From positions 1 to 64,000 of the IMG/VR virus record IMGVR_UViG_3300028588_000016: a stretch of DNA of 64,000 nucleotides; one strand, given 5' to 3'. Source of the DNA: a virus. Below the pieces are notes generated by a model. It had not been told where the DNA came from. It did not search any database and saw only the letters and a program-made list of their open reading frames with translations. Every line of letters begins with the position of its first letter. The first letter of the stretch is position 1. The position numbers and the translations under genes were made by a program. Positions 1-64,000 of this stretch are shown one piece after another.

Positions 1-186
1 CTACATGAGTGTGGAGTAGATGCCAAAATCATTAGAGATCTTAGATTAGTAAAAGAAGGGTTTCTTTGGACTGAAATTTACAGTGTGCTTTATTACATGG
101 AGCCAGTGCCAAATGGAGTTTCAATGGAACACGCGTGTTACTTAAAATTAGAACGAAAACCCAATGATTTCATTGAACAGCCTTAA
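1..186 (+). CDS. hypothetical protein, 5'-truncated
   Basis: Frame 1 is open from base 1 to TAA at 184-186 and overlaps the next start. Confidence 0.6.
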   Translation, partial: LHECGVDAKIIRDLRLVKEGFLWTEIYSVLYYMEPVPNGVSMEHACYLKLERKPNDFIEQP

Positions 187-541
187 TCAGGCAACAAAAC
201 AAGAAGTATTTGATCACGTCGCTAGACACTTATTAACTCAAAAAGAAAGATCTATTATCGAAGGACAAGTAGAAGCTTGTGCTTACTTAGGTATTGGAGG
301 TTTAAAGTGTGCGGCAGGTTGTTTAATAACAACAGAAGAATATGCAAAGTATAACTTTGCTGAATTAGAAGGAGATGGTTGGCAATCAATCTCTGATGAT
401 TTAAATTTAGAGCACGGAAACTTAATTTCTCGTCTGCAGGATATACATGACACTTATGATCCAGATGAATGGAAAAAAGGTTTACATTATGCAGCTAAAG
501 ACTATGAACTGCATACAGGAGTATTAGACGAATTCAATTAA
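164..541 (+). CDS. conserved phage hypothetical protein
   Basis: CAYLG-GGLKCAAGCLI motif; tiles with neighbours. Confidence 0.7.
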   Translation: MISLNSLNQATKQEVFDHVARHLLTQKERSIIEGQVEACAYLGIGGLKCAAGCLITTEEYAKYNFAELEGDGWQSISDDLNLEHGNLISRLQDIHDTYDPDEWKKGLHYAAKDYELHTGVLDEFN

Positions 542-573
542 TAATTAATAAATAAAAACAAAAACAAAACAAG

Positions 574-1146
574 ATGAGTAATTTCACATTAGTAAAAGGC
601 GAAGCTTACGATTTAACGAAAGACAATCCAGGTTTAAAAGTAGTAGCATTCGGTGGCGGATGGGACGTAAACACCAACGGAGGTCCTGATTTCGATTTGG
701 ATTTATTCGGTATTCCATTAAAAGGTGGTAAACTTGAAGACGTTCCTGGTATCTTGGATCACATCTGTTACTTCCAAAACATGAGTGTTCACGGTATAAA
801 ATTGGATGCTGATAACCGTACAGGTGCTGGTGAAGGTGACGATGAAACAATTCGTATTGATTTATCAGCTGTACCTGCTGAATTTGACACTATTATCTTA
901 GGTGTTAACATTTACATGGGTGCTGAAAACAATCAACGTTTCAGCCAAATCCAAAACGCAAAGGTTCGTATTTACAATTCAGAAACAAACGCTGAATTAG
1001 CTACTTATCCATTGCGTGAAGATTTCAAACGCGCAACTGCTGTCGTAGTTGGTAAACTGTATCGTAAAGGTGCTGAGTGGGAATTTGAAGCATTAGGTGT
1101 TGGTACTGACGGTACTATCCTTGATGTTGCCGCTCAATACAAATAG
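574..1146 (+). CDS. terD: TerD-family stress protein
   Basis: GGWD..FDLD, YFQN, DNRTGAGEGDDE and GKLYRKGAEWEFEALG are TerD signatures; strong codon bias. Confidence 0.95.
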   Translation: MSNFTLVKGEAYDLTKDNPGLKVVAFGGGWDVNTNGGPDFDLDLFGIPLKGGKLEDVPGILDHICYFQNMSVHGIKLDADNRTGAGEGDDETIRIDLSAVPAEFDTIILGVNIYMGAENNQRFSQIQNAKVRIYNSETNAELATYPLREDFKRATAVVVGKLYRKGAEWEFEALGVGTDGTILDVAAQYK

Positions 1147-1162
1147 TCAATTATTAACCCTG

Positions 1163-1187
1163 TGCTCTACTTCGGTAGAGCATTTTT
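1163..1187 (+). terminator. intrinsic terminator
   Basis: TGCTCTAC-TTCG-GTAGAGCA followed by TTTTT. Confidence 0.9.
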
Positions 1188-1203
1188 AAAACTAAAACAA
1201 ACA

Positions 1204-1341
1204 ATGATTTCATTTATTATAGGCTTTGTAGCCGCAGTAATTATCATGGCAGCTTTGAAGCCGCGCTTTGATAAAGATCCAGTACTTAATGTATTCTATT
1301 TAGAGTACGGTGCTGCTAAAAAACGTGTAAACTTATTTTAA
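1204..1341 (+). CDS. 45-aa single-TM membrane peptide (not in ORF track)
   Basis: ATG after an A-rich leader; MISFIIGFVAAVIIMAALKPRF...; fills the gap before the HAD gene. Confidence 0.7.
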   Translation: MISFIIGFVAAVIIMAALKPRFDKDPVLNVFYLEYGAAKKRVNLF

Positions 1342-1344
1342 ACA

Positions 1345-2028
1345 ATGGAGATTACTCACATCACTTTTGACTTTTGGCAGACATTATTCAGAAGTAATCC
1401 AGATTATAAAGTATCGGTTATTACTGCTATTAAGAAGTACGTTGAACAATTCGCTTCTATAAACTATGAAGAGGAATGGTTAATTAACCGTTATGAAGAA
1501 ATCAAAAAGGTGTCCAATGAAATGGAAGCACTTACGGGTGTAGCAGTTAGTGCGACACATCGTCATATGATGTTTTTCAGATTAATTGAAGTACCTATAT
1601 CTTTAGTGACAGAAGACTACATGTCTATGTTAGAAGAGATTTTCTTAAAGTTTCCACCTATTTCGATTGTAGACAATATGATTGAATTACTTGATGAAAT
1701 GAATAGAAGTTACCATATAGGTATTATATCTAACACAGGTATGATACCAGGGAATGTTTTACGTCAACTCTTTAACGACGTAGAGGGTACTGATATCAAT
1801 TTCATATTTAGTGACGAAGTTCATTACGCCAAGCCTAATCGTGCTATTTTCAATAGAGCCTTAACTCAATTCAGTTCAATACCTAAAAGTAGAGCCAACT
1901 GGTTACACGTAGGTGATGACGATATTTGTGATATTAAAGGAGCTAGAGATATGGGTGGTAGAGCTTTTAAAATAGTTGGTCAGTTAGAATGGGATAACCT
2001 TCAAAACATCTTATCATGCAAAGGATAG
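1345..2028 (+). CDS. HAD-family hydrolase
   Basis: FDFWQTL (motif I), SNT (II), KP..AIF (III), HVGDD..DIKGA (IV). Confidence 0.9.
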   Translation: MEITHITFDFWQTLFRSNPDYKVSVITAIKKYVEQFASINYEEEWLINRYEEIKKVSNEMEALTGVAVSATHRHMMFFRLIEVPISLVTEDYMSMLEEIFLKFPPISIVDNMIELLDEMNRSYHIGIISNTGMIPGNVLRQLFNDVEGTDINFIFSDEVHYAKPNRAIFNRALTQFSSIPKSRANWLHVGDDDICDIKGARDMGGRAFKIVGQLEWDNLQNILSCKG

Positions 2029-2834
2029 TAGCACATTCATTTAAAAGCATGGACGATATTACGTTCGATGCTCAAGCTTATTCTCGTTTTAAATACGGTA
2101 GCTTTCACGACTCTTATAGATTCGGTGTTGAATTAGGTCGTAAGATAGTTAAGTGGTGTATTGAGAATCTTGAAAGAGGTGACAAAGTAATGATTAGTGG
2201 TGCGCCATATAATCAGATACCTGTCGCTTCAACTCAGTTAGCTAAGTTTACAGCTATGTACTGTCAATCTATTACTAAGAAGTATATTTTTGATACTTTT
2301 AAGGTAGATCGTAAACATAGTTATCATGTAGATTACGGTGCAATGAGTGCAGAAGAAAGAGAAGCTTTAATTAGTAGTGATAAATTCACTTTAACTGCTG
2401 ATCTTAGTAATTGTACTGTCATCTTTATTGATGATATTGTAATTACTGGTACTCATGAACGTAATATGGAGAAAATGATTATTGAGCAAGGTCTTAATAA
2501 CATTTGCCATGATATAGTTTACGCTTACTATGCTGAACTTGCTAATCCGGAATGCTGTCCTTCTATTGAGTCTGATCTTAATCACGCTTCAATTCGTAAG
2601 GATTATTCAAATCTACCAGAATTTCTGTTCGAGTTCGGAGATAGGTTACTAATCAACACTCGTCTTGTTAAATTTATTATGTCTATGCCAGAGGAGAAAT
2701 TCAATGAGGTAATACATGGAGGTATGACAACCGACGAGTTTCAAAAAGAACTATATCGTCTAGTATTAGCTAACGGCTACGACGAAGAACCTTTATACGC
2801 TAGCAATTTTCAAACCCTTAAAGATTCAATATAA
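2016..2834 (+). CDS. Ter-associated phosphoribosyltransferase
   Basis: PRPP-binding loop IFIDDIVITGTHE; YSRFKYG N-terminal motif; lies in the ter cluster. Confidence 0.8.
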   Translation: MQRIVAHSFKSMDDITFDAQAYSRFKYGSFHDSYRFGVELGRKIVKWCIENLERGDKVMISGAPYNQIPVASTQLAKFTAMYCQSITKKYIFDTFKVDRKHSYHVDYGAMSAEEREALISSDKFTLTADLSNCTVIFIDDIVITGTHERNMEKMIIEQGLNNICHDIVYAYYAELANPECCPSIESDLNHASIRKDYSNLPEFLFEFGDRLLINTRLVKFIMSMPEEKFNEVIHGGMTTDEFQKELYRLVLANGYDEEPLYASNFQTLKDSI

Positions 2835-3610
2835 TGTCATTTGACTTAATTAAAAGATTAAACGAGGATAAAGCTAAAGTCTTTACTCTTACTAAAGGAA
2901 CTGTACTTGATACAACAGACTCGTTCTGTATGTTTGCATTAGACGATTCTGGTAGCATGGGCCATTTATATAGAGATGGTTACGTTCAAAGATTAACAGA
3001 AAGATTACTTCCAATTGCTATGGCGTTCGACGACAATGGTGAAATGGAAGTTTATCAATTTGCTAATGGCGTAAGTAAAGCTAAAGCTCCGGCTACATCT
3101 GCTAACATAGCAGGTTATGTAGGTCGCGATATCCGTCACATGGGTGGCGGTACAGCTTATGCACCTGCATTACGTCAAATCTTGAATGATTACTTAGAAA
3201 TGAGCGGTCAAAAAGCAGGAGCTGGTGCTAGCACGTTATTAGGTAAAGTTGGTTCATTCTTCGGTGGTGGTAAAGCACAAACAACCGTTAATCAGAATGA
3301 CAAGATTCTTCCTGGTTTCTGTATCTTCATTTCTGATGGTGAGAACTTCGATACAGAAGACACTCGTCGCGTATTAATCGAAGCTTCTAATTACGGTTTG
3401 TTCTTTGCAACAGTAGGTTTAGGAAGTGGTCGTTTCGGTTCATTGAACGATATGGATACGATGACTGGTCGTAAACGTGATAATGCAAGTTTCTTCAGTG
3501 TTACGCCTCAGCAATTGGAAACCATGTCAGCTGAACAATTCCTTGGTGGTTTACTTAAAGAATACCCTGCTTTCGTGGCCAAAGCTAAAGCAGACGGAAT
3601 CATCGCGTAA
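2834..3610 (+). CDS. vWA-domain protein (TerF-type)
   Basis: MIDAS DDSGSM, GGTAYAP, FISDGE; ter context. Confidence 0.85.
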   Translation: MSFDLIKRLNEDKAKVFTLTKGTVLDTTDSFCMFALDDSGSMGHLYRDGYVQRLTERLLPIAMAFDDNGEMEVYQFANGVSKAKAPATSANIAGYVGRDIRHMGGGTAYAPALRQILNDYLEMSGQKAGAGASTLLGKVGSFFGGGKAQTTVNQNDKILPGFCIFISDGENFDTEDTRRVLIEASNYGLFFATVGLGSGRFGSLNDMDTMTGRKRDNASFFSVTPQQLETMSAEQFLGGLLKEYPAFVAKAKADGIIA

Positions 3611-4650
3611 TGGGATTTATTGAAATACTAGTGTTCGCTATCCTAGTGATAGCGGCACTTGCTGCGGATTTAGTATTCGTAGGCGGTAAAGGTGTGGCTC
3701 CCTCAATGAAAACAGCCGGTATCTGGACAGGTAGCTTTATCAGTATTGCCATAGCATATGGTATCTTTTTACACATTGATGCAGGTGCTCAAATAGCAAC
3801 AGAATACTTTACAGCGTACGCAATAGAGAAAGTCCTAAGTGTGGATAACTTATTCGTATTTATATTAGTATTCGGTTTCTTTAAAGTACCTGCAGCGTAT
3901 GAGCATAAAGTTCTATTCTACGGTATTATAGGTGCATTTATATTACGTGGTATCTTTATCTTTGCAGGTGCGACGTTTATTGATTGGACTTACTTTGATG
4001 CTTTCGGTTACCATATTAACGGTGTACTGACGATCTTCGGTTTAATTCTAATTTGGAAAGGTTATGGAGCTTTTAGAGAGTCTATAGGTTCTGGAGACGA
4101 TGAAGATGAAGACTTTAATAACACATTTGGTGCTAAGGTTGTACGTTGGTTAACAGGTGGTAAAGTACTTACTGAATACGATGGTGATAAGTTTTTTACT
4201 ACACGATATTTTGACGATAAAGCTAGAAGTATATATAAAGGTGTTAATACTGACGTTAGCAAATTCAAAGCGGTTAAATACGGTACTTTACTGTTAGTCG
4301 TAGTAGGTGTAGTTGAATTTACTGACGTATTATTCGCAGTAGACTCTATTCCTGCTATATTCTCCGTTACACAAAACAAAATGGTACTATATACATCTAA
4401 CATCTTTGCTATCTTAGGTCTTAGAAGTATGTACTTCTTGTTAAAAGGTATGAAAGACAAGTTCCATTTATTGGGATATGGTCTTGCATTCATTTTAGCA
4501 TTCATTGGTGCAAAAATGGTAGTTGCACCATGGTTCCACATTGAAGGAATTACTAGCTTAATCATCGTACTCGGTGTGTTAGCTCTATCTATCGGTTTAT
4601 CATTTATTATTCCAAACAAAGAGGAAAATGTCGAGCAAGAACAAATCTAA
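3610..4650 (+). CDS. terC: TerC/Alx-family membrane protein
   Basis: IEKVLSVDNLFVF and VEFTDVLFAVDSIPAIF..TSNIFAILGLRS; multiple TM helices. Confidence 0.95.
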   Translation: MGFIEILVFAILVIAALAADLVFVGGKGVAPSMKTAGIWTGSFISIAIAYGIFLHIDAGAQIATEYFTAYAIEKVLSVDNLFVFILVFGFFKVPAAYEHKVLFYGIIGAFILRGIFIFAGATFIDWTYFDAFGYHINGVLTIFGLILIWKGYGAFRESIGSGDDEDEDFNNTFGAKVVRWLTGGKVLTEYDGDKFFTTRYFDDKARSIYKGVNTDVSKFKAVKYGTLLLVVVGVVEFTDVLFAVDSIPAIFSVTQNKMVLYTSNIFAILGLRSMYFLLKGMKDKFHLLGYGLAFILAFIGAKMVVAPWFHIEGITSLIIVLGVLALSIGLSFIIPNKEENVEQEQI

Positions 4651-5026
4651 AAATGAATCTGTTCAAGATTCAAACAAAGCAGGAACAACAGGATCTGCTA
4701 ATACAACAGTATCTGAAGGAACTGGATCAGGTACGCAGAGCGTGGATGTACAGAAAACTGATGCGAAGGTGGCAGACAGTAAAGCTGATGTCAAACCTGT
4801 TAGAGCAAAAGCTATTTTAGGTTACGAACTTAAAGAACCTGCAACCAACGCTATGATCGGCGAATTCAACATCGAAGATTACAAAGGTAAAGAAATCATC
4901 GGCATGAACTTAGAAGGTGTTTTAACCGCTGCTGATTTGTTGGAAAAACGTAACTTACTTCACATCACACTTGGCCGTAAACTTGGTGTAGCTGAAGATC
5001 AAGAAGCTGCACTTTACATCTTATAA
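4628..5026 (+). CDS. hypothetical protein with low-complexity N-terminus
   Basis: Biased-codon ORF followed by a terminator. Confidence 0.7.
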   Translation: MSSKNKSKNESVQDSNKAGTTGSANTTVSEGTGSGTQSVDVQKTDAKVADSKADVKPVRAKAILGYELKEPATNAMIGEFNIEDYKGKEIIGMNLEGVLTAADLLEKRNLLHITLGRKLGVAEDQEAALYIL

Positions 5027-5033
5027 AAACTAA

Positions 5034-5058
5034 AGCCCGGCTAACTACCGGGCTATTT
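5034..5058 (+). terminator. intrinsic terminator
   Basis: AGCCCGG-CTAACTA-CCGGGCT then ATTTT. Confidence 0.75.
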
Positions 5059-5064
5059 TAAAAT

Positions 5065-5397
5065 ATGAGAGTAACAGATGTTTATTTAGCTCAGAAGCTA
5101 ATATATAAAGCAGTAAACGCTACAAATAGAGGAATTCCATTCAGTCTTAGTTTCAAGAAGCTAAAGAGTATTCATAAAGCTGATAAATGTCAGTTCACTG
5201 GAGTACCTTTTTCAAGAGACAAAGAACATCCTCATTATCCTACAATTGATAGGATAGACAATACCAAAGGCTATACCGATGATAATGTAATATTGTGCAC
5301 TAAAATCTTCAACTCAATGAAAGATAAGTTCACAACAAGTCAGTTATCGTTTATGGCTTCCAAAATCAAACAACTAGACAAGAAGACCAGGAAATAG
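5065..5397 (+). CDS. HNH-like (His-Me finger) endonuclease
   Basis: C.FTG..F...PTIDRIDNTKGYTDDNVILC...N pattern. Confidence 0.75.
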   Translation: MRVTDVYLAQKLIYKAVNATNRGIPFSLSFKKLKSIHKADKCQFTGVPFSRDKEHPHYPTIDRIDNTKGYTDDNVILCTKIFNSMKDKFTTSQLSFMASKIKQLDKKTRK

Positions 5398-5751
5398 ATG
5401 GAGAAGTTAACCGACTTACAAATTGCTGGACACTTATTAGATCTTAACAAGAAAGCGTTAGGAGAAGGTAAGAAGTTTGGCGTTAAGTTCACTACTATGA
5501 AGAAAGTAATGAACCGCAAAACCTGTACGTTTTCAGGTTTACCATTAGGTGGAGAAAATAAACGTAAACTTGTATTAATTGAGCCTAAATTCGGTTATGT
5601 TGATCCTAACATCATTGCAATAGCAGAAGGTGTGGATGAAGTCTACAAGAAATTTAACTCTAAGGCTCTAGCTAATATAGCTAAAAAGCTTAAGAATGTT
5701 GAAGATGCAAAAGCTAGAATAGCTGCATCACAAATTAAAAAGAATGGATAA
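5398..5751 (+). CDS. degenerate HNH-like paralog of 5065..5397
   Basis: Aligns by eye with the upstream ORF (TD..A..L...G..F...K...K.C.F.G.P....I...GY...N.I) but lacks DRID. Confidence 0.6.
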   Translation: MEKLTDLQIAGHLLDLNKKALGEGKKFGVKFTTMKKVMNRKTCTFSGLPLGGENKRKLVLIEPKFGYVDPNIIAIAEGVDEVYKKFNSKALANIAKKLKNVEDAKARIAASQIKKNG

Positions 5752-5989
5752 AGCAATACAAGTGATAATACTCGTGTTGAGTGCTTCATCTATTTGGTTA
5801 ATTAACCGTGTAGAGAAGTGGTCAAGATGGGGTTTCATAATTGGATTAGCTGCACAGCCATTCTGGTTATACACAACCGCAAAGAACGATCAATGGGGTT
5901 TCTTTATCTTGTCTATATTCTATGCTTATTCATGGAGTATGGGTATTTACAATAAATGGATTAAGAATGACAGCACAGGAAATAGCTGA
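5744..5989 (+). CDS. small 3-TM membrane protein, possibly half-PnuC-like
   Basis: Three hydrophobic segments; WGFIIGLAAQPFW and QWGFF..Y.YSW..GIY.KW. Confidence 0.6.
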   Translation: MDKAIQVIILVLSASSIWLINRVEKWSRWGFIIGLAAQPFWLYTTAKNDQWGFFILSIFYAYSWSMGIYNKWIKNDSTGNS

Positions 5990-6383
5990 TAAAATTAGCG
6001 AATGGGAATACGAAGCAGGAGAATCTTTTACAGATTACTTTATGCACGACACCGTCCTTGATGAAGATTGGGGTAAATGGTTAATCAAAGTAGGTCATAA
6101 AGAAAGAGGAGAAGCGATTCTTAAGTCTGTAGAAAGTCATAAGGAAGCTAACCAATTTTGTTGTCAAGACCAAGAATTTCTTTACGGCATATACGTTCAT
6201 CCAGAATTTGTAGAAAGTCTTAGTTGGAAGAAGTGTATTAGTTATGATGTTATTTATGACGACGATTTAGACAACGAAGCTAATCGGGATAAAGATCGTT
6301 TACTTTGGGCACAATTCATATTAGATCCAGATAACCTTTTCTATTTGGATAAATTTAACACATTCTTAGAAGATGACGAGTAA
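5967..6383 (+). CDS. hypothetical protein
   Basis: ORF track entry; internal ATG at 5967 preferred as start. Confidence 0.65.
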   Translation: MTAQEIADKISEWEYEAGESFTDYFMHDTVLDEDWGKWLIKVGHKERGEAILKSVESHKEANQFCCQDQEFLYGIYVHPEFVESLSWKKCISYDVIYDDDLDNEANRDKDRLLWAQFILDPDNLFYLDKFNTFLEDDE

Positions 6384-6930
6384 CGAATTTGTAGTATGGA
6401 TGCAAGAGTTAATAGCTAACTCTGATTCACAACACATAACACCTTATCAGAGCAATCTAATCAAGAACAAGCTTTCTGAAACGGGAGCAACTCCTCAGAT
6501 TGATGGAGGAATGCCAGAGTATGTTGATCCTCGTTTGAGAATGCAAGGTATTCCTAGTAATGGAGGTATCATGGAGTTCCTACAAGCAATGGAGATGCAA
6601 CAACCTATTAATCAGCATGCTTATTCTGATAAAGTATCTAATTACATACCGGCTGACTTCGATATTGATAAGGTTTACAGACCTGATTCTGAGTTAACTA
6701 GTAGTGAAGAATTAGCAGAACAACTAGCTGAAGGTAATGAGTTACACAGAGATCAATATTTCCAAATTCTGAAAGAAATTGAACAAACTGGCGATACTCG
6801 TGGTGTGACTACTTTTGCTCTTAAGCAAATGCGAGCTGATAGGTATGGTAACCTGACCAAGGATACTTTAATCCCAGAGTCACAACAAATTAAAAACAAC
6901 AGAGCTACCATGAAGGTAGTTCATCTATAA
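6373..6930 (+). CDS. hypothetical protein
   Basis: ORF track entry; tiles with neighbours. Confidence 0.7.
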   Translation: MTSNEFVVWMQELIANSDSQHITPYQSNLIKNKLSETGATPQIDGGMPEYVDPRLRMQGIPSNGGIMEFLQAMEMQQPINQHAYSDKVSNYIPADFDIDKVYRPDSELTSSEELAEQLAEGNELHRDQYFQILKEIEQTGDTRGVTTFALKQMRADRYGNLTKDTLIPESQQIKNNRATMKVVHL

Positions 6931-6941
6931 ACAATAAAACA

Positions 6942-7295
6942 ATGCAAAATCCAAAAGTGTACATGAGAGTCAACGGTAAGTATCCGTCTGATTTTCCAAC
7001 ACTTGGATATCGTTTGCCATTTGAATACGCAGCTATTAGTGATTTAATTAATCGTTATACCGCTGACGTAGGAGAGGTCAAAACGATTCAAATCCAAGTA
7101 GTTCCGTCTTTAGATGCGAACAAAACAAAAGTCTTGTTAATATCAAGTGAAATTAGACATCCAGATGCTGACATTAGTCACTCTGTTATGTTAATTTCTG
7201 ATAAAACAAGAAAATTAATCTCCTCTTCTGTTACATTAGAGGGGCTATTTGATAACCTTAAGAAACCTTCATATGGAGTTGAAACAAAAATTTAA
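6942..7295 (+). CDS. hypothetical protein
   Basis: ORF track entry; A-rich leader. Confidence 0.65.
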   Translation: MQNPKVYMRVNGKYPSDFPTLGYRLPFEYAAISDLINRYTADVGEVKTIQIQVVPSLDANKTKVLLISSEIRHPDADISHSVMLISDKTRKLISSSVTLEGLFDNLKKPSYGVETKI

Positions 7296-7491
7296 GTTTG
7301 GTAGCATCATGCTCCTAATCGGGGCGGTACTAGGTATTGGCCTCGCTATTTTAATCAAAGGATTCCTTTACATGTTATTCCTAGGCGTAGTGTGTTTACT
7401 AGTATTTGTAGCAGTATGCGCATTATTATTAACATTATTCAGAGGAAATGGAAAGAGCCGGAAGAACCGAACACAGACAAGTTCGTCTTAA
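7273..7491 (+). CDS. 2-TM membrane protein
   Basis: Long hydrophobic stretch with basic C-terminus; ATG at 7273 preferred. Confidence 0.65.
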   Translation: MELKQKFKFGSIMLLIGAVLGIGLAILIKGFLYMLFLGVVCLLVFVAVCALLLTLFRGNGKSRKNRTQTSSS

Positions 7492-7699
7492 TTGTCTAAA
7501 AGGTACAGTTGTAAAGAAGAAGTTAATTCAAGGCACTTGGGATCTTAAAGCAGTGATGCTTGAAGATGGAGAGGGTCTAAGATTGGAGACTGCTTCGGAT
7601 ATAGATAAGATTGAAATAGGATCAACCTATTTCTTTCAAGTTTATAAGAAATCTTTTAAACTGTATCAAAATGTAATTGTTGATTTCATTAAACTATAA
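7448..7699 (+). CDS. hypothetical protein
   Basis: ORF track entry; tiles with neighbours. Confidence 0.55.
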   Translation: MERAGRTEHRQVRLNCLKGTVVKKKLIQGTWDLKAVMLEDGEGLRLETASDIDKIEIGSTYFFQVYKKSFKLYQNVIVDFIKL

Positions 7700-7703
7700 G
7701 CTT

Positions 7704-8063
7704 ATGAAATATTTAAAGTGTAAAGTGGCTAAAGACCACAAGAGAAAGTTAATCTACATCATTCGAGAGAATGAGGATGGATTGACAGAAGGATCTTATT
7801 TTCTTGATGAGAGATTAAATCCTTACGTATTTGCTATGGGTTACATATTACCTGTATTAAGAGGAGGTCAACCGAAAGGTGAACTTCTTAGGATATATGC
7901 AACTAACAATACAATGGTTAAAGTATTCAGACTGAGGGAACACTTCTACGAGAAAGCTCTTAGGTGTAGAAGAATACAAGAAGTAATCATAACGAGAAGG
8001 ACTAAAGGGAGTTTCAGAACTCACGATAGCGGTCGATTGTCTATTCTAGCTGTAAATAGATAA
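7704..8063 (+). CDS. hypothetical protein
   Basis: ORF track entry; ATG at 7704 preferred. Confidence 0.6.
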   Translation: MKYLKCKVAKDHKRKLIYIIRENEDGLTEGSYFLDERLNPYVFAMGYILPVLRGGQPKGELLRIYATNNTMVKVFRLREHFYEKALRCRRIQEVIITRRTKGSFRTHDSGRLSILAVNR

Positions 8064-8218
8064 TGGGTTTCTTTCAACTTATAATTAGTGTTATAGTAGC
8101 GCTAATTGTAGCGTACTTCTTAATGACTATTATATTGTACGTACTAAGTTACGTTAAAAATCAGATGATCTTTGTTTGGATCATAATTACATTGTTAGTA
8201 ATAGCAATGTTTCAGTAA
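8063..8218 (+). CDS. 51-aa 2-TM membrane peptide (not in ORF track)
   Basis: TAATG coupling; MGFFQLIISVIVALIVAYFLMTII...; ends just before a terminator. Confidence 0.7.
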   Translation: MGFFQLIISVIVALIVAYFLMTIILYVLSYVKNQMIFVWIIITLLVIAMFQ

Positions 8219-8220
8219 TC

Positions 8221-8246
8221 AAGAGGCGGGGTAAGCCGTCTCTTTT
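8221..8246 (+). terminator. intrinsic terminator
   Basis: AAGAGGCGG..CCGTCTCTT stem with T tail. Confidence 0.75.
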
Positions 8247-8266
8247 AAAACCAACAACTAAAGTAA

Positions 8267-8683
8267 ATGAAGAATCGTTCAACTAAACCAAACAAAAAGA
8301 CTCCTTATGTCGCTAAAACAGCGGCAGCATTATCTACAATGTCACAGGAGGAATTAATTAAACAAGGTTTCAGAAACCCTTATTTTGTAAAGCCTGACTT
8401 TAGCAAGACTCCAGAAGAGCGCAAAGCATGGCGTAAAGTACATAAGAATAAGGGAGTGAAATATTCTGGGGTGAGCGGTACTTCGAAAGGTGCATATCCA
8501 CAGGCTGAACAGAACTTACTTGTTCACGTGGCTAACAACGGCACAAACAAAAATTACAAAAGCACCCTATCTTTTAAGGTTAAAGCTAGTGATGTTCAAC
8601 GCATCTTACGCATTTTCTTGAAAGACGAAGTGGTTACTAAAGCTTACTTTGCAGGTAAGATCATAGTAGACAACTCTAACTAA
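8267..8683 (+). CDS. basic hypothetical protein
   Basis: K/R-rich ORF with biased codons. Confidence 0.7.
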   Translation: MKNRSTKPNKKTPYVAKTAAALSTMSQEELIKQGFRNPYFVKPDFSKTPEERKAWRKVHKNKGVKYSGVSGTSKGAYPQAEQNLLVHVANNGTNKNYKSTLSFKVKASDVQRILRIFLKDEVVTKAYFAGKIIVDNSN

Positions 8684-8976
8684 TGGCTAAACGTTCCACT
8701 AAAAAGGAACTGAAGTCTTATGTTACGTACGTTAAAGATGAACATAAAGTAATAGTTCATGATAGTTTCCTTTATGAAGTGGAAATATTCATATGTGCAA
8801 CTCGTTGTTATTACCTGAAAGATACGGTAATTATAGCTAAAGAAGCATTTAAAGAACCTAAGAAATATGTTCAGAGAATGAATGGACGTATAGTCAATTC
8901 ACACTACAAATTAATAGGCGCTCCTCTGGAGTGGCTACAAACAAACAGATATAACCTAATAACCAATGAGCCGTAA
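8683..8976 (+). CDS. hypothetical protein
   Basis: TAATG coupling. Confidence 0.65.
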   Translation: MAKRSTKKELKSYVTYVKDEHKVIVHDSFLYEVEIFICATRCYYLKDTVIIAKEAFKEPKKYVQRMNGRIVNSHYKLIGAPLEWLQTNRYNLITNEP

Positions 8977-9445
8977 ACTACAAGTAGCAATTAATTACTT
9001 ACTTTCAGTAATGAAAGAGGAGGATTTAGACGAATTAACTATTAATGAAGATGGAGAACTAAGTTCAGTAACGTATATGGACGGTGCTATTAAAGAGTAC
9101 GACTATACTTCTGATAATCCAATTCAAGAAATAATGAACGTTATTGAACATAACGCTGATTATTGTGTTGATTGTATGACTGACGCTAATGCTGATAATG
9201 CTTATTATTTGTATTTGATGCAGGCATATACTCATTTTCTGGTTGCTAATTACGCTACAGAAGTCCCGATTTCAAGAGCTATTGCTCGTTTCTTGTTGCA
9301 ACATAATGTTCTACAAGAGCGTACTTTAGAGTTAGGTTATTATGTTTCTGCATATTATGAAGTTATAACTAAACATAATTTCAATTTATATCAGAATGAA
9401 TACTTTGTATTAAAAAGTAAATATGGAAGACCAGAACCCGAATAA
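8966..9445 (+). CDS. hypothetical protein
   Basis: ORF track entry; tiles with neighbours. Confidence 0.65.
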   Translation: MSRKLQVAINYLLSVMKEEDLDELTINEDGELSSVTYMDGAIKEYDYTSDNPIQEIMNVIEHNADYCVDCMTDANADNAYYLYLMQAYTHFLVANYATEVPISRAIARFLLQHNVLQERTLELGYYVSAYYEVITKHNFNLYQNEYFVLKSKYGRPEPE

Positions 9446-9680
9446 CAAGTTCGAAAGGACTGAACCTCTTCTATTACTATTTGCTGAAACAGAGTTAGTA
9501 ACATACGTTTGTTTTGAGTGTGGTCAGACAGAAGAGAGAAATTGTCTAAATGACAAAAAGTTCAAAACCTTTGTGAAGCAGAAAGCTCCACAAGGTAAAT
9601 GCGATAACTGTAAAAGCACGAACAATTTATTTAGAAACCCACATGGCGTTCAATTTTGGATCAATTACAAGGACTCTTGA
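9423..9680 (+). CDS. zinc-ribbon-like protein
   Basis: Two CxxC pairs, CFEC and CDNC. Confidence 0.6.
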   Translation: MEDQNPNNKFERTEPLLLLFAETELVTYVCFECGQTEERNCLNDKKFKTFVKQKAPQGKCDNCKSTNNLFRNPHGVQFWINYKDS

Positions 9681-10071
9681 GTTCCGCGCTGAAGATGTAG
9701 ACTTCTTTAAGAAGTGGTATGTAATACTACCAGACTACATCGAACAAGGCGGAAAGAAAGAAGACTTACTTATGGTAGCAGGAGCTGACTGCCTTTTAGA
9801 CATATTAAGTGATAATGGAGAAAGAGTAACACTTATTGCAAGTAATACTCCTTTTGAAAACTGTCAACAAATAGCTAAGTTAACTATAGAAGAACTAGCT
9901 ATATTGAAAGACAAAGAAAAGGAGATTTACGATAGTGGTGCTTATTACTACATGGACACAGTTGATGGCGTTCTAATAGATGATCATTTATGGTTATGTG
10001 ATGTATTGGCATTCGTTTTCAAAGACGAATTTCCAGAAATCATATACTACAAAATGATCAGCAGCTCATAA
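9643..10071 (+). CDS. conserved phage hypothetical protein
   Basis: WYVILPDY..G.KEDLLMVAGAD.LLD motif. Confidence 0.7.
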   Translation: MAFNFGSITRTLEFRAEDVDFFKKWYVILPDYIEQGGKKEDLLMVAGADCLLDILSDNGERVTLIASNTPFENCQQIAKLTIEELAILKDKEKEIYDSGAYYYMDTVDGVLIDDHLWLCDVLAFVFKDEFPEIIYYKMISSS

Positions 10072-10092
10072 TCAATTTAACAGATTTTCTTA

Positions 10093-10881
10093 ATGACTAA
10101 ATTACCCTTACTAAAACCGCTAGCTTTCTTCGATTTGGAGACTACTAGTGCAGACATCATCACTGCTAGAATAGTGCAGATTGCAATTATACGTCTTGAC
10201 GTAGAAGGAGGAGAGAGTAGACTAACGTTTATAATCAACCCAGGTGTACCTATTCCTGCTGAATCATCTGCTGTCCATGGACTGTATGACGATGATGTAA
10301 AAGATAAACCATCGTTTGATGAAGTTGCGACTGAAATATATGAATTTATAAAAGATTCAGATATTGGAGGTTTCAATTCAAACAGATTTGATGTGCCTAT
10401 CTTAGCTAAACAGTTCAATGAACAAGAATTGCTATGGCCTTTACCACACGTCGAATTCATAGACGCTTATAAAATCTACATCAAAGATCAAACTCGTCAA
10501 CTAAAAGATGCTTACAAGCATTATACAGGAGAAGAGTTAGTTAATGCTCACGACGCTATGGCTGACGTGAGTGCAACTGTTGATGTTTTTATTGCTCAGT
10601 GGTTTGGTGTAGAAGCTGTTACTGGTAAGACTATTCCAGAGGTTGCGTTGTATTGTAACGACGGAAAACCTAAGGGTATAGACTTAGAAAACAAGTTTTC
10701 TTACGACAATGAAGGTAACATACGCTTTGGCTTCGGTCAATATAAGGGTGAGTTCTTTGATCGCGAAGATCCTCTACATATGAAATATATGGATTGGGTT
10801 AAAGGTACAACTAGTACTTTTAGCGATCACGTTAAGAAAATCGCGCAAGCAATCGTGGATGGTGAATACAACCGCAAGTAA
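10093..10881 (+). CDS. DEDDh 3'-5' exonuclease (DnaQ-like)
   Basis: FDLETT (Exo I), GFNSNRFD (Exo II), HDAMADV (Exo III); C-terminal FGQYKG. Confidence 0.9.
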   Translation: MTKLPLLKPLAFFDLETTSADIITARIVQIAIIRLDVEGGESRLTFIINPGVPIPAESSAVHGLYDDDVKDKPSFDEVATEIYEFIKDSDIGGFNSNRFDVPILAKQFNEQELLWPLPHVEFIDAYKIYIKDQTRQLKDAYKHYTGEELVNAHDAMADVSATVDVFIAQWFGVEAVTGKTIPEVALYCNDGKPKGIDLENKFSYDNEGNIRFGFGQYKGEFFDREDPLHMKYMDWVKGTTSTFSDHVKKIAQAIVDGEYNRK

Positions 10882-11107
10882 TGATGTAGACGGCCCTTTC
10901 CTTAGAGGATTGGGCTTTACAGAAAACGAAAAGGGTCGTTATCAAACTAAACTTGGTAACGATCTTTTAGAGTTAGAAATAGTTGGAGAACCACAAGTAC
11001 TAGGAGTTAATGTAGAGATACGTCTAAACAATGAGTTTGTGGAAACAGGCTATTGGGATTCTCAATTAGATTTTATTACTACCTTGCGGCAACGAGGTAT
11101 TAGATAA
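10859..11107 (+). CDS. hypothetical protein
   Basis: ORF track entry; tiles with neighbours. Confidence 0.6.
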   Translation: MVNTTASNDVDGPFLRGLGFTENEKGRYQTKLGNDLLELEIVGEPQVLGVNVEIRLNNEFVETGYWDSQLDFITTLRQRGIR

Positions 11108-11128
11108 ATCTACTAGAGGAACTTGATA

Positions 11129-11168
11129 AGATCCAAGTTTTATTTCTGCTAAATTATCCGTATCTTTG
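11129..11168 (+). promoter_or_regulatory. putative promoter: AGATCY motif plus Bacteroidota -7 element
   Basis: AGATCCAAGTTTTAT at 11129 and CGTATCTTTG at 11159-11168, intergenic. Confidence 0.6.
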
Positions 11169-11230
11169 AAGATTGCAAGATCTCCAAAGGCTGATAGAGA
11201 GTTCACGAGTAAGAACTCATAAATTTAACA

Positions 11231-11581
11231 ATGAATTTCGAAGGACAAGAGAATAAATGCATTAGAGTATCGGTTCACACGGTTATACCAGGTGACTATG
11301 CTGTAGTAGTCTGTAAAGACTTAGACAGCCCCGAAGACTCACCGAGATATGTTTGGACAACCGTATGCCCTAACTGGTCAGTTAATCTACCAGAAGTAGG
11401 TCAAGACGGATTTCTATCGTATTCTTCAGTGCGTGCAGGAAAAGATAAGTGGTATTGCCCTACTCAGAAACAAGAGTTCGAGTATCGCTATTCTGCTAAT
11501 TATTTCCTAAATTTTGCTCCTATTACTCACGTTGTGCTCGGCGGTCGCGTCGTATCTCAACAAGAATTAATCGTTACATAA
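11231..11581 (+). CDS. conserved crAss-like replication-region protein
   Basis: TVCPNW..LPEVGQDGFLSY..VRAGKDKWY resembles the small protein found before crAss PolB. Confidence 0.7.
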   Translation: MNFEGQENKCIRVSVHTVIPGDYAVVVCKDLDSPEDSPRYVWTTVCPNWSVNLPEVGQDGFLSYSSVRAGKDKWYCPTQKQEFEYRYSANYFLNFAPITHVVLGGRVVSQQELIVT

Positions 11582-11713
11582 TTAATTATACAGACTTCGT
11601 AAAAGGTCTTATTTATTAACAATACGAATAATGAAAATTTAACAATTACTACCAGTACCCTAAAGTACATCTACTAGAGAAGAACACTCATTATTCCATA
11701 CTAATTTACAGTA

Positions 11714-12064
11714 ATGGGAAGGATGACTGCACACCACATCATGAGAGCCGATGTGGGAAGTTTACTATTTATACCAGATCCTAAAGGCAGTAAAAAGAGG
11801 CCGCATATATGTATAAAGGTATTTACTAATCTAGCTGGCGTACCATACGATTGGCTGGTTATTCCAATTACCTCGACAGTAACAGTAGGAATGGATAACC
11901 TAATGGAAGTAGAACATCCAAAATTAAGTCTTAAATCGTATGCGAAAATCAATAACATCACATGTGTTAAAGCAAGTGATAAAATAGAAGTAGCTAAAAT
12001 GTCTTTTAGTAAAGATTGTGTGAAATCAATTGCTGTTCGAATTAAAGAACTAATTTTAACATAA
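11714..12064 (+). CDS. MazF/PemK-like endoribonuclease (orphan)
   Basis: GSLLFIPDPKGSKKRPHICI..DWLVIPITST matches the PemK G.V..V.FP..K.RP.LV..V.PITS pattern. Confidence 0.7.
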   Translation: MGRMTAHHIMRADVGSLLFIPDPKGSKKRPHICIKVFTNLAGVPYDWLVIPITSTVTVGMDNLMEVEHPKLSLKSYAKINNITCVKASDKIEVAKMSFSKDCVKSIAVRIKELILT

Positions 12065-12069
12065 TACAA

Positions 12070-12933
12070 TTGAATAAGATGACAAGTGAATTCGGAGAAA
12101 AGTTGATAGCTGCATATGAAGAGCACAAAACGAACATTAATAACTTTGTTTGGAAAGGTCCAAAAATAAAGAACGCTAATGATGTCTTCGAACAAGAAGA
12201 ATTCAGGTTAGTCGATGCGTCGGATGCACAACTTGACAAGTGCTATAAGCACTGTAAGACAATGTTGTTTAACGATGATTATAAGCATCCGGGAAGAGTG
12301 AACTTACTAAAACTAATCCACGATCAACGTAACCGTTGTGGAGTAGAGTTATTTTTACGTGATTCTGAAAAGAAAGGATCACACCGTTTTACAATCGTTG
12401 AAGCTTTACGCTCAGCGATCTCAAATAGAAATCTATCGACTATTGAAGCCGATGCACTTACCGTAGGTGATTTGGTAACAGCTAGCTCAGACTTTAACAG
12501 TCTTCCAGCTAAATTGGTTATCGAAGGTGGGTTAGATAAATTAGGTCGTTTCGATAGAACTCACATCACGTTGACTTTTATTTTGGAACAAGGTCTATGG
12601 TTTACTAAAGAAGAGAATGTTACATTTAAGGATCTCTTTAAACCAGGCTTCACCAAGTTAGACAAACTGAAAGCAATCAAGGAAAAGTTAAACTTACCTA
12701 AAGATTGTAAACTTTGGTTTAATCCTCAAGGCTTAAGCTTTTCGCAGTTAAAGTCTATCTTGTCTCTAAGAAGCAAGAAATATAGTGAGTTAAGTTTAGA
12801 ACAACTTAACACACTTCGCAATAGCCTATTGTTCGCTCTTGAAGACAAAGTGAATCTTCACATTGCTCAATGGAACGACAGAATCGGGCAAATCGAAACA
12901 GTAGCCGCAGCAAGGGGTTACTCGTTAAAATAA
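12070..12933 (+). CDS. conserved crAss-like protein upstream of PolB
   Basis: FVWKG, HCKTML.N..HPGR motifs; 287-aa ORF. Confidence 0.75.
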   Translation: MNKMTSEFGEKLIAAYEEHKTNINNFVWKGPKIKNANDVFEQEEFRLVDASDAQLDKCYKHCKTMLFNDDYKHPGRVNLLKLIHDQRNRCGVELFLRDSEKKGSHRFTIVEALRSAISNRNLSTIEADALTVGDLVTASSDFNSLPAKLVIEGGLDKLGRFDRTHITLTFILEQGLWFTKEENVTFKDLFKPGFTKLDKLKAIKEKLNLPKDCKLWFNPQGLSFSQLKSILSLRSKKYSELSLEQLNTLRNSLLFALEDKVNLHIAQWNDRIGQIETVAAARGYSLK

Positions 12934-12939
12934 AAATAA

Positions 12940-14997
12940 TTGAAAAAGCTAGCTGTATTTGATTTGGAGGTTACTCCTAACGTGTTTCTGTGTTGTCTGA
13001 AACCTGTTGGGGAACCAATCCAAACGTTTGAAATTTCTCCTCGGAGGAATGACATAGGTAAGCTAGTTGATTGTTTTGAAAGCGGTAGGTATGTATTTGT
13101 TGGTTATAACTGTTCGGGGTATGATACTCCTATTATGAACATGCTTATAATGAACAAGTTCAAATTCCTTTACGCTGATTATTTGCAGTGTGCAAGTGCT
13201 GCATTTGAACTATCGACTGCTATAATATCTAAAGGAGATGATAGTAAGTTATCGTTCAAACAATATCTGTATGCAAATCTATTTAAACAGATAGATTTGA
13301 TGACTCTTATGGCCTCACAGGCTTTGAGAGTAGGATTAAAGTCACTTCAAGTGACAATGTGTATGCCAAATGTTAAGGAAATGATTATTGATTGGACTAA
13401 ATTCTTACGCAAGGATCAAGTTGATGATTTAATATTCTACTGTCACAATGATGTTAACAGTACTTCGGAATTGTTAACATTATTAAAGACAGATTTAGCA
13501 CTACGTATTGCTGTGAAGCAAGAATTTGGTATAGAGTGCCTCAGTAAAGATGGCGTTGGTGTAGGGGTTGATGTATTCACGAAATATGTTTGTGAGGAGT
13601 TGAGATGTGGTCCTCGTGACCTCTACAGCAAGGTCGATGTTGATGATGTGATTGCGGTTGGTGATCTTATTCTTCCCGATATTAAATTCAAGACGACTAA
13701 GTTTAACGACTTATTAACTTGGTTTAAGAGCAGGGTTGTTAATCTTCCTGAATGGGAGAAAATGACCAAAGAAGAGAAGAAGAAGGATAACAGATATCGC
13801 AAAACAGTTGTATTCAATAACTTAGCTCATGCTTACGGTCTTGGTGGCTTACACTCTGTAAATAAACCAATGATTTATGAGGAAGACGATGAGTATTACT
13901 ATTCTGATCAAGATGTGGAGTCTTATTATCCGTCATTAACTATTAAGAAAGGATTCGGACCGAGAGGATTCAGAAGAGCTTTCCAAAAGGTTATGACTCG
14001 TATAAAAGCTGAGCGTGTAGAAGCTAAAAATGCAGGTAATAAAGTAAAGGATGTGGCTTTTAAGTTATCTATGAACTCGATTCTTGGTAACTTAAAGAAC
14101 AAATATTCTGCATTTTATGATCCAGCAGCTAACATGGCTATTGCTATCAATGGACAATTGTATTTAACTATACTGATTGAAGAATGCGAACTAAACGGAA
14201 TAGAATGTATCAGTTCTAATACGGATGGTGCGACATTTAAAGTACCTAAGAGAAGTAAAGATTTATTCGATAACATCTGTAAAGAATGGTGTCAGAAAAC
14301 AGAATTTAAATTAGAAGAAGCTCTCTATGAGAAAATTGTAATTTTAGCTGTTAATGACTACATTGCTTTTAAAAAGGGATATAGCGAGATTAAGGATCAA
14401 GTAGACTTCTACGTTCCTGAAAAAGCTATTAGCTTTAACTTTGTAGATTTAAAACTGCAAGGTGATAAAATGAATGAACTTCGTAATAGTTATGTAAAAG
14501 AAAAAGGTGACTTTATAACTAGTCCACGTCTCGGCAAAGGCATGGATTCGTTGATTGTTCCGAAAGCTTTACAGAACTTTTATGGCAAAGGTATTCCTAT
14601 TGAAGAAACTATCCGTGACTTTAGATCCATTCATGATTATATGAAAATGGAGAAAGTGGGTAAGCAATTCAATGTTGAATATGGAGGAGAACCGCAACAA
14701 CACATTAACAGGTTCTATGTAAGTAAAAGTAAACCTTATCTGATGAAGTGGAAACTGAAAGAGAAAACGGAAAGAGTCGGAAAAGGTAAGTCTGCATTTA
14801 CTAGAATATTACGTGACAAGGATACAGGTGAACCGTTAATGGAGAAATCCTATACGAATTTACTATCCGGTTATGGGGTACAGTTAGCGAACGATCTAAC
14901 ACAAGAAAACGAATACGAGATAAATTATCAGTATTACATATCTGCGACACAGGCTTTAATTGATAAATTAGATCCACCGCAGTTAACATTATTTTAA
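12940..14997 (+). CDS. polB: family B DNA polymerase
   Basis: Exo DLEV, GYN..YD, YCHND; pol DVESYYPS, K..NS..G, NTDG. Confidence 0.93.
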   Translation: MKKLAVFDLEVTPNVFLCCLKPVGEPIQTFEISPRRNDIGKLVDCFESGRYVFVGYNCSGYDTPIMNMLIMNKFKFLYADYLQCASAAFELSTAIISKGDDSKLSFKQYLYANLFKQIDLMTLMASQALRVGLKSLQVTMCMPNVKEMIIDWTKFLRKDQVDDLIFYCHNDVNSTSELLTLLKTDLALRIAVKQEFGIECLSKDGVGVGVDVFTKYVCEELRCGPRDLYSKVDVDDVIAVGDLILPDIKFKTTKFNDLLTWFKSRVVNLPEWEKMTKEEKKKDNRYRKTVVFNNLAHAYGLGGLHSVNKPMIYEEDDEYYYSDQDVESYYPSLTIKKGFGPRGFRRAFQKVMTRIKAERVEAKNAGNKVKDVAFKLSMNSILGNLKNKYSAFYDPAANMAIAINGQLYLTILIEECELNGIECISSNTDGATFKVPKRSKDLFDNICKEWCQKTEFKLEEALYEKIVILAVNDYIAFKKGYSEIKDQVDFYVPEKAISFNFVDLKLQGDKMNELRNSYVKEKGDFITSPRLGKGMDSLIVPKALQNFYGKGIPIEETIRDFRSIHDYMKMEKVGKQFNVEYGGEPQQHINRFYVSKSKPYLMKWKLKEKTERVGKGKSAFTRILRDKDTGEPLMEKSYTNLLSGYGVQLANDLTQENEYEINYQYYISATQALIDKLDPPQLTLF

Positions 14998-15338
14998 TGT
15001 CAGAAACGACAAAACAAATTTGGTTCATAGAGTACGATTGTGGTGCTCAAACAGACAATTACGACCTCGTTGAGGCTAACTCAGAAGAGGAAGCTTCTCG
15101 TTACGCATACGATTTAGCTTGCGATTTATATGAGAGTTACGCAGGTGTACACGGTATAGCCTCATATGAAGAAATTTGTGAAGAGCACGGCGTAGAACCA
15201 GACAGTCCTGAAGCTGAAGAATTATATAACGAAGAGAAAGAAAACAATCTTGGTTACTCAGCTGTACTGTATGATCCAGAAGAACACAATGGTTATCTTT
15301 ACGAAGGTAACGAGTTTATGATCCCTTTAGAAGATTAA
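14997..15338 (+). CDS. highly acidic small protein
   Basis: About 31 D/E versus 3 K/R in 113 aa. Confidence 0.7.
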   Translation: MSETTKQIWFIEYDCGAQTDNYDLVEANSEEEASRYAYDLACDLYESYAGVHGIASYEEICEEHGVEPDSPEAEELYNEEKENNLGYSAVLYDPEEHNGYLYEGNEFMIPLED

Positions 15339-15386
15339 CAACGTAGTCCTTTCAGTTAGTCGCTTAAAACACACGACTACGAATTA

Positions 15387-16604
15387 ATGACTAGGGATCA
15401 AAGACAAGAACTATGTATAAGTAAATGGAAACAAGCAGGAGGACGAGGTATTCTTGAGTTATGTACTGGGTTTGGAAAGACTCGGTGTTCACTTAAGATA
15501 ATCCGTCGTCTTGTTAACAAGAAACAAGATGCTAAGATTATAATCATAGTACCTACTGAATACTTAAAGAGTCAATGGTTGTTACAATTAGCTGATTGGA
15601 ACTTAATGTTCAACTGTGAAATACTAATCATTAATTCAGCTGTCGGCAAGCAGAAGGATTGTGACTTATTAATAGTTGACGAGGTTCATGAAGCAATGAA
15701 TGATAATCGTATAACAATCTTTAAGGATTATAAGTATAAACTATGCTTGGGATTAACAGCGACTATAGAACGTATAGACAGTAAGCATCATAACTTAATT
15801 AAGTACATGCCTATTGTAGATACAATCACGTATGAAGAAGCTTTACGTAACGATTGGGTTGCTAAAGTTAATGAGTATAAGGTTCTATTAACTGTAGATT
15901 TAGAGGAATATCACGAAGCACACAAGGATTTCTTACATCATTTTGCTTTCTTTAACTACGATTTCGATATGGCTATGGCTACTGTCGGAAATGCGAATGC
16001 TCAATACGAAGTATCGAGAATACTGCAATGTAGTCCTAAGGAAGTAATGATACACGCAATGCAATTTATTAAAGCATTGACAGCTAGAAAGACTTTTGTA
16101 CTTAATCACTTTAAGAAGGTTGAAGTAGCCAGATTGATTTTGGAGCATCGGCGTGACAAGAAGGTAATTACCTTTAGTCAGACGAAGAAGATGGCCGAGT
16201 CAATAGGTGAGGGTTTACTAATGCACTCTGGGCAAACGAAGAAAGTACGTGATCAAATCATGGCTCAATTCAATGCTATGGAGATGGGTGTACTAAACTC
16301 AGCTAAACAATTAGAAAGAGGTGCTGATATTTTCAATCTTAGTGTGGCTATCAACCTAGCTTTTAACAGTGCAAAGAATTCTAAGAAGCAAAAGAGCGGA
16401 CGTGTGGGCAGGAAAGAAGGCGATAAGGAGTCTGAATTTTTTACTTTGGTGATCAAGGGTACAATGGAAGAAGCTTGGTATGATAAGTCAATGAAAGGAA
16501 GTACATTTATTACTATTGATGAGAATCAATTGGTAGCCTTATTAAAAGGCGAAGAATACAAAGTACAAAAACACAAAGAAAAACAATATCTTTTTACAAT
16601 TTAA
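15387..16604 (+). CDS. SF2 helicase
   Basis: GFGKT, DEVH, TAT, QKSGRVGR. Confidence 0.9.
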   Translation: MTRDQRQELCISKWKQAGGRGILELCTGFGKTRCSLKIIRRLVNKKQDAKIIIIVPTEYLKSQWLLQLADWNLMFNCEILIINSAVGKQKDCDLLIVDEVHEAMNDNRITIFKDYKYKLCLGLTATIERIDSKHHNLIKYMPIVDTITYEEALRNDWVAKVNEYKVLLTVDLEEYHEAHKDFLHHFAFFNYDFDMAMATVGNANAQYEVSRILQCSPKEVMIHAMQFIKALTARKTFVLNHFKKVEVARLILEHRRDKKVITFSQTKKMAESIGEGLLMHSGQTKKVRDQIMAQFNAMEMGVLNSAKQLERGADIFNLSVAINLAFNSAKNSKKQKSGRVGRKEGDKESEFFTLVIKGTMEEAWYDKSMKGSTFITIDENQLVALLKGEEYKVQKHKEKQYLFTI

Positions 16605-16606
16605 GA

Positions 16607-17233
16607 GTGAAGTTAGAAATATCATTAGACAAGGAGCTGGAAGTAATGAAAGCTTATCAACTTAGCGGCGATGAATTTATATTCTTACGAGTATTATTCA
16701 TCGCGGTTGAGGAAGATAAGTTGGATTATCTTAAGATGTATTTATTAGAATGCGCTAAAGGACAATCTGTAAGATCATTGCTTACATCGTTAAAAAGTAA
16801 GAAGATTATTAAAAAGGAGTACAAAATACCGGAGGAGGGCGAGAAGTTTGAGGTGGATGATGTAGAGTTCGATGATAAGTTTATCGCAAAGATATTCAAG
16901 TTATCGAATATTGCAGGTGTTGAACTTATGAGAGCATATCCTGCTTACATGAGTGCAAACGGTACTCTTTTAAACCTAAGGAACATTGTTTCCAAAGGTG
17001 GGTATGTAGATGAAGATGATTTCTATTTTGCTTATGGCAAGAAAATCAAGTTTAGTCCAAAGACTCATAAAGAGGTACTAGAAGCCTTAGAGTTCGGAAA
17101 GAAAGCCGATCTCATTAAGTATAGTATCGTTGAATTTGTGGGGACAAGTAAGTGGATAGAATTGCGCGAAACGATGGATCAGGATAGATTAGGTAAGTTT
17201 GTTACTAAGATGGACACCCGAGAGATTCTGTAA
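16607..17233 (+). CDS. putative replication protein preceding DnaB
   Basis: Position in the crAss replisome block; GTG start. Confidence 0.6.
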   Translation: MKLEISLDKELEVMKAYQLSGDEFIFLRVLFIAVEEDKLDYLKMYLLECAKGQSVRSLLTSLKSKKIIKKEYKIPEEGEKFEVDDVEFDDKFIAKIFKLSNIAGVELMRAYPAYMSANGTLLNLRNIVSKGGYVDEDDFYFAYGKKIKFSPKTHKEVLEALEFGKKADLIKYSIVEFVGTSKWIELRETMDQDRLGKFVTKMDTREIL

Positions 17234-18309
17234 TGAGTAGTTTTGTTGACAGTCTATACAATAAAATTGAAAATGGAAGGTTAGGCTTAAACATTGGTAT
17301 TAGTACCGGTTTACCTAAGCTAGATGATGTGATTGGAGGAGTCCAGAAAGCAACTTACTCACTGATATTCGCAGGAACTTCGGTAGGTAAGACTAGTTGG
17401 GCTTTATATACTCACATCTATAAACCATTAAGGGAGAAGTTAGGGGATTTATCTTTTAGAATTGTTTATTATTCACTAGAAATGACAGCAGAAGTATTGC
17501 TTGCAAAACTTTTGTCTTTGTATATCTGGGAAGAATATGAAATTGATATCTCATTTAGTGAGATATTGTCTAGAAGAGAAAGACTAAGTGATGATATGTA
17601 TCATTACGTAGTTTTAGGTCGTGAATGGTTAGAAGAAGTAACTAAGCATTTAACTATTTACGATAAAAGCTTAAGTCCTGCAGGTCTTTATGCGAACTTA
17701 AAAGACTATGCTAATAAGCATGGTACGTTTAAAGAAACCGACAATACTCAAGTTTACACTCCAAATGTAGAGAATGAGACAGTAATTGTTATTCTCGATC
17801 ATATATTCTTAATGCGTGCCGCGGCAGGTCAAACACAGAAAGAAGCTGTTGATTTAACTAGTTCGTTCTTAATTGTATTTAGAAATAAATGCGGTTATTC
17901 TCCTGTTGTTTTGCAACAGTTGAATAGACAAGCTAGTGGAATTGACAGAAGAAAGCTTGAAATGACTGAGCCTCAATTACAAGATCTCAAGGGTAGTGGT
18001 AACACTGCAGAGGATTGTGATTTAGCGATGGCATTGTTTTCTCCATTTAGAGAGAAGATAAGCTCTTATCTCGATTATAAGATCGACAAATTAAGAGACG
18101 CGTTTAGGTCGGTTATTATATTAAAGAACAGATATGGTGAAGTAGATAAGGTAATACCTTTGAACTTCTTCGGTAAAGTTGGTATCTTTAAACAGATACC
18201 AAAGGCTGAAGATATTGCACCGAGTCAGTATTACTTGTATGAAAACCTCCACCCTATAGTACCAGTAAAAACCATCGAAGACACGAGTGACTTTGCTTTT
18301 ACGTTGTAG
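17233..18309 (+). CDS. dnaB: DnaB-like replicative helicase
   Basis: GTSVGKT, LDHI, LQQLNR, DLKGSG, KNRYG. Confidence 0.9.
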   Translation: MSSFVDSLYNKIENGRLGLNIGISTGLPKLDDVIGGVQKATYSLIFAGTSVGKTSWALYTHIYKPLREKLGDLSFRIVYYSLEMTAEVLLAKLLSLYIWEEYEIDISFSEILSRRERLSDDMYHYVVLGREWLEEVTKHLTIYDKSLSPAGLYANLKDYANKHGTFKETDNTQVYTPNVENETVIVILDHIFLMRAAAGQTQKEAVDLTSSFLIVFRNKCGYSPVVLQQLNRQASGIDRRKLEMTEPQLQDLKGSGNTAEDCDLAMALFSPFREKISSYLDYKIDKLRDAFRSVIILKNRYGEVDKVIPLNFFGKVGIFKQIPKAEDIAPSQYYLYENLHPIVPVKTIEDTSDFAFTL

Positions 18310-18372
18310 GTAATTGATTAGATGAGATTTAGAAATTAGATACTTTGATATGAAATTACTATTACAATATAA

Positions 18373-19134
18373 ATGGCAGAATTAATCGGTTTACTCGGTA
18401 AGCCAGGAGCTGGGAAGTCCACTTCAATGAGGAACTTAGATCCAAAATCAACGTTTATTATTAATGTTGCGCACAAACCATTACCTATTAAGGGATGGAA
18501 AAAGAAATACATTAACTTTAAGACGGATAAAGTCAACGGTAACTACTATGCAACTTCTGATGTTAAAGCGATCCATACGATCCTTAAACACGTAAGTGCG
18601 AATAGACCAGAAATCAAAGTAATCATTTTAGAAGATTCGTCTTATATCATGAGCTTTGAGATCTTTGATCGTGCATCTGAGAATAGTTACACCAAACAAG
18701 TTGAGATTGCTCAACATTATGCCGGTGTATTAAGACAGGCTCACGAATTGAGAGACGACTTAATGTTAGTTGTGATTACTCACCCTGATGAAGAGAAAGA
18801 CTCATTCGGTGACACAACAGAGCTTAAGATGAAAACTTATGCTAAAATGACCGATAAGTACATGTCTCTTGATGGTCTATTTACCTATATCTTCTTAGCT
18901 AAAACTATTGAAGAAGAGGATGGAGACGAAGACAATCCTACTTATCGTTATGTATTTCAAACAAATGATCACTCTAAGATCAGTACCGTTAAGAGTCCGG
19001 ATGGAGTCTTTGCAGAAAAGTATATTGATAACGATTTAAAGATCGTTGTCGATGCTATTAATGCATATAACTACGGTGATGATGAGGATGATGAACCAGA
19101 AATAACAAACCAAGTAGAAGAAGAGGATGAGTAA
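18373..19134 (+). CDS. AAA-family ATPase (Sak4-like recombination protein)
   Basis: GKPGAGKSTS; ITH; KSPDG.F. Confidence 0.75.
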   Translation: MAELIGLLGKPGAGKSTSMRNLDPKSTFIINVAHKPLPIKGWKKKYINFKTDKVNGNYYATSDVKAIHTILKHVSANRPEIKVIILEDSSYIMSFEIFDRASENSYTKQVEIAQHYAGVLRQAHELRDDLMLVVITHPDEEKDSFGDTTELKMKTYAKMTDKYMSLDGLFTYIFLAKTIEEEDGDEDNPTYRYVFQTNDHSKISTVKSPDGVFAEKYIDNDLKIVVDAINAYNYGDDEDDEPEITNQVEEEDE

Positions 19135-19657
19135 ATTTAAAATCTCGTTTGTGTTTAACGCAGAGACGGAATCTGTAACGCAAATGGAGGTATTAAAGCT
19201 GGATAAAAACGAGGTGAGACGTAAAAAGTCTCCCTCGAATACAGCTTCCAAAATTGAGTTAAAAGGAGCGTCTTTGCAGTTAACAGAGGATGTTTTAGAA
19301 GCATTAGCTACTAAAGTAGAACTCAAGTTAGTCCTAACTGTAGAGGATGGTAAAGCAATCTTAACAAACCCTAAATTAAACCCTAAAGCTAAAGGCGGCA
19401 ATAAGATATCTGGAAAGTTATCTATCGCGTGTCGTGGTGCTGTTAAGGAAAATTTAGAAGAGTTGGGAACAGCTTTCGGATTTAAACTATTATCTCCAGG
19501 AGTGATCGAATTGATCCCGGTAGGAGAGAATGAAGAAGTAGTCCAAATTACAGAAGAATTAGATGAGGTCGTATCACCAGAGGATTTAGAAGCCCTGAGA
19601 GATACAGACGAAGAAGAAGTAGATTTTGACCTTGAGTCACTAGACCTTAACAACTAA
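19127..19657 (+). CDS. hypothetical protein with acidic tail
   Basis: ORF track entry in the replisome block. Confidence 0.7.
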   Translation: MSKFKISFVFNAETESVTQMEVLKLDKNEVRRKKSPSNTASKIELKGASLQLTEDVLEALATKVELKLVLTVEDGKAILTNPKLNPKAKGGNKISGKLSIACRGAVKENLEELGTAFGFKLLSPGVIELIPVGENEEVVQITEELDEVVSPEDLEALRDTDEEEVDFDLESLDLNN

Positions 19658-19672
19658 TTTTTATACAAACAT

Positions 19673-20383
19673 ATGTCATTATTTAACGTAGACAACACCA
19701 CACCAGTAGCATCAAACGGAACAGCATTAGCAGGTAACGTAATTCACAAAGTTAAATTCACAGGAGCCGAAAAGGAAACTATGAAAGGTAAAGATGGAAC
19801 CGAATATCCAGTTGTAGCAGTAAAATTTGAAGCCGTTGACGGTTCAGGTTCTATTGTAGACAATATTTTCGCTCCAACTTCTGCCACTCGTGAGAAAAGC
19901 GGACCTAACAACTACTTAAATCCTTCTAGCGCTGAACAGTTTCAAACTCGTTTGAGACAATACATCGCAGCTTTAAATCCAACCTTGGATAAAGCAATTA
20001 CCGAAGGAACTAAGACTTTAGGAGCTAAAGACTGGGATGGAATGCGTGATATTATCGTTGCTGCTTTAATCAGCAAAGGTAAGAACATTAACAAAGAAGT
20101 GGAACTTAAAGTGTTGAAAAACTCTAAAGGTTATGCGCAAATCCCTGGATTCGTTGCTGGTTTAACTAAACCAAACGAAAAAGGAGAGAGCAATGTCTAC
20201 CACACTACTAAATTCATCGGTGAAGGTTTATCTTTCACTGATAAAGAGTTAAAACAAATTCAGAAACAAAATGAAGCGAAAGCACCTAGTAACATGGGTA
20301 CTGTAGCTCCAGAAGCTGATCCATTAGCAGGTGGTTCAATGGGTGGTTCTGAGGACTTAGAGTTCGATATTAACGATTTGTAA
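19673..20383 (+). CDS. putative ssDNA-binding protein
   Basis: Biased codons; acidic/aromatic tail (EDLEFDINDL); lies between the ATPase and primase. Confidence 0.6.
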   Translation: MSLFNVDNTTPVASNGTALAGNVIHKVKFTGAEKETMKGKDGTEYPVVAVKFEAVDGSGSIVDNIFAPTSATREKSGPNNYLNPSSAEQFQTRLRQYIAALNPTLDKAITEGTKTLGAKDWDGMRDIIVAALISKGKNINKEVELKVLKNSKGYAQIPGFVAGLTKPNEKGESNVYHTTKFIGEGLSFTDKELKQIQKQNEAKAPSNMGTVAPEADPLAGGSMGGSEDLEFDINDL

Positions 20384-20384
20384 G

Positions 20385-20408
20385 ATTAGGGCAATAGCCC
20401 TAATTTCT
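20385..20408 (+). terminator. intrinsic terminator
   Basis: ATTAGGGC-AATA-GCCCTAAT then TTCT. Confidence 0.75.
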
Positions 20409-20430
20409 ACTTAAACGTAAAGGCCGTTTA

Positions 20431-21486
20431 ATGTTCGAATTAGGACCAGAAAGAATAACTAAACAACTTCTGTTAAATTGTAATTCCGAGGAAGCCTATT
20501 TCAGTCATTATCTTGGCGTAAATCCTACAGGTGGGTTATTCCGTTCGCCTCTTAGAGACGATAAGAATCCCACCTGTTCTTTTTACAGAAACAAGAATGG
20601 TGAGCTGATATTCAAAGATTTCGGTACAGGATATCACGGCAACTTTATATCTGTAGTTATGACTATCTTTAAAGTGCCTTATTATGAAGCACTTTCTATT
20701 ATAGGTAATGACTTCGGTATAATATCGAAAGCAAAGTATCAAGTAAATCAAGCTAAAATTGAGTTCGACAATTCTGTTATTGAACAGAAAGTAGAAACTG
20801 TTATTCAATGTCAAGTCAAAGAATATAGTGAGGACGAACTTAAGTGGTGGCTTCGATTTGGAATAACAAAGCAGACGCTTAAACTCTTTAAAGTTTATTC
20901 AGTAGATCATGTGTTTCTAAACGGAGACGTAGTTAGTTCTTCTACGACTCACAATCCTATATACGGATATTATTTCGGTAAAGATGTAGGAAGAGAGTTA
21001 TGGAAGATTTACTATCCATTTAGAAAGAAGTTCAGATTTATGTTAAATAATTCGAAACTTCAAGGAGCTAAACAACTCCCAGCAACAGGTGATTATGTGG
21101 TGGTAACTAAATCAATGAAGGACGTAATGACCTTACATGAGTTAGGTATTCCTGCTGTAGCACCTCAAGCTGAATCTGTTATAATTACTTCTAGACAATA
21201 TACTGCTCTAAAGAAGCGCTTTAAATATGTAATATTCAACTATGATTGGGATCGTACCGGTATCACGTCTATGATACAATCTAGGAAAATATATCGAAGT
21301 ATATGTTTATGTTTTACAGACAAGAAGACATATGCTAAGGACATAAGCGATTATGTAGAGAAAGTAGGATTGGAAGAAGCAAGAAAGTTAGTCAATCAAA
21401 CCGTTAGTGAGTTGCTAATAGGAGAGTACGACTATCAATTCAATTACTATGATTACGCCAACGGAGCCAATAGAACATCATCCTAG
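20431..21486 (+). CDS. DNA primase (DnaG-like TOPRIM)
   Basis: SPLRDDKNPTCSF, KSMKDVM, YDWDRTG. Confidence 0.85.
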   Translation: MFELGPERITKQLLLNCNSEEAYFSHYLGVNPTGGLFRSPLRDDKNPTCSFYRNKNGELIFKDFGTGYHGNFISVVMTIFKVPYYEALSIIGNDFGIISKAKYQVNQAKIEFDNSVIEQKVETVIQCQVKEYSEDELKWWLRFGITKQTLKLFKVYSVDHVFLNGDVVSSSTTHNPIYGYYFGKDVGRELWKIYYPFRKKFRFMLNNSKLQGAKQLPATGDYVVVTKSMKDVMTLHELGIPAVAPQAESVIITSRQYTALKKRFKYVIFNYDWDRTGITSMIQSRKIYRSICLCFTDKKTYAKDISDYVEKVGLEEARKLVNQTVSELLIGEYDYQFNYYDYANGANRTSS

Positions 21487-21994
21487 TTACTATACTGTAC
21501 CCACGGTACACATAGATGGAAATGTAGCTTCCTCTAAGAACGGTAAGCAATGGACTGGTAAGTTCCTTGTAATGAGTAAACAAACTCAGACGTATATAAA
21601 GGAATCTAAACCAGATTACATTTATAACAAAGATAAATTCTTAAAGGCTTTAGAAGGTAAATCAGCTCCTTATCATATATCGTTTCTATTCGTTAGAAAG
21701 AGTCGACATAAATTTGACTATGTTAACCCTCTACAAACTGTACTTGACTTAATGGTTGATTATGGTTACATAGAGGATGATAACGCAGATCTTATAATTC
21801 CGTATTTCGAAGAATATGAATACGATAAAGAAGAGCCAGGTTGTTTTATTACAGTTCATAGTGATGTTAAGGGAGCATATATTCAAAAGCTATTAAGGTG
21901 GCCAGACGATGATTTACTTCCAGATGATGTTGCTTATCCAGAACCTGTTATAAGACGTTACAGCTCGGAAGAACAATTAACAATTAATCTATAA
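21449..21994 (+). CDS. RusA-like Holliday junction resolvase
   Basis: SSKN, FDYVNP.Q...DLMV..G.IEDDN. Confidence 0.7.
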   Translation: MITPTEPIEHHPSYYTVPTVHIDGNVASSKNGKQWTGKFLVMSKQTQTYIKESKPDYIYNKDKFLKALEGKSAPYHISFLFVRKSRHKFDYVNPLQTVLDLMVDYGYIEDDNADLIIPYFEEYEYDKEEPGCFITVHSDVKGAYIQKLLRWPDDDLLPDDVAYPEPVIRRYSSEEQLTINL

Positions 21995-22467
21995 TGGAAG
22001 TAAAACCAGATGTTGATGACGATAATGTTTACGTTACGTTCGAAACTGCTAAATTAGCTTATCAAAAAGGATGGAACGGTTTTTCTTATAAATTCTTTGA
22101 AACAGATGGAGATCAAGTACTTGAGGAACATCATCCTTATTGGTATGGTCAGAATGGCTATATGAATAATGAAGAGTTACATGAGGATGATTACCACATA
22201 ACTAAAGATGAGGAAGGATACATACGTCCTACACAAGCTGTTATGCAAAGATGGCTTCGTAAACGTAATATTCAAGTAAATCCTGGCTACTCTACGACAA
22301 GAGGTGGTATACCTTTGGGTTATCACGTAAGTGTTGATAAGTATGATCATCCTAATAAAGGAGTTAATCCTTATATAAATGATCCAGTTTACGAGATCTG
22401 TTTAGAAAAAGGTTTACAATTAGCATTAACTTTATTACCTGATGACGAGACTCGAAAGAAAGAATAG
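21994..22467 (+). CDS. conserved hypothetical protein
   Basis: YVTFETAKLA..KG and PTQAV..RWLR motifs. Confidence 0.7.
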   Translation: MEVKPDVDDDNVYVTFETAKLAYQKGWNGFSYKFFETDGDQVLEEHHPYWYGQNGYMNNEELHEDDYHITKDEEGYIRPTQAVMQRWLRKRNIQVNPGYSTTRGGIPLGYHVSVDKYDHPNKGVNPYINDPVYEICLEKGLQLALTLLPDDETRKKE

Positions 22468-22717
22468 AACTGATATAATCTTTAAAGGTTGTGGAGGCTT
22501 AACTGACCTTGCAGACGATGCTATAAAAGAAGGATGGAGAATTAACGATAAGGAGTTTGACTTCTTATGTGAATTTGGTTCTGATGATGTGCTACATGCA
22601 TTAGCTGTAGAACATAAAACTTTTACTGAAAGACGTAAAGCTCTTAACGATACTAATTTAGCATTGTGGCAATATTATACTGAAGGAAATGGTCAAGCAA
22701 GTAATAATCCTACGTAG
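22442..22717 (+). CDS. hypothetical protein
   Basis: ORF track entry; tiles with neighbours. Confidence 0.6.
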   Translation: MTRLERKNRTDIIFKGCGGLTDLADDAIKEGWRINDKEFDFLCEFGSDDVLHALAVEHKTFTERRKALNDTNLALWQYYTEGNGQASNNPT

Positions 22718-23069
22718 GGATTTAAATATGAGTACAGGTAAAGCGGTTGCTCAAGGCGCACATGCTTCTATGATGGTTTATGAATCAATAGTGGAAGGTG
22801 TAATGGAAGAAGTAGGAGAATCTTACATAGAAGATTGTTCAAATGAATGGTTAAGAACTGGTATGACTAAAGTCGTATTAGCCTGTAAAGATCTAGCTAC
22901 CTTAGAGAAAGCCATTAACAAAGCTAAATCTGCTCATATGCCTTGGTCTTTAATTACAGACGAGGGTAGGACTGAATTTGACGGAGTGCCTACTGTAACA
23001 TGTGGTGCAATAGGTCCGTTTGATTCTGATCAAATTAACAAAATAACCAAGCGTTTACGCTTGTATTAA
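22689..23069 (+). CDS. pth2: peptidyl-tRNA hydrolase, Pth2 type
   Basis: KQVIILRRDLNMSTGKAVAQGAHA, KVVL, DEGRTE, TCGAIGP. Confidence 0.92.
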   Translation: MVKQVIILRRDLNMSTGKAVAQGAHASMMVYESIVEGVMEEVGESYIEDCSNEWLRTGMTKVVLACKDLATLEKAINKAKSAHMPWSLITDEGRTEFDGVPTVTCGAIGPFDSDQINKITKRLRLY

Positions 23070-23083
23070 GATCTGAATTTAAT
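23069..23083 (+). promoter_or_regulatory. AGATCY intergenic motif
   Basis: AGATCTGAATTTAAT, 38 nt before the next start. Confidence 0.5.
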
Positions 23084-23106
23084 AAGACGATAACAACTTA
23101 TAAAGA

Positions 23107-23922
23107 GTGTCTGAACAAAATGAAGAACGCGCATTACGTTATAATGCAAACAAAACTAGGTTCGATTTAGTACCTAATTATCCTTTAGAGCAAATTGCAA
23201 AGGTAATGACTAAAGGCGCAGAAAAGTATGCACCTTATAATTGGCAAAAGGGTATGCCATGGAGCGAATGTGAGGCATCTATGCTTCGTCACTTCTATGC
23301 TTATAAAAGCGGGGAAGACTTCGATCCTGAAACTGGTCTTTATCATTTAGCTCATGCAGCTGTTAACCTTATGTTCTTAGTAGATTACTATAGAACAAAT
23401 CCTCAATTCGATGATAGACGTCAATCTTATTTAGTACAACCTAAAATTGTATTAGATATTGATGAAGTTGTTTGTGATTGGGCTAAAGGTTATTCTGAAT
23501 ATACTGGTAACGAAGTTTCGGCTAGATACTGGGATAGTTGTTATGGTATGGGCGACAGTCTAGATATCTTAGCACAGGATAAGAACTTTTGGGTTAACAA
23601 GTTAAAGGTTAAACAATATCCTGACTTTATTCCACATGCTTATGTAAGTTCTCGCAGTATTCCTGTAGAATGGACAAAAGAGTGGTTAGAAAAGAATGGA
23701 TTGCCTTGTAGACCTGTGGTACATGTGCCATGGGGAGCTAGTAAGTTAGCTGAACTACAGAAGTTAGGCGCTGAAATCTTCGTTGATGATAGAATGGAGA
23801 ATTTTATAACTGCTCAAAGCGGCGGTATCACTACATTCTTAATGGATGCTAGTCATAATCAGCATTGGGACGTAGGTTACAAACGTATTAAGGATCTTAA
23901 GCTTAGAAACATCATTCGTTAA
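23107..23922 (+). CDS. DUF5664 dATP/dGTP diphosphohydrolase fused to HAD 5'-nucleotidase-like domain
   Basis: K.RFDLVP, GAEKY..NWQKG, RH, D.ETGL.HLAHA; then LDIDEVVCD and FVDD. Confidence 0.85.
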   Translation: MSEQNEERALRYNANKTRFDLVPNYPLEQIAKVMTKGAEKYAPYNWQKGMPWSECEASMLRHFYAYKSGEDFDPETGLYHLAHAAVNLMFLVDYYRTNPQFDDRRQSYLVQPKIVLDIDEVVCDWAKGYSEYTGNEVSARYWDSCYGMGDSLDILAQDKNFWVNKLKVKQYPDFIPHAYVSSRSIPVEWTKEWLEKNGLPCRPVVHVPWGASKLAELQKLGAEIFVDDRMENFITAQSGGITTFLMDASHNQHWDVGYKRIKDLKLRNIIR

Positions 23923-25043
23923 TGCTAAGCCCTATAACGTTTAAAATAGTACCTTCTACCGTCACAAGATTGACAATGTCTGATGAGGAGTATTTTGGGG
24001 GAGCAGTCCCTCTTCATATCTCTAATTCAAAAATGGGATTGATAAACCCAGATCAAGGTGGAAGTCCGGAGAAATACGTAAACGGCTTCGGCAGTAGCGA
24101 TTCTCCAGCTTTAGCTCTTGGTAGCGCAGTCCACGCTCTAATACTTGAAGGCGATATGTATAAGTTGTTTGATAAAGTTGATAAACCTACTGCTAAAGTA
24201 GGAATGATCTTTGACACACTTCATAAACTTATGGTTAAAGGTAAAGGTTTTGACGAAGCCATACAAGAAGCTGCTGAAATCCATGAATATTATGGAGGTA
24301 AAATAGCAGGTAAACGTAAGGAAACGATGATAACCGCTGGAATGCCTTATCTCAACTACCTACAGAAGGATAAAACTCCTTATACGATTTGTTTGGATAA
24401 AGCAATGAGGGAAAAGCTTATAAGTTGTGTAGCTTCCATACACAATAATAAGCTTGCTACCGAATTATTAGCTCCAACCAAACCAAAAGACTTCTTTAGT
24501 CATAGAGAAAGCTTTAATGAGGACGTAATCATCTGTGATATTGAACTAGACTTTGAGGATGGAAGTACTATGGTTTTACCATTGAAAGCTAAAATTGATA
24601 ATTGGTCAATAGACTATGTCAATAAAGTGCTGACACTCAATGATTTGAAAACTACAGGAAAACCTGTAGAGACTTTTCCTGGAAAAGAAGAAATTCAGAC
24701 AGTAGAAATTGATGGAAATCCAACAGAAATCCTTACCTTTGTAAAAGGGAGTTTTCAAAGTTATCATTATTACAGACAAATGTATATGTACGGTTGGATG
24801 CTTTGGCAATATGCAACTGAACATTTGGGAGTTGATAATACATGGAAATTGGCAGTAAACATGATCGTTGTTGAAACGAACAAACCGCATAAGTCACATG
24901 TATTTAACGTCGATAAACGTTGGATGAAAGCCGGTAAAGAAGAAATGCAAGAGATTCTTGCACGTATTGCTTATCATGAAATCAATGGTTATGACATAGA
25001 AGTTGAGGGAGAGAAATGTGAAATGGTATTTGAAATATGTTAA
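23922..25043 (+). CDS. PD-(D/E)XK exonuclease
   Basis: GSAVH, KAKIDN, DLKTT, YYRQM..Y. Confidence 0.8.
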   Translation: MLSPITFKIVPSTVTRLTMSDEEYFGGAVPLHISNSKMGLINPDQGGSPEKYVNGFGSSDSPALALGSAVHALILEGDMYKLFDKVDKPTAKVGMIFDTLHKLMVKGKGFDEAIQEAAEIHEYYGGKIAGKRKETMITAGMPYLNYLQKDKTPYTICLDKAMREKLISCVASIHNNKLATELLAPTKPKDFFSHRESFNEDVIICDIELDFEDGSTMVLPLKAKIDNWSIDYVNKVLTLNDLKTTGKPVETFPGKEEIQTVEIDGNPTEILTFVKGSFQSYHYYRQMYMYGWMLWQYATEHLGVDNTWKLAVNMIVVETNKPHKSHVFNVDKRWMKAGKEEMQEILARIAYHEINGYDIEVEGEKCEMVFEIC

Positions 25044-25369
25044 CATTAGCAGAGAAACAGAAAATCTTCGATAACGAGTTCTCTTTATGGGGATGGGATA
25101 TATCGAATGGTTACAAGTATTTATGCTTGGTCGGAGCGTTATATGAAGCAGCTAAAAAAGGTAACCCTAAAGTAACAGTTTATCAAATCCTTAATAAGAT
25201 TGATTCAGACTGGAAACCTTATGGTAAGTTGTTCGAGAACACTCATATCCATATAATGTCTCACGTAGGTAGTGAACACTCTGTTGTATATCCTACTTTT
25301 GGTTTAACATCACCAAAAGAGATTGTAGCAGAGATTAAGCGCTTACTTGAAACTTGGCTACCCTTCTAG
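25037..25369 (+). CDS. conserved hypothetical protein
   Basis: ORF track entry; tiles with neighbours. Confidence 0.7.
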   Translation: MLTLAEKQKIFDNEFSLWGWDISNGYKYLCLVGALYEAAKKGNPKVTVYQILNKIDSDWKPYGKLFENTHIHIMSHVGSEHSVVYPTFGLTSPKEIVAEIKRLLETWLPF

Positions 25370-25382
25370 ATCTTAATTTTAT
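25368..25382 (+). promoter_or_regulatory. AGATCY intergenic motif
   Basis: AGATCTTAATTTTAT, 35 nt before the next start. Confidence 0.5.
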
Positions 25383-25402
25383 AATTAGTTTTAAAATGAA
25401 GC

Positions 25403-26341
25403 ATGGAAGAAGATGGGCCAATAATTTGGTTAACACAAGACGGTAGTTACATTATCGCCGACAGTGACGAGGGAGAAGATGAAATCATTAGTAATAATGA
25501 GTGGATCAAACAACAAGACCAATATCATCCTGCTAAAGACACCAAAGTAGTTAAGACGATTAGTCCTGGTTTCTATGAGATCGGGTATAATCAAGGTAAG
25601 TACTGGGCAGAAAGAGTAGGAATTGTTACTGACGAATTAGTACCTTTAAGAGATCCGGAATTAGATGAAATCGCTAGCGAAATCACAAGATTCTGGGAAA
25701 AAGCCGACAAGTTCGCCGAAGTAAACATAGTGCACAAACGTGGTATCATGTTATACGGTGGACCGGGTTGCGGTAAAACATCATTTAGTAATATGCTATC
25801 CGTAGATGTTATTAAAAATGGTGGTATAGTCTTCCACGTAGAAAGTGCGAACGATTTAAAGATGCTTATAACTTTTGTTAATGAGTACTTTAGAGACATT
25901 CAACCAGACACACCTATATTTGTAGTTGTGGAAGATATTGACCAAATAGTGGAACAAAACGAAAGTTTAGTCCTTAATTGGTTGAGCGGTAAAGATGAAT
26001 TTAATCATTGTGTTATATTAGCAACAACTAATAGAATCGATGATTGTAATGATTTATTACTTAGACCTAGTCGTTTTGACTGGGTAATCCAACTAAAATC
26101 GCCGTCAGAAGCGTCTCGTAAACAGTATCTTATTGAAAAGAACATGAACGAAGAATTAGCTGATAAGTGGGTAAAGGACACAAAGGACTTTACGATGGCT
26201 CAATTAAAAGAATTATACATAGCGGTTCAACTGTTAGATAATGATTATAAAGCGGTTATAGAGAAGATACAGAAGCAGGAGAAAGCAGTTAAAAACTCAA
26301 CATTTACACCAAAGAGAAAATCTATAGGATTTGGCTCTTAA
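25403..26341 (+). CDS. AAA+ ATPase
   Basis: GGPGCGKTS, VEDID, TTN, RPSRFD. Confidence 0.9.
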   Translation: MEEDGPIIWLTQDGSYIIADSDEGEDEIISNNEWIKQQDQYHPAKDTKVVKTISPGFYEIGYNQGKYWAERVGIVTDELVPLRDPELDEIASEITRFWEKADKFAEVNIVHKRGIMLYGGPGCGKTSFSNMLSVDVIKNGGIVFHVESANDLKMLITFVNEYFRDIQPDTPIFVVVEDIDQIVEQNESLVLNWLSGKDEFNHCVILATTNRIDDCNDLLLRPSRFDWVIQLKSPSEASRKQYLIEKNMNEELADKWVKDTKDFTMAQLKELYIAVQLLDNDYKAVIEKIQKQEKAVKNSTFTPKRKSIGFGS

Positions 26342-26344
26342 AAG

Positions 26345-26375
26345 TTGGTAGTTTAAGATATTAATCGTATCTTTG
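26345..26375 (+). promoter_or_regulatory. Bacteroidota-type promoter
   Basis: TTGG-N19-TATCTTTG, intergenic. Confidence 0.6.
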
Positions 26376-26424
26376 TATCAACAAACAATCAATAAGAACT
26401 AATAAATTTAATAAGACAAACAAA

Positions 26425-26970
26425 ATGGCAAATTTAATCGTAAAAACAGGAAAAGGAACATCTAAACAATTAGCAGCTGAGAACGCAGGAATTGACTTCG
26501 AATTAGTGAAATATGACTCAACAGCAGCTTTCAAGAAAGCAGCCGAAGAAGATAACTTCGATTTAGAAGGTTTCGCTAAATCTCAAATCAAATCTCGTGC
26601 TAAAGACGTTGCCGGTGTTGGTTTCGCAATCACTAAAGTTTCAGGTAAAGCTGACACTCGTGAAAGACCTTATGATGAAGAAGTGGTAATCACTAAATCT
26701 GCTCGTAAGTACAAAACTACATACGCAATCGTTAAAGGTTTAGAGCGTGGTACTACTGACTTAACTAACGGTACTATCGTTGGTTTCGCAGAAGACAAAT
26801 CAGCGGCTCGTAAACAAGCAAAATTGTTCGTAACTGAAAACAAAGAACGTGTTGATATCTTCCCAATGAAATTAGTTTCAGAAGGTGAAGCTGTTGCAGC
26901 TCACGTTGACTATGCTCCATCAGCTGGTACAACTGAAGGTGAATACGTTTTCTTCATGTTAGCGGCATAA
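26425..26970 (+). CDS. highly expressed hypothetical protein
   Basis: Very strong codon bias; own promoter and terminator. Confidence 0.8.
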   Translation: MANLIVKTGKGTSKQLAAENAGIDFELVKYDSTAAFKKAAEEDNFDLEGFAKSQIKSRAKDVAGVGFAITKVSGKADTRERPYDEEVVITKSARKYKTTYAIVKGLERGTTDLTNGTIVGFAEDKSAARKQAKLFVTENKERVDIFPMKLVSEGEAVAAHVDYAPSAGTTEGEYVFFMLAA

Positions 26971-26989
26971 TAACCTTTTCCTCCCTAAT

Positions 26990-27027
26990 AAACCTCGTTC
27001 TAGCAATGGAACGAGGTTTTCTTATTT
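26990..27027 (+). terminator. intrinsic terminator
   Basis: AAACCTCGTTC..GAACGAGGTTT stem with T-rich tail. Confidence 0.85.
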
Positions 27028-27099
27028 TATCAGATTTATATTAAGTAAAGATCGAACGTGAAAGGAAGATGCGAATATGAATAATGATGAAAATGGTAA

Positions 27100-27969
27100 A
27101 TGTCGATTAAAATTAAATCCTGTTCCCCTGGAACTAAGATTGAGTCTGTTCTAAACGATCAGGCACTTCTATGTTTCTTTAGAACGGATGAAGTAAACAA
27201 ATATCTAGACGACTATGATGCAAGAAGTTTGAATGATACTGGCGCTTATATTGGCTATTCCACAGATCCAAGTGTAAGACCTACTACGTATAGTGGTGAG
27301 TCTACTACGGAAGATTCCGGTGGTGTACAAGATCGAATTAAAGATCACAGATTAAGCAAGCCTTTATTAACTAATTTCATGGTGCTTTTAAATAGCACTG
27401 TTGATGGTCATAGAAAGCTAGAAGGTAGTACCTTTAAACTGTTAGAACATTTGTTTAAATGTATGCTTACATACGCCAGTAAAAGCGATGTAATGAATAT
27501 AAAGAGAACAGGTGGTTCCGTTAGTCCAGAAGTTTATCAGAAGATTATATGTCCTCTATTAGTAGACCTTAAGTATTCTACTGATAGTATATTATATAAC
27601 CTGTTAACTCCGAGTATAGACACTCCGTCCTTTACTAAGGACAGTAAGAGATTCGTTAATAATGACGATGGACTTACACAAGTGTATTTAAAAGATAATA
27701 TAATCTTGAAGCATTCGCATTTTAGATTTCCACATAGACAGATTAGAGAAAGCAATGACTGCTTTACTTTATTAACTTCTCTTATTAACTCTGGTATATG
27801 TATACCTTATGTTTATGAAAGTGAAGTAGTTATGAAGTTTATAGTAGATACTAATTTGAACGAAACTCACGTAATTAATACTAGTCAAAAGAGAGACTTT
27901 GTAATTAATGAAAGATTGCTAGTCAATCTAATGGGTTCTAGAACTGACTTCACTAAGTCTTTTAAATAA
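27100..27969 (+). CDS. GIY-YIG-family nuclease with putative DUF4357/RAMA-like C-terminal domain
   Basis: GAYIG..RP.TYSGES..RIKDH and KLLE; C-terminal IILKHS..LINSGI..FIVD. Confidence 0.55.
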   Translation: MSIKIKSCSPGTKIESVLNDQALLCFFRTDEVNKYLDDYDARSLNDTGAYIGYSTDPSVRPTTYSGESTTEDSGGVQDRIKDHRLSKPLLTNFMVLLNSTVDGHRKLEGSTFKLLEHLFKCMLTYASKSDVMNIKRTGGSVSPEVYQKIICPLLVDLKYSTDSILYNLLTPSIDTPSFTKDSKRFVNNDDGLTQVYLKDNIILKHSHFRFPHRQIRESNDCFTLLTSLINSGICIPYVYESEVVMKFIVDTNLNETHVINTSQKRDFVINERLLVNLMGSRTDFTKSFK

Positions 27970-27972
27970 CTA

Positions 27973-28734
27973 ATGGAAATAACAATACAAGAACTACTAG
28001 GCGGGCAGGCAACTCTTATAAAACAAAAAGAGTATCTATCTGCAAGAGAATATGCAGAACCGTTCATTGATAAAATGAGCAAATTTACAGAGGACTTCAG
28101 AATACAAGTGAAACTTGCTGATCAATTATCTGTTAAAGACGACAAACACATCGTTTATAATAGAGTATGGATACAAGCTGTACTTCCTGAGGAACAATGT
28201 ATCGAAAACCACGATGAAGTAATCAGTTTACTGTACGGATTAGACATTCGTAAACCAGTTGCTAAATTATATCGTGGTTATTTAAACAGGGCTTGTACCA
28301 ATTTATGTGTATTCAATCCTCAATGGCTTGAGTTACAAGAAATGCAACCCGAACAAGCGTTAGACTATACTAGCATTATAGATCTTATGCAGCAAGCTAA
28401 TGACTTTAAAAAGCGAATTGAATATATGAAAACTAACTTCATTCCTAATGATTCTATAAAGGATAATTTAGGAAAGTGGGTAGATTTCTCTTTAACGCAA
28501 ACACATCACAACGGTGTGCATGCGACTAAGCTTTCTCCTACGATGTGCGTTGATGCATATAAGTCTGTTTACTTGGATCCTAAATCGGATTACTTTGTAG
28601 ACAGTAACGTAGAAGAATCTTCTCTATTCAATGTTTATAATGCGTTTACTCAAGTTATCACTGACGACAGTAGAGACATTATGAATAAGTTTGAAAAGAC
28701 TCTATTGATCAATAACCTTTTAGGCGTAGGATAA
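27973..28734 (+). CDS. DUF932-like crAss protein
   Basis: GYLNRACTNLCVF; SLFNVYNAFTQV. Confidence 0.7.
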   Translation: MEITIQELLGGQATLIKQKEYLSAREYAEPFIDKMSKFTEDFRIQVKLADQLSVKDDKHIVYNRVWIQAVLPEEQCIENHDEVISLLYGLDIRKPVAKLYRGYLNRACTNLCVFNPQWLELQEMQPEQALDYTSIIDLMQQANDFKKRIEYMKTNFIPNDSIKDNLGKWVDFSLTQTHHNGVHATKLSPTMCVDAYKSVYLDPKSDYFVDSNVEESSLFNVYNAFTQVITDDSRDIMNKFEKTLLINNLLGVG

Positions 28735-29063
28735 TGTTAGATAGAGATTTTCTAATTGAATCTTTACCAGACATGGATAAGGATTTACTGATAGACAAAC
28801 TTATCGGTCTAAGTGACGAAATCTTAGAAGTAATCTTTCCAGAATATTTGTTACATGAATGTAATAACTGTAATAGTAACTTCTCTGATTGGGAACTTGA
28901 TCGCGATGGTAACTGTAGTGAATGTGCTGAATGGCAAGAGAATCGTGCTACTTGCGAAAGGTGTTGGGATGAATTTGAATGTGCAGAACTTGATGAGCAT
29001 AGTCATTGTATAGACTGTATGGATGCAACAGATGAGAATGATAAAGACGAAGAAGAAGAATAA
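28734..29063 (+). CDS. acidic protein with two tandem Cys4 repeats
   Basis: Two copies of CxxC-x8-ELD-x4-CxxC. Confidence 0.65.
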   Translation: MLDRDFLIESLPDMDKDLLIDKLIGLSDEILEVIFPEYLLHECNNCNSNFSDWELDRDGNCSECAEWQENRATCERCWDEFECAELDEHSHCIDCMDATDENDKDEEEE

Positions 29064-30035
29064 GTGAGTATATTTGATAAAAGAACATTAGTATTTCCGT
29101 ATGAGTATCCAGATGTTGTACCGTATGGCGAAGCAGTACAGCATTCTTATTGGTTATTCTCGGAGTTTGATTTCAGTAATGATATTCAAGACTATAAAAC
29201 GAAAATAACAGATAGAGAGCGTACCGTTATTAAGCGTGCCATGTTGGCAATTTCCCAAATCGAAGTGGCTGTGAAGTCATTTTGGAAGAAAGTAGGAGAC
29301 AGGTTTAAGAAACCAGAAATTGATGATGCAGGAGTTATCATGGCCGAATCAGAAACTAGACACCAAAGATTTTATTCTAGGTTGCTAGTTGAGTTAGGCT
29401 TACAAGGCGAGTTTGCGGAAGCACTCAAAGTACCTGAAATATTGGGAAGAGTAGCCTATCTTGAGAAATATTTGTCTAATTCTAAGTCTACGGATGAAGA
29501 ATACGTTAGGCATTTAATTCTATTTACTTTATTAATTGAGCGAGTATCTCTATTTGCACAGTTCTTAATTATAAAGCTTTTCAGAAAAGAAAAGAATATG
29601 TTCATAGACATAGAGTCTGGTATTAACGCAACCCAAAAGGAAGAGTTGATCCATGCTATGTTCGGTTCTTACTTAATCAATATGGTTAAGAAAGAGTTTG
29701 CCGAGTGGTTTACACCAGAATTGTATGCCATGATTAATGAGGTTTGTTTAAAAGCCTATGAAGCCGAATGCGAAATAGTAGAATGGATATTTGATCGTCA
29801 AGACCTCGACTTTATTACTAGAGCCGAGATTAAAGAGTTTATTAAGTTAAACATTAATGAATCTCTTGGTATGATCAATATTAATCCTCTATTTGACGTG
29901 AATTGGGATAAGTTAAGCAGATGCGAATTTTTTATAACTGAGATATACGCTTTCGTTAGAAATGACTTCTTTAACAGTAAGTCGGCTAACTATGCCAAGC
30001 GTAATAAATCAGTTAGCGCAAACGATTTATTTTAA
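29064..30035 (+). CDS. nrdB: ribonucleotide reductase class Ia beta subunit
   Basis: SQIEVAVK.FW, ETRH, IER..LF..F, EELIH di-iron ligands. Confidence 0.92.
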   Translation: MSIFDKRTLVFPYEYPDVVPYGEAVQHSYWLFSEFDFSNDIQDYKTKITDRERTVIKRAMLAISQIEVAVKSFWKKVGDRFKKPEIDDAGVIMAESETRHQRFYSRLLVELGLQGEFAEALKVPEILGRVAYLEKYLSNSKSTDEEYVRHLILFTLLIERVSLFAQFLIIKLFRKEKNMFIDIESGINATQKEELIHAMFGSYLINMVKKEFAEWFTPELYAMINEVCLKAYEAECEIVEWIFDRQDLDFITRAEIKEFIKLNINESLGMININPLFDVNWDKLSRCEFFITEIYAFVRNDFFNSKSANYAKRNKSVSANDLF

Positions 30036-31699
30036 TGTATAACACTTATGAACCTTGGTATTGGTTAAATACCGAAAGCGTTAAATTTCTAAGAAACGGA
30101 TATATCGACGAAGGTGTAGATATAATTGAACACTTTAAAGGGTTAGGACACAAGGCTGAAAAGATCCTTCGTAGACCTGGCTTTGCGGACAAGTTTAACA
30201 GCTATCTGTCTAGAGGTTTCTATTTATTACCTACTCCAACTATTACAAACTTCTTATCTAAAACTGATGCAACTGTTAGTTGTTTTGGTTCTGTTATCCC
30301 CGATTCTATCGAGGGTATTATGGATACGAATGCTGAAATAGGTACTATGTCTCAGATAGGTGGTGGTACTTCTGGTACTTTACACCAATTAAGATCTAGA
30401 GGTACAGTAATTGGAGACGGGCCTTTCACTACGTCTGGTGCTCCATCTTTCATGCCTATTTATCAAGCAACTGTTAATGCAGTTTCGCAAAAGAATAGAC
30501 GTGGTCACTTTTGTCCTACATTACCGATTGAGCATCCAGATGCTGATGAGTTCTTGGACTTTAGAAGCGAAGGCAACGTAATTCAGCATTTATCTTTCTC
30601 TATCTCTGTTACGAGAGAATGGATTAAAGAGATGAAAGCTGGAGATGCTGACAAGCGTAAACTTTGGGCTAAAGTTATCAACTCTAGAATGTCTACCGGA
30701 TTTCCGTATATACATTTCTATGATAACGTTAACGATGCTAGACCTCAATGGTTTAAAGATAAAGATCTAAAGATACATCATTCAAACATGTGTCAAGAAA
30801 TTAGTCTTTATAACACAGAGGATGAATCGTTTACTTGTGTATTAGGTTCTTTGAACTTACTACATTGGGATGAAATCATTGACACTGATGCTATTAAAAC
30901 ATTAGCTTACTTTATTGATGCTACTATTACTGACTTCTTAGACAAAGTTAAACATATTAAACATATGCAGAAAGCCGTAAGGTTTACTGAAAGAAATAGA
31001 GCAATCGGTATCGGAGTTAGTGGTTACCATAGTTATCTGCAAAGTCTAGGAGTTCCTTTCGACTCTCTTGAAGCTAGAAACATTAATGTTAATATCTTTA
31101 AGGAATTAGAAAGACAATCTGTTGAAGCTAGTAAGCATGCAGCTATTGAATTGGGTGAACCTGAATTGTTGAAAGGTTATGGCAGACGTTGGTCTACAAC
31201 TAATGCATTAATGCCCAATACTTCATCTGCATTTATTGTAGGTCAAGTTTCTCAATCAATTGAACCTTATGTTAATAACTATTACGTAAAAGATGTGGCT
31301 AAAAACAAAATCGAAATAAAGAATCCTTATTTACAGGAAATCTTAGCCGAGTACGGCAAAGATACTAAGGATACTTGGTTATCTATTTTAAAGAATGAAG
31401 GTTCTGTTCAACATCTTAAGTTCTTAACGGACAAAGAAAGAGCAATCTTCAAAACATTCTTTGAGATCGAACCTAACGAAATCATTATTCAAGCATCACA
31501 TAGACAGAAATTCATAGATCAAGGACAAAGTCTTAATCTAATCTTTCATGAAGATGAAACGGTTAAGAAGATTAACGACGTAATCTTAAAAGCTGAAAGT
31601 ATGGGTATAAAGAACTTATATTACCATATTGCAGAGAGTTCTGCTCAAGCTTTTACTAATAAGATTGCAGCTTCACAATGTGAAAGTTGTGCATCATAG
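30035..31699 (+). CDS. nrdA: ribonucleotide reductase class Ia alpha subunit (no ATP cone)
   Basis: PTPT, SCF, GGGT, SNMCQEI, CVLGS, MPNTSS, C-terminal CESC. Confidence 0.93.
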   Translation: MYNTYEPWYWLNTESVKFLRNGYIDEGVDIIEHFKGLGHKAEKILRRPGFADKFNSYLSRGFYLLPTPTITNFLSKTDATVSCFGSVIPDSIEGIMDTNAEIGTMSQIGGGTSGTLHQLRSRGTVIGDGPFTTSGAPSFMPIYQATVNAVSQKNRRGHFCPTLPIEHPDADEFLDFRSEGNVIQHLSFSISVTREWIKEMKAGDADKRKLWAKVINSRMSTGFPYIHFYDNVNDARPQWFKDKDLKIHHSNMCQEISLYNTEDESFTCVLGSLNLLHWDEIIDTDAIKTLAYFIDATITDFLDKVKHIKHMQKAVRFTERNRAIGIGVSGYHSYLQSLGVPFDSLEARNINVNIFKELERQSVEASKHAAIELGEPELLKGYGRRWSTTNALMPNTSSAFIVGQVSQSIEPYVNNYYVKDVAKNKIEIKNPYLQEILAEYGKDTKDTWLSILKNEGSVQHLKFLTDKERAIFKTFFEIEPNEIIIQASHRQKFIDQGQSLNLIFHEDETVKKINDVILKAESMGIKNLYYHIAESSAQAFTNKIAASQCESCAS

Positions 31700-31734
31700 A
31701 TGATCATATGATAAATGTTAATATGTTAATGTAA

Positions 31735-32046
31735 ATGAATTTACTAGTAATAAAGGCAGACACTAATGATGCAGATTATATTCACTCTTTACGTGAAAAT
31801 GTAAACAGTGCAGATTTAGCAGCTATTAAACGTGTTTGGGCAGTAGTGAGTAAATATGAAGGTGATTATAACTGGGGACATTCTGAATACACAGATCCTG
31901 CTGATGATCCTTTCAAAGTCTACAAAGATGTCTTGTCTGCAAATGACATAGACACCATGAGTTGCTATGCGCCTTACGGTGAACATGGAATCCATACTAT
32001 CGAATCCGTAACTATTTACGAGTTTACTAATAAAATAGAACTATGA
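31735..32046 (+). CDS. hypothetical protein
   Basis: KADTNDADY motif; ORF track entry. Confidence 0.7.
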   Translation: MNLLVIKADTNDADYIHSLRENVNSADLAAIKRVWAVVSKYEGDYNWGHSEYTDPADDPFKVYKDVLSANDIDTMSCYAPYGEHGIHTIESVTIYEFTNKIEL

Positions 32047-32393
32047 TAGAAGTAGTATTAGTATTTAGAAGAGATGATGAAAGGTTAGAAGAAGCTAGAA
32101 AGGCTATATCTGATTTGGTTGCCGCCAATGACGACGTAACTGATCCTGTTCAATACAATCTAACATCATCTAAATTTCTAGAGAAACGTACAGCAGGTTC
32201 CTTACTTGCACGTCATGCGACATTCAACACGCCCTTAATCCTATTCAGGAAAGAGGGCGTTGTTGTTAGAGCACTATATGACGAGGAAGTAAAAGATACA
32301 GCTGATTATCCTAAGATGTTATTTGATAAACTTAAAGAAGCCAGAAATGCAATACCTGTTATTGAAGACGTATACGAAGACTTTGAAGACTGA
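32043..32393 (+). CDS. possible thioredoxin-fold protein lacking CxxC
   Basis: FNTPLILF cis-Pro-like motif; no Cys; lies after RNR. Confidence 0.45.
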   Translation: MIEVVLVFRRDDERLEEARKAISDLVAANDDVTDPVQYNLTSSKFLEKRTAGSLLARHATFNTPLILFRKEGVVVRALYDEEVKDTADYPKMLFDKLKEARNAIPVIEDVYEDFED

Positions 32394-32958
32394 GGTAGGT
32401 AATACCTATCATTTGATTCAAAAAGACAGTTACAATAGCTTATATTTGAGTGGCTTTAAGGTTACTTCAAATGAGAATTTAGTAGACAACTATCGAAATC
32501 GTGCAGCTAAAGTAGAAACTTACTTAGTAGCTTTCTTAGGAGAGCCAGTAAAAGAAGCTAAAGTTGACGATTACTACATCATACGTGACGAAGTAGTAAG
32601 GTGTGTTAGTGTTGATAAACATATTTATGTGAATGAAGCTGGTCAGTACTTTCAAGATGAGTACGGCAGTAAATTCCACATTGTTTACAGTAATCTATAT
32701 GTACCGCATAATGGAGTACACTCTTTTAGCGATAGAGGTTATTATAAACAAATAGGTAAAGAATTCCCTATAAATAGTTTAGTAGACGCGCTCAATTACA
32801 CTTTACCTAAGACTGAATCTTATATTTACAGGATAGCTAAAGGTGAACAGGATATAGAAGAAGTTTTCTTTACACCTGATTTCAAGTCAATAGATGATTA
32901 TGAAGAGTTCCGGCCAATACAGGCTTGTGAGATAGATGCTCGATTTGATTGCGAATAA
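32347..32958 (+). CDS. hypothetical protein
   Basis: ORF track entry; ATG at 32347 preferred. Confidence 0.6.
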   Translation: MQYLLLKTYTKTLKTEVGNTYHLIQKDSYNSLYLSGFKVTSNENLVDNYRNRAAKVETYLVAFLGEPVKEAKVDDYYIIRDEVVRCVSVDKHIYVNEAGQYFQDEYGSKFHIVYSNLYVPHNGVHSFSDRGYYKQIGKEFPINSLVDALNYTLPKTESYIYRIAKGEQDIEEVFFTPDFKSIDDYEEFRPIQACEIDARFDCE

Positions 32959-32970
32959 TCCTATATAAAC

Positions 32971-33504
32971 TTGAAATTTAACGAATTCCAACCACTTGCA
33001 GTGGTTACAAAGGCTCCACTAGGAAGCCAAATATTAGACAGTGTTCACATGGTATTGGGTATGGCTACTGAAATTGCTGATGAATTACCAGACGCTTTAG
33101 CTAACGATGACTTTGTCAACGTCGGTGAAGAACTGGGTGATTGTCAATGGTATGAAGCCGGTTATGCTGATACATGGGGTTTAGTTGTAAATGAAGAATT
33201 TACTTTTAAACCAGAAGAATATCTAGATTTAGATCCTATGAAGACTATTGCTCAAATGCAAGACTTGGATAAAAAAGAGTTAGCTTACGGTAAGATTGCA
33301 CCTATTGAGGAGCGTCAACGTTTGATTAACAAAATACACTACGAAACTGAAGCTTTAGCTTTCGGCTTGGGTATTGACATGGATGTACAACGTTTCAAAA
33401 TCATACAAAAACTTAAAGCTCGTTTCGGTGCAAAGTTCAATGCTCACGGTGCTATAAATCGTAATCTTGATGTTGAGAGGGCTATATTAGAAAGTAACCA
33501 GTAA
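32971..33504 (+). CDS. MazG-like NTP pyrophosphohydrolase
   Basis: GMATEIADE, EELGDCQWY, KLKARF. Confidence 0.85.
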   Translation: MKFNEFQPLAVVTKAPLGSQILDSVHMVLGMATEIADELPDALANDDFVNVGEELGDCQWYEAGYADTWGLVVNEEFTFKPEEYLDLDPMKTIAQMQDLDKKELAYGKIAPIEERQRLINKIHYETEALAFGLGIDMDVQRFKIIQKLKARFGAKFNAHGAINRNLDVERAILESNQ

Positions 33505-33536
33505 TTTGGTATTCTAACTTTATCTTCGTATATTGC
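33505..33536 (+). promoter_or_regulatory. putative Bacteroidota-type promoter
   Basis: TTTG-N20-TATATTGC (imperfect -7 element), preceded by CG. Confidence 0.45.
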
Positions 33537-33560
33537 AGTTCATTAATTTAAGAACTGTAA

Positions 33561-34271
33561 ATGCCAAGAGACAGAAAAAACCCAGCAACACGCAAGATTC
33601 GTAAAACCGAAATTGCATTTAACTGCACATTAACCGCTGAACAAAAGGAAGCTAAAGCTATTGCTCTAGACAACCAAGTGGTTATCTTCACAGGTAAACC
33701 GGGTACAAGTAAAACATTTCTAAACTGTAACATTGCTTTAGATTTGTTAATCAGTAATCGAGTAGGAAAGATTCTAGTAACTAGACCGACTGTAATAGTA
33801 GGTAGTGGTGAAGGAATGGGTTTCTTACCAGGTGAAGCGTTCTCCATGAAGGAAGGAAAGATGGGACCTTATTTAACACCTATTCTTCAAGCTATGATCG
33901 ACCTCAAAGGAGAGGCAACAATCATGAAAATGCTTGAGAATAATGAGATTGAGGTTGCTCCGATTGACTTCGTGAGAGGCAGAAACTTTAAAGATTGTGT
34001 CGTAATAGTAGACGAAGCACAAAACTTAAACGTGGATCAGTTGAAAGCACTGACTACACGTATTTGTGAAAATGCTAAGATGCTATTTACATGTGACGTA
34101 AACCAAGTGGATTTGAAAGCAAAACATACATCGGCTGCAAGATTCTTCGAGAAGATTGCTAGCTTGAAGGGGGTGGAGATGGTAGAATTACACGAAAACT
34201 TCAGATCACCATTAGCTATAGAGATTATGGAAATGATTGATCGCGAAGCCGCTAGAGAGTTAAATCTCTAA
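33561..34271 (+). CDS. phoH: PhoH-family ATPase
   Basis: GKPGTSKT, TRP, RGRNF, DEAQN, TRI, DVNQVD. Confidence 0.9.
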   Translation: MPRDRKNPATRKIRKTEIAFNCTLTAEQKEAKAIALDNQVVIFTGKPGTSKTFLNCNIALDLLISNRVGKILVTRPTVIVGSGEGMGFLPGEAFSMKEGKMGPYLTPILQAMIDLKGEATIMKMLENNEIEVAPIDFVRGRNFKDCVVIVDEAQNLNVDQLKALTTRICENAKMLFTCDVNQVDLKAKHTSAARFFEKIASLKGVEMVELHENFRSPLAIEIMEMIDREAARELNL

Positions 34272-34284
34272 CATTAAATTTAAT

Positions 34285-34325
34285 AAAGGCCGATATACTT
34301 AATTGTGTATCGGCCTTTTCTTTTT
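34285..34325 (+). terminator. intrinsic terminator
   Basis: AAAGGCCGATATAC..GTGTATCGGCCTTT stem then TCTTTTT. Confidence 0.85.
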
Positions 34326-35750
34326 ATGGAAATTAAGGGCGTAGAAATAGACTTAAAAGAAATAGGAATATCATTTACACCTAACGATGAACAATTACAA
34401 GCTCTGGATCATTTAATTGATTTCTTGCAAAGTGATTGTTTAACAACTGTTTTAAGTGGAAGTGCTGGAACTGGTAAAACTAGTATTATTAAGATTCTTC
34501 TAGAATATATCAAGAAGACTAGTAAAATCAATGTTACATTAGCCGCACCTACACATAAAGCTAAAATGGTATTAAGCAGATTATCCAACGACGATAATGC
34601 CTTTACTTTACATACCTTATTGAAACTAAGACCTAACATGGATATTCTTGAATTCGATGCAAATGATTTGCAATTCATGTTTAAGAATGCAGCTAATCTA
34701 TTTGACTACGAAGACGATTTAATTATCGTTGACGAAGGTTCAATGATACCTGATCCACTTTATGACTTAGCTATACAATGTATGAAACGTATGGGTAAAA
34801 TGATCTTCTTAGGAGATATGGCTCAGATACAACCCGTTAAGCAGGGTAAACTATCCAAAGTGTTTAGTAGCACAGACTACCCAGGATTTAACTTAACTAA
34901 AGTCGAGAGACAAAAGAAAGAAAGCCCGTTAGTAGAACCGTTATTAATATTACGGGATAGAAGCTTAAAAACATTCAAATCAGCCACTTTAGATGGAAAT
35001 GGATTACTAGTACACAAAAGTCCAAAAGACTTCGCACGTGAACTAAAAGAATCATTACCATCGTTAAAGGAGTTAGTCAAGAGTCCGTTTAAAAACAAAT
35101 CTATTTGTTGGACAAACCACAGAGCAGGTCAATTAAATCAATTGACTAGAAGACTTTTAGGTACATTCGGTTCAGTAATCGAAACAGGAGAATTAGTAAT
35201 GGCACACGACTCTTTCACTAGAAATGAGCAGCCAATACTCTATAACGGTAGTGAATACGTAGTTGTAGGTATGAAATACGGTACGCAACAATTACCTTAT
35301 TTCTCTAAAGTTCCTGGTTACCACTTAAGACTGCTTGATACGGTTGATGCAAAGAACAAAGGTTCTTTAGAATGTATATCGAATGTGTTTCTATTAGATC
35401 CTAATATGGCTCCAGATCTATTTGGTAGACTGGTTCATACTTATGAGAACATGAGACTTACAGCAGTTGAATCTAGAGGTTACTCGAAGAAGATATGTTG
35501 GAAATGTTTTCATGAACTTCATCAGTCTTTCATAACTCCATCTGATATGGTATATCAAGGAAGAGTTGTTAGAAAAAAGAGTATTGATTACGGTTATGCA
35601 ATAACTGTACATAAGTCGCAAGGAAGTACATACGAAAACACATTTATAGATATGAAGGATATATTGCTATGTAGACAAGATGATGAATTACGTCAACTTC
35701 AATATGTAGCAGTTTCACGAGCCAGTAAAATGGTTCATTTGTTGAATTAA
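34326..35750 (+). CDS. Dda/RecD-like SF1B helicase
   Basis: GSAGTGKT, APTHKA, VDEGSM, GDMAQ..PV, YAITVHKSQGST, YVAVSRA; start placed after the terminator. Confidence 0.9.
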   Translation: MEIKGVEIDLKEIGISFTPNDEQLQALDHLIDFLQSDCLTTVLSGSAGTGKTSIIKILLEYIKKTSKINVTLAAPTHKAKMVLSRLSNDDNAFTLHTLLKLRPNMDILEFDANDLQFMFKNAANLFDYEDDLIIVDEGSMIPDPLYDLAIQCMKRMGKMIFLGDMAQIQPVKQGKLSKVFSSTDYPGFNLTKVERQKKESPLVEPLLILRDRSLKTFKSATLDGNGLLVHKSPKDFARELKESLPSLKELVKSPFKNKSICWTNHRAGQLNQLTRRLLGTFGSVIETGELVMAHDSFTRNEQPILYNGSEYVVVGMKYGTQQLPYFSKVPGYHLRLLDTVDAKNKGSLECISNVFLLDPNMAPDLFGRLVHTYENMRLTAVESRGYSKKICWKCFHELHQSFITPSDMVYQGRVVRKKSIDYGYAITVHKSQGSTYENTFIDMKDILLCRQDDELRQLQYVAVSRASKMVHLLN

Positions 35751-35751
35751 A

Positions 35752-36147
35752 ATGAATAAAGTAATATATCTTGCTGGTGGAATGAAATCTAATTGGCAAG
35801 ACAAAGTAATAAATAGTCTGAATGAACCATTTAGACCCTTATTTCGTTTCTACGATCCTTCTAAACACGGGTTAAGCGAACCCGATCAATACACCTTATG
35901 GGATTTGAACGGTGTAGAAAAGTCTGGTGTTTTATTAGGTTACATGGAAGCTGATAATCCTTCTGGATACGGATTAGCTTTAGAAATAGGTTATGCTAAA
36001 GCTTTAGGTAAAAAAATCATCTTAGTTGATGAACGTTCTACTACAGATTCTGTATTTCAAAAACGATTTGATATGGCAAGAAGTTGTGCAGATGTAATCT
36101 GTAACTCTTTAGAAGATGCTATATTGTTATTAAAATCTTTTCAATGA
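35752..36147 (+). CDS. nucleoside 2-deoxyribosyltransferase-like protein
   Basis: IYLAGG; SGYGLALEIGYAKALGKKIILV. Confidence 0.8.
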   Translation: MNKVIYLAGGMKSNWQDKVINSLNEPFRPLFRFYDPSKHGLSEPDQYTLWDLNGVEKSGVLLGYMEADNPSGYGLALEIGYAKALGKKIILVDERSTTDSVFQKRFDMARSCADVICNSLEDAILLLKSFQ

Positions 36148-36326
36148 CCTTATATCAACTAACAAGTAAATTACAAGCTATAATTGATAGAGAACCTTCA
36201 CGAGGTAAACTTGAAGTTTATGTATATTTTACTGATCTTGAGGACACTTATGACGGTTTTAGAACACCTCAACCTATCTTACTTGTAGATAATTCAGTTT
36301 CTGATCGTATTGACATTAATATATGA
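36144..36326 (+). CDS. hypothetical protein
   Basis: ATGA coupling. Confidence 0.55.
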   Translation: MTLYQLTSKLQAIIDREPSRGKLEVYVYFTDLEDTYDGFRTPQPILLVDNSVSDRIDINI

Positions 36327-36637
36327 TGATGCAAGGTCAAACAATACTTCTGTATAAAAACCAAGTAACTCTTGAATTGTTTTTAGATGAAGATTTAAAA
36401 GCTAAAATCTATCCTGACGGGGAAGGCTTCGGTAGTATTACAGTAGAAAGTACTACTAATAAAGAGGACTACTATGCTGATAATCTTAAGTATTTTACTT
36501 CTTTCGATACCGATAAGGATAGACGTAAAGAAGTAAAGAAGGATTTGAAGAAACTAGATCAATTTTACAAAGGAGTTCTGAAAGACATTGATCATGTGTT
36601 TAGAAGAGCTTATGAACTATTTAACTACAAACCGTGA
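36323..36637 (+). CDS. hypothetical protein
   Basis: ATGA coupling. Confidence 0.6.
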   Translation: MMMQGQTILLYKNQVTLELFLDEDLKAKIYPDGEGFGSITVESTTNKEDYYADNLKYFTSFDTDKDRRKEVKKDLKKLDQFYKGVLKDIDHVFRRAYELFNYKP

Positions 36638-37728
36638 GAGAAATTTTCAGGGCACTTGTTGGAAGCCAAGCATATGGGACTGCAACTCTATCTTCCGACT
36701 TTGATTACAAGGGAGTTTACGTACAGCCGATTATGGATATTCTATGCAATGGTTACAAACCTCAAGTAGAAGTAGGAAAAGACGACACCTCATACGAGGT
36801 TCGTCGTTTCTTAGAGTTAGCTCAATCAGCTAATCCTACAATACTAGAATTGATATTTATGCCTAGCGATAAGATTATTCTCATGAAGCCAGAATTTGAA
36901 ATTATACGTGATGCACGTTATAGTTTCTTATCTAAGGAATGTAGAAACTCTTTTGGTGGTTACGCTGTTGCTCAAATTAAAAAGGCTAAAGGTCTTAATA
37001 AGAAAGGTAATATGGAGAAGGAGAGAGTGGAACGTAAGACACCTTTAGACTTTTGTTACGTTTATCGTATGAGAGGAGAACCTATTGGAAATGGTGAAAG
37101 TGATTTTATAAGTCCATCTAGTCCTGTAAAGTTGACCGAAATCTTTATTAAGTATGGAAACGTAGAAAAGATAGCTGGACTAAGTAAATTAGAACATTTA
37201 AGAAATGGTTATCTGTTATGGTTACCACAAAAAGATGTTGAGTTTAAGGGATTACTCAATTCTAATGGCGATACTTTACTAGTGTCACAAATACCTAAAG
37301 GTATTAAACCTTGGTACTATTTATACTTTAATATAGAAGCTTATCAGGTACACTGTAAAGAATACGCTTCGTATCAAACTTGGCTAAAAGAACGCAATGT
37401 TGCTAGATATGTAGACTTTGAAAACCATGGTCAATTAATTGACGGTAAGAATATGCTTCATTGTGTACGCTTATTAGATATGGCTAAAGAAATAGCTAAG
37501 AACGGAGAATTAACAGTTCGTCGTCCTAATGCTGATTATCTACTTTCTATTCGTAGAGGTGAAGTTAACTTACAATCTATTATTGATAAGTGTGAGGACG
37601 ATATTGTAGAGTTAGACGAATTATACGAGAAGTGTTCTTTGCCTGATAAATGCGATAGGAACTTTGCTGATAATTTATTAATGGACATTAGACAAATACA
37701 ACTAGGACAATGGATGGCAGGTCAATAG
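36634..37728 (+). CDS. Pol-beta-superfamily nucleotidyltransferase (PF10127-like)
   Basis: GSQAYG..SDFDYKGVY, NPTILE, GYA..Q, GKNMLHCVRLL. Confidence 0.85.
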   Translation: MREIFRALVGSQAYGTATLSSDFDYKGVYVQPIMDILCNGYKPQVEVGKDDTSYEVRRFLELAQSANPTILELIFMPSDKIILMKPEFEIIRDARYSFLSKECRNSFGGYAVAQIKKAKGLNKKGNMEKERVERKTPLDFCYVYRMRGEPIGNGESDFISPSSPVKLTEIFIKYGNVEKIAGLSKLEHLRNGYLLWLPQKDVEFKGLLNSNGDTLLVSQIPKGIKPWYYLYFNIEAYQVHCKEYASYQTWLKERNVARYVDFENHGQLIDGKNMLHCVRLLDMAKEIAKNGELTVRRPNADYLLSIRRGEVNLQSIIDKCEDDIVELDELYEKCSLPDKCDRNFADNLLMDIRQIQLGQWMAGQ

Positions 37729-37762
37729 ATGATTATTATGAAAACAAATTATATCTAAACGA

Positions 37763-38902
37763 TTGACAAATCAAATAACAGCAAAAGTATTGCTTGACAG
37801 TGTTAACGAGCACGGTCATAGAATGACTACATTCGTAGTTAAATTTCCAAGATACATTTTAGCTGAACTAAATACACACAGAGCGCTCAGCAAGAACTCA
37901 GCATCATCTAGAGCTAAACCTTTCAAGACTATGTTAGGTCTTGTAGAAACTGATCCTTTTATTCCTGTACAATGGATGAAAGATCATAAAGGTATGCAAG
38001 GTGCAGAATATTTCGATGAAGAAACCATGGTTCATCCTTATAGTAATTTTTTCAGTTTAGATGACGATTTGGGAGATCCTGTAATTGCTAAAGTTACAGA
38101 GGTTTTAGAAGAATGCTGGCTTGACGGTAGGAACTCCGCAGTCGCTATAGCGGAAGCTTTAGCTGAACATGGATTAACTAAACAAATTGTTAATCGTGTG
38201 TTGGAACCTTTCATGATGCATGAGGTAGTTCTAACCGGTACTGAATGGGAGAATTTCTTTGCTTTACGTTGTCCTCAGTACGAAGTAGACTATGTTAGAG
38301 ATTTAAACAATAAACTGTTTGATGCTCCTTCTAGAAGTAGAAAAGACGCAATTGAGAGAGAACCTCGATTAGCTAAATTCACTGATTTACAGTGGCGTAT
38401 GTTAAACACAGGTATGGCTGATATCCATATTATGGATTTAGCTGAAGCTATGTGGGATGCTTACGGTGAGTCTCTACCTAAACAACTTGTCGGAGGTGAA
38501 TGGCATATGCCGTATACTGATGATATCAACTTAGAAGATTTCTATCGTTTCTTAGTGAATGAAGGTCTTATAAGTGATCAAGTATGGGAAGGTACTCCTT
38601 ATGAGTTAATGTTACCTTATTTGCTTAAGGTATCTGCTGCAAGGTGTGCTCGTATTAGTTACAAAACCTTTGGTGAAGGTTCTAAAATCGATTGGTTAGC
38701 AGATATCAAATTACATGATAACCTGTTAACATCAGCTCCTATTCACGCTTCACCTGCCGAACATCAAGGTAAAGCGATGACTAACGATGACTTAGATAAT
38801 TATTTAGTAATTGAGGCCGGTGTAACTACTATTGGAGTTTGCCGCAACCTACGTGGCTTTGTTCAATATAGAACATTGCTAAACAATGATACAATGCGAT
38901 AA
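37763..38902 (+). CDS. thyX: flavin-dependent thymidylate synthase
   Basis: ELNTHRALSKNSASSRA, NRVLEPF, NFFALR, SAARCARISY, HASPAEH. Confidence 0.85.
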   Translation: MTNQITAKVLLDSVNEHGHRMTTFVVKFPRYILAELNTHRALSKNSASSRAKPFKTMLGLVETDPFIPVQWMKDHKGMQGAEYFDEETMVHPYSNFFSLDDDLGDPVIAKVTEVLEECWLDGRNSAVAIAEALAEHGLTKQIVNRVLEPFMMHEVVLTGTEWENFFALRCPQYEVDYVRDLNNKLFDAPSRSRKDAIEREPRLAKFTDLQWRMLNTGMADIHIMDLAEAMWDAYGESLPKQLVGGEWHMPYTDDINLEDFYRFLVNEGLISDQVWEGTPYELMLPYLLKVSAARCARISYKTFGEGSKIDWLADIKLHDNLLTSAPIHASPAEHQGKAMTNDDLDNYLVIEAGVTTIGVCRNLRGFVQYRTLLNNDTMR

Positions 38903-39126
38903 TGGGAAAAGGAGCAGAAATCTTTTTAAGCGGAGTGTTCGATGCAATATTGAACAAACGCGAATATGCCTTTGAAGACTTATATAGGGCTAAATACGGA
39001 GTATACCCTTCGTATGAATTAAACAAACAATTTAAAGCTATTGTTGAAGAAATGCCAAGACCTTCAGACGATACTTCTTACGAATCTAGTTACGTATCTG
39101 AAGACACTTCTTATAGTTACCAATAA
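38902..39126 (+). CDS. hypothetical protein with SYESSY tail
   Basis: TAATG coupling. Confidence 0.6.
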   Translation: MGKGAEIFLSGVFDAILNKREYAFEDLYRAKYGVYPSYELNKQFKAIVEEMPRPSDDTSYESSYVSEDTSYSYQ

Positions 39127-39581
39127 TGACTAATAAAGAATTTATAGAGAAAGTAACAGCTTTATTCGATCCAGCGGACATGTTTGAACAAGACAGTTTT
39201 GTGGATAGTTACAATAATAGCAAAGAAGTACTTACAGAAATAGAGGAGCTTGAAATAATGGAAATTCGTAAAGAATTTACAAAATGGGGAACTCCAGAAC
39301 GTCAAGCTCAAGTAGCGAGAATAAGAGAAATAGAAAACGTAGCTTTAACGAGAGTTTGTGGTGAACTAGGTGCTCCTGTTACAGTTCACGAAGAAGGTGG
39401 AGGAGAAGGAGAAGGAGAACATGTTGAACTTGTTATTCATTTTCCTCTAATTGATCGTTATGCTTTAGCTCATGCATCTTATTATTCTCATCACGGTATT
39501 GACTATTGGCAAGAATGGCAAGAATGCAAACCACAAGAAGTTACTATAACACAATATGTTACAATTACCGATAAAAAATAA
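39126..39581 (+). CDS. small phage protein, paralog of 40406..40879
   Basis: LG.P..V, FPL.D, W...KP..VT..Y shared with the paralog. Confidence 0.7.
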   Translation: MTNKEFIEKVTALFDPADMFEQDSFVDSYNNSKEVLTEIEELEIMEIRKEFTKWGTPERQAQVARIREIENVALTRVCGELGAPVTVHEEGGGEGEGEHVELVIHFPLIDRYALAHASYYSHHGIDYWQEWQECKPQEVTITQYVTITDKK

Positions 39582-40413
39582 TAAATATCTACTAGTTGGG
39601 TCTTATGCTATGTGCATGAGACCTTCTAGAGATATTGACGTGATTTGCTATGAAGCTGATCTTGAATGCGAGTATAAACGTTTAGACGAATATACTGGTG
39701 TTTTTCATTTAAATGGTGTACAAGTTGAATGTTTATTTGCCGATAAACAAGAAAGCTTAGCTTATGCTTTAGCTCATGAAAGAGGAGTTGCAAGTACTAA
39801 TCTTTTATATGCTTTAAAAGCAGGACACATACACTATCCTAGTAAAGGATGGGAGAAGCATATCTTAGATTATCATATCTTACGAGGACTTTTAGAGAAG
39901 TGGGAAAAGATAGGTAGAATGAGTCTTGATGCTTTCATCAAATTACATAAGAAGTCCACTGCTGAAAGGTTAGGTAAACAAAGACTTCCTAAACTTAAGA
40001 ACGTAACTAAAGAACAATTCTTTGATGATTTTGTTGAGAAACATTATGATCATGATGATATCCATCAATGGTTTGCTCATAAAGAGAAACCTATGTATTC
40101 TTATATGCAACCTGATCCTAGTAAAGTAGACTGTTCCAAAGAAATGTGGGAAGACTTTGACTACTGGGACAAGGTTAAATGCGTACAAGAAGAATGTTAC
40201 GTAATTGCATCTGAAAGACACTTGATTCCACAAGCAAAAGGGAAAGTTAGTCGTATGGATAGCGAGGGTGCTTTTAAGTGGGCACTGATGCGCGTCTGTA
40301 CTACTTTGTGTAGCGGTTGGTTTAGAGATTTTGCGGTAGAGAACTACTTCACCATTCTTAATAACCGTAATCGTAATTATCCACAAATCTTAAACCAACA
40401 TATCAATGCATGA
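39556..40413 (+). CDS. nucleotidyltransferase-like phage protein (DUF7275-like)
   Basis: LVGS..RDID, LKAGHI, HYDHDDIH, LCSGWFR.FA. Confidence 0.65.
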   Translation: MLQLPIKNNKYLLVGSYAMCMRPSRDIDVICYEADLECEYKRLDEYTGVFHLNGVQVECLFADKQESLAYALAHERGVASTNLLYALKAGHIHYPSKGWEKHILDYHILRGLLEKWEKIGRMSLDAFIKLHKKSTAERLGKQRLPKLKNVTKEQFFDDFVEKHYDHDDIHQWFAHKEKPMYSYMQPDPSKVDCSKEMWEDFDYWDKVKCVQEECYVIASERHLIPQAKGKVSRMDSEGAFKWALMRVCTTLCSGWFRDFAVENYFTILNNRNRNYPQILNQHINA

Positions 40414-40879
40414 GTTAGAATTTTTAAATAGGTTGGAAGACATTGCATTCGATATGTTCATGCTAGCATGTGAAGATTGCTTAGACGTTTTAAGCTATAA
40501 AAACAAGGAAGCATGCGATTTATTCAGTAAAGAAATAAAAGCATATACTGCAGACGAGTCTTTTGATAAAATAATTGATCGTTGTCTAGAGTTAGAACTA
40601 GGAGATCTAGGTGTTCCAAAGATTGTTTACAGTTTTGAAAGTGAGAATCACGGAGTAGCTGAAATTGTATTATTCTTTCCTTTACATGATTACCATGTAC
40701 GAAGTAAAGGTCACGTCAATCTTAAAAGTAATAATAACTATGAATGCGCTTACGTATGGACTGATTGGGAACTAGTGAAACCTGTAAAAGTTACTAAAAT
40801 AGAATACTTAGCAGCAAGTGAAATAAAGCCTGCAGATAAACGTTCTAAGTTTTACGACTTTGAAGAGGACATGATGTGA
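40406..40879 (+). CDS. small phage protein, paralog of 39126..39581
   Basis: LGVPKIV, FPLHD, WELVKPVKVTKIEY. Confidence 0.65.
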   Translation: MHELEFLNRLEDIAFDMFMLACEDCLDVLSYKNKEACDLFSKEIKAYTADESFDKIIDRCLELELGDLGVPKIVYSFESENHGVAEIVLFFPLHDYHVRSKGHVNLKSNNNYECAYVWTDWELVKPVKVTKIEYLAASEIKPADKRSKFYDFEEDMM

Positions 40880-41733
40880 TAAAATTAGTAACAAGAAAGA
40901 CGTTTGCTATCAGAGAATCTGGCAGATCTACAGACTTTATATCTCCATCTTTTGGCTTTGGTTGTTTGTATGATTGTACTTATTGTTACATGAAAAGACA
41001 TAGACCGGATAAATCTGTAGATATAGCTAAGAATACTGGCGATATTCTTACTGCTATAAACGATCATGCTACATGGTTACCTAAACGTGAACCTAATCAA
41101 ACTGATCCTACTTATTACACTTACGATATTAGTTGTAATGAAGACTTTGCACTTCATGCAAAACATCATAATTGGAAACGTATATTTCAGTTCTTTATGG
41201 ATAACGATAGAATTAAGGGTTCATTTGCTACTAAGTATGTGAACCCTAATCTATTAGAGTTTGATCCTAAAGAAAAGATAAGGATCAGATTTAGTCTAAT
41301 GCCACAAGTAATTGCAGACAAATTAGAACCTAATACTTCTAAGATTATTGATAGAATAAAAGCTATTGATGATTTCATAGAAGCAGGTTATGAGGTACAC
41401 ATCAACTTCTCCCCGATTGTAGTATATGAAGATTGGCTTAAAGACTATGCCGATCTATTTCGTTTAGTAAGTGAAAACGTAATATACAAGGATGAAGTAC
41501 TATGTGAGTGTATCTTTTTAACTCATAATGCGTCAAAGCATATTGCTAACTTAGAAAGTGGCAAACAAGGTGAGAACCTACTTTGGACTCCTAGTATACA
41601 GGAGAACAAGACAAGTCAGTACGGTGGTAATAATATCCGATACAAGCATGAATTGAAGTCTAAATATATAACACAATTCAGAGAGCTACATGATGAAATT
41701 ATACCGTGGAACACAATACGTTATATATTTTAA
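40876..41733 (+). CDS. splB: spore photoproduct lyase-family radical SAM protein
   Basis: GCLYDCTYCY (CxxxCxxC), DISCNED (SplB second Cys region), FATK, RIRFSLMP, GYEVHINFSPI. Confidence 0.8.
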   Translation: MIKLVTRKTFAIRESGRSTDFISPSFGFGCLYDCTYCYMKRHRPDKSVDIAKNTGDILTAINDHATWLPKREPNQTDPTYYTYDISCNEDFALHAKHHNWKRIFQFFMDNDRIKGSFATKYVNPNLLEFDPKEKIRIRFSLMPQVIADKLEPNTSKIIDRIKAIDDFIEAGYEVHINFSPIVVYEDWLKDYADLFRLVSENVIYKDEVLCECIFLTHNASKHIANLESGKQGENLLWTPSIQENKTSQYGGNNIRYKHELKSKYITQFRELHDEIIPWNTIRYIF

Positions 41734-41748
41734 CAACCAAGCAAACGA

Positions 41749-43401
41749 ATGATATCAGCAATGGTTCAAACAGATGGTTACAAACTAGACCATCGTAGGC
41801 AGATGCCTAAGGAAATTATATTCCAACTTAACAACGCTACTCCTCGTAATACAAGGAGAAAAGGAGTTAAGAACATAGTTTGGATAGGAACTCAATATTT
41901 AATTAAAAAGTATCTCATTAGAAACTTTAATGATACTTTCTTCAATGTTGCTAAACCAATTGCGGTTGCAAACTTTAGAAGAGTATTGGATTCTTATCTT
42001 CCTGGTAATACAATCGGTACTAAACACATCGAAGATTTACATGATTTAGGTTATTTACCTATTGAAGTAAGAGCTTTACCAGAGGGAGAATTAATACCTT
42101 ACGGTGTACCTCCTATTACTTATTTCAATACAAATGAGAAATTTGTATGGTTAGTGGGTTACTTAGAAACTTTAATCTCATGTGTCTTATGGCAACCATC
42201 TACGTCTGCAACTACAGCGTATGAGTTCCGTAAGATGTTAACTAAATGGGCTATTAAAACTACAGGTAACGCAAACGGAGTTAAGTACCAAGGTCATGAT
42301 TTCTCTATGAGAGGTATGCCAGGTCCAGAAGCAGCAATGACTAGTGGATTTGGTCATGCAACTTCTTTTATCGGTAGTGACACAGTACCTGTAATATCTT
42401 TTGCCGAAGATTTTTACAACGCTAATGCAGAAAGAGAAGTAATTATTCAATCTGTAGCTGCAACTGAACACTCTGTAATGTGTTTAAACATTGGTTTGTT
42501 TATCTTCAATAAGTACGAAGGTAATTGGGAACGTGTAGGTGATGCAGAGTTTGATACATTTAAACGTATTATTTTAGAGGTTTACCCTAAAGGAATCGTT
42601 TCTATTGTATCTGATACTTTCAGTTTATGGCGTGTATTAGAAGAGTTCTTACCTCAACTAAAAGAAGAGATTCTTGCTCGTGAGGGAACTATTGTAATTC
42701 GTCCTGACAGCGGTGATCCTGTCTTAATCTTAACAGGTTATGTTGAAAGTAAAGATCTTGATCATACTAATTGGTTTCAGCTTAAAGATGGGGAATTTTA
42801 TAAAGACGCTTTAGCAGCTGATTATCTAATTAAGAATAAGTTGATAAGCAGCACTACTTATACAGAAACTATAGGAGTCGTTGAATCATTATGGAACACA
42901 TTTGGAGGATCAATCAGTGAACAAGGTTACAAATTACTTAATCCTAAAATTGGTACTATCTATGGTGATGGTATTACTTATGAACGCGGTAACGCTATAT
43001 GTGATCGTCTGCATCGTAAAGGTTTTGCGTCTACTAATTGGGTTGCCGGTTTAGGTTCATTCACTTATCAGTACACAACACGTGATACTGATGGATGGGC
43101 TATTAAAGCGACTTACGGTGAAGCAAGACTAGAAGATGGTACTATCATGGAGATACCTGTATTCAAAGATCCTATTACTGGTGACGGTAGTAAGAAATCT
43201 GCTAAAGGTAGACCTTCCGTATTTAGAGCACCAGAAGGTCCTTATTACCTTAAAGACCAGTGTACATTAGAAGAATGGGAAGCATCTTTACATGAACCGG
43301 TATTCAGAAATGGAAAGATTCTAAAAGAGACTTCTCTATCTGTTATTAGATCTATAGTCGATCAAAACTTAGAAAAGGAATTAGCATGTCAGGAATCCTA
43401 A
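41749..43401 (+). CDS. nicotinamide phosphoribosyltransferase-family enzyme (NAMPT or Namat)
   Basis: TDGYKLDH, DFSMRG, GSDT, ATEHSVM, SIVSDT, IRPDSGDP, IYGDGI, GLGS. Confidence 0.93.
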   Translation: MISAMVQTDGYKLDHRRQMPKEIIFQLNNATPRNTRRKGVKNIVWIGTQYLIKKYLIRNFNDTFFNVAKPIAVANFRRVLDSYLPGNTIGTKHIEDLHDLGYLPIEVRALPEGELIPYGVPPITYFNTNEKFVWLVGYLETLISCVLWQPSTSATTAYEFRKMLTKWAIKTTGNANGVKYQGHDFSMRGMPGPEAAMTSGFGHATSFIGSDTVPVISFAEDFYNANAEREVIIQSVAATEHSVMCLNIGLFIFNKYEGNWERVGDAEFDTFKRIILEVYPKGIVSIVSDTFSLWRVLEEFLPQLKEEILAREGTIVIRPDSGDPVLILTGYVESKDLDHTNWFQLKDGEFYKDALAADYLIKNKLISSTTYTETIGVVESLWNTFGGSISEQGYKLLNPKIGTIYGDGITYERGNAICDRLHRKGFASTNWVAGLGSFTYQYTTRDTDGWAIKATYGEARLEDGTIMEIPVFKDPITGDGSKKSAKGRPSVFRAPEGPYYLKDQCTLEEWEASLHEPVFRNGKILKETSLSVIRSIVDQNLEKELACQES

Positions 43402-43490
43402 TAATAGCTTTTATTATTTTAGTAATAGGGTTAACAGGAAACGAACGTAAGTATCCTCGTTGGATTGATCATAACGATTATCCATATTAA
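43386..43490 (+). CDS. 34-aa single-TM peptide (not in ORF track)
   Basis: MSGILIIAFIILVIGLTG...; overlaps the end of NAMPT. Confidence 0.6.
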   Translation: MSGILIIAFIILVIGLTGNERKYPRWIDHNDYPY

Positions 43491-43492
43491 TT

Positions 43493-43591
43493 ATGAGTAT
43501 TTTATTAGTAGCGTTTGTAATCCTAATCCTTTGGGAGATTATTGAGAACAACAATGACAATACGCCACCGGGATTCGGAGCGTTAGCTTAA
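43493..43591 (+). CDS. 32-aa single-TM peptide (not in ORF track)
   Basis: MSILLVAFVILILWEII...; starts 2 nt after the previous stop. Confidence 0.6.
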   Translation: MSILLVAFVILILWEIIENNNDNTPPGFGALA

Positions 43592-43596
43592 TAAAC

Positions 43597-43690
43597 AGTC
43601 GAAAAAGGGTTAACAGTAGACTATAAATGCCACCCAGTAACCCCGAAACACCCAAAGCCGAAAGGTGAGTACGCTGTTAGGTGGCTTTTT
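43597..43690 (+). ncRNA. candidate structured RNA or attenuator (pseudoknot plus terminator-like stem)
   Basis: GC-rich intergenic tract with pairings AGTC/GACT, GGGTTA/TAACCC, TAACAG/CTGTTA, GCC-GAAA-GGT and GCCACC/GGTGGC followed by TTTTT. Confidence 0.45.
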
Positions 43691-43696
43691 AAACAT

Positions 43697-44056
43697 ATGC
43701 AAAAGTATCTAGTAACTAAAACTGAATACTATTACGATGGACACGGAGAAGCGGGAGAAGGTATGACTAAAAAGTTTATATCTGAATCTCCTATCTTCGA
43801 TATTATACCTAACGGATCTGAATTTTTCGGTTCGTATTGTGATATAGAAGACCTTACCGCTAAGAATCTAATAGAATATAAGATAGATAAAGATACGTAT
43901 ATGGAAATGGATGGTTACATTGAAGATTCAACAGATGCGAGTCTGTATGCTCAAGATGGTTACCATACTACTTCTACAACGTATACTTTCGAAAAAGTTG
44001 AAGATAATGCAGTCGTCACTCTATTGAACATAATAGAAGCGTATGAAGCAATCTAA
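43697..44056 (+). CDS. acidic hypothetical protein
   Basis: ORF track entry. Confidence 0.7.
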   Translation: MQKYLVTKTEYYYDGHGEAGEGMTKKFISESPIFDIIPNGSEFFGSYCDIEDLTAKNLIEYKIDKDTYMEMDGYIEDSTDASLYAQDGYHTTSTTYTFEKVEDNAVVTLLNIIEAYEAI

Positions 44057-44459
44057 GTTAAAGGAGAAAGTGAATGAAGTATATTTGCCGATGTACGGTC
44101 ATTCAATTTATACAGTTATCAGTACTGATCTTATTAAGTCTCGTAAGAAACGATATAAGATTCTAGGTCACGATAACGACTTAGACGGTTACACAGGCTT
44201 GTTTTCTAGCAACGGTGGTCACGATGGTTTTATATTCTTAGGACCTGACGCTGATGCAGAAGTCATAGCTCACGAAGCTTTCCATGCTGTTTGTTACATA
44301 ATGAACCATATTGGTACAATATTATGTGATGAATCTGAGGAATGTTTTGCATATCCGTTAGGTTACCTTGTTGGTAGCATAACTAAATTTATTAAATCAA
44401 ACAAGAAATACTTTAAAGATCATGCTAAATCTAAATCTAGCGTATCCAAGCAGAAGTGA
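44043..44459 (+). CDS. small HExxH zincin-like protein
   Basis: AHEAFH followed by EECFAY. Confidence 0.65.
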   Translation: MKQSKLKEKVNEVYLPMYGHSIYTVISTDLIKSRKKRYKILGHDNDLDGYTGLFSSNGGHDGFIFLGPDADAEVIAHEAFHAVCYIMNHIGTILCDESEECFAYPLGYLVGSITKFIKSNKKYFKDHAKSKSSVSKQK

Positions 44460-45249
44460 TATAAAGTTCACTATTAAGACCTATACTGATAAGACACAAG
44501 ATCTTATGTTACAACCTGGTTTCGACGTAGATCAACCTGTAACTATTAAGAGCTATATGCATGGTATGGAAGACTTGGGTTTAATTGTTTGTGCCGCTAA
44601 GGCATTAAAACGATTGAAAGTGAAAAACGTATCGTTATTCGCTCCTTACATTATGGGAGGTAGAGCTGATAGACAATTTGTTGAAGGAGGTACTAGTTAC
44701 CTCGTAGACGTAGTTGCACCTATTATCAATAGTCTAAATTTCGATGAAGTGATTACTATTGATCCACACTCAACTGTTACCGAAGCTGTTATTAATAATA
44801 TAGTAGTACAAACATGTCACGAAATGATTGTGACGTGTATTCACGAAGGTCCTGATGATGTACAACATGTTATCATTTCACCAGATGCAGGAGCAATGAA
44901 GAAATGCTACGCTATTGGCGAGAAATTAGGGTTACCTGTATATTGTGGTACTAAGTATCGTAATGTAGTTACAAATGAAATCTCTAATAGTAATATCGTA
45001 ATTCCAGAATATAATGGAGCTAGAGACTTTATTATTGTTGATGATATTTGTGATGGAGGTAGAACTTTCTTAGATTTAGCCGCAGCTATCAGACCTCAAA
45101 TGAAAGCTGGTGATGAATTATCTTTAGTAGTAACTCACGGTCTTTTCTCTTACGGTACTGAGAAGTTAGTAAAAGAATTCAGTGGAGTGTATTGTACTAA
45201 TTCAGTAAACTCAGAGAAAGAGGACGTTAACGTAACAGACATATTTTAA
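44422..45249 (+). CDS. ribose-phosphate pyrophosphokinase-family enzyme (Prs or Adps)
   Basis: PYIMGGRADR, DPHS, SPDAGA.KK, IVDDICDGGRTF, VTHGLFS. Confidence 0.92.
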   Translation: MLNLNLAYPSRSDIKFTIKTYTDKTQDLMLQPGFDVDQPVTIKSYMHGMEDLGLIVCAAKALKRLKVKNVSLFAPYIMGGRADRQFVEGGTSYLVDVVAPIINSLNFDEVITIDPHSTVTEAVINNIVVQTCHEMIVTCIHEGPDDVQHVIISPDAGAMKKCYAIGEKLGLPVYCGTKYRNVVTNEISNSNIVIPEYNGARDFIIVDDICDGGRTFLDLAAAIRPQMKAGDELSLVVTHGLFSYGTEKLVKEFSGVYCTNSVNSEKEDVNVTDIF

Positions 45250-45437
45250 TGATATTATTACACGTAGAAATACAAAACGAGGGACAAAGGAAACGTAGAG
45301 TTACTTTGAATCCCAATCACATATCCAGCTTTGTGGAACACGTAAGTGAGCCTAACAAAACGGTAATCGAAATGAGCAATCAGAGTAAATATACTGTTCT
45401 AGCTACATATGAATCAATTAAGAAAGCTTTAGCTTAA
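45249..45437 (+). CDS. small hypothetical protein
   Basis: TAATG coupling; LNPNHISSF motif. Confidence 0.6.
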   Translation: MILLHVEIQNEGQRKRRVTLNPNHISSFVEHVSEPNKTVIEMSNQSKYTVLATYESIKKALA

Positions 45438-45444
45438 TTGACAT

Positions 45445-45482
45445 AGATCTGATTTTTATTACGATTAAATTTCGTATATTTG
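45445..45482 (+). promoter_or_regulatory. putative promoter: AGATCY motif plus -7 element
   Basis: AGATCTGATTTTTAT at 45445; CGTATATTTG at 45473-45482. Confidence 0.6.
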
Positions 45483-45486
45483 TAGA

Positions 45487-46695
45487 ATGATCGGAACTTA
45501 TTATTTATACAGCAGAGACAACAAGAAAAAAGTAAGAGTACTTGTAATTGATGTTGAGCAAGAAGGTGACTCTTACCTTATTAAAAAGAGAACCGGATTA
45601 CTAACCGGAAAATTGACTGAACAGCCTGATGTTGTAATTGACAAAGGAAAAGCAAAAAGAACCATTGAACAACAAGTGGAACTTCAACTTAATTCAGAAA
45701 TTAAAAAGAAGTTAGACAAAGGTTATATTCGATTAGAGAGCCTCGTAGACAGCGAAGTAATTGATAAGATTGATCCTATGGATCATGAGGTGATTGATAC
45801 TATTCTTTCTGAACAAAAGAAAGACGCTAACGGTGAATCTCAACCAATGTCAGCTCAAGATGCTAATAAAAGGAAGAAGGATGGTACTTTAGTAAAACCT
45901 CAATCTTTTTTCGAAAGAGCGTGGTGGGCATCTAATAAAATTGATGGTGTTCGTGCAAAAGGTACATTGAAAGTTGATGAAGAAGGTAATGATTATGTTA
46001 GCTTCTTAAGTAGAACTGGTAAACCTTATGTTGCTGCCGTTCGTAACTTTGATCGCGATCCAGAATTAATACAATTCATGAAAGACAATGAGTGTGAAGT
46101 TGATGGAGAAATTTATTGTCACGGTCATCATTTAAATGAATTGAGTGGTGATGCTCGTAAACAGACTTATGTTCCTGAGCGTCACGACAAATTAGAATTC
46201 TGGATGTTTGATATAGCCAAGGATGATATGGACGCTACTGCTCGTGTGAAAATCATTAATGAATTAGAGTTTAAAAACCCTAAGATTAAAGTGGTTAGAC
46301 ACGTTCATGCTATCGGTTGGGATCAACTTATGGAGTTCCATAATATCGCTATTGGAAACGGATTTGAAGGATTGATGGCAAGAACTACTACAGGTATGTA
46401 TGAGTTCGGTAAACGCTCTAATGAGTTGTGGAAAATCAAAGTCTTCGAAGATGCTGAATTTAAGATATTGGACATCATAGAAAAGAAACGTCCAGAGGAT
46501 ATGTGTTTCTTAATGGAAATGGAAAATGGTGATACATTTGAGTGCGATATTATCGGTGGTAATGACGTTGTCAATGGCTATCGCGATGATTTCGATAACA
46601 TCAGAGGTAAAATGGGAACCGTTAAGTTCTTCGGCTATACTTCTTACGGCATTCCTAATATCGCTAAGTTTAAGTGTGTGAGAGAAGATGAGTAA
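45487..46695 (+). CDS. ATP-dependent DNA ligase
   Basis: KIDGVR (motif I), DGEIY, FDI, EGLM, KIK; N-terminal extension. Confidence 0.9.
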   Translation: MIGTYYLYSRDNKKKVRVLVIDVEQEGDSYLIKKRTGLLTGKLTEQPDVVIDKGKAKRTIEQQVELQLNSEIKKKLDKGYIRLESLVDSEVIDKIDPMDHEVIDTILSEQKKDANGESQPMSAQDANKRKKDGTLVKPQSFFERAWWASNKIDGVRAKGTLKVDEEGNDYVSFLSRTGKPYVAAVRNFDRDPELIQFMKDNECEVDGEIYCHGHHLNELSGDARKQTYVPERHDKLEFWMFDIAKDDMDATARVKIINELEFKNPKIKVVRHVHAIGWDQLMEFHNIAIGNGFEGLMARTTTGMYEFGKRSNELWKIKVFEDAEFKILDIIEKKRPEDMCFLMEMENGDTFECDIIGGNDVVNGYRDDFDNIRGKMGTVKFFGYTSYGIPNIAKFKCVREDE

Positions 46696-46870
46696 TCCTT
46701 TTAATTTAAGCGATGAACAATTGTCCTCTTATCGTGAACAAGGCATTATCTTACTTGACGATAATGATGTAACAGGTGATTTCGTAGATATATCTACGTT
46801 GCCTGGTTACGGTTCTAAACCTGCAGCAGAAGTGTTACAAGACTACATTAATTCTAAGAAAAATGAGTAA
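46688..46870 (+). CDS. hypothetical protein
   Basis: Tiles with neighbours. Confidence 0.55.
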   Translation: MSNPFNLSDEQLSSYREQGIILLDDNDVTGDFVDISTLPGYGSKPAAEVLQDYINSKKNE

Positions 46871-47153
46871 ATTAGAACGTAGGAGACTTAACCTTAACGA
46901 TGTAGAAAGTTTTACTCGTGAAGATATTGTTAATCTTTACGAAGGTGATTACTGTAAGAAAACTATGTTAAACGAGGTAGACGTAGATTACAGTCATGAA
47001 GACAGTGATGATCATGTATTTGAAGTAGGTAACAGCGGTATTTTTTATAGAGGTAGCGTATATTACAACGTGAAACACACTAACGATACTGTTTATGACG
47101 AAGAACTAGTTGAAGTCTTTCCTCGCGAAAAATGCATAATTGTATATGAGTAA
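46863..47153 (+). CDS. small acidic phage protein
   Basis: C-terminal EVFPREK..VYE, distantly like 39126..39581. Confidence 0.6.
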   Translation: MSKLERRRLNLNDVESFTREDIVNLYEGDYCKKTMLNEVDVDYSHEDSDDHVFEVGNSGIFYRGSVYYNVKHTNDTVYDEELVEVFPREKCIIVYE

Positions 47154-47340
47154 CACTATCGAACAAGACCTTTATAAACAAGCTATGTACAGAACAATGC
47201 TTGAATACAGATGTGATTTACTTGAAATTAAAGTACGATACGCTATTGATCAAAGAGGAATTGCCGTTCCTTTTGATCATGTAGTAACAGGTAAGTATTG
47301 TACTACAAACAAATTACCATATGAGTCAATTAACAATTGA
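47140..47340 (+). CDS. hypothetical protein
   Basis: Tiles with neighbours. Confidence 0.5.
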   Translation: MYMSNTIEQDLYKQAMYRTMLEYRCDLLEIKVRYAIDQRGIAVPFDHVVTGKYCTTNKLPYESINN

Positions 47341-47554
47341 ATCTAACGACAAATTATTAATCAATGCGCTAACCATGTGGTTTGAAGACGGAGACGCCTT
47401 AGAAGCTTTCTCAGAAAGTGGAGCAAATAAAGCTTACGTAGGTGCTTGTGAGATGAAAGATAGAGAACCTTTAGACGTTTGTGAAATCTACTGTGGTGCA
47501 AATTATGATGAAAGTTCATACTCTACTTTCAATACTATTGACTTAGATGCTTAA
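47321..47554 (+). CDS. hypothetical protein
   Basis: Tiles with neighbours. Confidence 0.55.
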   Translation: MSQLTIESNDKLLINALTMWFEDGDALEAFSESGANKAYVGACEMKDREPLDVCEIYCGANYDESSYSTFNTIDLDA

Positions 47555-47852
47555 CGAATACGAAGTATCTAAATACAAACAACAATTTAATAAGAACGCT
47601 TTAGAAGGCGTTCTTATGGTTGTTGATGGTATTGTAGAACAGGTGAATATTCCGTTTATAGGTTATTATAATTTACATCTATTATTAGAAGACCATTTCA
47701 AACACGACTATGAAGGTGACGAAGCATTTGGTGACACTAACGGTTGGGAATTAGATTATTGGTATAATTGTAAAATCAAAGGAAAGGCTTATCTTAGTTA
47801 TGGAAGCTTACTACGAGGTACTTTATCTTTTGGATTAAATAATGAACAATGA
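47547..47852 (+). CDS. hypothetical protein
   Basis: DTNGWELDYW motif; tiles with neighbours. Confidence 0.6.
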   Translation: MLNEYEVSKYKQQFNKNALEGVLMVVDGIVEQVNIPFIGYYNLHLLLEDHFKHDYEGDEAFGDTNGWELDYWYNCKIKGKAYLSYGSLLRGTLSFGLNNEQ

Positions 47853-48094
47853 ATGAAATTAGAGTAATATACTTTTACGATACGGGTGGTAAAGAACACT
47901 TGCTTAATACTAACTGGTGGTATGACTACGATTGTGTTAAAATGCAAATTGTAGTAAACGCTGTGACTGTTTACGACAGTAAAGTAAAAGGTGACGAAAT
48001 AGGAGAAGCATATGCATTTATAGAAGGCTTCTTATTTGCAGCTAAGAAATTGTTAACTTTCCACAGTCATGCGGATTATCGTCAAGCAGTATAA
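47849..48094 (+). CDS. hypothetical protein
   Basis: ATGA coupling. Confidence 0.6.
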   Translation: MNEIRVIYFYDTGGKEHLLNTNWWYDYDCVKMQIVVNAVTVYDSKVKGDEIGEAYAFIEGFLFAAKKLLTFHSHADYRQAV

Positions 48095-48240
48095 TGACAG
48101 TATACGTTGTAATTAAAGATTTCGACTACGATGGACAAGAGATATATGGAATATACTCTAGTCGCAATAAAGCCGAACAAGAAAAACCAGAAGATGATTT
48201 AGCTACTTATTATATAGAATCACATATACTTGACGCCTAA
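48094..48240 (+). CDS. 48-aa phage protein (not in ORF track)
   Basis: TAATG coupling; MTVYVV..DYDG..IYGIYSS..KAE pattern. Confidence 0.65.
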   Translation: MTVYVVIKDFDYDGQEIYGIYSSRNKAEQEKPEDDLATYYIESHILDA

Positions 48241-48502
48241 TAAATCACAAGAATTAGATCTAAGCGATTTAGGCTTAGACTTTAATGTATCAGATGAAGA
48301 AACAGCCCAGAAATACATGGAGTTTCTTCAAAGCAAATTAGAAACAGTTAACGCTGAAAATGATGAAATGCTTAAAGCTGAGGTAGCTAGAAGGGATGCT
48401 ATGATTGACTCTTTGCCGAGAGCACAACGTAGAGCATTCTTGAAAGACTCAGCTAAATTTAGTGACAGAATTAAAAGACAAACAAACCTACATTCAAAGT
48501 AG
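48230..48502 (+). CDS. hypothetical coiled-coil protein
   Basis: ORF track entry; start uncertain. Confidence 0.55.
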   Translation: MTPNKSQELDLSDLGLDFNVSDEETAQKYMEFLQSKLETVNAENDEMLKAEVARRDAMIDSLPRAQRRAFLKDSAKFSDRIKRQTNLHSK

Positions 48503-48505
48503 AAG

Positions 48506-48820
48506 ATGAAGAAACAGCTGAAGAGAGTAAAACTTTTATCTGTAAACGCTGAAGGCGAATTACAAATTCACAAGAGGAGAGTAACTATCCCTCAAGTAAA
48601 GTCTCCTAGAGACAAGCACTTTTTAAACATTGATCCCGCTAAGAAAGAAATATTCTGGGATCTTGATAAAAAGATAGCTAAGAAAGTAGCTACTTTCAGA
48701 AAGCTAGTAAAGGAACACGCGACCTTATTGAAACGCGAGCATAACCGTATTATGACCAATGCTGAAAACAATGTTTACAGTTGGTTTAATAATGCAATAA
48801 CCACAACAACTATCGAATGA
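48506..48820 (+). CDS. basic hypothetical protein
   Basis: K/R-rich ORF. Confidence 0.6.
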   Translation: MKKQLKRVKLLSVNAEGELQIHKRRVTIPQVKSPRDKHFLNIDPAKKEIFWDLDKKIAKKVATFRKLVKEHATLLKREHNRIMTNAENNVYSWFNNAITTTTIE

Positions 48821-49239
48821 GTAATTTATCATTATACACCACAGGTGTGGCTCTGGGGAATCAAGTAAAAGAACATTTAACCATAGCTGCCGAAGCTCAC
48901 GATGCATTAGTTGCATTAGTCAATGGCAATGACTTAGATATCACTTTAAGGTTCGAGTTGTTCGAAGAGCAATTAATGCCTAATCCGGAAATGACCTATC
49001 TCTCTAGAGATGAGGTACCTACTTTTATTGCTCTATTGCTTGAAAGATTGGGTCCAAAAGAATACTGTTATTCTTATGAAGATCTGTTAACTTTAGAGGT
49101 TGAAGAGGTTTTGGAAGAGTACGGAGAGGAATCTCCAGACGAATTATTAATTGCGCAAGCATATAATTCGGATTCTGTAAATAGAATTAAAGAGTACATC
49201 ATTCAGAATAATCTAAACGAATTTGTAGTTTTAGATTAA
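48817..49239 (+). CDS. acidic hypothetical protein
   Basis: ATGA coupling. Confidence 0.65.
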   Translation: MSNLSLYTTGVALGNQVKEHLTIAAEAHDALVALVNGNDLDITLRFELFEEQLMPNPEMTYLSRDEVPTFIALLLERLGPKEYCYSYEDLLTLEVEEVLEEYGEESPDELLIAQAYNSDSVNRIKEYIIQNNLNEFVVLD

Positions 49240-49358
49240 TGTCTGATTGTCTAGTTATAGCCGTATTCGTACCATCATTTTTATTGATGATATGGGTACG
49301 GCTTTATATTAATATTAAACGTTACGATGCAATTAACACTCGATACACAGAGAATTGA
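49239..49358 (+). CDS. 39-aa single-TM peptide (not in ORF track)
   Basis: TAATG coupling; LVIAVFVPSFLLMIWV. Confidence 0.55.
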   Translation: MSDCLVIAVFVPSFLLMIWVRLYINIKRYDAINTRYTEN

Positions 49359-49794
49359 ACAGGATGTGTCTTTACCTAAATGTATCATTGTAGATATAGA
49401 CGGAACTGTTGCACATAAAGGAGATAGAAATCCTTTTGATTGGTTTAATGTTGGTCTTGATACTCCTGATGAAAACACACTTCGTTTAATTGCTGAGCTC
49501 TCTTATCCCTATAAGATATTCTTTGTTTCTGGTAGAGATGAGATATGTAGAAAACAAACCGAAAAATGGTTAGAGTTAAACTACATCATAGCTTTCGGTG
49601 GTACTTATGATAAATTATACATGAGGCCTCAAGACAACTACGATAAAGACGTATCTATTAAGAAAGCGATATATGAAGCTTATTTTAAAGATAAGTATTA
49701 CGTTGAGTATTGTTTCGATGATAGGGATTGCGTAGTAGCTTTCTGGAGAGAATTAGGATTTAAAGTAGCACAAGTAAATTATGGCGATTTTTAG
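49327..49794 (+). CDS. HAD phosphatase like the 3'-phosphatase domain of T4 polynucleotide kinase
   Basis: DIDGTVA, SGR, LYMR, K, FDDR..VV..WR.LG..V.QV. Confidence 0.85.
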   Translation: MQLTLDTQRIEQDVSLPKCIIVDIDGTVAHKGDRNPFDWFNVGLDTPDENTLRLIAELSYPYKIFFVSGRDEICRKQTEKWLELNYIIAFGGTYDKLYMRPQDNYDKDVSIKKAIYEAYFKDKYYVEYCFDDRDCVVAFWRELGFKVAQVNYGDF

Positions 49795-49906
49795 ACAAAG
49801 CTTAAAAGAATTAGCTTTCGTAAGCTTTTTAGTTCTTATAGCAACAATTGCTGGAGTTACAGCAGCTTGCTTTCTTATTGACATATTCACTTCAATTTAT
49901 CATTAA
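49781..49906 (+). CDS. 41-aa single-TM peptide (not in ORF track)
   Basis: LAFVSFLVLIATIAGVTAACFLI; stop 1 nt before the next ATG. Confidence 0.55.
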   Translation: MAIFRQSLKELAFVSFLVLIATIAGVTAACFLIDIFTSIYH

Positions 49907-49907
49907 T

Positions 49908-50156
49908 ATGATAACAGCAGAAGAAGCAAGAAAGAAACTCTCTACAGAAGCTAACATAGCTTTAAGTAAAGAGAAAGACTACATCGAAAGAGAAGTGAAC
50001 AAAGCAATTGCTGCAGGTAAGAACTTAGTGCAAACTAAGAAATTAACTGAAATAGCAATTGTATGGTTGAAGTCCTTGGGATATTCAGCAAAAAATAAAA
50101 GTAGTTACGACTGTCGTGATCAATTCAGTGAGGATTGGTGCGATATAAACTGGTAA
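49908..50156 (+). CDS. hypothetical protein
   Basis: MITAEEARK; ATG at 49908 preferred. Confidence 0.65.
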   Translation: MITAEEARKKLSTEANIALSKEKDYIEREVNKAIAAGKNLVQTKKLTEIAIVWLKSLGYSAKNKSSYDCRDQFSEDWCDINW

Positions 50157-50159
50157 AAC

Positions 50160-50615
50160 ATGGCAATAAAATTAAATAGAGGAAATAGAGTACCTATCTA
50201 CAAAGCTTTACAAGATTTATGGATTCAACAATTAGACGTTCAAGTTGGTGATGAAATGGTAGTAGTCTTAGTTGCTGACACATTTGAATCTGATCTCAAT
50301 CTGTATGCAATTACAGATCGTGAAAATATAAGTATAAGTGAGTATGCTACAGTACTTTCAATAGCAGAGGATGGTGTTGAAATAACTTGGTCAGAAAGCG
50401 GTGAGAGTTATACTATGAAAGTAGCTTTCTGGTACTTAGAACCTACAGGTCATAAAGGTGATATTGTAGTAAAAGAAATCACTAGTGATTACGACGCTAT
50501 CGTTACAAACGGTGAAGAAATTATTGTGGGTTGTCAGACTATCAGTTTTGATATGTTTGACTCAATAGCTAAAGCAGTAGAAACTGTGAGGTTGCGTAAA
50601 TCAGAACAAAAGTAA
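50160..50615 (+). CDS. hypothetical protein
   Basis: ORF track entry. Confidence 0.65.
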   Translation: MAIKLNRGNRVPIYKALQDLWIQQLDVQVGDEMVVVLVADTFESDLNLYAITDRENISISEYATVLSIAEDGVEITWSESGESYTMKVAFWYLEPTGHKGDIVVKEITSDYDAIVTNGEEIIVGCQTISFDMFDSIAKAVETVRLRKSEQK

Positions 50616-50729
50616 ATGAGCATAGCTATTGGAATATTCGTATTCTTCGTAGTAGGCGCAATGGTATTCATTTACCTTTGTGCCAACTACTTTAGAGCAA
50701 TATTAGAGTATTACTTCGGAGGAGAATGA
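50616..50729 (+). CDS. 37-aa single-TM peptide (not in ORF track)
   Basis: IAIGIFVFFVVGAMVFIYL; ATGA overlap with the next gene. Confidence 0.6.
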   Translation: MSIAIGIFVFFVVGAMVFIYLCANYFRAILEYYFGGE

Positions 50730-51052
50730 AAGTATCTTTCGAATATTTAGAAGTTCTTGAAAAGACTGTCTATCAACGGCTAGCGAGAGCTTTAGTCGAA
50801 GCAGGTGTAGATGTTTATGTTATAACAGACGCTGAACCTACTGAAAATAATATTGCTACGTTATTAGCTATCACATCGTTTTGTAAGATTGATCAAACTA
50901 AAATACTGTTTACTGATGGTGCGTACGCTGCTACTATAATTAAACAGTTAAGAATTGATTTACATTACGAAGATAGACCTGATCACGTACGCGTATTACA
51001 ATTATTAACAAATACTAAAATAGCAAGTCCAAGGTTACATGATAGATCTTAG
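50726..51052 (+). CDS. degenerate HAD-like protein
   Basis: VYVIT, HYEDRPD; lacks a clear motif I. Confidence 0.5.
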   Translation: MKVSFEYLEVLEKTVYQRLARALVEAGVDVYVITDAEPTENNIATLLAITSFCKIDQTKILFTDGAYAATIIKQLRIDLHYEDRPDHVRVLQLLTNTKIASPRLHDRS

Positions 51053-52262
51053 AAGAGAATGGTTCGTTAAAGAACTTAAAAAAATGTCAGGTGTAGAAAT
51101 ATACCTAGTAGGAGGTTGCGTTAGAGATAAAATCTTAGGGTTAGATCCTAAGGATTTAGACATAATGGTAACCGGTATTAGTATGTATGAATTACTTCAA
51201 GTTCTTGAAAGATTCGGTGATGCTAAGTTAGTGGGTAAATCGTTTGGAGTTGTTAAATTCACAGCTACTGAACCAGTAGCTTACGGTAAAACAATAGACA
51301 TCGCTTTACCTAGAATCGATATTTCAACAGGAACCGGTCATAAGGATTTTCAAGTTATTGCCGGTAAAGAGGTTAGTTTAGAACAAGATTTAGGTCGTAG
51401 AGACTTAACTATTAACGCTATAGCTATGACTCTTGATGGTAAAATCATTGATCCTTACGATGGTAAAGTAGATATCGACGATGCGATTCTTAGAGTTCCT
51501 GTTAGTACTAAAATCTTCATGGAAGATCCATTGAGAATGTTACGCGCTATTAGATTTTCAGCAAGATTTGGTTTTAGGATAGAACTTTATTTAGAAGAAG
51601 CTATACAAGAACAACATGACAAGATCAGGAAGATAAGTAGAGAACGGATTTATGAAGAAATCAAACTCGCATACGAACAATGTGAAAGTAATGAACAATT
51701 AGTTGATTACATCAGTATGTTAAGGAATTGTTTCTTTATGGAACTGTCGATGCGAGCTGAAAAACTAAGATTTCAGAGACACGCACATCTTACTTTCGTT
51801 GAGTTTATGGTACTACTTTATCCTGAAGGATTACCTTTTAGCGCATTAGACCGTATTGCAATACCTAATGAAGTGATTAACGAAATGAAGGTAATGTATT
51901 TATTGGCTGAAGCAGACAACGCTACACTAGAAGTAACTAAACGTTTAACTGTATTAGAAGCTTATAAACTAACTGACGAAATTGATTGTGAGACTTTTCC
52001 AGACTTAATCTATATCGTAGAGGAGTTTGAGAAAGGTATCTTGCCTAAAAGTCGTAAACAGTTAGCCATGAGTGGAGAATCATTCGCGTTCGAAGTCAAA
52101 AATCGTACGCCTGCTGCTCTATTTAAATCTAGTCACATTAGTGAACACATGGATAAAGTACTGAAACTAATTGTTAGTGGAATGCTTGAAAACACCGTAG
52201 ACTCCATTACTTGGTATCTAAACCAAGAACTTGGAGAACTGCAAAAGTTCTATCTCGATTAA
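51039..52262 (+). CDS. CCA-adding enzyme / poly(A) polymerase family nucleotidyltransferase
   Basis: YLVGGCVRD, DLDI, DLGRRDLTINA, EDPLRMLRA.RF, ERI..E. Confidence 0.9.
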   Translation: MIDLRREWFVKELKKMSGVEIYLVGGCVRDKILGLDPKDLDIMVTGISMYELLQVLERFGDAKLVGKSFGVVKFTATEPVAYGKTIDIALPRIDISTGTGHKDFQVIAGKEVSLEQDLGRRDLTINAIAMTLDGKIIDPYDGKVDIDDAILRVPVSTKIFMEDPLRMLRAIRFSARFGFRIELYLEEAIQEQHDKIRKISRERIYEEIKLAYEQCESNEQLVDYISMLRNCFFMELSMRAEKLRFQRHAHLTFVEFMVLLYPEGLPFSALDRIAIPNEVINEMKVMYLLAEADNATLEVTKRLTVLEAYKLTDEIDCETFPDLIYIVEEFEKGILPKSRKQLAMSGESFAFEVKNRTPAALFKSSHISEHMDKVLKLIVSGMLENTVDSITWYLNQELGELQKFYLD

Positions 52263-52273
52263 AACCTATTACC

Positions 52274-52313
52274 GCCCTACATGTCCTAACGGATGTGTGG
52301 GGCTTATTTTTTT
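52274..52313 (+). terminator. intrinsic terminator
   Basis: GCCCTACATGTCC-TAAC-GGATGTGTGGGGC then TTATTTTTTT. Confidence 0.85.
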
Positions 52314-52319
52314 GTTACG

Positions 52320-52351
52320 TTTGTACAGTCGTGTAATATTGTGTATATTTG
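52320..52351 (+). promoter_or_regulatory. Bacteroidota housekeeping-type promoter
   Basis: Perfect TTTG-N20-TATATTTG. Confidence 0.75.
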
Positions 52352-52372
52352 CAACTTATAATAGTTACAATA

Positions 52373-53182
52373 ATGGAAGAATTTAATATAACACCGGAAC
52401 AGAAACTAGAAAACTATCTAGCTTACAATCCAGATTTTGCGGTGTACCAACCGGCATACGCACCTACACCAACAATGAACATAGATATGGACGAAGATGT
52501 TGAAGAGTCAAGTTTTATGAACTCGCTATTCTCTAATAATAAACCTGCTTTATTTACCAAAGCTCCGCCTACTGATACTACTCCTGCGTCAATTCTTGCG
52601 CCACCTGCAAAAAGTAAAGCAGTTAGCATAGTTGACCGTTTAAATGAAATGAAGAAAAAAGCAGATGAGAATGTTATGAACTATCCTATGCTTAATACGT
52701 TTACTTCTACTAGCTTTAGAGGACTAGGAGATAAATTGGCTAAGGCTGAATCAGATGGAATGGGAGGATATAAAGCACAAAGTACTAGTTCATCTGCTGT
52801 AGGTAAACATCAGTTTATATGGGGAAATGAGCAAGGATTACCTAAATCTAAAGGTGCTACTGCTTGGGGTAAACAGATAATGGACTATACTGGTTTAAAG
52901 TCTAAACAAGAGTATCTAAACAATCCTCAAGCACAAGAGAAATGGTTTGAACATTACGCTAAGACTACATTGGATCCACAGATGCGTGAACTTAGAAAAG
53001 AGTTTCCTAGAGCCACAATCAATGATGATGACTTAAGAGCTTTAATTCACTTCAGAGGACCAGGTAGAAAAGATGGCTCAAATGGAGCTAGAAAGATGTT
53101 AAAAGACTCTGCTCAAATGAGTATCAAACAGGAACAAAATAATATGACCGCTAAAGGTTACTTAAAGAAAATTAACTCGTAA
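52373..53182 (+). CDS. lysozyme-fold (muramidase/transglycosylase-like) protein
   Basis: KAESDG.GGYKA..SSAVGKHQF; Pro/Thr-rich N-terminal linker; ATG at 52373 after the promoter. Confidence 0.65.
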   Translation: MEEFNITPEQKLENYLAYNPDFAVYQPAYAPTPTMNIDMDEDVEESSFMNSLFSNNKPALFTKAPPTDTTPASILAPPAKSKAVSIVDRLNEMKKKADENVMNYPMLNTFTSTSFRGLGDKLAKAESDGMGGYKAQSTSSSAVGKHQFIWGNEQGLPKSKGATAWGKQIMDYTGLKSKQEYLNNPQAQEKWFEHYAKTTLDPQMRELRKEFPRATINDDDLRALIHFRGPGRKDGSNGARKMLKDSAQMSIKQEQNNMTAKGYLKKINS

Positions 53183-53187
53183 ACGAG

Positions 53188-53227
53188 AAAAGCCCATATG
53201 ATTAAGTTCATATGGGCTTTTATTTTT
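53188..53227. terminator. bidirectional terminator
   Basis: Perfect 14-bp AAAAGCCCATATGA/TCATATGGGCTTTT stem between convergent genes. Confidence 0.9.
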
Positions 53228-56200
53228 TACTTTGCTTGTCCAGCTATATCAGTTATTGTTCTACCGATACCCGCATTACGAATAACGGTTTTAAACGAAC
53301 TGTCTCCGGTTAACAAACCAAATACATCTTCTGTAGTTTTAGTAATAGTACTAACTGTAGCGGCTAACGATTTAGGATCAACAGCAGCTTTAATGTTAGC
53401 CCAAGGATTTAAATCAGAAGTAGAGTTAATGGCTGCATTTAATACTGTTGCAGACATAGGACTATCTTTCTTCAATTCTCCCCAATCAATTAAACCTTTT
53501 AACATTAAACTAATTAAAGCAAACATCATTAAATCGTAACTCATCATTTTAAAGTTACCTTTAATAGTTTCATCTTGTTTTAAGAAGTTAAACAAGTCTT
53601 CAATTGATCTATCGCTTTTCTTAAACTCACTATAAGTACGAACTATAGATTGATACAATCCTTCCATAAATCTACCTTTCCATGCCATATAAGGTACATC
53701 AGTAACTTCTGTGGTGTATTCAGCAATTCCTTTATCATCGTATCTTAAATATAGTAAAGAACCATCTAAGTCTTTCGCGTGTTCCCAAGAACCTACTTGA
53801 TATTTATCTCCGGCCATAGTATATTGTTGCTTCTTAGCAGTTAACCATGTACGGAATTGAGCGAATAAACTACCTAATAAAGTATGGTGAATCATAATCT
53901 TGTTCTCATGGTCAAATGGACCGTGAACATAATCAGAAAACATCTTTAAAGACTGTTGTTCTTGAGTAGTATAAGCTCTAGGTAAAGCATCTCCTTCTTG
54001 AAGTTGTACTCCGTTTAACATAGAAGAATCTTTATTATGTTCTGCTAAAACAGCAAGATATAAAGCTCTTTGCTTATTGTAATTAGGAGAACTCTTTCTC
54101 CCAGCAGCATAATCAGCAAAACGTTTATCTTTCTTCCAATCATAAACTAATACACCGTCAACCATAGAGTGAGCATCGAAAGTACCGTCTTCCATCATTT
54201 GAGCTACGAATAAAGACATCCTGTTTAAATAATCAGGAGCACCAGATGCCCAAAGCATCCAACGTGAATGCCATTGTGTAAAACCTTGTTTACTCTGTAC
54301 CATCTTCTCAGCAAGTTGATGTCTATCCATATTCGCTACACCATATAAGTGATTCAACTCTTCAATCATTGTAACGTTATTAAAGAAATCTGGAGCATCA
54401 CTTATAACATAATTAAGAGCTTTTCTATAGTTAGCCATAGATGCAGTGCCTTTACCGTATTGATCGGCCATTAATTTAATAGCGTTGTTTATTTGACCTT
54501 GTAGAGTTTCCTTAACTAAGTTTAAAGGACTTAAACCTAGTTGAAAAGTAGTAACTAAACCTTTAGCTAAACCTACATAAGGAGCTACTTTCTCATGAGC
54601 TTCTTCTAAAATCTTCTCATCGAATACTGCTACCTTAATATAATCTCTGATGAAATCATCAATATTTACTAAGTTCTTATTGACAAATCCTTTACTTATA
54701 AGTCGACTAGTAACCCTAACAGCGTGTATTAAAGGTAATACTTCATCGTAAACTTGTTGCCTTATACCTGTAAATACTAATTGACCTAAGATTAATTCTA
54801 AGTTAGTATCAAAATCAGATAAAGGTTTCTCGTCTATAAGTCTTTGTCTAGCTTCTGGATTACCATTGAAATTAAACGTATTATGGAAAGATAACATATC
54901 CTCAGAAGCTTTCTTATTCTTAGTTTGTTCTTCTTCGAATATATGGTGAAAGTTCATAGCATTCTTCCATTTATCTTGAACAGCGTCTAAGAAGCTTTTA
55001 TTATGTGAACGAGATACACTATTAGCTCTCATTAGAGGTACTTGGAAGTATTCTCCACTAGCTTTAGTTTCGTTCTCGTCTTTATTAGGACGTAAGTAGT
55101 TATTAAATGTAGTTAATAAAAACTTAACAAACTCTCTTTCTTTAGGATCAAGTTGTGAGTTAGCTTTATATGGATCTTTTAACATAAAATCTTTATTGAT
55201 TTTACCATCAGCATCTCTAACATATAAGTTATCAAAAGCAGATAAATGATCACCTGCTAACATACTTACGTTTTTATATTTATAATATTCAGCAAACTTC
55301 TTACGAGCAGCTGCGTTAAACTTAACATAATTATCAGACATGGCCTGCATCGCTACCTTAATAGGTCTAAGTGACGCATTGATTGCACTACTAGCAGACT
55401 GTAATTCTGTAGGAGTAGAACCCATTTTAGAACGGTTAAGAGCAACGTTATTAATATCGTCTTCCGGTCTGATATTCATATCTTGCAAACCTATAATAGT
55501 AGCATTCAATAAAGAATAAGCCATACCACTAGGGCTATTGTAATCAATATTATTGATATCAACGTTCTTATTCTTTTGCCACATACGTTGAATGTCTTTC
55601 AACTTACGTAGCTTTTCTGCACGAGATTCTTTTGCCAAACCGTCTTTAATGTCGGCAATCATAGACAATTCATCTCTATCTACAGACTCATCTTTTAAGA
55701 TGTGAACTACTTGTGAAAATAGTAAATTCTCAAAACTAGACTTCTTTACTTTGTCTAAGTTATAAGTATTACCTGTTTTCTTCATTAGTTCTTTATAGTT
55801 AGCTAATAAAGAATCGCTATCTAATGCAACCATTCCCATATCGTGACCAGGGTTCATCACTCTGATTAATCCTATGGAATTACCGGCAGCGTTGACTGTT
55901 TGATAGTTATTGTTTAAGAAGTTAAGAATCTTTAATCCAATAAAGTTAGGTTCAGTAGCAGCAAGTGGTGTAAACATTGCCTCTTGTTTTAAATAAGAGT
56001 CACCGTAAAACTTACCTAGTAAAGTAGTACCTTTTGTTAACTTCTTAACCTCTTTAAGATTTAAATTAGTAGTTGCAACAAATTCAAGTACTCCACTATA
56101 TTTATCTTTAAATACTAAGACACCTTCACCAGTTAATTCGGGTACATCTTGAATTTCCCAAGTACCGTCCATGTAACGACTAAACGCTGTACGTAATAGT

Positions 56201-57600
56201 ATTTTCTTTTCATCTGTAGCATTAGGTTCTAAGTTAGTATATTCACCTTTCTTGATCATACTATCTAAAGTACCTTTTCTTGAATTTGTAAATGTATAAA
56301 CAAAGTTAACTGAGTTCTCTAGGTATTCTCTAATAGCATCTAACTTATCAGTTGCAGACTCTGGTAAGTGAACTCGTTTACGGTCAATATGATCGTAATA
56401 CCAATCTTTCCCTTCCTCGTCTTGCTTAACTCTAGTCTTAAGGAAAGAGCTTACTTGTTCGTCTAAGTTATCATAACCTGTACTCATATCGAACATTTCT
56501 TTGAACTCTTTAGCAATACTACCAGACTTCTTAAACTTATAAAGCTTAGAAGTGTCTACAGGTAAAACATGATTAACTCTTTCGATTATATTTTTCTTGT
56601 CACCGTACAAGATTTGTTTTAAAGCGACAGCAGGTTCAGTTTCAAGATCACCAATCTCCATGTTATCGGTATCTGGATCTTTTAAGTAGATAGGATAAAT
56701 GAACATCTCTGCAACCGGAATACCTTTAGACATCATCAGTTGTTGATAAAATGCTAATTGATATTCAGCTTTTAAAGTCTTAGCTCTATCCCATTCACTA
56801 ATACGTTTATATGATGTTTTGAAATCTCCTAAGTAAGCATTACCATTGCTGTCAATACCTACTAAATCGATGATACCTACTATCTTTGTAGCGTCATCGT
56901 GGATAACCATTTCAGCAATAAATTGCATTTTAGGATCACCCGATCTATCAATCATTTCCTTTTTAGCGTCTTCAAGATACTTCACGTATTTAACCATTAA
57001 CTCTAAGTCTAAAGGTTTATCGTGCTTATCAAGTAGTTGTTGAGGATCAGTAATACCATCATTGAAATACATTTGAGCAATACCGTGTAAATCAGTACCC
57101 ATTTTACCAAGTGTTTTCCAACCTGCAATGATATCGTTTACTTGCTCTAATGCCATATTACCTAATTCAACATCTGTAAAATCCTTATTAGCAGGATCGT
57201 TACGTAGTTCCTTAGTTATTAAGTTCTTTTGTCTGGCTGTATAAGCTTTAACGTCTAGTTGACTTATTAAAGGTTTTGCTGTGGCTTTAGTACTAGTTTT
57301 TAAATTATTGATAACAGTAGTTACACCTGTAAATCCTTTACCTGTATTACGAATATTCTCAACTACATCACCGTTAGGAGTTACTCTTGAGATTATATCT
57401 TTATTTTCTTGTTTGATAGCTTTCAATTTAGCCATCGTTTCAGCATATGGATCTAAATCCTTACTAAAGTTAACATCTGATATTTGTGTTGCAGCTTGTA
57501 CTCTATTGTAGTTCTTAGATAAAAAATCATCCAGCTCTTGTTGGGAGCCGAATGATTTAGTTATGCCGTTAAGTTCTATTGTTATATCACAATTTAACAT
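53227..57600 (-). CDS. giant virion cargo protein C with N-terminal PD-(D/E)XK nuclease-like domain
   Basis: 1457 aa; GTDLH, GIIDLV, GDFKTS, YQLAFYQ; hydrophobic segment near the C-terminus; crAss cargo locus. Confidence 0.75.
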   Translation of the reverse strand: MLNCDITIELNGITKSFGSQQELDDFLSKNYNRVQAATQISDVNFSKDLDPYAETMAKLKAIKQENKDIISRVTPNGDVVENIRNTGKGFTGVTTVINNLKTSTKATAKPLISQLDVKAYTARQKNLITKELRNDPANKDFTDVELGNMALEQVNDIIAGWKTLGKMGTDLHGIAQMYFNDGITDPQQLLDKHDKPLDLELMVKYVKYLEDAKKEMIDRSGDPKMQFIAEMVIHDDATKIVGIIDLVGIDSNGNAYLGDFKTSYKRISEWDRAKTLKAEYQLAFYQQLMMSKGIPVAEMFIYPIYLKDPDTDNMEIGDLETEPAVALKQILYGDKKNIIERVNHVLPVDTSKLYKFKKSGSIAKEFKEMFDMSTGYDNLDEQVSSFLKTRVKQDEEGKDWYYDHIDRKRVHLPESATDKLDAIREYLENSVNFVYTFTNSRKGTLDSMIKKGEYTNLEPNATDEKKILLRTAFSRYMDGTWEIQDVPELTGEGVLVFKDKYSGVLEFVATTNLNLKEVKKLTKGTTLLGKFYGDSYLKQEAMFTPLAATEPNFIGLKILNFLNNNYQTVNAAGNSIGLIRVMNPGHDMGMVALDSDSLLANYKELMKKTGNTYNLDKVKKSSFENLLFSQVVHILKDESVDRDELSMIADIKDGLAKESRAEKLRKLKDIQRMWQKNKNVDINNIDYNSPSGMAYSLLNATIIGLQDMNIRPEDDINNVALNRSKMGSTPTELQSASSAINASLRPIKVAMQAMSDNYVKFNAAARKKFAEYYKYKNVSMLAGDHLSAFDNLYVRDADGKINKDFMLKDPYKANSQLDPKEREFVKFLLTTFNNYLRPNKDENETKASGEYFQVPLMRANSVSRSHNKSFLDAVQDKWKNAMNFHHIFEEEQTKNKKASEDMLSFHNTFNFNGNPEARQRLIDEKPLSDFDTNLELILGQLVFTGIRQQVYDEVLPLIHAVRVTSRLISKGFVNKNLVNIDDFIRDYIKVAVFDEKILEEAHEKVAPYVGLAKGLVTTFQLGLSPLNLVKETLQGQINNAIKLMADQYGKGTASMANYRKALNYVISDAPDFFNNVTMIEELNHLYGVANMDRHQLAEKMVQSKQGFTQWHSRWMLWASGAPDYLNRMSLFVAQMMEDGTFDAHSMVDGVLVYDWKKDKRFADYAAGRKSSPNYNKQRALYLAVLAEHNKDSSMLNGVQLQEGDALPRAYTTQEQQSLKMFSDYVHGPFDHENKIMIHHTLLGSLFAQFRTWLTAKKQQYTMAGDKYQVGSWEHAKDLDGSLLYLRYDDKGIAEYTTEVTDVPYMAWKGRFMEGLYQSIVRTYSEFKKSDRSIEDLFNFLKQDETIKGNFKMMSYDLMMFALISLMLKGLIDWGELKKDSPMSATVLNAAINSTSDLNPWANIKAAVDPKSLAATVSTITKTTEDVFGLLTGDSSFKTVIRNAGIGRTITDIAGQAK

Positions 57601-60600
57601 TTAATTTGCAAGTTTTTATTATTCATTAATAGTTTCTTTAATTCTTGTACATCCTGACTCGGCGCTTTATAGAAGTTTATAGTATAGTCTCCAAAGTTTT
57701 CTACTACCTCGAACTCTAAATCTGGAAATAGTTCTTTCAACTTAGGTACATTTCTGTACATTTCGTTTTCTGTACCTTCCATCTGAATTCCTAGTCTAGA
57801 TGCAAACTTAGTAACTGAGTCAACAGCATCCTTTTCTATTTCGGTACTACCTACACTATGTATAGATTGAACTTGACTAGGAGATATCACTCTATAACTA
57901 TCTCCGACTTTCTCAATATTACCTTTAAGGTAAACAAGTTTTGTATTATCGGCTATAGTTGAAACTGGTTGATATATAAACTTTTCTAAAGTAGGTAAGA
58001 ATAAAGCGGGTTCTCCATCTTCAGCTTTAACAAAATAAGATTTAGCAGCTTCATTATTGAATGCTTCAGATTTCGTTTTTAACCAATGTTTCGATGCTTC
58101 TGCTTCACTAAAACCTAAAGATAATAGTTTCGTATACAAACTAGATTTTCTACCGTCAGCGGCTCTTAAATAAGTTCCGTCTTCTAGCGTTTCTTGTTTG
58201 ATATTGTTTACTTCTACAGCAGGTATGAACTCTCCAGTTAACATTGATTTACCAAAATGATTCTGAATCTCTTCAAAAGACATATTCATAATTTCATAGT
58301 TACCTAGTTCAAAGAATGACCTGTTGTTAATGCCGAATAGTTCAGCTAAGAAATTCTTAATAGAGTTATAAACATCGCCTAAGAAGCTTCTATTATCAGA
58401 CTCCCACTTCTTAGTTAACTCATTACCTATTCTACCGTTAAACATTTCTCCTAAGGTTGTAACGAATACTTCCTCAGCTTGTCTGTTTTGATCTAGATTT
58501 GGATAATGTTTAGCTATATTGTCGAATTGCGGATGTGCTGCAAATTTACTAATAATAGTTTGATATAAAGAATTATTGCTTGACTTTAATCCCTGCATAA
58601 TTATGTGACCTAATTCGTGTATAGGTTCAGCTAATGATGCTTTATCTGTATTTAAGAATACTTGATTACCGTATACAAAAGCTCTTTGCTCAGAATATAA
58701 TAAGGTAGCATTAGGATCTAAATCGAATTGTTCAGCTATCTCTTCTGTACTTAATAAGTTCATTTTGATACCGTACATTCCTTCTAATTTAGAAGCTAAT
58801 CCAGTTAGTAATTGCTTACTGGCTTTTGCAGATTTAACAAATGATTTCTTATCAGTAGATGTAAAGTCTTTAGAAAAAGGAGCTTCGTTATCTACTTGAG
58901 TAGTAGCTACACTATTACCTTTAACAGCCATAGTTGTATGTTTGTCTACTAAACTTTTAGCACCGTTCTTAGCCCTACCTTTAAATGAGAAACCAATATT
59001 TGTAATGCTATCTAATCCTGTTTTCTGTCCTTTCTTCTTGTAGATCTCTACAGTACTTCTAGTGATCTTCTGATCTGCTCTGTTTAAGAAACTCTTCTCT
59101 AAAACTATTGAGTTAGTATTCTTAACTACTACTATTCCTTCATAATAACGATTGCCATTATCAGTAGAATACTGACGAGTCATCATATCTCCAACTTGAA
59201 GATCGTTCCAAAGTTCATCAGTATCAGATTTAGCAATAGCATCTTTAGATAAGTAATTATAAGGATTATAATCAGATCTTAAGTTGTTAGTCTTAGTGTG
59301 TTTAAGTACGTAACGCTTAGTTGATTTAACACCTTTATCAGGTGGTGTAAATGATATTTTTTCATCAGGATATACATATTGAGTAGCTACTTCATAATTA
59401 AGTAAATTCTTAGATTTCTTTAATGCTTCTGCAGCTGCTAATGTTTCAAACGTTTGATAAGATTTAGACTTAATAAAATCCTCTCTAGCGTTATCAATTT
59501 TTCTAGTTATCTCTTTATTCGCTCTTAATCCTAATTCTTCGTTATCGACTAGATTATGACCAATACCGAGGATTTTCTCAACAGGTACAGTTTCAATTTT
59601 ATACCACGCAGACGGCATAGAATGCGAGATCTTACCACCAGGAAGCATTGTAACTTTAGGCTTATTAGATTTAATCTGATGTCCTACAACAGGTCTTCCC
59701 GTTACTTCATCGAAATCTAAGACTACAGCAGTACCATAAGGAAATGCAGGATCATTAGACTCAATCATAACAATATCTCCTCTATTTACAGAAGCTACTT
59801 TCTTAAACTTATAGTCTACGTTCTCGTCACCTGTAAATAACTCTGTATGATATAGTTCTTTAACTGATGTGAATGAGTTTGTTTTTACAAAGTCACCATC
59901 TTCATTAAAGATTTCTTGTTTATTCTGGAATAATAGGTAAGTAAGATTAGCTGGAACAGTCTCCCCTTTTTTAAGGATATCTCTTAACTTCATCTTATTC
60001 TCGAAGTTAATAGTTGCTGTTTTCTTAATATTAGCAAAATTAGCAATTACGGCTTTATTGTTGTTATCTCCAAACTCAGATTTGAAATTCTTAACAACGT
60101 TACCGTGATTCTCTTCTAATATTAACATTCCGTTAATCAGACGTTTCTCTACTATACGTATTTTGTTATCCTTGTCAAGTGTTTCTAACGCATCTCCTAA
60201 AGGACGTAATACGGTAAAGTATTCGTATTCCTTTTTAGCTTTAGGATCTTCATTGTATTTAACAACTTGTACAAGATCATTAGGACCGGCATCTCTAAAG
60301 AATAATAGTGATTCTCTTCTAGGTAAGAAGAATGATTTACCTTCATTGTGTGCAAATACGTTGAATTTAGCGCCATCTTTATAAAGTATTTCTTTAGTAA
60401 ATTGTTTTTCATCTACATTCTTACCTTTAAAATAACTAGCAACATTCTTCTTATTCTCCATAATAGAACGTTTAACAGCAGCAGGAATCTGTTTAGCTGT
60501 ATAACGAATATTACCGTAGAACTTACGATATCCTTGAATGTTTTCTTTAGATACGTGACGAGGTCCACTTTGAGTAGCTACTACGAAGAATGTTTGTCCA

Positions 60601-62351
60601 ACTTGTTTATTGTAATAGTTGTAAATAATAGGAGAATATCCTGTTTTCTCTAAGTCTTGTACCCAATTACCAGAAGCATCTTTCTTCATCATGTTATAAC
60701 GTATGATGTCATTCTGACCAAGTCTGAATAAAGAGGCATCGTTACCTGCTAAGGTTTCACTAGGGCCTAATGTTTTAACAGGTTCGCCGTAATTGTTAAT
60801 ATAACGTGCATAGTTAGAACCTCCTAATGTGGCATTCTTACTAGTCGCTTCAAAGAAGTTACGCCATATTTTATTGTTAGCTGTCATTACTTGCTCTGGT
60901 GTGAATGCAGGTAATTCTGTAACTTGTTGATATATTGCTGGATCAATTACACGAGCAAAGTATGCACCGTTAAATCGTATCTCTTCTATGTTACCGTTCT
61001 CTAAATCCTTAAATCTATATATTAGTTTATCAATTATTTGATTGTTACTATCATAAATTTCTAAACGATAACCTCCATCTTCTTCTGCAACTTTTTGTGC
61101 AAAGTAAGTATTATCGTCTCCTTTAAACTTAATATCAACAGTATCTAAAATTTGAAGATTATCCCAATCACGTTTAATATTACTTAAAGCTCTTTCTGCT
61201 TCCTCAACACTTTGTTCTTCACCTTCAACTCCACTTATTCTTGCAATATAATCTTGTAAATCAGAATAGCTTTTAGGGTTGAATTGAGCTATTCTAGGTT
61301 CAGGAGTCTTTTCTACAGCACTTACATTAGGAGTAATTAGTTGAAGATTATCGTATTGATTAAGTACCTCACGTAACGTAGAACCTATTTTAACTTTTAA
61401 ACCCAATAAGTCTTTAACCCATTTGAAGATTCGAGTTAGAACACTTCCTGTATTACGCTCTCCTTGAAAAGGTATTTGATTAAGCTTATTAGCAAATGCT
61501 TTATCTGTAAGTGCATAAGCAAAGATTTCTTTCATACCGTAAGCAGCTATTTCTTCGTTTGTACCAAATTTAGCTTTCTTCTTACCCTCAATTATACTAT
61601 TGTAAACATCGGTAAAATGCTTTGAATCAGCATCTTCTGCATGCTTACGTGCATGAATTGAATCGAAAATAGGCATCAATGCATCTAGAAAACCTACTCT
61701 ATCTTTACGTGCCCATTCATCAAGTTTACGATTAACTTTATAATGTACCATTTCATGAGCTAATACTTTAGCCACTTCGTGATCATCATTAAGCACATCT
61801 AAATCTCCATCATTCTTACCTGTGTAGACTTTAATAGTATCAACAGAACCTGGTGCTCCCATTATAAAAACACCAAAAGCCGAGTCAATATCATCATCAG
61901 GATTACCTGTTGGATTATATTTCTCAGCTTGAAAATGAATTGCAGGAAGATTTAAATCCTCTCCCTCTAACAAGTTTTTCATTAAACCTGCGTACGGGTG
62001 AGTAGCCACTTCTAAATGGGCTTTAAGATCTGATAATTTAACATTACCGTCATGCTTCTTTTTATTAGTCTCTGCTTGTATTCCTACAGGCGAGTTAGTA
62101 AGTGCAGGTGGTAATTGAGTAATCTCAATAGGTTGAAATATGTTTTGAGGTTTAGTTAACTCCGCTACAGTTTCGTATAACTGGTGTGCCGGATCACTCA
62201 ATGCGTTAGTCATAACGTCTTTAATCTGGCGTTTTAAGTCTTTGTTTAACTCTTCTGGAGTTAGATTTTCGTCAACCAAGAGTTTAGGAACCGTAAATGT
62301 CTTACGGTTCCCATCTTGGTAGTACGCTATCTCGTAGTCGCAATTTTTCAT
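57594..62351 (-). CDS. giant virion cargo protein B with two zincin-like HExxH domains
   Basis: 1585 aa; AHEMVH..KEIFA and IHELGH..EEVFV. Confidence 0.75.
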   Translation of the reverse strand: MKNCDYEIAYYQDGNRKTFTVPKLLVDENLTPEELNKDLKRQIKDVMTNALSDPAHQLYETVAELTKPQNIFQPIEITQLPPALTNSPVGIQAETNKKKHDGNVKLSDLKAHLEVATHPYAGLMKNLLEGEDLNLPAIHFQAEKYNPTGNPDDDIDSAFGVFIMGAPGSVDTIKVYTGKNDGDLDVLNDDHEVAKVLAHEMVHYKVNRKLDEWARKDRVGFLDALMPIFDSIHARKHAEDADSKHFTDVYNSIIEGKKKAKFGTNEEIAAYGMKEIFAYALTDKAFANKLNQIPFQGERNTGSVLTRIFKWVKDLLGLKVKIGSTLREVLNQYDNLQLITPNVSAVEKTPEPRIAQFNPKSYSDLQDYIARISGVEGEEQSVEEAERALSNIKRDWDNLQILDTVDIKFKGDDNTYFAQKVAEEDGGYRLEIYDSNNQIIDKLIYRFKDLENGNIEEIRFNGAYFARVIDPAIYQQVTELPAFTPEQVMTANNKIWRNFFEATSKNATLGGSNYARYINNYGEPVKTLGPSETLAGNDASLFRLGQNDIIRYNMMKKDASGNWVQDLEKTGYSPIIYNYYNKQVGQTFFVVATQSGPRHVSKENIQGYRKFYGNIRYTAKQIPAAVKRSIMENKKNVASYFKGKNVDEKQFTKEILYKDGAKFNVFAHNEGKSFFLPRRESLLFFRDAGPNDLVQVVKYNEDPKAKKEYEYFTVLRPLGDALETLDKDNKIRIVEKRLINGMLILEENHGNVVKNFKSEFGDNNNKAVIANFANIKKTATINFENKMKLRDILKKGETVPANLTYLLFQNKQEIFNEDGDFVKTNSFTSVKELYHTELFTGDENVDYKFKKVASVNRGDIVMIESNDPAFPYGTAVVLDFDEVTGRPVVGHQIKSNKPKVTMLPGGKISHSMPSAWYKIETVPVEKILGIGHNLVDNEELGLRANKEITRKIDNAREDFIKSKSYQTFETLAAAEALKKSKNLLNYEVATQYVYPDEKISFTPPDKGVKSTKRYVLKHTKTNNLRSDYNPYNYLSKDAIAKSDTDELWNDLQVGDMMTRQYSTDNGNRYYEGIVVVKNTNSIVLEKSFLNRADQKITRSTVEIYKKKGQKTGLDSITNIGFSFKGRAKNGAKSLVDKHTTMAVKGNSVATTQVDNEAPFSKDFTSTDKKSFVKSAKASKQLLTGLASKLEGMYGIKMNLLSTEEIAEQFDLDPNATLLYSEQRAFVYGNQVFLNTDKASLAEPIHELGHIIMQGLKSSNNSLYQTIISKFAAHPQFDNIAKHYPNLDQNRQAEEVFVTTLGEMFNGRIGNELTKKWESDNRSFLGDVYNSIKNFLAELFGINNRSFFELGNYEIMNMSFEEIQNHFGKSMLTGEFIPAVEVNNIKQETLEDGTYLRAADGRKSSLYTKLLSLGFSEAEASKHWLKTKSEAFNNEAAKSYFVKAEDGEPALFLPTLEKFIYQPVSTIADNTKLVYLKGNIEKVGDSYRVISPSQVQSIHSVGSTEIEKDAVDSVTKFASRLGIQMEGTENEMYRNVPKLKELFPDLEFEVVENFGDYTINFYKAPSQDVQELKKLLMNNKNLQIKC

Positions 62352-62354
62352 TTA

Positions 62355-64000
62355 TTAGCAATCAAGTTGTTTTATTTCTATGTGTTCTAAGAAATTGTTA
62401 AGTCGATTCATTTTAATCTTGTGCTTGTTATCTATGCTTAGATTTCTAAGATTAGATCCTCCATTTGAGATATTAATAACTTTCTCACCGTATACTTGCG
62501 GTTCTAGAGGAGTATAAGTCTCACCGTCTAAATAGAATAATACTGTGTCAGATGTTTCAGTTTCAGCATTGAAAACCTTCTTACCCACAAACTTAGGGTT
62601 AATTCCGTTCTCTTTGTACTTCGGTAAAACATCAACGATTTGTACTAAACCTTTAGCGGCTAAATCTTCACTTTGATAATGTTGCTGATCTGTAAGGATT
62701 ACATCACTCCAATCTAATTCAGACTGGAACTTGTTAAACTGTGTCATTACAGAGTCGTTGTTAAAATTCTCGCTAACTGCATCAAATAGTCTATTAAACG
62801 ATTGACCGTTAGATTTGTTCTTGTTAACAATTAAGTTATACAAATATAACAAATCTAATAGAGATTTACCTCCATAACTGTAATTTTTTAATGTAGCGAA
62901 AGAACCTACTAATGTATCCATTAGAATCTTTTCATCTTCTTTAAGATTACCTGTCATGTTAATAGGCAACTTATAGAACGTGTAGTTTTTACCTAACACT
63001 CTATCTTTTCTACTATCAACTGTTAATTGCTGTAGTAAAGTGTTACCTTTTAAGAACTCATTAGGAGTTTCAATAGTATTATTGTCAGCGTCTTTTATGA
63101 TACCTGCTTTTAAATCAGGAATTACAGTTCTCTCAAACCAATCTACAAAGTTCTCACGTCCTTCAATAGATCCTAATTCAATAGTTTTATCAGCAGTTAA
63201 TGCGTCTTCATCAGTTGTATAATCACCTTTCTTAAGAGTAAATCTTAAATCAGATGCACCCAAGAAGTTAGCAATCATAACATCATCAACAAATCTAGAT
63301 AACATACCGTGTTGATTTCTATTTAAAGGTAATCCGTTAAACGCATCTTTAAAGTCACTCTCGATAGCTTTAATAGTTCTACTTTTAACTGAGAATTTAG
63401 ATTTAGTGTAATCAGTAATAACCGCTAAAGAGAACATCTTAAAGAAGTGATCGTTCTTAGCAAGTACTCCAAGTACGTTAATACCTGTGCCGTTGTAAGA
63501 CTTGATTATGTTTTCTCTAAAGTTTTGATCATTAATGAACTTATAGAAATCGTCTATATCGTTAAGTGATTCAGCATATCTAGGTTCTTTTAAATCCTCG
63601 TCTTCTACTTCGATTACCTTATCTTCCATAAAGTTTGTTATACCTCGGAAGTATCTGTAAAGATCAGCATCAGTTACTTTAATAGATTGATTAATACTTA
63701 AAAGTTTACCTAACATATCGAAGTCTTCACGAGAGTCTAGTAACTCTTTAAGTACTTCAAATACTTCATTATCAATACGCGCAGGTATTAATTTACGAGT
63801 AGCATCGTTATAACGATTATAAGCAACAGCTGCATTAATAGCTTTATCTTTCTTAGTAGCTCTAGGTGCATAATCTTGATCCATTTCACTACCTTCAATG
63901 AAGGCTTCGTCATTCATACCCATATCTTGCTCCATTTCAAAAGAAGTTTCTGATTCTTGGAAAGCTTCTGACGCTTCTTGACTCAATAAAGCAAGTTGTT
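62355..64000 (-). CDS. C-terminal part of giant virion cargo protein A (possibly the RNA polymerase-bearing protein), 5'-truncated
   Basis: Frame stays open past the 63986 TTG to the window edge; LYLYNLIVNK motif; no catalytic DxDxD visible. Confidence 0.65.
   Translation of the reverse strand, partial: QLALLSQEASEAFQESETSFEMEQDMGMNDEAFIEGSEMDQDYAPRATKKDKAINAAVAYNRYNDATRKLIPARIDNEVFEVLKELLDSREDFDMLGKLLSINQSIKVTDADLYRYFRGITNFMEDKVIEVEDEDLKEPRYAESLNDIDDFYKFINDQNFRENIIKSYNGTGINVLGVLAKNDHFFKMFSLAVITDYTKSKFSVKSRTIKAIESDFKDAFNGLPLNRNQHGMLSRFVDDVMIANFLGASDLRFTLKKGDYTTDEDALTADKTIELGSIEGRENFVDWFERTVIPDLKAGIIKDADNNTIETPNEFLKGNTLLQQLTVDSRKDRVLGKNYTFYKLPINMTGNLKEDEKILMDTLVGSFATLKNYSYGGKSLLDLLYLYNLIVNKNKSNGQSFNRLFDAVSENFNNDSVMTQFNKFQSELDWSDVILTDQQHYQSEDLAAKGLVQIVDVLPKYKENGINPKFVGKKVFNAETETSDTVLFYLDGETYTPLEPQVYGEKVINISNGGSNLRNLSIDNKHKIKMNRLNNFLEHIEIKQLDC

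Follow-up and report, generated by a model that had tools for sequence, protein, structure and literature searches.

Conserved terminal cysteines suggest an end-to-end tether between the giant cargo proteins of crAss-like phages

Introduction

What keeps cysteine out of nearly the whole length of a series of giant phage proteins, and retains it precisely where the end of one protein faces the start of the next? Among the viruses of the human gut, crAss-like phages are the most abundant. In two cultured members mass spectrometry detected the products of a block of giant genes, gp47-gp50-gp49 of crAss001 and gp67-gp66-gp65 of phi14:2, in virions, and, as judged from rifampicin-resistant early transcription, the particle delivers the polymerase into its host (PMC10172136; bioRxiv 10.1101/2020.03.07.982082). 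The virion RNA polymerase of phi14:2 is gp66 (bioRxiv 10.1101/2020.03.07.982082).

The stretch of DNA studied here, 64,000 nt long and hereafter called the window, forms part of a 183-kb phage record and contains the genes of two complete giant proteins, B and C, and the 3' part of the gene of a third, A (Table 1). An earlier note, made from the letters of the window, claimed that the only cysteines of these proteins lie at their head-to-tail junctions and proposed that they link the proteins into an ordered chain. Here we describe the cysteines of the complete record and of homologous proteins and loci, and weigh what they could be for.

Results

Cysteines in the giant gene run

An ORF check bore out the three minus-strand ORFs, the cysteine sites given for B, C and the visible part of A, and the shared start M-x-N-C-D-x-x-I of B and C. 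The junction DNA was likewise as the note had read it, with no overlap between A and B (TGC TAA TAA ATG) and an overlap between B and C (A-ATG-T-TAA). Both cysteine codons, TGT and TGC, occur at the junctions. Another ORF of the window, 620 aa at 13135-14997, contains ten cysteines.

Table 1. Features of the giant gene run. Positions refer to the window unless the record is named.
Feature	Position	Strand	Remarks
Protein C	53227-57600	-	1457 aa; last link of the chain; single Cys (residue 4, MLNC), none near the C-terminus
RecB/Cas4/Exo5-like PD-(D/E)xK nuclease-fold domain of C	56671-57153	-	about residues 150-310
N-terminal 30 residues of C	57511-57600	-	flexible tail 1-5 with Cys4, beta-hairpin 6-17, then helix
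Cys4 codon (TGT) of C	57589-57591	-	N-terminal junction Cys
Protein B	57594-62351	-	1585 aa; middle link; only Cys are residue 4 (MKNC) and last residue 1585 (..QIKC)
Cys1585 codon (TGT) of B	57597-57599	-	C-terminal junction Cys; overlaps the start codon region of C
HELGH of B	58605-58619	-	second HExxH motif, zincin-type
HEMVH of B	61743-61757	-	first HExxH motif, in lineage-specific N-terminal part
Cys4 codon (TGC) of B	62340-62342	-	N-terminal junction Cys
Protein A, C-terminal 547 residues	62355-64000 (ORF in window 62355-63998)	-	one Cys in window part, last residue (..QLDC)
Cys3425 codon (TGC) of A	62358-62360	-	C-terminal junction Cys
Protein Z, next upstream of A	record 72636-81485		2949 aa; lone Cys at residue 2948, penultimate (..KETKCN)

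The earlier note had said that internal cysteines in the part of A beyond the window would speak against its idea, and there are none. In the whole record, protein A measures 3425 aa, extends to record position 72632 and has cysteines at residue 6 (MINITC) and at its last residue, and no others. Upstream of Z lie two more giant ORFs, of 627 and 1650 aa, which contain no cysteine at all. The run comprises six minus-strand ORFs of 627 to 3425 aa that follow each other head to tail from record position 88343 down to 53227, and GC skew changes sign there. Summed over the six giants (11,693 aa) there are no internal cysteines and six terminal ones, which are conserved.

Z, A, B and C together have these six cysteines in 9416 aa, whereas about 95 would be expected since the other ORFs of the genome average 1.01% cysteine. 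Each lies within six residues of an end at one of the three junction-facing end pairs; if the six were placed at random, all of them would fall into the 36 junction-facing positions with a probability of about 3e-15. The outer ends of the Z-A-B-C chain lack cysteine. The terminal-cysteine observation is therefore confirmed, and it is stronger than could be seen within the window.

Domains and identity of the giant proteins

Protein A has DFDID, a motif of RNA polymerases, at residue 2395, in its part beyond the window; the DFDxD catalytic motif is found in a giant protein of phi14:2 as well (gp66, 1361-DFDID-1365). By blastp A matched crAss001 gp50 with an E-value of 4e-6 over 201 residues, and it matched RNAP-bearing giants of IMG/VR crAss-like contigs at 1e-30 to 1e-54; a phmmer search of residues 1900-3000 against PDB sequences gave no match. 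In most aligned loci the protein encoded upstream of the C-family member shares the HELGH domain of B, and alignment A4 shows H106, E107 and H110 of this domain as invariant. In the nuclease-fold domain of C, residues H172, D245 and K261 are invariant in the family alignment, and Foldseek related this domain to AddAB, Cas4-family, Exo5 and Dna2 chains (E about 1e-3, probability 0.97-1.0). C also matched the exonuclease family PHROG 466, weakly (E 8e-6), which was the sole PHROGs match among A, B and C, and none of the three matched Pfam. Megablast identified no close relatives of the region among phage records, tblastn of C against phage records returned three unannotated records only, and word-based searches with B, as protein or as loci, gave no match. 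Z, A, B and C are most likely the RNA-polymerase cargo block of this crAss-like phage, packaged in the particle and injected.

Residues 1-5 of C are coil in an AF2 model with a mean pLDDT of 78, and the C-terminal 446 residues of B gave a low-confidence fold (mean pLDDT 51). A complex prediction of B 1140-1585 with C 1-330, for which alignment rows needing TGA=W or TAG=Q were left out, reached a score of 0.21 and a mark of 0.32 and counts neither way on binding. No phage-encoded thioredoxin or glutaredoxin was found in the genome; the search for a sulfhydryl oxidase (Erv1) was uninformative, as it gave no match here and none in any control genome.

Conservation in the C family and in distant loci

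The earlier note suggested looking for the terminal cysteines in homologues, and there they recur. The C family comprises 564 representatives, 136 of which are full length and were used for terminal counts. A start of the form M-x(1-3)-C, with cysteine in the first ten residues, is found in 130/136, and of the six exceptions five are due to errors of gene calling or assembly, being mis-called starts or frameshifts with MxxC upstream. None of the 136 has a cysteine in its last five residues. The N-terminal cysteine is residue 3-6 in nearly all members, and C4 is one of 14 invariant columns in a family alignment whose identity is 24-38%, with the N-terminal consensus MxxCxYxLxxNGxxxxFxSxxEL. The residue preceding it in the 130 homologues varies (Asn 33, Lys 24, Gly 21, Ala 12, Ser 10).

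Distant loci were searched with a 12-sequence alignment, a 38-sequence one being too diverse for loci. This gave 35 distinct adjacent-ORF signatures, 30 of them true protein junctions, and both cysteines are present in 28/30 at gene gaps ranging from -11 to +10 nt. The upstream piece has its cysteine at the last to third-last residue, hence trailed by 0-2 residues; in the downstream piece, whose start is M-x(1-4)-Cys, it is preceded by 2-5 residues. Acidic residues often stand directly before the C-terminal cysteine (..EDCK, ..EYCE, ..YEC, ..QECK). Protein B itself has a 195-aa C-terminal extension with the cysteine at the new last residue, and homologues without that extension have a cysteine 1-3 residues from their own end.

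One lineage, L050/L055, departs from strict adjacency. There one C-terminal cysteine faces a protein without N-terminal cysteine, and one N-terminal cysteine follows a protein whose conserved cysteine sits about 100 residues from its end, yet the numbers of N- and C-terminal cysteines still match. Avoidance of internal cysteine in cargo proteins is not universal, since some lineages have up to 17.

Cultured phages, fusion and fission

The cultured phages obey the same rule. In phi14:2, g067 ends ..TIC, g066 starts MAC and ends ..QECK, and g065 starts MSC, with four cysteines in the 5398 aa of the three. In crAss001 the cysteines are Cys2339 of the 2341 residues of gp47, which ends ..RCNS, Cys5 and Cys2404 of the 2412 of gp50, which starts MSKRC, and Cys5 of gp49, which starts MAKKC; the second one of gp50, nine residues from the end, is an outlier in position. 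DAC15, crAss002, CrAssphage LMMB (a p-crAssphage relative) and Flavobacterium phage Fpv1 follow suit. The first protein of the chain has no N-terminal cysteine in any of seven cultured or complete cases, Z included. In crAss001 and DAC15 the partner genes are not adjacent, and the strand of the first cargo gene is opposite to that of the second and third, so the rule acts at the level of protein rather than DNA.

Where lineages differ in the number of genes, the cysteines differ accordingly. The site at which locus L004 is split is continuous and Cys-free in A of this genome and in L036, L006 and L013, and the A/B-type break is fused and without cysteine in L011 and L013. Exon borders adjoining LAGLIDADG endonuclease ORFs, where genes are split by introns, served as negative control and have no cysteine. 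In these alignments cysteine pairs are gained at gene fissions and lost at fusions, and the comparison of sequences indicates that the rule depends on true protein ends, independently of DNA context.

Discussion

The conserved pattern suggests an undescribed end-to-end tether between cargo proteins. The cargo block would in effect be one very long polyprotein, cut into differing numbers of genes by lineage, with terminal cysteines on flexible tails pairing across each break. The likeliest bond would be an inter-protein disulfide formed in the assembled particle, by which the pieces would be joined head to tail in the gene order Z-A-B-C to about 9400 residues. Linked pieces would be packed in equal numbers and would exit via the tail as a single thread, N-terminus first, and reduction in the host cytoplasm would then break the link; internal cysteines would be kept out because they could lead to branching or mis-pairing of the chain. 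Against this reading, a disulfide would have to arise within the particle or once the cell has lysed, given a reducing host cytoplasm and an anaerobic gut. The bond between the two cysteines of a junction, its identity as a disulfide and the purpose given for it are our inferences.

Conservation across Crassvirales and beyond, independence of gene adjacency, gain at fission with loss at fusion, and Cys-free outer ends give strong comparative support to the ordered chain by pairing of C- and N-terminal cysteines that the earlier note proposed, a claim that we grade as partly supported overall. We are evenly divided on the reading as a whole, namely a terminal-cysteine tether, probably a disulfide, that would make one ordered thread. 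Its most specific form is plausible and somewhat less probable: disulfides between single terminal cysteines would replace peptide bonds wherever the polyprotein has been split, giving one covalent thread of 5000-9400 residues with 1:1 packing, exit in gene order and cytoplasmic reduction. If true, the thread of this phage would have a mass of about 1 MDa, at roughly 110 Da per residue.

The same pairing evidence would fit a second reading, in which the cysteines meet by way of a bridging metal (Zn, Fe or Cu) or some other contact based on thiols, with two copies of a junction possibly supplying four ligands; the acidic residues before the C-terminal cysteine could contribute as ligands, and no oxidising step would be required. 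We nevertheless consider this unlikely, since each side has one cysteine with neither a histidine nor a second cysteine conserved nearby, and since variable positions (last to third-last and once ninth-last; residue 3 to 6) on disordered tails fit a metal site poorly. Slightly less probable still is that each cysteine works alone, anchoring its protein to another virion component (for example the portal or the inside of the capsid), sensing redox state or being chemically modified, and that pairing is a by-product. The L050/L055 junctions with just one of the two cysteines at an end would suit it, but a lone function leaves unexplained why the first protein lacks the N-terminal cysteine (7/7) and the last one the C-terminal cysteine (0/136), why the two kinds are equal in number in every lineage, L050 included, and why they come and go pairwise with fission and fusion.

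Ligation or processing chemistry that rebuilds or cuts a polyprotein, for instance by intein-like trans-splicing or via a thioester, we regard as improbable, even though the M-x-N-C start of B and C resembles the terminal Asn and +1 Cys of inteins and cysteines restricted to breaks would also suit a re-joining reaction. The short stretches outside the two cysteines leave no room for a Hint domain and Asn precedes the cysteine in just 33 of 130 homologues, so the Asn|Cys cleavage with ligation that the earlier note offered as its alternative fails on both counts. Moreover, gp47, gp49 and gp50 are listed separately in the mass spectrometry of crAss001 virions (PMC10172136), and since fused homologues are Cys-free at the homologous sites, the cysteines are not cleavage determinants. 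Hardly credible, finally, is the idea that the pattern arose by chance or as a side effect of the DNA at the junctions, for instance through stop/start overlap, translational coupling or a promoter-like motif. The ATGTTAA overlap does force TGN as the last codon of B; against this stand the placement statistics of this genome alone, the use of both cysteine codons, persistence of the rule over the whole range of gene gaps, and the non-adjacent, opposite-strand partner genes of crAss001 and DAC15, which refute it.

Split inteins and two further candidates were rejected. A split intein would show Hint-fold halves beside the break and a conserved Asn before the +1 Cys, and neither is there; a lipoprotein lipobox requires a signal peptide of about 15-25 residues before its cysteine, here residue 3-6 in nearly all family members; and N-to-C cyclisation within the middle proteins does not account for the first and last proteins, which hold one cysteine each.

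A conserved cysteine pair at the cargo breaks bears on how crAss-like phages pack their cargo proteins in the right copy numbers and release them in the right sequence. The tether, if confirmed, would be a new viral means of keeping a split polyprotein working as a single chain and would account for the avoidance of internal cysteine in cargo proteins. It would also serve annotation, in that the M-x-x-C rule can mark true starts of cargo genes, and terminal cysteines can separate true protein ends from intron borders.

Comparison with known systems

The cargo block and the Cys-poor ejection proteins of N4-type phages were known; the terminal cysteine at each break of crAss cargo appears to be new, since literature searches found no description of it or of a tether made by it, as the earlier note had supposed. 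Neither 'cysteine' nor 'disulfide' occurs in the phi14:2 preprint (bioRxiv 10.1101/2020.03.07.982082), and in the crAss001 paper the word 'disulfide' is confined to proteins of the tail and portal vertex (PMC10172136).

The block described here shares with that of other Crassvirales its giants that close the arm of structural genes, the DFDID motif, a member with a zincin-type HExxH domain and, as found in this analysis for phi14:2 and crAss001, the terminal-cysteine rule; in some phages the block is fused into a single polyprotein. It differs from the phi14:2 and crAss001 blocks in having four links instead of three and about 9400 aa instead of 5400-6100, and in lacking a close relative. In crAss001 virions disulfides were described in tail hub and ring proteins and in the gp57 dimer (PMC10172136). 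These demonstrate that crassvirus particles do contain disulfides between proteins, but they join fixed structural parts seen in density, while the cargo proteins stayed unresolved in that work, which reports no disulfide in them.

N4-like phages (Schitoviridae) show cysteine suppression in the ejection operon, with N4 gp50 and DEV gp71, gp72 and gp73 as examples (PMC11445570). Their ejection proteins resemble the crAss-type block in being giant, packed in the virion, ejected and almost Cys-free, with an RNA polymerase among them. The N4-like polymerase, though, is a single protein of about 3400-3500 aa with zero cysteines, whereas the crAss-type block is split and has one conserved cysteine on each side of each break; the complete absence of cysteine of the N4 type does not hold here, given the six conserved terminal ones.

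The proposed tether has its closest parallel in mechanism outside phages. In two-chain AB toxins an interchain disulfide ties the enzyme chain to the translocation chain, and reduction in the cytosol releases it. The logic proposed here is the same, with a single disulfide that holds a cargo on its way, unfolded, through a narrow channel until reduction in the target cytoplasm releases it. The two toxin chains derive from one nicked polypeptide, whereas the crAss cargo proteins are separate gene products, several in a row and inside a phage particle, so that the analogy is one of mechanism only and implies no homology.

Sequences and searches

A full HMMER search with protein C, the last of the four giant putative cargo proteins (Z, A, B and C), gave 564 representatives; Cys residues were counted in the best 150, of which 136 are full-length. 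From 80 loci in viral contigs 35 distinct adjacent-ORF signatures were obtained, each read in its proper code. These related loci are metagenomic and their genes were called by simple ORF rules. The late gene block of the related contigs (L011-L083) needs TGA to be read as Trp in most and TAG as Gln in some or a few, and that of the genome studied here reads cleanly in the standard code.

Cysteines of the four giant proteins

ORF translation confirmed the Cys positions that the earlier note had reported for C, B and the visible part of A, as well as its reading of the A/B and B/C junction sequences. The window comprises bases 1-64000 of a record of 183,312 bases, and in the whole record protein A is 3425 aa long; its previously unseen part holds no internal Cys, residue 6 being the sole addition to the last residue. 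Together Z, A, B and C contain six Cys in 9416 residues, every one within six residues of a neighbour-facing end, while the outer ends of the series have none. Since Cys makes up 1.01% of the remaining genome, some 95 would be expected. The chance that random placement puts all six in the 36 junction-facing positions is about 3e-15. The plus-strand ORF antisense over the 3' end of gene C is probably not a real gene.

Coordinates of the features (window positions unless stated; E-values for the three homing endonuclease ORFs range from 1e-18 to 5e-33)
Feature	Position	Strand	Details
Plus-strand ORF	53198-53539	plus	113 aa
Protein C	53227-57600	minus	1457 aa; single Cys, residue 4
Protein B	57594-62351	minus	1585 aa; Cys at residue 4 and last residue
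Protein A, C-terminal part in window	62355 onward	minus	one Cys, the last residue
Protein Z	record 72636-81485, outside window (L002:10636-19485)	minus	directly upstream of A; 2949 aa; lone Cys at residue 2948; SF1 helicase-like stretch within
Two giant ORFs further upstream of Z	record 81503-88343, outside window (L003:503-7343)		627 and 1650 aa; zero Cys
LAGLIDADG homing endonuclease ORF	L011:5792-6526		Pfam PF03161
LAGLIDADG homing endonuclease ORF	L051:4841-5581		Pfam PF03161
LAGLIDADG homing endonuclease ORF	L014:6741-7685		Pfam PF03161
Smaller cargo-zone protein, CrAssphage LMMB	L085 5576-8161		lone Cys near C-terminus, ..QSCR, 860 of 861
Smaller cargo-zone protein, crAss002	L086 6393-8066		lone Cys near C-terminus, ..FRCGGKKKIA, 550 of 557
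Start of crAss002 gp33	L086:17088-17190		in-frame M-S-C

Identity of the proteins

Z-A-B-C most likely represents the cargo block with the RNA polymerase that is known from crAss-like phages. Protein A carries at residue 2395 the DFDID motif, which is catalytic in the crAss-type virion RNA polymerase (phi14:2 gp66, residues 1361-1365; bioRxiv 10.1101/2020.03.07.982082); its match to crAss001 gp50 is weak, whereas those to the RNAP-bearing giants on crAss-like contigs are clear. The helicase-like stretch of Z spans residues 1531-1915 (AAA_30; the UvrD_C_2 match is sub-threshold). B has two HExxH motifs, the second within a domain that recurs, in most of the loci aligned, in the protein preceding the C family. 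In the structure model C opens with a short tail that leads into a beta-hairpin and a helix, and behind these comes a nuclease fold of the RecB/Cas4/Exo5 kind; H172, D245 and K261 are invariant in the family. Members of the block were detected in virions of crAss001 (PMC10172136) and phi14:2, whose polymerase transcribes early genes once delivered into the host (bioRxiv 10.1101/2020.03.07.982082). The giant polymerase gene of several related phages is split by LAGLIDADG ORFs, in L011 and L051 directly after DFDID, suggesting that introns have invaded the catalytic site.

Conservation of the terminal cysteines

The census across Crassvirales homologues, suggested by the earlier note, bears out the terminal positions. 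Among the 136 full-length C homologues (best 150 of 564), 130 carry a Cys among residues 1-10, in nearly every case at residue 3 or 4; the last five residues are Cys-free in all 136, and internal Cys number 0 to 17. Five of the six exceptions were inspected in their own contigs and each proved to be an artefact. In three the start had been mis-called and an MxxC lies upstream in frame; the fourth comes from a contig containing ambiguous bases, and the fifth is frameshifted. The mis-called starts (P0043, P0062, P0105) were uncovered via the N-terminal Cys rule.

At the junctions, 28 of the 35 signatures combine a Cys within the last three residues of the upstream protein with one at residue 3-7 of the downstream protein. 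Two are the border following the last protein; three lie beside LAGLIDADG ORFs identified by Pfam and are intron-split exons rather than protein ends. The remaining two are half cases from a single lineage (L050/L055), and in L050 C-terminal and N-terminal Cys are equal in number.

All six cultured phages tabulated below follow the same rule, an upstream protein ending in Cys and a next protein beginning with it. The annotation of crAss002 gp33 seems to begin 32 codons too early, the in-frame M-S-C of this protein matching the family rule. Cys-free proteins like the two giants upstream of Z are crAss001 gp46, phi14:2 g068 and g070, DAC15 gp60, and Fpv1 gp31 and gp32. For the smaller Cys-ended proteins of CrAssphage LMMB and crAss002 no partner with an N-terminal Cys was identified.

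Terminal cysteines in cultured phages (middle cell empty where there are two proteins only)
Phage	First	Middle	Last
phi14:2	g067, 1797 aa, one Cys, the last residue	g066, 2180 aa, Cys 3 and 2179	g065, 1421 aa, Cys 3
crAss001	gp47, Cys 2339 of 2341	gp50, Cys 5, 1334 and 2404 of 2412	gp49, Cys 5
DAC15	gp61, Cys 2220 of 2222	gp63, Cys 5, three internal, last residue	gp62, Cys 4 and 619
CrAssphage LMMB	1957 aa, C-terminus ..SCM		4070 aa, N-terminus MSC
crAss002	gp32, C-terminus ..VCS		gp33, M-S-C at residues 33-35 as annotated
Fpv1 (Flavobacterium)	gp33, 4401 aa, one Cys at 4400		gp34, N-terminus MAC

Discussion

The junction cysteines might reflect the DNA, as the start codon of C overlaps the end of B, so that the last codon of B is forced to begin with TG; junction A/B reads TGC TAA TAA ATG. 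A DNA feature is ruled out by crAss001 and DAC15, where the first gene lies on the opposite strand, distant from its partner's start, by gaps varying from -11 to +10 nt at rule-obeying junctions, and by the occurrence of both Cys codons. Intron borders lack the cysteines, hence a DNA break by itself does not require them. What matters is the polypeptide. L004 is broken at about residue 2650 of A, a site continuous and Cys-free in A itself and in L036, L006 and L013, and the A/B-type break is fused and Cys-free in L011 and L013; judged from these loci, the cysteines are present solely where the chain is broken. B of our genome extends 195 residues beyond the C-terminus of most homologues, and its Cys is the new last residue; in L050 the extension is shorter and the Cys is retained at the old position. 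Residues 1-5 of C are modelled as coil, and the terminal tails are predicted to be free.

Pairing of the cysteines across each break, as the earlier note proposed, fits these comparative data, although internal Cys are not always absent from homologues. From sequence, the bond would most likely be a disulfide: one Cys on each side, at variable position and without a conserved co-ligand, is easier to reconcile with a flexible tether than with a metal site. This reading is limited by the reducing conditions of the host cytoplasm. No phage-encoded thiol oxidase was found in the genome, the Erv1 search being silent in control genomes too. The disulfide is also favoured because disulfides are present elsewhere in crAss001 particles (PMC10172136). 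Such a tether would hold the pieces in order at a 1:1 ratio and let them exit as a single thread, N-terminus first, until cytoplasmic reduction releases the parts; avoidance of internal Cys would prevent branches.

Terminal Cys pairs are unmentioned in the crAss001 paper (PMC10172136) and the phi14:2 preprint (bioRxiv 10.1101/2020.03.07.982082), and no description was found in the literature searched, most subscription journals being outside its reach; this agrees with the earlier note, which knew of none. Cysteine suppression is known for the ejected proteins of N4-like phages (PMC11445570).
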